The notes under the pieces are model-generated. The model was not told the DNA's origin. It did no database searches and saw only the letters and a program-made list of their open reading frames with translations. The position numbers and the translations under genes are program-made. Below, piece after piece: positions 1-11,215 of a stretch of DNA of 11,215 bases (position 1 is the first letter of the stretch; every line of letters starts with the position of its first letter). Origin of the DNA: Paraphysomonas bandaiensis (lineage: Eukaryota; Protista; Chrysophyceae); contig CBFFRP010000652.1 in assembly GCA_965644295.1 (NCBI GenBank), positions 1 to 11,215 on the forward strand, in the 5' to 3' direction.

Positions 1-384
1 AACAGATGATGGTGCGCCGGTAGGTGTGCTCGTTGGTATACCTGTTGGTACCGACGTCGGACCAGCTGTTGGAAGAGATGTGGGAGACGCAGTTGGAACG
101 CTAGATGGAACTGATGTGGGGAAACCACTTGGACGTGACGTTGGAAGAGACGACGGAGATGAAGATGGATAAGACGTCGGTAAACCAGTAGGTAAACTGG
201 ATGGAAGAGCAGACGGAATCGAAGTTGGGGTACTTGTTGGAAGACTTGTTGGTACACCAGTTGGGGATGATGTCGGAACTAATGTTGGGACCGCTGTAGG
301 TGCTGATGTCGGAATTGATGTTGGAAATCCAGTGGGGACTACAGACGGTACTGAACTTGGTACACTGGTTGGGAATGACGTCGT
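1..384 (-). repeat. P-[T/S]-x-x tetrapeptide linker (12-bp period), 128 aa visible, truncated by window edge
   Basis: Plus-strand NGG (Pro codon complement) recurs every 12 nt. Resembles the Pfam PT repeat (PF04886, XPTX tetrapeptide). Confidence 0.9.
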
Positions 385-3300
385 ATCGTCGGCACATACA
401 CCATCGACAGATCCATATGGACCAGGATGACAATCACCATTCACTATAGTAAACAACAACTGATCCTGTGCGCCACCAGACACACCGCAGAACTCCCAAG
501 TTACATCACCACTATCATCATCACATACACCTGTAGCACGGAAAACATATTCACCATCCTCCAAACATGAACCACATACTTCAATACTACCATTACCACC
601 CCCGCAAAAAGGCTCCGCATATGAGTGAAGAGTAGTCCTCGTGGAGTCCGTGATGTACCAAGCAGATTGAATGTAGTCAGGCAGAGAAACATTACCATAG
701 CTACCTTCACTCTCGGAACCAGTATGTAACACGCTATCAAGGAAATCGTTAAAGGTTATACCCCCACCACTCAAATCGTTACACCCTTCACATGCCTCAG
801 GGTATGACCATAGATTCTCCCACCATACCAAATCATATGTCTCCTCCGCGCGAGAATACTCAAAAGTCATACTCGTGTTGAATCCGCCATAATACTTATC
901 CATATACACACCGTCCTCAACTATCTGAACTGTCCAATGGATCTCCCATGGATAGGCCGGTACGTATGAATCACCGTTATCATCAACAGCATCCACTGTC
1001 ATATGATATAGCTGATCGATGTTCAAATCTGAAGGATAAATACAACCCGCTATAACCTCACAGTCACAATCCAATGTGAATTCTGTCAATGCACTATCCT
1101 CATCTCGGATTTGAACCCAATAACTGAAATTTGCTCCTGACCAACCGTCACCGAACTGGTCAAGCAAGGTTACAAAAAGACAAGTACCATTGACCGTATT
1201 ATTGACTATGGGATTGACTACATGATCCGTATACAGAGTACATTCGTCATAACACATCATATCATGATCAGGATTGGGGGTACCAAGCTCAGTTGGAACA
1301 GATGTAGGCTGACCACTTGGAACCCCTGTTGGAACGGCTGTCGGTGCAGATGTCGGTACAGAGGTAGGAACTGAAGTTGGAGACGATGTCGGAACAGAAG
1401 TAGGAACACCTGTTGGCAATGATGTCGGAACAGAGGTCGGGAACGCTGTTGGTAGTGATGTTGGGGAGGAAGATGGTATCGATGTCGGCACAGCAGATGG
1501 CACTGACGTTGGTGCACTTGATGGAACACTTGTAGGAGACGATGTTGGAACAGCTGTTGGTATTGATGTTGGCCTTCCTGTTGGTGTACTGCTAGGCTCG
1601 CCACTTGGAATGGAAGAAGGTTGCCCGCTGGGTTCCGACGACGGCAAACCCGTTGGCACACTGGTTGGAGATGACGTCGGAGTACCTGATGGTTGGGACG
1701 TAGGTTGTCCAGTAGGCTCAGATGTAGGAGATGATGTTGGAATAGACGTCGGTATCGCAGATGGAACCGATGTTGGAACAGATGATGGTGCGCCGGTAGG
1801 TGTGCTCGTTGGTATACCTGTTGGTACCGACGTCGGACCAGCTGTTGGAAGAGATGTGGGAGACGCAGTTGGAACGCTAGATGGAACTGATGTGGGGAAA
1901 CCACTTGGACGTGACGTTGGAAGAGACGACGGAGATGAAGATGGATAAGACGTCGGTAAACCAGTAGGTAAACTGGATGGAAGAGCAGACGGAATCGAAG
2001 TTGGGGTACTTGTTGGAAGACTTGTTGGTACACCAGTTGGGGATGATGTCGGAACTGATGTTGGGACCGCTGTAGGTGCTGATGTCGGAATTGATGTTGG
2101 AAATCCAGTGGGGACTACAGACGGTACTGAACTTGGTACACTGGTTGGGAATGACGTCGTATCGTCGGCACATACACCATCGACAGATCCATATGGACCA
2201 GGATGACAATCACCATTCACTATAGTAAACAACAACTGGTCCTGTGCGCCACCAGACACACCGCAGAACTCCCAAGTTACATCACCACTATCATCATCAC
2301 ATACACCTGTAGCACGGAAAACATATTCACCATCCTCCAAACATGAACCACATACTTCAATACTACCATTACCACCCCCGCAAAAAGGCTCCGCATATGA
2401 GTGAAGAGTAGTCCTCGTGGAGTCCGTGATGTACCAAGCAGATTGAATGTAGTCAGGCAGAGAAACATTACCATAGCTACCTTCACTCTCGGAACCAGTA
2501 TGTAACACGCTATCAAGGAAATCGTTAAAGGTTATACCCCCACCACTCAAATCGTTACACCCTTCACATGCCTCAGGGTATGACCATAGATTCTCCCACC
2601 ATACCAAATCATATGTCTCCTCCGCGCGAGAATACTCAAAAGTCATACTCGTGTTGAATCCGCCATAATACTTATCCATATACACACCGTCCTCAACTAT
2701 CTGAACTGTCCAATGGATCTCCCATGGATAGGCCGGTACGTATGAATCACCGTTATCATCAACAGCATCCACTGTCATATGATATAGCTGATCGATGTTC
2801 AAATCTGAAGGATAAATACAACCCGCTATAACCTCACAGTCACAATCCAATGTGAATTCTGTCAATGCACTATCCTCATCTCGGATTTGAACCCAATAAC
2901 TGAAATTTGCTCCTGACCAACCGTCACCGAACTGGTCAAGCAAGGTTACAAAAAGACAAGTACCATTGACCGTATTATTGACTATGGGATTGACTACATG
3001 ATCCGTATACAGAGTACATTCGTCATAACACATCATATCATGATCAGGATTGGGGGTACCAAGCTCAGTTGGAACAGATGTAGGCTGACCACTTGGAACC
3101 CCTGTTGGAACGGCTGTCGGTGCAGATGTCGGTACAGAGGTAGGAACTGAAGTTGGAGATGATGTCGGAACAGAAGTAGGAACACCTGTTGGCAATGATG
3201 TCGGAACAGAGGTCGGGAACGCTGTTGGTAGTGATGTTGGGGAGGAAGATGGTATCGATGTCGGCACAGCAGATGGCATTGACGTTGGTGCACTTGATGG

Positions 3301-6300
3301 AACACTTGTAGGAGACGATGTTGGAACAGCTGTTGGTATTGATGTTGGCCTTCCTGTTGGTGTACTGCTAGGCTCGCCACTTGGAATGGAAGAAGGTTGC
3401 CCGCTGGGTTCCGACGATGGCAAACCCGTTGGCACACTGGTTGGAGATGACGTCGGAGTACCTGATGGTTGGGACGTAGGTTGTCCAGTAGGCTCCAATG
3501 TAGGAGATGATGTTGGAATAGACGTCGGTATCGCAGATGGAACAGCTGTTGGTGTTGATGTTGGCCTTCCTGTTGGTGTACTGCTAGGCTCACCACTTGG
3601 AATGGAAGAAGGTTGTCCGCTGGGTTCCGACGATGGCAAACCCGTTGGCACACTGGTTGGAGATGACGTCGGAGTACCTGACGGTTCGGACGTAGGTTGT
3701 CCAGTAGGCTCAGATGTAGGAGATGATGTTGGAATAGACGTCGGTATCGCAGATGGAACAGCTGTTGGTATTGATGTTGGCCTTCCTGTTGGTGTACTGC
3801 TAGGCTCACCACTTGGAATGGAAGAAGGTTGCCCGCTGGGTTCCGACGACGGCAAACCCGTCGGTACACTGGTTGGAGATGACGTCGGAGTACCTGATGG
3901 TTGGGACGTAGGTTGTGCAGTAGGCTCAGATGTGGGAGAAGATGTAGGATCATTTGTAGGAATCGAAGATGGTGTCATGCTGGGCACTGATATCGGCGAA
4001 GCTGTGGGCACTGATGTCGGCATAGAAGTCGGTATCGTAGTGGGAATGTAAGAGGGACAACTGCTGGGTAAACTCGACGGAATTAAAGTTGGAGAAGCAG
4101 AAGGAATACTAGATGGGTTCGTTGACGGCATACTCGTGGGAAATGATGTAACGGCGTCGGAGCATACGTGTCCAATTGTTCCGTATGAGCCGGGATAACA
4201 TATACCATCTATGACAAAGATCTCGAATTCGGTCTGTGCTGATCCTATCTGCCCACAAAATTCCCACTCTACTTCATCACCGTCATCATCACACGCCCCA
4301 GTTGATCTGAAAACGTACTCTCCGTCAGGAAGACAGATATTACAACTACTACTATAACTTTCGTTGGAACCGCACAGCGGATCTGAAAAAGCGAACAATA
4401 TCTTGTGTGTGGAGTCACTTACGTACCACGACGACAAAAGATAGTCATTAGAGTCTGACATACCAAAGCTACCAGTACTACTTGAGCCTTCAACAACAAT
4501 CTCACCAATATAAGAATCAAAAGTAATTCCGTTGTCACTGAGTCCGTTACACCCCTCACATGCCTCAGGGTATGACCATAGGTTCTCCCACCATACCAAA
4601 TCATATGTCTCCTCCGCACGAGAATACTCAAAAGTCATACTCGTGTTGAATCCGCCATAATACTTATCCATATACACACCGTCCTCAACTATCTGAACTG
4701 TCCAATGGATCTCCCATGGATAGGCCGGTACGTATGAATCACCGTTATCATCAACAGCATCCACTGTCATATGATATAGCTGATCGATGTTTAAGTCTGA
4801 AGGATAAATACAACCCGCCATCGTTGTGCAGTTACAGTTCAGGCTATATACAACGGCTTGGGATTCTTCGCTGCGTATTTGAACCCAATAACTGAAATTT
4901 GCTCCAGGCCAACCGTCACCAAAGAGATCAAACATCGTCACATACAAACAAGAGGAATTAGTAACTTCTGACATCGTTGTACACTTATCGGAGCACAGAA
5001 TGTCGTCGCTCACATTCGGCGTGCCCAGCTCAGTTGGTACAGATGAAGGCAAACTACTCGGTTTTCCTGAAGGAGTAAATGTGGGTGCCGAAGTTGGAAT
5101 AGTGGTTGGAACAGAAGTAGGAACACAAGACGGGGCAGAACTTGGTTCACCACTTGGTACAGAGCTGGGATTGAAAGTCGGCATTGAAGTTGGAATCGCA
5201 GTTGGAGTAGATGTAGGAATCGAAGTAGGCACAGCACTGGGAACATAAGTCGGAATAGATGACGGTGAAGTTGTAGGAAGAGTAGTAGGAATTGAAGTGG
5301 GTATACCACTTGGTAAAGATGAGGGTATACTAGATGGAACACTGGTTGGAAAAGATGATGTACCACCATTACAGACTTGTTCTACAGGACCATATGCACC
5401 AGGATAGCAGACACCATCAATAATTATAAATTGTAACTCGTCCTGCTTGTCACCTGATACATCACAAAATTCCCACAACATGTTTTCTGGATCATGCGCA
5501 CCAGTCTGTCGGAAAATATAATCTCCATCCGGAAGGCATGACAAGCAGCTATCCGGAGCGTACATGTGGTCTACGCCACAGAAAGGTTTGCCATATGCTA
5601 CAACAGAGGTCAAGTCGGAAGCATTAGTAACATACCACGTGGTGCGAGTGTAATCCGAATTTCCCCCAGAACTAAAATCTTCAGCATCACCGTCATAGAT
5701 ACTTTTCACATAGTTGGCATAAGTAGCATATGTGCTGTTATCGTTCGACCCACAGGTGTCTACGCAATTCACGCAGGGTTCTGGCAGAACCCATAAATTC
5801 TGCCACCACAAAATGTCGTACGTATCTTCCATTCTGCTGTATTCGAACACCATGCTCGTGTTGTAACCACCGTAATACTTTTCCTGAAAAACACCATCAA
5901 CAACTATTTGAACAGTCCAAGTAATTTCCCAAAAATACTCCGGCACGATTGCATTTCCATTTTCATCAAATGCTTCAACAGTAAAATGGTACAACTGATC
6001 GATATTTATGTCTGAAGGACGCACACACCCCATCAGTTTCGAGCAGTTGCAGTTTACAGTTTCGCGAATTATGTTTGAGTCATCATCACGAACTTGTACC
6101 CAGTAAAACAAGCCGGCATCATCACCCCAACCATCACCAAATTGATCTGCAATTGTAACATAAAGACATGTCTCGTTACCAACAGGCTCATAATCACAGG
6201 TCAAGTTAGAAGTGATATTCACGGACGGCAAAGCTGTCGGAAGAAAAGATGGCACAGATGTTGGAGTAGATGTAGGAATCGAAGTAGGCACAGCACTGGG

Positions 6301-9300
6301 AACATAAGTCGGAATAGATGACGGTGAAGTTGTAGGAAGAGTAGTAGGAATTGAAGTGGGTATACCACTTGGTAAAGATGAGGGTATACTAGATGGAACA
6401 CTGGTTGGAAAAGATGACGTACCACCATTACAGACTTGTTCTACAGGACCATATGCACCAGGATAGCAGACACCATCAATAATTATAAATTGTAACTCGT
6501 CCTGCTTGTCACCTGATACATCACAAAATTCCCACAACATGTTTTCTGGATCATGCGCACCAGTCTGTCGGAAAATATAATCTCCATCCGGAAGGCATGA
6601 CAAGCAGCTATCCGGAGCGTACATGTGGTCTACGCCACAGAAAGGTTTGCCATATGCTACAACAGAGGTCAAGTCGGAAGCATTAGTAACATACCACGTG
6701 GTGCGAGTGTAATCCGAATTTCCCCCAGAACTAAAATCTTCAGCATCACCGTCATAGATACTTTTCACATAGTTGGCATAAGTAGCATATGTGCTGTTAT
6801 CGTTCGACCCACAGGTGTCTACGCAATTCACGCAGGGTTCTGGCAGAACCCATAAATTCTGCCACCACAAAATGTCGTACGTATCTTCCATTCTGCTGTA
6901 TTCGAACACCATGCTCGTGTTGTAACCACCGTAATACTTTTCCTGAAAAACACCATCAACAACTACTTGAACAGTCCAAGTAATTTCCCAAAAATACTCC
7001 GGCACGATTGCATTTCCATTTTCATCAAATGCTTCAACAGTAAAATGGTACAACTGATCGATATTTATGTCTGAAGGACGCACACACCCCATCAGTTTCG
7101 AGCAGTTGCAGTTTACAGTTTCGCGAATTATGTTTGAGTCATCATCACGAACTTGTACCCAGTAAAACAAGCCGGCATCATCACCCCAACCATCACCAAA
7201 TTGATCTGCAATTGTAACATAAAGACATGTCTCGTTACCAACAGGCTCATAATCACAGGTCAAGTTAGAAGTGATATTCACGGACGGCAAAGCTGTCGGA
7301 AGAAAAGATGGCACAGATGTTGGAGTAGATGTAGGAATCGAAGTAGGCACAGCACTGGGAACATAAGTCGGAATATAAGAAGGATTCGCCGAAGGTATAG
7401 TCGTCGGAAAACTGGATGGAACACTACTAGGAGAAGTACTAGGAACCCCAGTCGGTCCAAACGTAGGCAACGAAGAAGGCAACAGACTAGGTCGAGAAGA
7501 TGGTGGAGAACTAGGAAATGATGTTGGAGTAGCAGAAGGAATACTAGATGGGTTCGTTGACGGCATACTCGTGGGAAATGATGTAACGGCGTCGGAGCAT
7601 ACGTGTCCAATTGTTCCGTATGAGCCGGGATAACATATACCATCTATGACAAAGATCTCGAATTCGGTCTGTGCTGATCCTATCTGCCCACAAAATTCCC
7701 ACTCTACTTCATCACCGTCATCATCACACGCCCCAGTTGATCTGAAAACGTACTCTCCGTCAGGAAGACAGATATTACAACTACTACTATAACTTTCGTT
7801 GGAACCGCACAGCGGATCTGAAAAAGCGAACAATATCTTGTGTGTGGAGTCACTTACGTACCACGACGACAAAAGATAGTCATTAGAATCTAACATACCA
7901 AAGCTACCAGTACTACTTGAGCCTTCAACAATAATCTCACCAATATAAGAATCAAAAGTAATTCCGTTGTCACTGAGTCCGTTACACCCCTCACATGCCT
8001 CAGGGTATGACCATAGATTCTCCCACCATACCAAATCATATGTCTCCTCCGCGCGAGAATACTCAAAAGTCATACTCGTGTTGAATCCGCCATAATACTT
8101 ATCCATATACACACCGTCCTCAACTATCTGAACTGTCCAATGGATCTCCCATGGATAGGCCGGTACGTATGAATCACCGTTATCATCAACAGCATCCACT
8201 GTCATATGATATAGCTGATCGATGTTCAAATCTGAAGGATAAATACAACCCGCTATAACCTCACAGTCACAATCCAATGTGAATTCTGTCAATGCACTAT
8301 GCTCATCTCGGATTTGAACCCAATAACTGAAATTTGCTCCTGACCAACCGTCACCGAACTGGTCAAGCAAGGTTACAAAAAGACAAGTACCATTGACCGT
8401 ATTATTGACTATGGGATTGACTACATGATCCGTATACAGAGTACATTCGTCATAACACATCATATCATGATCAGGATTGGGGGTACCAAGCTCAGTTGGA
8501 ACAGATGTAGGCTGACCACTTGGAACCCCTGTTGGAACGGCTGTCGGTGCAGATGTCGGTACAGAGGTGGGAACTGAAGTTGGAGACGATGTCGGAACAG
8601 AAGTAGGAACACCTGTTGGCAATGATGTCGGAACAGAGGTCGGGAACGCTGTTGGTAGTGATGTTGGGGAGGAAGATGGTATCGATGTCGGCACAGCAGA
8701 TGGCATTGACGTTGGTGCACTTGATGGAACACTTGTAGGAGACGATGTTGGAACAGCTGTTGGTATTGATGTTGGCCTTCCTGTTGGTGTACTGCTAGGC
8801 TCGCCACTTGGAATGGAAGAAGGTTGCCCGCTGGGTTCCGACGACGGCAAACCCGTTGGCACACTGGTTGGAGATGACGTCGGAGTACCTGATGGTTGGG
8901 ACGTAGGTTGTCCAGTAGGCTCAGATGTAGGAGATGATGTTGGAATAGACGTCGGTATCGCAGATGGAACAGCTGTTGGTATTGATGTTGGCCTTCCTGT
9001 TGGTGCACTGCTAGGCTCACCACTTGGAATGGAAGAAGGTTGCCCGCTGGGTTCCGACGACGGCAAACCCGTTGGCACACTGGATGGAGATGACGTCGGA
9101 GAACCTGATGGTTGGGACGTAGGTTGTCCAGTAGGCTCAGATGTGGGAGATGATGTCGGTATAGGTGTTGGCAGTGAACTCGGAAGTGTTGTTGGTGTAG
9201 ACGAAGGCAAAGGCGTCGGAACAACAGAAGGGACTGCGGTGGGACATGAAGATGGCAGAGAGGATGGAAAAGTGGATGGTAGAGCAGACGGAATCGAAGT

Positions 9301-11214
9301 TGGGGTACTTGTTGGAAGACTTGTTGGTACACCAGTTGGAGATGATGTCGGAACTAATGTTGGGACCGCTGTAGGTGCTGATGTCGGAATTGATGTTGGA
9401 AATCCAGTGGGGACTACAGACGGTACTGAACTTGGTACACTGGTTGGGAATGACGTCGTATCGTCGGCACATACACCATCGACAGATCCATATGGACCAG
9501 GATGACAATCACCATTCACTATAGTAAACAACAACTGATCCTGTGCGCCACCAGACACACCGCAGAACTCCCAAGTTACATCACCACTATCATCATCACA
9601 TACACCTGTAGCACGGAAAACATATTCACCATCCTCCAAACATGAACCACATACTTCAATACTACCATTACCACCCCCGCAAAAAGGCTCCGCATATGAG
9701 TGAAGAGTAGTCCTCGTGGAGTCCGTGATGTACCAAGCAGATTGAATGTAGTCAGGCAGAGAAACATTACCATAGCTACCTTCACTCTCGGAACCAGTAT
9801 GTAACACGCTATCAAGGAAATCGTTAAAGGTTATACCCCCACCACTCAAATCGTTACACCCTTCACATGCCTCAGGGTATGACCATAGATTCTCCCACCA
9901 TACCAAATCATATGTCTCCTCCGCGCGAGAATACTCAAAAGTCATACTCGTGTTGAATCCGCCATAATACTTATCCATATACACACCGTCCTCAACTATC
10001 TGAACTGTCCAATGGATCTCCCATGGATAGGCCGGTACGTATGAATCACCGTTATCATCAACAGCATCCACTGTCATATGATATAGCTGATCGATGTTCA
10101 AATCTGAAGGATAAATACAACCCGCTATAACCTCACAGTCACAATCCAATGTGAATTCTGTCAATGCACTATCCTCATCTCGGATTTGAACCCAATAACT
10201 GAAATTTGCTCCTGACCAACCGTCACCGAACTGGTCAAGCAAGGTTACAAAAAGACAAGTACCATTGACCGTATTATTGACTATGGGATTGACTACATGA
10301 TCCGTATACAGAGTACATTCGTCATAACACATCATATCATGATCAGGATTGGGGGTACCAAGCTCAGTTGGAACAGATGTAGGCTGACCACTTGGAACCC
10401 CTGTTGGAACGGCTGTCGGTGCAGATGTCGGTACAGAGGTGGGAACTGAAGTTGGAGACGATGTCGGAACAGAAGTAGGAACACCTGTTGGCAATGATGT
10501 CGGAACAGAGGTCGGGAACGCTGTTGGTAGTGATGTTGGGGAGGAAGATGGTATCGATGTCGGCACAGCAGATGGCATTGACGTTGGTGCACTTGATGGA
10601 ACACTTGTAGGAGACGATGTTGGAACAGCTGTTGGTATTGATGTTGGCCTTCCTGTTGGTGTACTGCTAGGCTCGCCACTTGGAATGGAAGAAGGTTGCC
10701 CGCTGGGTTCCGACGACGGCAAACCCGTTGGCACACTGGTTGGAGATAATGTTGGAATAGACGTCGGTATCGCAGATGGAACAGCTGTTGGTATTGATGT
10801 TGGCCTTCCTGTTGGTGTACTGCTAGGCTCACCACTTGGAATAGAAGAAGGTTGCCCGCTGGGTTCCGACGACGGCAAACTCGTCGGCACACTGGTTGGA
10901 GATGACGTCGGAGTACCTGACGGTTGGGACGTAGGTTGTCCAGTAGGCTCAGATGTAGGAGATGATGTTGGAATAGACGTCGGTATCGCAGATGGAACAG
11001 CTGTTGGTATTGGTGTTGGCCTTCCTGTTGGTGTACTGCTAGGCTCGCCACTTGGAATGGAAGAAGGTTGCCCGCTGGGTTCCGACGACGGCAAACCCGT
11101 TGGCACACTGGTTGGAGGTGACGTCGGAGTACCTGATGGTTGGGACGTAGGTTGTCCAGTAGGCTCAGATGTAGGAGATGATGTTGGAATAGACGTCGGT
11201 ATCGCAGATGGAAC
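1..11214 (-). CDS. Giant (>3738 aa, partial at both ends) modular protein with 7 Cys-rich globular modules separated by Pro/Thr/Ser (PT-repeat, mucin-like) linkers; probable secreted or cell-surface glycoprotein
   Basis: No TTA/CTA/TCA found in plus-strand frame-1 triplets, so no minus-strand stop. Same frame at both ends (11214: VPSAIPTSIPTSSPTSEP...; position 1: ...PTSTPTGAPSSV). All repeat offsets (1776, 1059, 3435, 7203, 9075, 216, 156) are multiples of 3. Diverged module variants conserve amino-acid motifs in this frame while synonymous positions change. No intron is needed. Confidence 0.95.
385..1284 (-). other. Globular module, variant A (copy A1, 300 aa)
   Basis: Translation: GTPNPDHDMMCYDECTLYTDHVVNPIVNNTVNGTCLFVTLLDQFGDGWSGANFSYWVQIRDEDSALTEFTLDCDCEVIAGCIYPSDLNIDQLYHMTVDAVDDNGDSYVPAYPWEIHWTVQIVEDGVYMDKYYGGFNTSMTFEYSRAEETYDLVWWENLWSYPEACEGCNDLSGGGITFNDFLDSVLHTGSESEGSYGNVSLPDYIQSAWYITDSTRTTLHSYAEPFCGGGNGSIEVCGSCLEDGEYVFRATGVCDDDSGDVTWEFCGVSGGAQDQLLFTIVNGDCHPGPYGSVDGVCADD. 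Contains 15 Cys. Boundaries approximate. Confidence 0.9.
1285..2160 (-). repeat. P-[T/S]-x-x linker, 292 aa, containing one 216-bp subunit (1549-1764)
   Basis: For example PTSEPTGQPTSQPSGTPTSSPTSVPTGLPSSEPSGQPSSIPSGEPSSTPTGR; Pro at every 4th residue. Confidence 0.9.
2161..3060 (-). other. Globular module, variant A (copy A2)
   Basis: Near-identical to 385-1284 at offset 1776. One synonymous difference noticed (463 a vs 2239 g; Asp codon). Confidence 0.9.
3061..4152 (-). repeat. P-[T/S]-x-x linker, 364 aa, with ~3 tandem 216-bp subunits
   Basis: aacagctgttggt(a/g)ttgatgttggcc starts at 3325, 3541 and 3757 (third copy partial). Confidence 0.9.
4153..5025 (-). other. Globular module, variant B (291 aa): unique N-terminus, A-like middle, B-type C-terminal half
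   Basis: GTPNVSDDILCSDKCTTMSEVTNSSCLYVTMFDLFGDGWPGANFSYWVQIRSEESQAVVYSLNCNCTTMAGCIYPSDLNIDQLYH...WWENLWSYPEACEGCNGLSDNGITFDSYIGEIVVEGSSSTGSFGMSDSNDYLLSSWYVSDSTHKILFAFSDPLCGSNESYSSSCNICLPDGEYVFRSTGACDDDGDEVEWEFCGQIGSAQTEFEIFVIDGICYPGSYGTIGHVCSDA. Contains 15 Cys that align with A. Confidence 0.9.
5026..5361 (-). repeat. P-[T/S]-x-x linker, 112 aa
   Basis: 12-bp Pro periodicity; no 216-bp subunit. Confidence 0.88.
5362..6222 (-). other. Globular module, variant C (copy C1, 287 aa)
   Basis: VNITSNLTCDYEPVGNETCLYVTIADQFGDGWGDDAGLFYWVQVRDDDSNIIRETVNCNCSKLMGCVRPSDINIDQLYHFTVEAFDENGNAIVPEYFWEITWTVQIVVDGVFQEKYYGGYNTSMVFEYSRMEDTYDILWWQNLWVLPEPCVNCVDTCGSNDNSTYATYANYVKSIYDGDAEDFSSGGNSDYTRTTWYVTNASDLTSVVAYGKPFCGVDHMYAPDSCLSCLPDGDYIFRQTGAHDPENMLWEFCDVSGDKQDELQFIIIDGVCYPGAYGPVEQVCNGG. 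Contains 14 Cys and is clearly homologous to A and B. Confidence 0.9.
6223..6420 (-). repeat. P-[T/S]-x-x linker, 66 aa (shortest)
   Basis: 12-bp Pro periodicity between the two C modules. Confidence 0.88.
6421..7281 (-). other. Globular module, variant C (copy C2)
   Basis: Near-identical to 5362-6222 at offset 1059. One Ile/Val difference noticed (caactatttg vs caactacttg). Confidence 0.9.
7282..7587 (-). repeat. P-[T/S]-x-x linker, 102 aa
   Basis: 12-bp Pro periodicity. Confidence 0.88.
7588..8487 (-). other. Globular module, chimeric A(N-half)/B(C-half), 300 aa
   Basis: 7588-~7990 matches B (4153-~4555, offset 3435). ~8017-8487 matches A (offset 7203), including A-specific alleles ccatagattc and ccgcgcgaga. 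Confidence 0.88.
8488..9459 (-). repeat. P-[T/S]-x-x linker, 324 aa, with ~2 tandem 216-bp subunits
   Basis: Subunit starts at 8752 and 8968 (second copy partial), followed by a unique stretch at ~9160-9280. Confidence 0.9.
9460..10359 (-). other. Globular module, variant A (copy A3)
   Basis: Near-identical to 385-1284 at offset 9075. Confidence 0.9.
10360..11214 (-). repeat. P-[T/S]-x-x linker, 285 aa visible, with three 216-bp-family subunits, one internally deleted by 60 bp
   Basis: Subunit starts at 10624, 10780 (spacing 156) and 10996 (spacing 216). Confidence 0.9.
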
Positions 11215-11215
11215 C

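Follow-up and report, generated by a model that had tools for sequence, protein, structure and literature searches.

Some adhesive proteins of diatoms exceed 1 MDa, are rich in Pro, Thr and Ser (PTS) and are modular in build (bioRxiv 10.1101/2023.03.06.531300). The trail proteins CaTrailin4, Ca5609 and CaFAP1 of Craspedostauros australis resemble the protein predicted here in stramenopile origin, mass (0.9 to >1 MDa), signal peptide, resistance to assembly and the interspacing of PTS-rich tracts with Cys-containing unnamed repeats (bioRxiv 10.1101/2023.03.06.531300). In the gel-forming mucins MUC2, MUC5AC and MUC5B, PTS tracts are likewise broken by disulfide-rich domains. Because the overall architecture has these precedents in mucins and diatom trail proteins, its appearance here is only moderately surprising. 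What this analysis adds is a proposed join between contigs, an internal duplication of the repeated module and a receptor origin for that module.

The DNA that we analysed (the window) is an entire contig of 11,215 nucleotides, C652, and it is the middle of a real gene, probably of Paraphysomonas, a silica-scaled marine flagellate. Six-frame counting over the whole window gave 0 stops in the 3738 codons of one minus-strand frame (11214 to 1) and 108–281 stops in each of the remaining five. With this base composition a frame would stay free of stops by chance with a probability of about 1e-80; restricting the count to the roughly 900 non-repeated codons gives about 1e-19. A first-pass annotation had reported this frame and its absence from the list of open reading frames; both observations hold, no in-frame stop or frameshift occurs in 11.2 kb, and the sole reason for its absence is that frames extending past the ends of the source are not listed. 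The description of the gene as intron-free is borne out to the extent that the frame is uninterrupted and that the modules align with relatives without insertions. An antisense artefact was rejected, given 118–185 stops in the plus-strand frames and substitutions concentrated at third positions of the minus frame; a pseudogene was rejected as unlikely on the basis of the stop-free frame and a dN/dS well below 1. Genes of this kind break assemblies into orphan contigs, which ORF callers pass over. We assign a probability of roughly 0.58 to the reading that the window encodes the middle of a giant type I surface glycoprotein, predicted to act as a multivalent cell-coat adhesin. Its features are as follows.

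1..11214, minus strand: open frame of 3738 codons with 0 stops, open at both contig ends; predicted internal piece of a giant surface-protein gene
10366..11214, minus strand: linker 1, P-[T/S]-x-x tetrapeptides in 72-aa (216-bp) super-repeats
9457..10365, minus strand: module 1 (type A), 303 aa, identical in protein to modules 6 and 7 and 98% identical to the type-A copies of contig C655
9880..10010, minus strand: tract of about 120 nt in the N-lobe of module 1, used for DNA identity comparison among copies
8494..9456, minus strand: linker 2, 321 aa, 70% P/T/S
7585..8493, minus strand: module 2 (mosaic), N-lobe of type A and C-lobe of module-5 type
7282..7584, minus strand: linker 3, 101 aa
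6421..7281, minus strand: module 3 (diverged type), about 51% identical to type A
6223..6420, minus strand: linker 4, 66 aa
5362..6222, minus strand: module 4, recent tandem copy of module 3 (99.6% in amino acids)
5029..5361, minus strand: linker 5, 111 aa
4150..5028, minus strand: module 5, 65% identical to type A
3067..4149, minus strand: linker 6, 361 aa, Pfam PT repeat PF04886 at 155 bits (cut-off 26.2)
2158..3066, minus strand: module 6 (type A)
1291..2157, minus strand: linker 7, 289 aa, PF04886 at 128 bits
382..1290, minus strand: module 7 (type A), within a 1776-bp tandem duplication (99.5%), modelled with AlphaFold2
796..1188, minus strand: N-lobe of module 7, predicted beta-sandwich with DxFGDGW loop and WE motif
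388..789, minus strand: C-lobe of module 7, predicted beta-sandwich homologous to the N-lobe
1..381, minus strand: linker 8, continuing past the contig end

The seven globular modules (2079 aa in total) measure about 295 aa each, with 14–15 Cys and 9 Trp, and the eight linkers (1659 aa) consist of P-[T/S]-x-x tetrapeptides with Pro–Pro spacings of 4 in 305 of 316 cases. This agrees with the first-pass layout, whose totals of 2065 and 1673 aa differ only through the placing of module and linker boundaries. At 69–71% Pro+Thr+Ser the linkers have the composition of gel-forming-mucin PTS tracts, and two of them belong to the Pfam PT repeat family, with scores far above its gathering cut-off (see the list). 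The window protein is very acidic (pI about 4.05) and has 19 Lys in 3738 aa. It contains no hydrophobic segment; as noted earlier, neither signal peptide nor anchor is visible, both ends lying outside the window. No database protein more than about 62% identical to it was found.

Module copies are under purifying selection (dN/dS 0.2–0.4), with a third-position excess between module 1 and C655_8 (dS/dN 0.055/0.010), modules 2 and 5 (0.168/0.053) and modules 1 and 5 (1.0/0.28). Internal duplications in the window are near-perfect (99.3–99.6%). The DNA of module 2 is 98–100% identical to module 1 in the N-lobe and 96–100% identical to module 5 in the C-lobe. The tract of about 120 nt is 97–100% identical across modules 1, 2, 5, 6, 7 and C655, and 93–98% identical to a further contig, C275, the modules of which are synonymously saturated elsewhere; from this pattern we read it as a putative gene-conversion tract. 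The array would grow and become uniform through unequal crossing-over and through gene conversion, in which single lobes are exchanged as well.

An AlphaFold2 model of module 7 (pLDDT 81, pTM 0.83) is all-beta with two beta-sandwich lobes. The lobes align with each other (hhalign probability 84.5, E 7e-6). In a short family of about 580 aa the DxxGDGW motif occurs a second time, in the C-lobe, which adds to the case for their homology. Judged by alignment and model, the module is a tandem of two homologous beta-sandwich lobes. N-lobe residues D10, D14, W16 and E82, within the DxFGDGW loop and the WE motif, are kept at 99–100% in 100 relatives of 25–60% identity, which also share a Gly-rich loop, and the strand order suggests that the acidic Asp, Asp and Glu cluster in space. 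The module had no Pfam match at E≤0.1 in 31 modules and no significant match in NCBIfam or in a PDB sequence search; Foldseek with the module models returned nothing at E≤0.001, and the ESM Atlas gave only unnamed clusters with scores of 0.78–0.80 (model TM ≤0.36). The best structural match of the N-lobe is the fungal lectin CML1 (Z 4.9, weak), and the best Z given by VIA is 4.9 for the whole module, also weak, and 6.1 for the C-lobe. The module may resemble the "DSYGDGW" domains of secreted Bacteroidota proteins. A scan of prokaryotic genomes with the N-lobe, sensitive to close relatives only, found none.

The module is not unique and is widespread in chrysophyte-type membrane proteins. The top 150 of its 646 relatives mostly carry one copy in the ectodomain of a single-pass protein, frequently after FG-GAP repeats or together with REJ, LRR or kelch-like repeats; FG-GAP repeats followed by module and transmembrane helix (TM) are the commonest context among these top matches. 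The FG-GAP relatives carry FG-GAP_2 and none of them matches an integrin-alpha leg domain. The plan of the present gene recurs in two independent giant relatives: P0009, with 5977 aa, six modules and a TM, and P0020, which has four modules and a TM and shares 42% identity with the C275 end. Named relatives come from scaled chrysophytes, namely three Paraphysomonas transcriptomes and Mallomonas annulata, and close matches labelled "Symbiodinium microadriaticum" and "Amoebophrya" are probably contamination of those assemblies. Our literature search found no description of this protein or module.

These properties suggest how the predicted adhesin may work. The gene would encode a single-pass (type I) cell-surface glycoprotein, the O-glycosylated P-[T/S]-x-x linkers of which may form stiff rods that hold the chain out by about 1 micrometre, with disulfide-locked modules as repeated binding heads of low affinity. 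Binding would probably take place at the invariant Asp/Asp/Glu/Trp set in the N-lobe, where recognition of sugars may be Ca2+-assisted. Since many heads on one tether would confer avidity, the protein would work as a multivalent adhesin towards prey, surfaces or other coat molecules.

It is unlikely that the modules are instead inert stalk units, like the Ig-like and CnaB repeats of bacterial adhesins, in a protective glycocalyx or spacer in which any binding is left to N-terminal modules. The best fold match of the C-lobe is indeed a CnaB2 stalk domain (CnaB2/SpyCatcher, 4mli; Z 6.1, rmsd 2.8, 77 aligned; Foldseek E 0.22), a match that is not significant and falls short of the Z 8 that the tool gives as a guide; the module of FG-GAP proteins occupies the place of integrin-alpha leg domains, and the copies are homogenised wholesale. 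However, the invariant Asp, Asp, Glu and Trp and the Gly-rich loop exceed the needs of a spacer, the module forms the N-terminal part of the ectodomain in the conserved family of about 580 aa, and the PT linkers already supply length.

A role as matrix protein of the scale coat, in which the filament glues silica scales together and onto the plasma membrane while acidic modules bind scale glycans or cross-link via Ca2+, appears improbable. It would suit the silica-scaled host genus, the scaled chrysophytes among the named relatives and the low pI, and the Mallomonas scale case contains glycoproteins of high molecular mass, although our literature search did not retrieve a paper on them. Against this role stand the scarcity of Lys, which leaves no Lys-rich or polyamine-type silica-binding sequence, and the occurrence of the module mostly in receptor-like architectures.

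The predicted adhesin probably extends over three contigs. Within the genome only C655 has near-identical DNA to the window. This contig encodes a signal peptide and 3884 aa and stops, with its frame open, inside the array at the contig end. Conversely, C275 (about 3100 aa) is open at its start inside the array at a contig end and finishes with a transmembrane helix and a short tail. We compared the 120-nt tract also with three other paralogues, C335, C217 and C36, the paralogue reading having left out contigs C543, C109, C644, C169 and C360; C275 is 98.3% identical in this tract and the three paralogues at most 75%. It is very likely that C655 belongs to the same gene as the window, and it is likely, at a lesser strength, that C275 does. 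Contig overlaps demonstrating either join were not found; the C655 tail differs from window copies at 9–11 of 441 nt and from copies of C655 itself at 0. The most likely order is C655 (signal peptide, 3884 aa), window (3738 aa), C275 (about 3100 aa, transmembrane helix), which as a single gene would encode at least 10,700 aa with 24 or more modules. Signal and TM segments, here and in the paralogues, were judged by hydropathy and by eye. On that basis, each of the complete paralogues, C335 (with a frame of 7450 codons) and C217, carries a signal-like segment at its N-terminus and one TM at its C-terminus, and C36 has the TM. They support the earlier proposal of an extracellular protein analogous, and not related, to mucins. 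The suggested stramenopile source, probably a chrysophyte, gains support from a gene on contig C335 of this genome, which is 99.6% identical to a Paraphysomonas MMETSP1103 transcript.

There is a slim chance that the window is a separate allele or recent paralogue of the C655/C275 gene, or a mis-assembled or unexpressed repeat copy, as its orphan 11-kb contig, its near-perfect internal duplications and a module order unlike that of C655 (where A alternates with a B type absent from the window) might suggest, but it runs without stops or frameshifts whereas the neighbouring raw C275 contig end has about 20 gap positions in 1.3 kb, it holds module types that are unique within the genome and under purifying selection, and even as an allele or paralogue it would specify a protein of this kind, with only the size estimate affected.

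Among the abundant grazers of the sea are Paraphysomonas and its relatives, for which we found no paper that names proteins of the cell coat, of scale attachment or of prey contact. The adhesin reading offers a concrete candidate, together with a 300-aa module that is compact, looks soluble, carries an invariant motif and is amenable to expression and assay. This module represents a domain family missing from Pfam, with about 650 clusters at 50% identity, and connects giant repeat proteins with short FG-GAP receptors. A bolder and rather doubtful extension is that it constitutes a new family of paired beta-sandwiches that bind glycans with the help of Ca2+ and serve as the main ectodomain unit in a large, undescribed family of chrysophyte receptors. 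In Paraphysomonas the module would have been amplified into a single-exon filament, >1 MDa in mass and about 1 micrometre long, which either tethers silica scales or captures prey outside the scale coat, while gene conversion varies the binding heads by swapping lobes. If true, this would give a first molecular entry point to how chrysophyte grazers attach their scales or capture prey.

Stramenopile FG-GAP (integrin-like) proteins of Pirsonia (PMC13524835) and brown algae (10.1101/2024.02.19.579948) share FG-GAP repeats with the commonest context of the module among the top matches; in the sections of these sources consulted they combine them with EGF, IPT, cadherin or integrin-alpha domains and not with this module. 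The window, C655 and C275 have no FG-GAP propeller, and hence not the integrin-alpha plan of propeller followed by thigh and calf. Like the bacterial repeat adhesins FbaB CnaB2, RrgA and SiiE, the protein is a giant, repetitive surface protein; the beta-sandwich similarity of its two predicted lobes to theirs is weak (Z 4.2, 6.1). Unlike them it has disulfides in place of a conserved isopeptide lysine, and the scan for close bacterial relatives found none; no lysine column is conserved at ≥60% in either lobe alignment, so that by alignment the isopeptide set (Lys–Asp/Asn, catalytic Glu) appears to be missing.

The gel-forming-mucin layout proposed in the first-pass annotation stands for the PTS tracts with repeated Cys-rich modules. 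It fails in that the family is membrane-anchored and the window lacks VWD, CysD and cystine knot, has a strict four-residue Pro period and bears no sequence relation to MUC2, MUC5AC or MUC5B. A Pfam search over the window, the N-terminus and array of C655 and most of C275 returned PT alone, with no VWD or cystine knot; CysD (Mucin2_WxxW) had no match at E≤0.1 in the 31 modules, WxxW is absent from the window, C655 and C275, and mucin CysD is not among the 50 best fold matches. The protein would be closer to the membrane-tethered mucins MUC1/4/16 in its predicted type I topology, giant P/T/S-rich ectodomain and short tail (C275, C335), with candidate signal peptide and single C-terminal TM lying outside the window, in the complete paralogues and the inferred ends. 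It differs from them in carrying globular modules along the whole stalk and in having no SEA, NIDO or AMOP match (nor VWD) by Pfam in C275, juxtamembrane region included. Diatom trail proteins, in turn, are secreted into trails, Trailins have CAA domains and the spacer repeats have six Cys (bioRxiv 10.1101/2023.03.06.531300); the present family is TM-anchored and built on a 295-aa two-lobe bead with 14–15 Cys, without the GDPH tetrapeptide and without a Pfam match to CAA (PF20597) in the modules, the window, the C655 N-terminus and array or most of C275. The protein is thus laid out like a tethered mucin or a diatom trail protein and is a member of neither.

Six-frame translation of the window established that the minus-strand frame from position 11214 to position 1 contains 0 stops in 3738 codons; the remaining five frames contain 108–281 stops each. 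The first-pass annotation had described this stop-free frame as missing from the ORF list, which is correct; the sole cause is that the list leaves out frames that run off the source. The beads-on-a-string layout it had proposed was also recovered on translation:

linkers, minus strand: 8 Pro/Thr/Ser tracts, 1659 aa in total, 69–71% Pro+Thr+Ser, nearly uncharged
modules, minus strand: 7 copies of 287–303 aa each, acidic, with 14–15 Cys, 9 Trp and 5–7 N-glycosylation sequons apiece

The linker prolines are spaced by four residues in 305 of 316 cases, and the linkers score far over the cut-off of the Pfam PT repeat. No hydrophobic segment occurs in the entire 3738-codon product, in agreement with the earlier remark that neither signal peptide nor anchor is visible in the window. 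Wherever two module copies have accumulated countable differences, synonymous change exceeds non-synonymous change (dS/dN: 0.055/0.010, 0.138/0.038, 0.168/0.053, 0.58/0.22 and 1.0/0.28), and the differences are concentrated at third codon positions of the minus-strand frame. This frame is a gene under selection, and the window is a fragment of a real gene, probably for a giant PTS/modular surface glycoprotein whose modules belong to an undescribed domain family. Modules 1, 6 and 7 have the same protein sequence, and modules 3 and 4 arose by recent duplication. Module 2 is a mosaic of an N-half like that of module 1 and a C-half like that of module 5. Unequal crossing-over and gene conversion are an established mechanism for tandem arrays, and both appear to have shaped this one.

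Searches of Pfam, NCBIfam and the PDB sequences returned nothing for the two-lobed module. An AlphaFold2 model based on a 31-row alignment is confident and nearly all-beta (pLDDT 81, pTM 0.83); Foldseek returned no match at E<=0.001. Other structural matches are weak and to generic sandwiches only, namely fungal lectin CML1 (Z 4.9) and TerD (Z 4.6) for the N-lobe and CnaB2/SpyCatcher (Z 6.1) for the C-lobe. Judged from their profile alignment (hhalign probability 84.5, E 7e-6, 93 columns), the two halves are homologous. Across a conserved ~580-aa family the start of the C-lobe retains the DxxGDGW motif of the N-lobe. Some relatives have their lobes up to 786 residues apart, or solitary in threes and fours, which makes a single sandwich of about 115 aa the true unit. 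Conservation in the N-lobe is 99–100% at D10, D14, W16 and E82 and 97–98% at W81 and G101. The order of the strands predicts that the loop behind strand 1 and the beginning of the E82 strand share one end of a sandwich, an arrangement that would be compatible with binding of Ca2+ or a sugar.

A profile search found 646 module representatives at 50% clustering. Among the best 150 of these, most of the long ones carry one module in a single-pass ectodomain, often downstream of FG-GAP repeats, otherwise beside REJ, fn3, LRR or kelch-like repeats. The giant-protein plan is conserved in other organisms, as follows from the layouts of the metagenomic protein P0020, which is collinear with the end of the paralogous contig C275 (42% over 1312 columns including the TM segment), and of P0009 (5977 aa), with six modules on PT linkers between signal and TM segment. 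Four further relatives (P0037, P0039, P0054 and P0059) contain the module once each in giant proteins of 2700–6050 aa; two have REJ (Pfam) and several have multiple TM segments, suggesting polycystin-like receptors. On a metagenome contig from another organism (ENA, L028:9142-14500), a module array with a period of 1133 bp has the same ~101-nt GT-AG intron in every copy. Gene callers consequently break this array into separate 344-aa genes, and not every member of the family is intron-free as the window is.

The window is the complete contig C652 of a eukaryotic assembly of 62.6 Mb, which contains the module in at least 10 open frames of 2000–7450 codons, with weaker single copies on about 15–20 further contigs. 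On contig C335, a single-module gene adjoining the largest frame matches an MMETSP1103 transcript from Paraphysomonas (taxid 36769) at 99.6% identity. All other named relatives belong to Paraphysomonas (taxids 36770, 37642) or Mallomonas annulata, besides fragments such as the close relatives P0001, P0008, P0254 and P0259, labelled Symbiodinium microadriaticum (NCBI CAE7546477.1) and Amoebophrya AT5.2 (EukProt); these labels probably reflect chrysophyte contamination of those assemblies. The GC3 of the window is 0.34 versus 0.32–0.39 for the compared contigs. Module kinship and similar GC3, rather than a neighbouring gene, point to a Paraphysomonas host.

The complete paralogues are predicted to have type I topology: the C335 gene (15 modules) and the C217 gene each have a signal-like N-terminal stretch and one TM close to the end, and a TM is present in the C36 gene. 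The latter two also carry LRRs and a second unnamed domain of ~330 aa, repeated in C36 (87492-93000), N-terminal in C217 (145137-146300) and also found in P0009 and P0036; it has no Pfam match and by eye resembles tandem H-type-lectin-like sandwiches. The MMETSP1103-matching gene (C335:115786-118851) encodes a receptor of 1018 aa, in which a signal and FG-GAP repeats precede the module and a TM; it follows the 15-module gene in the same orientation, 4.8 kb downstream. Intact-looking polyprotein ORFs of ~1500 aa, by eye copia-type-retrotransposon-like, flank the C36 giant gene on either side (C36:80692-85155, C36:104101-108882) and directly follow the C217 gene (C217:162970-167571).

Near-identical matches to both window ends were found only in the window itself and in contig C655. 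The C655 gene opens with a signal-like peptide, encodes nine modules and leaves the contig within a type-A module, the type of modules 1, 6 and 7; its units are 98% identical to those of the window over 1400 bp. The C275 gene is cut at a contig end within the array; at its other end, a special terminal module is followed by a TM helix and a short tail. Synonymous sites are saturated between the C275 modules and those of the window. A 120-nt tract common to all three contigs is 98.3% identical (third positions 95%), and the best equivalent tract with C335, C217 or C36 reaches 66–75%. This recent exchange, confined to the three contigs, and the complementary missing ends suggest that C655, the window and C275 form one gene. 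Its product would comprise 3884 + 3738 + about 3100, or at least 10,700 aa, with a mass of about 1.1 MDa and no fewer than 24 modules. No contig overlap proves a join to C655 or C275. Since 9–11 of 441 nt differ between the tail of C655 and the copies in the window, and the B-type module of C655 is missing from the window, the window is possibly an allele or close paralogue instead.

The C275 contig end (115499-116531) repeats the 2154-bp unit of the gene itself and shows ~20 gap positions in the first 1.3 kb; a pseudogene was rejected here, the gaps being read as sequencing error of a raw end. A 2604-codon open frame (C655:59665-67476, minus) is arranged head to head with the C655 gene at a distance of 3.6 kb; by eye, it starts like a C-type lectin, continues with PT repeats and ends like an LRR protein. 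On the opposite strand, 2244 codons are open as well.

We propose that the chain is exported and anchored by a single TM helix, and that its P-[T/S]-x-x linkers are O-glycosylated. It would reach about 1 micrometre by our estimate (~3400 linker residues at 0.25–0.3 nm each, plus modules). The disulfide-locked modules could serve as repeated binding heads, and the avidity of many heads would make a multivalent cell-coat adhesin. We assign this reading, with the modules as putative binding heads, a probability of roughly 0.58; the surface-glycoprotein part by itself is highly likely. We consider an inert spacer or glycocalyx unlikely beside the near-invariant N-lobe residues, and we rate a scale-coat glue slightly lower. 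A separate or unexpressed copy is improbable for a frame under selection.

Literature searches yielded no paper describing Paraphysomonas proteins of this kind, and the parts consulted of papers on stramenopile FG-GAP proteins (Pirsonia, PMC13524835; brown algae, 10.1101/2024.02.19.579948) do not mention the module. An integrin was ruled out for the window protein, as was an isopeptide adhesin, given no conserved Lys in the lobe alignments. VWD, CysD, cystine knot, SEA, CAA and GDPH were not found in the window, in the N-terminus and array of C655 or in most of C275, which rules out membership of the mucins or diatom trail proteins and upholds the initial description of the protein as mucin-analogous yet sequence-unrelated. 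Diatom trail proteins reach megadalton size and combine PTS-rich sequence with spacers that contain Cys (bioRxiv 10.1101/2023.03.06.531300); the window protein is likewise giant and PTS-rich with Cys-containing modules, and we propose that the adhesin would work like a tethered mucin and like these trail proteins. The domain family of the module is undescribed, in a kind of protein, the giant PTS/modular surface glycoprotein, that is already known.

Follow-up and report, generated by a model that had tools for sequence, protein, structure and literature searches.

A giant minus-strand reading frame carries seven Cys/Trp-rich modules

The window, which is the whole 11,215-nt stretch of DNA analysed here, was translated in all six frames. 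On the minus strand, one frame (offset 1) ran through 3738 codons with 0 stops across the window, and each of the other five frames contained 108–281 stops over the same length. Because this frame runs off both ends of the window, it was absent from the program-made list of open reading frames. The plus-strand open reading frames of 82–312 aa were rejected as antisense artefacts of repetitive linker DNA, since the minus frame is the sole stop-free frame. Comparison of two of the module variants described below, A and C, gave a pS of 0.86 (saturated synonymous sites) and a pN of 0.32; the frame is therefore under protein-level constraint and is not a chance open frame, and a non-coding artefact is excluded as an account of it. 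The ends of the gene fall outside the window, and hence so does any signal peptide or anchor. The translation consists of Pro/Ser/Thr-rich (PTS) low-complexity stretches alternating with seven Cys/Trp/Tyr-rich blocks of 288–303 residues each. The features are given below in the reading direction of the gene.

1..11214, minus strand: single open reading frame, part of a giant gene, 3738 codons without a stop, open at both window ends
10354..11214, minus strand: linker, 287 aa in the window, with 72-aa higher-order repeats
9445..10353, minus strand: module copy 1, variant A, 303 aa (from motif order and pairwise identity)
8482..9444, minus strand: linker, 321 aa
7573..8481, minus strand: module copy 2, hybrid of an A-type N-lobe with a B-type hinge and C-lobe (from protein and DNA identity)
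7270..7572, minus strand: linker, 101 aa
6406..7269, minus strand: module copy 3, variant C, 288 aa, the copy used for the structural model (from identity, model and lobe mapping)
about 6850–7233, minus strand: N-lobe of copy 3
about 6700–6849, minus strand: variable hinge of copy 3
about 6406–6699, minus strand: C-lobe of copy 3
6211..6405, minus strand: linker, 65 aa
5347..6210, minus strand: module copy 4, variant C (99.7% identical to copy 3)
5014..5346, minus strand: linker, 111 aa
4138..5013, minus strand: module copy 5, variant B, 292 aa (N-lobe core DNA nearly identical to A, flanks diverged)
3055..4137, minus strand: linker, 361 aa, with 2.9 copies of a 216-nt repeat
2146..3054, minus strand: module copy 6, variant A (from identity to A)
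1279..2145, minus strand: linker, 289 aa
370..1278, minus strand: module copy 7, variant A (from identity to A)
1..369, minus strand: linker, 123 aa in the window

Pro, Ser and Thr together make up 67–70% of the linkers (about 69% overall), and 97% of successive prolines are exactly 4 residues apart. Long PTS regions alternating with folded Cys-rich domains mark the mucin-like or PTS-rich class of proteins, and the window's protein, with seven modules set between such linkers, has this layout. Judged from their sequence, the linkers are probably heavily O-glycosylated.

The seven copies of the Cys/Trp-rich module all lie on the minus strand and are 288–303 aa long. Each contains 9 Trp, 19–21 Tyr and 14–15 Cys residues, and all are strongly acidic, with about 46–53 Asp and Glu against 5–11 Lys and Arg. 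An earlier note on this DNA had listed twelve motifs said to recur in a fixed order; all twelve were found in that order in each of the seven copies, a recurrence well above anything chance would give, and eleven occurred in no other frame, the exception being the trivial CxxC.

Module variants and a hybrid copy

The same note had described the module in three diverged variants, A, B and C. These variants are real, but the copies number seven and not three: three of variant A, two of C, one of B and one A/B hybrid at 7573–8481. At the protein level identity is 100% among the three A copies and 99.7% between the two C copies; between variants it is 63% for A versus B, 50% for A versus C and 48% for B versus C. 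Among the variants in the window, conservation is highest in the N-lobe (61–84% identity), with 45–48% in the C-lobe and 24–52% in the hinge.

The hybrid, copy 2, is 88% identical to B and 75% to A overall, and its DNA is 99.3% identical to A in the N-half and 98.8% identical to B in the C-half. In copy 5, a core of 91 codons that departs from A at only about 7 nucleotides lies inside flanks with saturated synonymous divergence, a pattern that reads as patchwork gene conversion. In addition, the gene's final 1776 bases within the window repeat the 1776 before them in tandem, at 99.5% identity. For the near-identical repeats, the order given here is that of the assembly; short-read contigs break at repeat borders.

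These patterns would suit an array that works as a diversifying recognition or variable-surface system, in which lobes are swapped for self/non-self discrimination, mating, or recognition or evasion of prey or pathogens. Copy 2 is an exact chimera of an A N-lobe and a B C-lobe, the A-identical core of copy 5 sits between saturated flanks, the hinge and C-lobe are far more variable than the N-lobe, and in one DNA run many near-identical and 95–99% variant contigs were stacked on the conserved core. However, the window holds only three variant types, same-type copies are almost identical, as in ordinary concerted evolution, and no positive selection was seen, with pN well below pS in every comparison tested. 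We consider a diversifying system of this kind quite improbable.

Presence of the gene in marine RNA libraries

Between 0.37 and 0.91 of the words sampled from a 3.1-kb stretch were present in sequencing runs from 12 studies, and these runs include several marine metatranscriptome libraries as well as DNA runs. Contigs from four sources, two of them clearly RNA libraries, one probably an RNA run and one a DNA run, were compared with the window over positions 4000–6400. Most pieces were at least 99% identical to it, and one 1062-base RNA-library contig showed a single-base difference. The gene is thus apparently transcribed, on the strength of contigs assembled from RNA libraries, which can contain DNA. 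The contig alignment to 4000–6400 contained no joints, so that no intron is apparent there. The module sequence also occurs in several marine metatranscriptome libraries with an identity of at least 99%.

Relatives of the module and their architecture

An exhaustive profile search of 1.84 billion cluster representatives (50% identity clusters) found relatives in 446 representatives at E ≤ 1e-3, 187 at E ≤ 1e-10 and 48 at E ≤ 1e-30. The closest relative is 57% identical to variant A. The sources sampled were mostly marine metagenomes (Tara, JGI and an ENA long-read assembly) together with protist transcriptomes. The closest relatives with a named source came from an MMETSP transcriptome labelled Mesodinium pulex and from an NCBI record labelled Symbiodinium microadriaticum, the latter as three partial proteins. 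Pattern-based scans of a prokaryote genome collection and of viral contigs, which have limited sensitivity, gave no relative, and a scan of metagenome contigs yielded no more than eight short loci. A word-index protein search with one module or with a 49-sequence profile returned four short metagenome fragments only, and the same search with the relative P0009 as query returned 12; most of the family is masked in such a search by its length filter and word index, and came to light through the exhaustive one.

The module was represented by an N-lobe signature (C..DxFGDGW..C..WE..W..YYGG) followed by a C-lobe signature (L.DG.Y..R..G..W.FC..G..F..G.C). This ordered pair was found in all seven window copies and in 50 full-length segments of 152 fetched proteins, a set made up of the listed profile matches and the fragments from the first search. 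Mapping on the profile placed the N-lobe at positions about 20–167 and the C-lobe at about 200–300. In nearly all cases the two lobes occur together, the N-lobe first, and the hinge between them differs widely in length; arrays of the C-lobe without the N-lobe occur in P0068 and P0129. The module had been put forward as a single domain of about 290 aa. Its size holds; what had been taken as one unit is a pair of separable beta-sandwich domains with a variable hinge between them, and some proteins have the C-lobe alone. Profile–profile comparison of the N-lobe with the C-lobe gave a probability of 24% and a suggestive register only, and an internal duplication linking the two lobes was not accepted at this value.

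Pfam scans of the relatives revealed partner domains of several kinds: Lectin_C (C-type lectin) in P0020, where the module stands beside it; LRR in P0027 and P0135; FG-GAP_2 (propeller repeats) in P0101, P0110 and P0118; and REJ (polycystin-1/sperm receptor type) in P0022, P0042 and P0044, where it follows the module. The Pfam PT repeat was matched in some relatives. Many relatives have a hydrophobic, signal-peptide-like N-terminus directly before the module, and downstream comes either a single membrane-like segment close to the C-terminus or a set of them following a REJ region. These termini, membrane segments and partner domains support the earlier proposal that the module is extracellular.

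Polycystin-1 and the sea-urchin REJ receptors carry N-terminal ligand-binding heads of C-type lectin, LRR and WSC type. The module likewise lies near the N-terminus in P0022, P0042, P0044 and P0046, all four of which have multi-pass membrane-like segments downstream of it, and the Pfam scan, which covered the first three, gave a REJ domain in each; the likeness to the polycystin-1/REJ N-terminal heads is an analogy of position only. The 3738 residues of the window's own protein contain no REJ region.

A homologous giant array is present on an environmental 42-kb contig (L004), where it begins with a signal-peptide-like start and continues in modules to the contig end. At least 14 modules were counted in the two stretches of this array that were read. 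The gene-caller products are 686, 1088, 6241 and 567 residues long, and the frame changes between them may stem from errors in the long reads. Conservation of the giant tandem architecture therefore extends to at least one further organism.

Comparison with known families and structures

Pfam and NCBIfam profiles matched variants A, B and C in 0 families at E ≤ 10. When 49 diverse family members were scanned singly against Pfam, no family was matched by more than one member, and the best E value was 0.013. Among PDB chains, a single-sequence phmmer-type search gave a best E of 0.28, to an unrelated isomerase, and profiles of the whole module, the N-lobe and the C-lobe gave no match or E ≥ 0.79. 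Foldseek searches of the PDB with the whole model and with the C-lobe returned nothing at E ≤ 1e-3. In the ESM Atlas, the feature-based search gave scores of 0.77–0.84, below the useful range, and the shape-based search gave TM < 0.4 for the whole model and TM 0.55–0.58 to generic small sandwiches for the C-lobe. A literature search by motif strings gave no relevant match. The suggestion that this is a candidate undescribed family thus stood, with no curated-family match in Pfam or NCBIfam and no sequence or profile match in the PDB; judged from these searches, the domain family appears to be undescribed in the library and text sources covered.

Predicted fold and conserved residues

An AlphaFold2 model of copy 3, built with the 49-sequence alignment, is all-beta, with a mean pLDDT of 88.5 and a pTM of 0.88, in agreement with the beta-sandwich folds that had been anticipated from the sequence. 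The first part of the model is a nine-strand sandwich (residues about 13–140, pLDDT 95–98), the middle is a poorly defined hinge (about 150–190) and the last part is a second sandwich (about 190–288). The C-lobe modelled alone with 109 sequences gave a pLDDT of 83.6.

The structural neighbours of both lobes are weak. For the N-lobe, the best are TerD-type Ca2+-binding sandwiches (PDB 2qz7, 2kxt, 3ibz), with 116–120 residues aligned at an rmsd of 3.6; like the N-lobe, they are acidic sandwiches. For the C-lobe, the nearest structures are SpyCatcher/CnaB, pilin and T9SS-type Ig-like domains, and weak likeness extends over CnaB/SpyCatcher, pilin Ig-like, T9SS C-terminal and DUF3244-type sandwiches. 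CnaB domains are known for isopeptide bonds; unlike these isopeptide-bonded domains, the C-lobe is predicted to be held by conserved cysteines, of which C249 and C268 are invariant. One reading of these neighbours is that the module combines a strongly diverged TerD/C2/PLAT-like Ca2+-binding sandwich with a CnaB/Ig-like domain and represents no new fold family. Pfam TerD had no match among the 49 members, and Pfam Cna_B had none for the C-lobe. We regard such a classification as unlikely. It is a rival in classification only and is compatible with a function as a binding head.

Conservation was judged across members about 25% identical. In copy-3 numbering, the invariant or near-invariant residues of the N-lobe are C15, D22, F24-G25-D26-G27-W28, C54, C62, W94-E95, W98 and G114, and those of the C-lobe are D228-G229, Y231, R234, G237, W246, F248-C249, G253, F261, G266 and C268. 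In the strand order of the model, the DxFGDGW turn lies between strands 1 and 2, the C54–C62 loop between strands 3 and 4, the W-E turn between strands 5 and 6 and the YYGG-N turn between strands 7 and 8. Because all of these are odd-numbered connections in an all-antiparallel sandwich, the four conserved loops should, from the strand topology of the model, share one apex. The conserved Trp, Gly and Asp residues could also be purely structural.

An enzymatic role, for example as a small beta-sandwich glycan-active or redox protein, would draw on the invariant acidic residues D22, D26 and E95, which could in principle be catalytic. Yet no catalytic family was matched by sequence or fold, and tandem display on mucin-like linkers, as well as service as a receptor head, is what one expects of a binding module, so that an enzyme is hardly credible here.

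A proposed beads-on-a-string surface glycoprotein

We propose that the window lies inside a single giant gene of a marine protist, a gene free of introns and apparently transcribed, whose product would be a 'beads-on-a-string' glycoprotein, putatively secreted or held at the cell surface. The extended Pro/Ser/Thr linker would form the string and would carry the putative O-glycans. The beads would be the very acidic modules, at least seven in number, each made of two disulfide-rich beta-sandwich domains: an N-lobe presenting the near-invariant DxFGDGW, W-E..W and YYGG loops at a putative site on one sandwich apex, and a smaller, Ig/CnaB-like C-lobe connected to it by the variable hinge. The module would serve as an extracellular ligand-binding or adhesion head, most likely for a glycan or a surface and possibly aided by Ca2+; the extreme acidity, the invariant Asp/Glu/Trp loops and the weak Ca2+-binding-sandwich neighbours suggest this putative function. 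In the window's protein the head would be displayed multivalently on glycosylated stalks, and relatives of the REJ/polycystin-like, LRR, C-type lectin and FG-GAP receptor-like kinds would carry the same module singly, as their head. A supporting analogy is the position of the module in REJ/polycystin-like receptors, which is that of their lectin or LRR heads. The variants would have arisen by duplication and by gene conversion able to swap lobes. Taken as a whole, from the intron-free giant gene to acidic two-lobed modules acting as binding or adhesion heads on a secreted or surface protein, this account has the balance of probability slightly on its side.

Mucin-like or hydroxyproline-rich surface glycoproteins of algae and diatoms offer the closest known layout to set beside it, for example the giant PTS-rich adhesive-trail proteins of Craspedostauros australis, with CaTrailin4, Ca5609 and CaFAP1. 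The paper on them describes giant PTS-rich proteins with interspersed 6-Cys repeats, for which mechanical roles have been suggested; the repeats are described as of unknown function, and CAA and GDPH domains are reported as well (10.1101/2023.03.06.531300). Pfam CAA (PF20597) had no match in the window's variants or in the 49 members scanned. What the window's gene shares with those of the trail proteins is a very large, repetitive and intron-poor makeup, PTS regions alternating with Cys-containing repeats and an expected secreted or surface location. The folded repeat differs: here it is two-lobed, about 290 aa long and contains 14–15 Cys, which sets it apart by description. An architecture of Cys-rich beta-sandwich beads on PTS stalks is already familiar, for instance from diatom adhesive proteins (10.1101/2023.03.06.531300), and involves no new principle.

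The trail proteins also provide a precedent, with their suggested mechanical roles (10.1101/2023.03.06.531300), for modules that act as structural beads with no specific ligand, that is, as disulfide-locked spacers or cross-linkers giving elasticity and cohesion to mucilage, a coat or an adhesive strand. Such beads would fit the beads-on-a-string layout with its long PTS linkers, the odd Cys count (15) of variants A and B, which would permit intermolecular disulfides, and the likeness of the C-lobe to pilin/CnaB stalk domains. However, a single N-terminal head on REJ, LRR, FG-GAP and lectin proteins makes a pure spacer less likely, and acidic and aromatic loop residues that stay near-invariant at about 25% identity resemble a functional site more than packing. 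Purely mechanical beads are, in our judgement, unlikely.

Significance for marine protist surface proteins

Surface proteins, the majority of them without annotation, govern sticking, aggregation and sinking in marine protists, as well as the sensing of prey, mates, bacteria and viruses. One recurrent building block of such proteins now has a seed alignment, a confident model, defined domain boundaries and conserved candidate site residues, which make the module a concrete candidate both for entry as a new family and for work on binding and structure. The module is used in two ways: repeated in giant arrays of mucin-like type, and at the head of receptor-like proteins. A wider proposal, which we hold to be doubtful, is that it represents a protist-wide new family of Ca2+-assisted glycan or surface heads, in which ligands would bind at the N-lobe apex with its DxFGDGW, WE..W and YYGG loops, the variable hinge and C-lobe would present or adjust this site, gene conversion of lobes within giant tandem arrays would yield new combinations and the polycystin/REJ-like members would couple binding to signalling. 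If this were true, the family would form part of a sensory and adhesive vocabulary of marine plankton not seen before.

Exchange between module copies

Gene conversion has exchanged sequence between modules of the window in a patchwork, seen in copies 2 and 5. The copies and module examples that bear on this and on cysteine content are as follows.

7573-8481, minus strand: copy 2, an exact chimera with the N-lobe from variant A and the C-lobe from variant B
4138-5013, minus strand: copy 5 (variant B), an A-like core with diverged flanks; B module example with 15 cysteines
9445-10353, minus strand: A module example with 15 cysteines

In copy 2, the switch from A to B lies near the CEGCN hinge. 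The core of copy 5 is nearly identical to A over 91 codons, with about 7 DNA differences, whereas synonymous divergence is saturated in the flanks around it. Variants A and B each contain an odd number of cysteines (15), compared with 14 in variant C, and a cysteine left without a partner in A or B could form intermolecular disulfide cross-links.

Tandem duplication and linker periodicity

Repetition was also found at a larger scale: positions 1-1776 and 1777-3552 of the window form a 1776-bp tandem duplication with 99.5% identity, each unit consisting of a linker, module A and a second linker. Higher-order 216-nt (72-aa) repeats were located within the linkers.

3322-3949: 216-nt repeat within a linker
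8749-9164: 216-nt repeat within a linker
10742-11214: 216-nt repeat within a linker

All linkers (e.g., 3055-4137) are built of xP[ST][ST]-type proline tetrads, and 97% of successive prolines are spaced by exactly 4 residues. This unusually strict spacing suggests that the linkers form a regular extended rod, which is probably glycosylated or hydroxylated, and are not mucin sequence of a random kind. The plus strand has long ORFs of 112-312 aa with a high content of Gly, Val and Asp; these are not genes but antisense artefacts, produced by the repetitive DNA that codes for PTS sequence. Examples are listed below.

8567-9505, plus strand: ORF
3386-4051, plus strand: ORF
1610-1948, plus strand: ORF

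Module copies beyond the window

A total of 197 contigs from one DNA run of organism B matched positions 4000-6400, 119 of them at ≥ 99% identity and 78 at 95-99%. Their depth rose to a sharp peak over the conserved core of the N-lobe (4567-4809), which hints that organism B carries many more paralogous module copies than the seven of the window, although summed contig depth does not equal copy number. A homologous giant array was found on a long-read environmental contig.

L004:5962-14061 and L013:1-11869: homologous giant array, ENA ERZ25071330, contig ctg573745_7x_l

This array starts with a signal-peptide-like sequence and contains at least 14 modules with a period of ~1050-1580 nt. It is divided into four gene-caller products, and the frame changes between them represent either long-read indel errors or introns.

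The module as an apparent receptor head

In P0061 (1193 aa), one of the relatives, the module spans residues 8-287 and ~8 membrane-like segments come after it; this protein had no Pfam match and may represent a multi-pass receptor or channel with the module as its head. Four protist proteins of 2700-3100 aa (P0022, P0042, P0044 and P0046), with which L003 is grouped, each have a single module close to the N-terminus and, downstream of it, several membrane-like segments. The Pfam scan, which covered three of them, placed a REJ domain between the module and these segments in P0022, P0042 and P0044. The four proteins look like polycystin-1-like receptors headed by the module.
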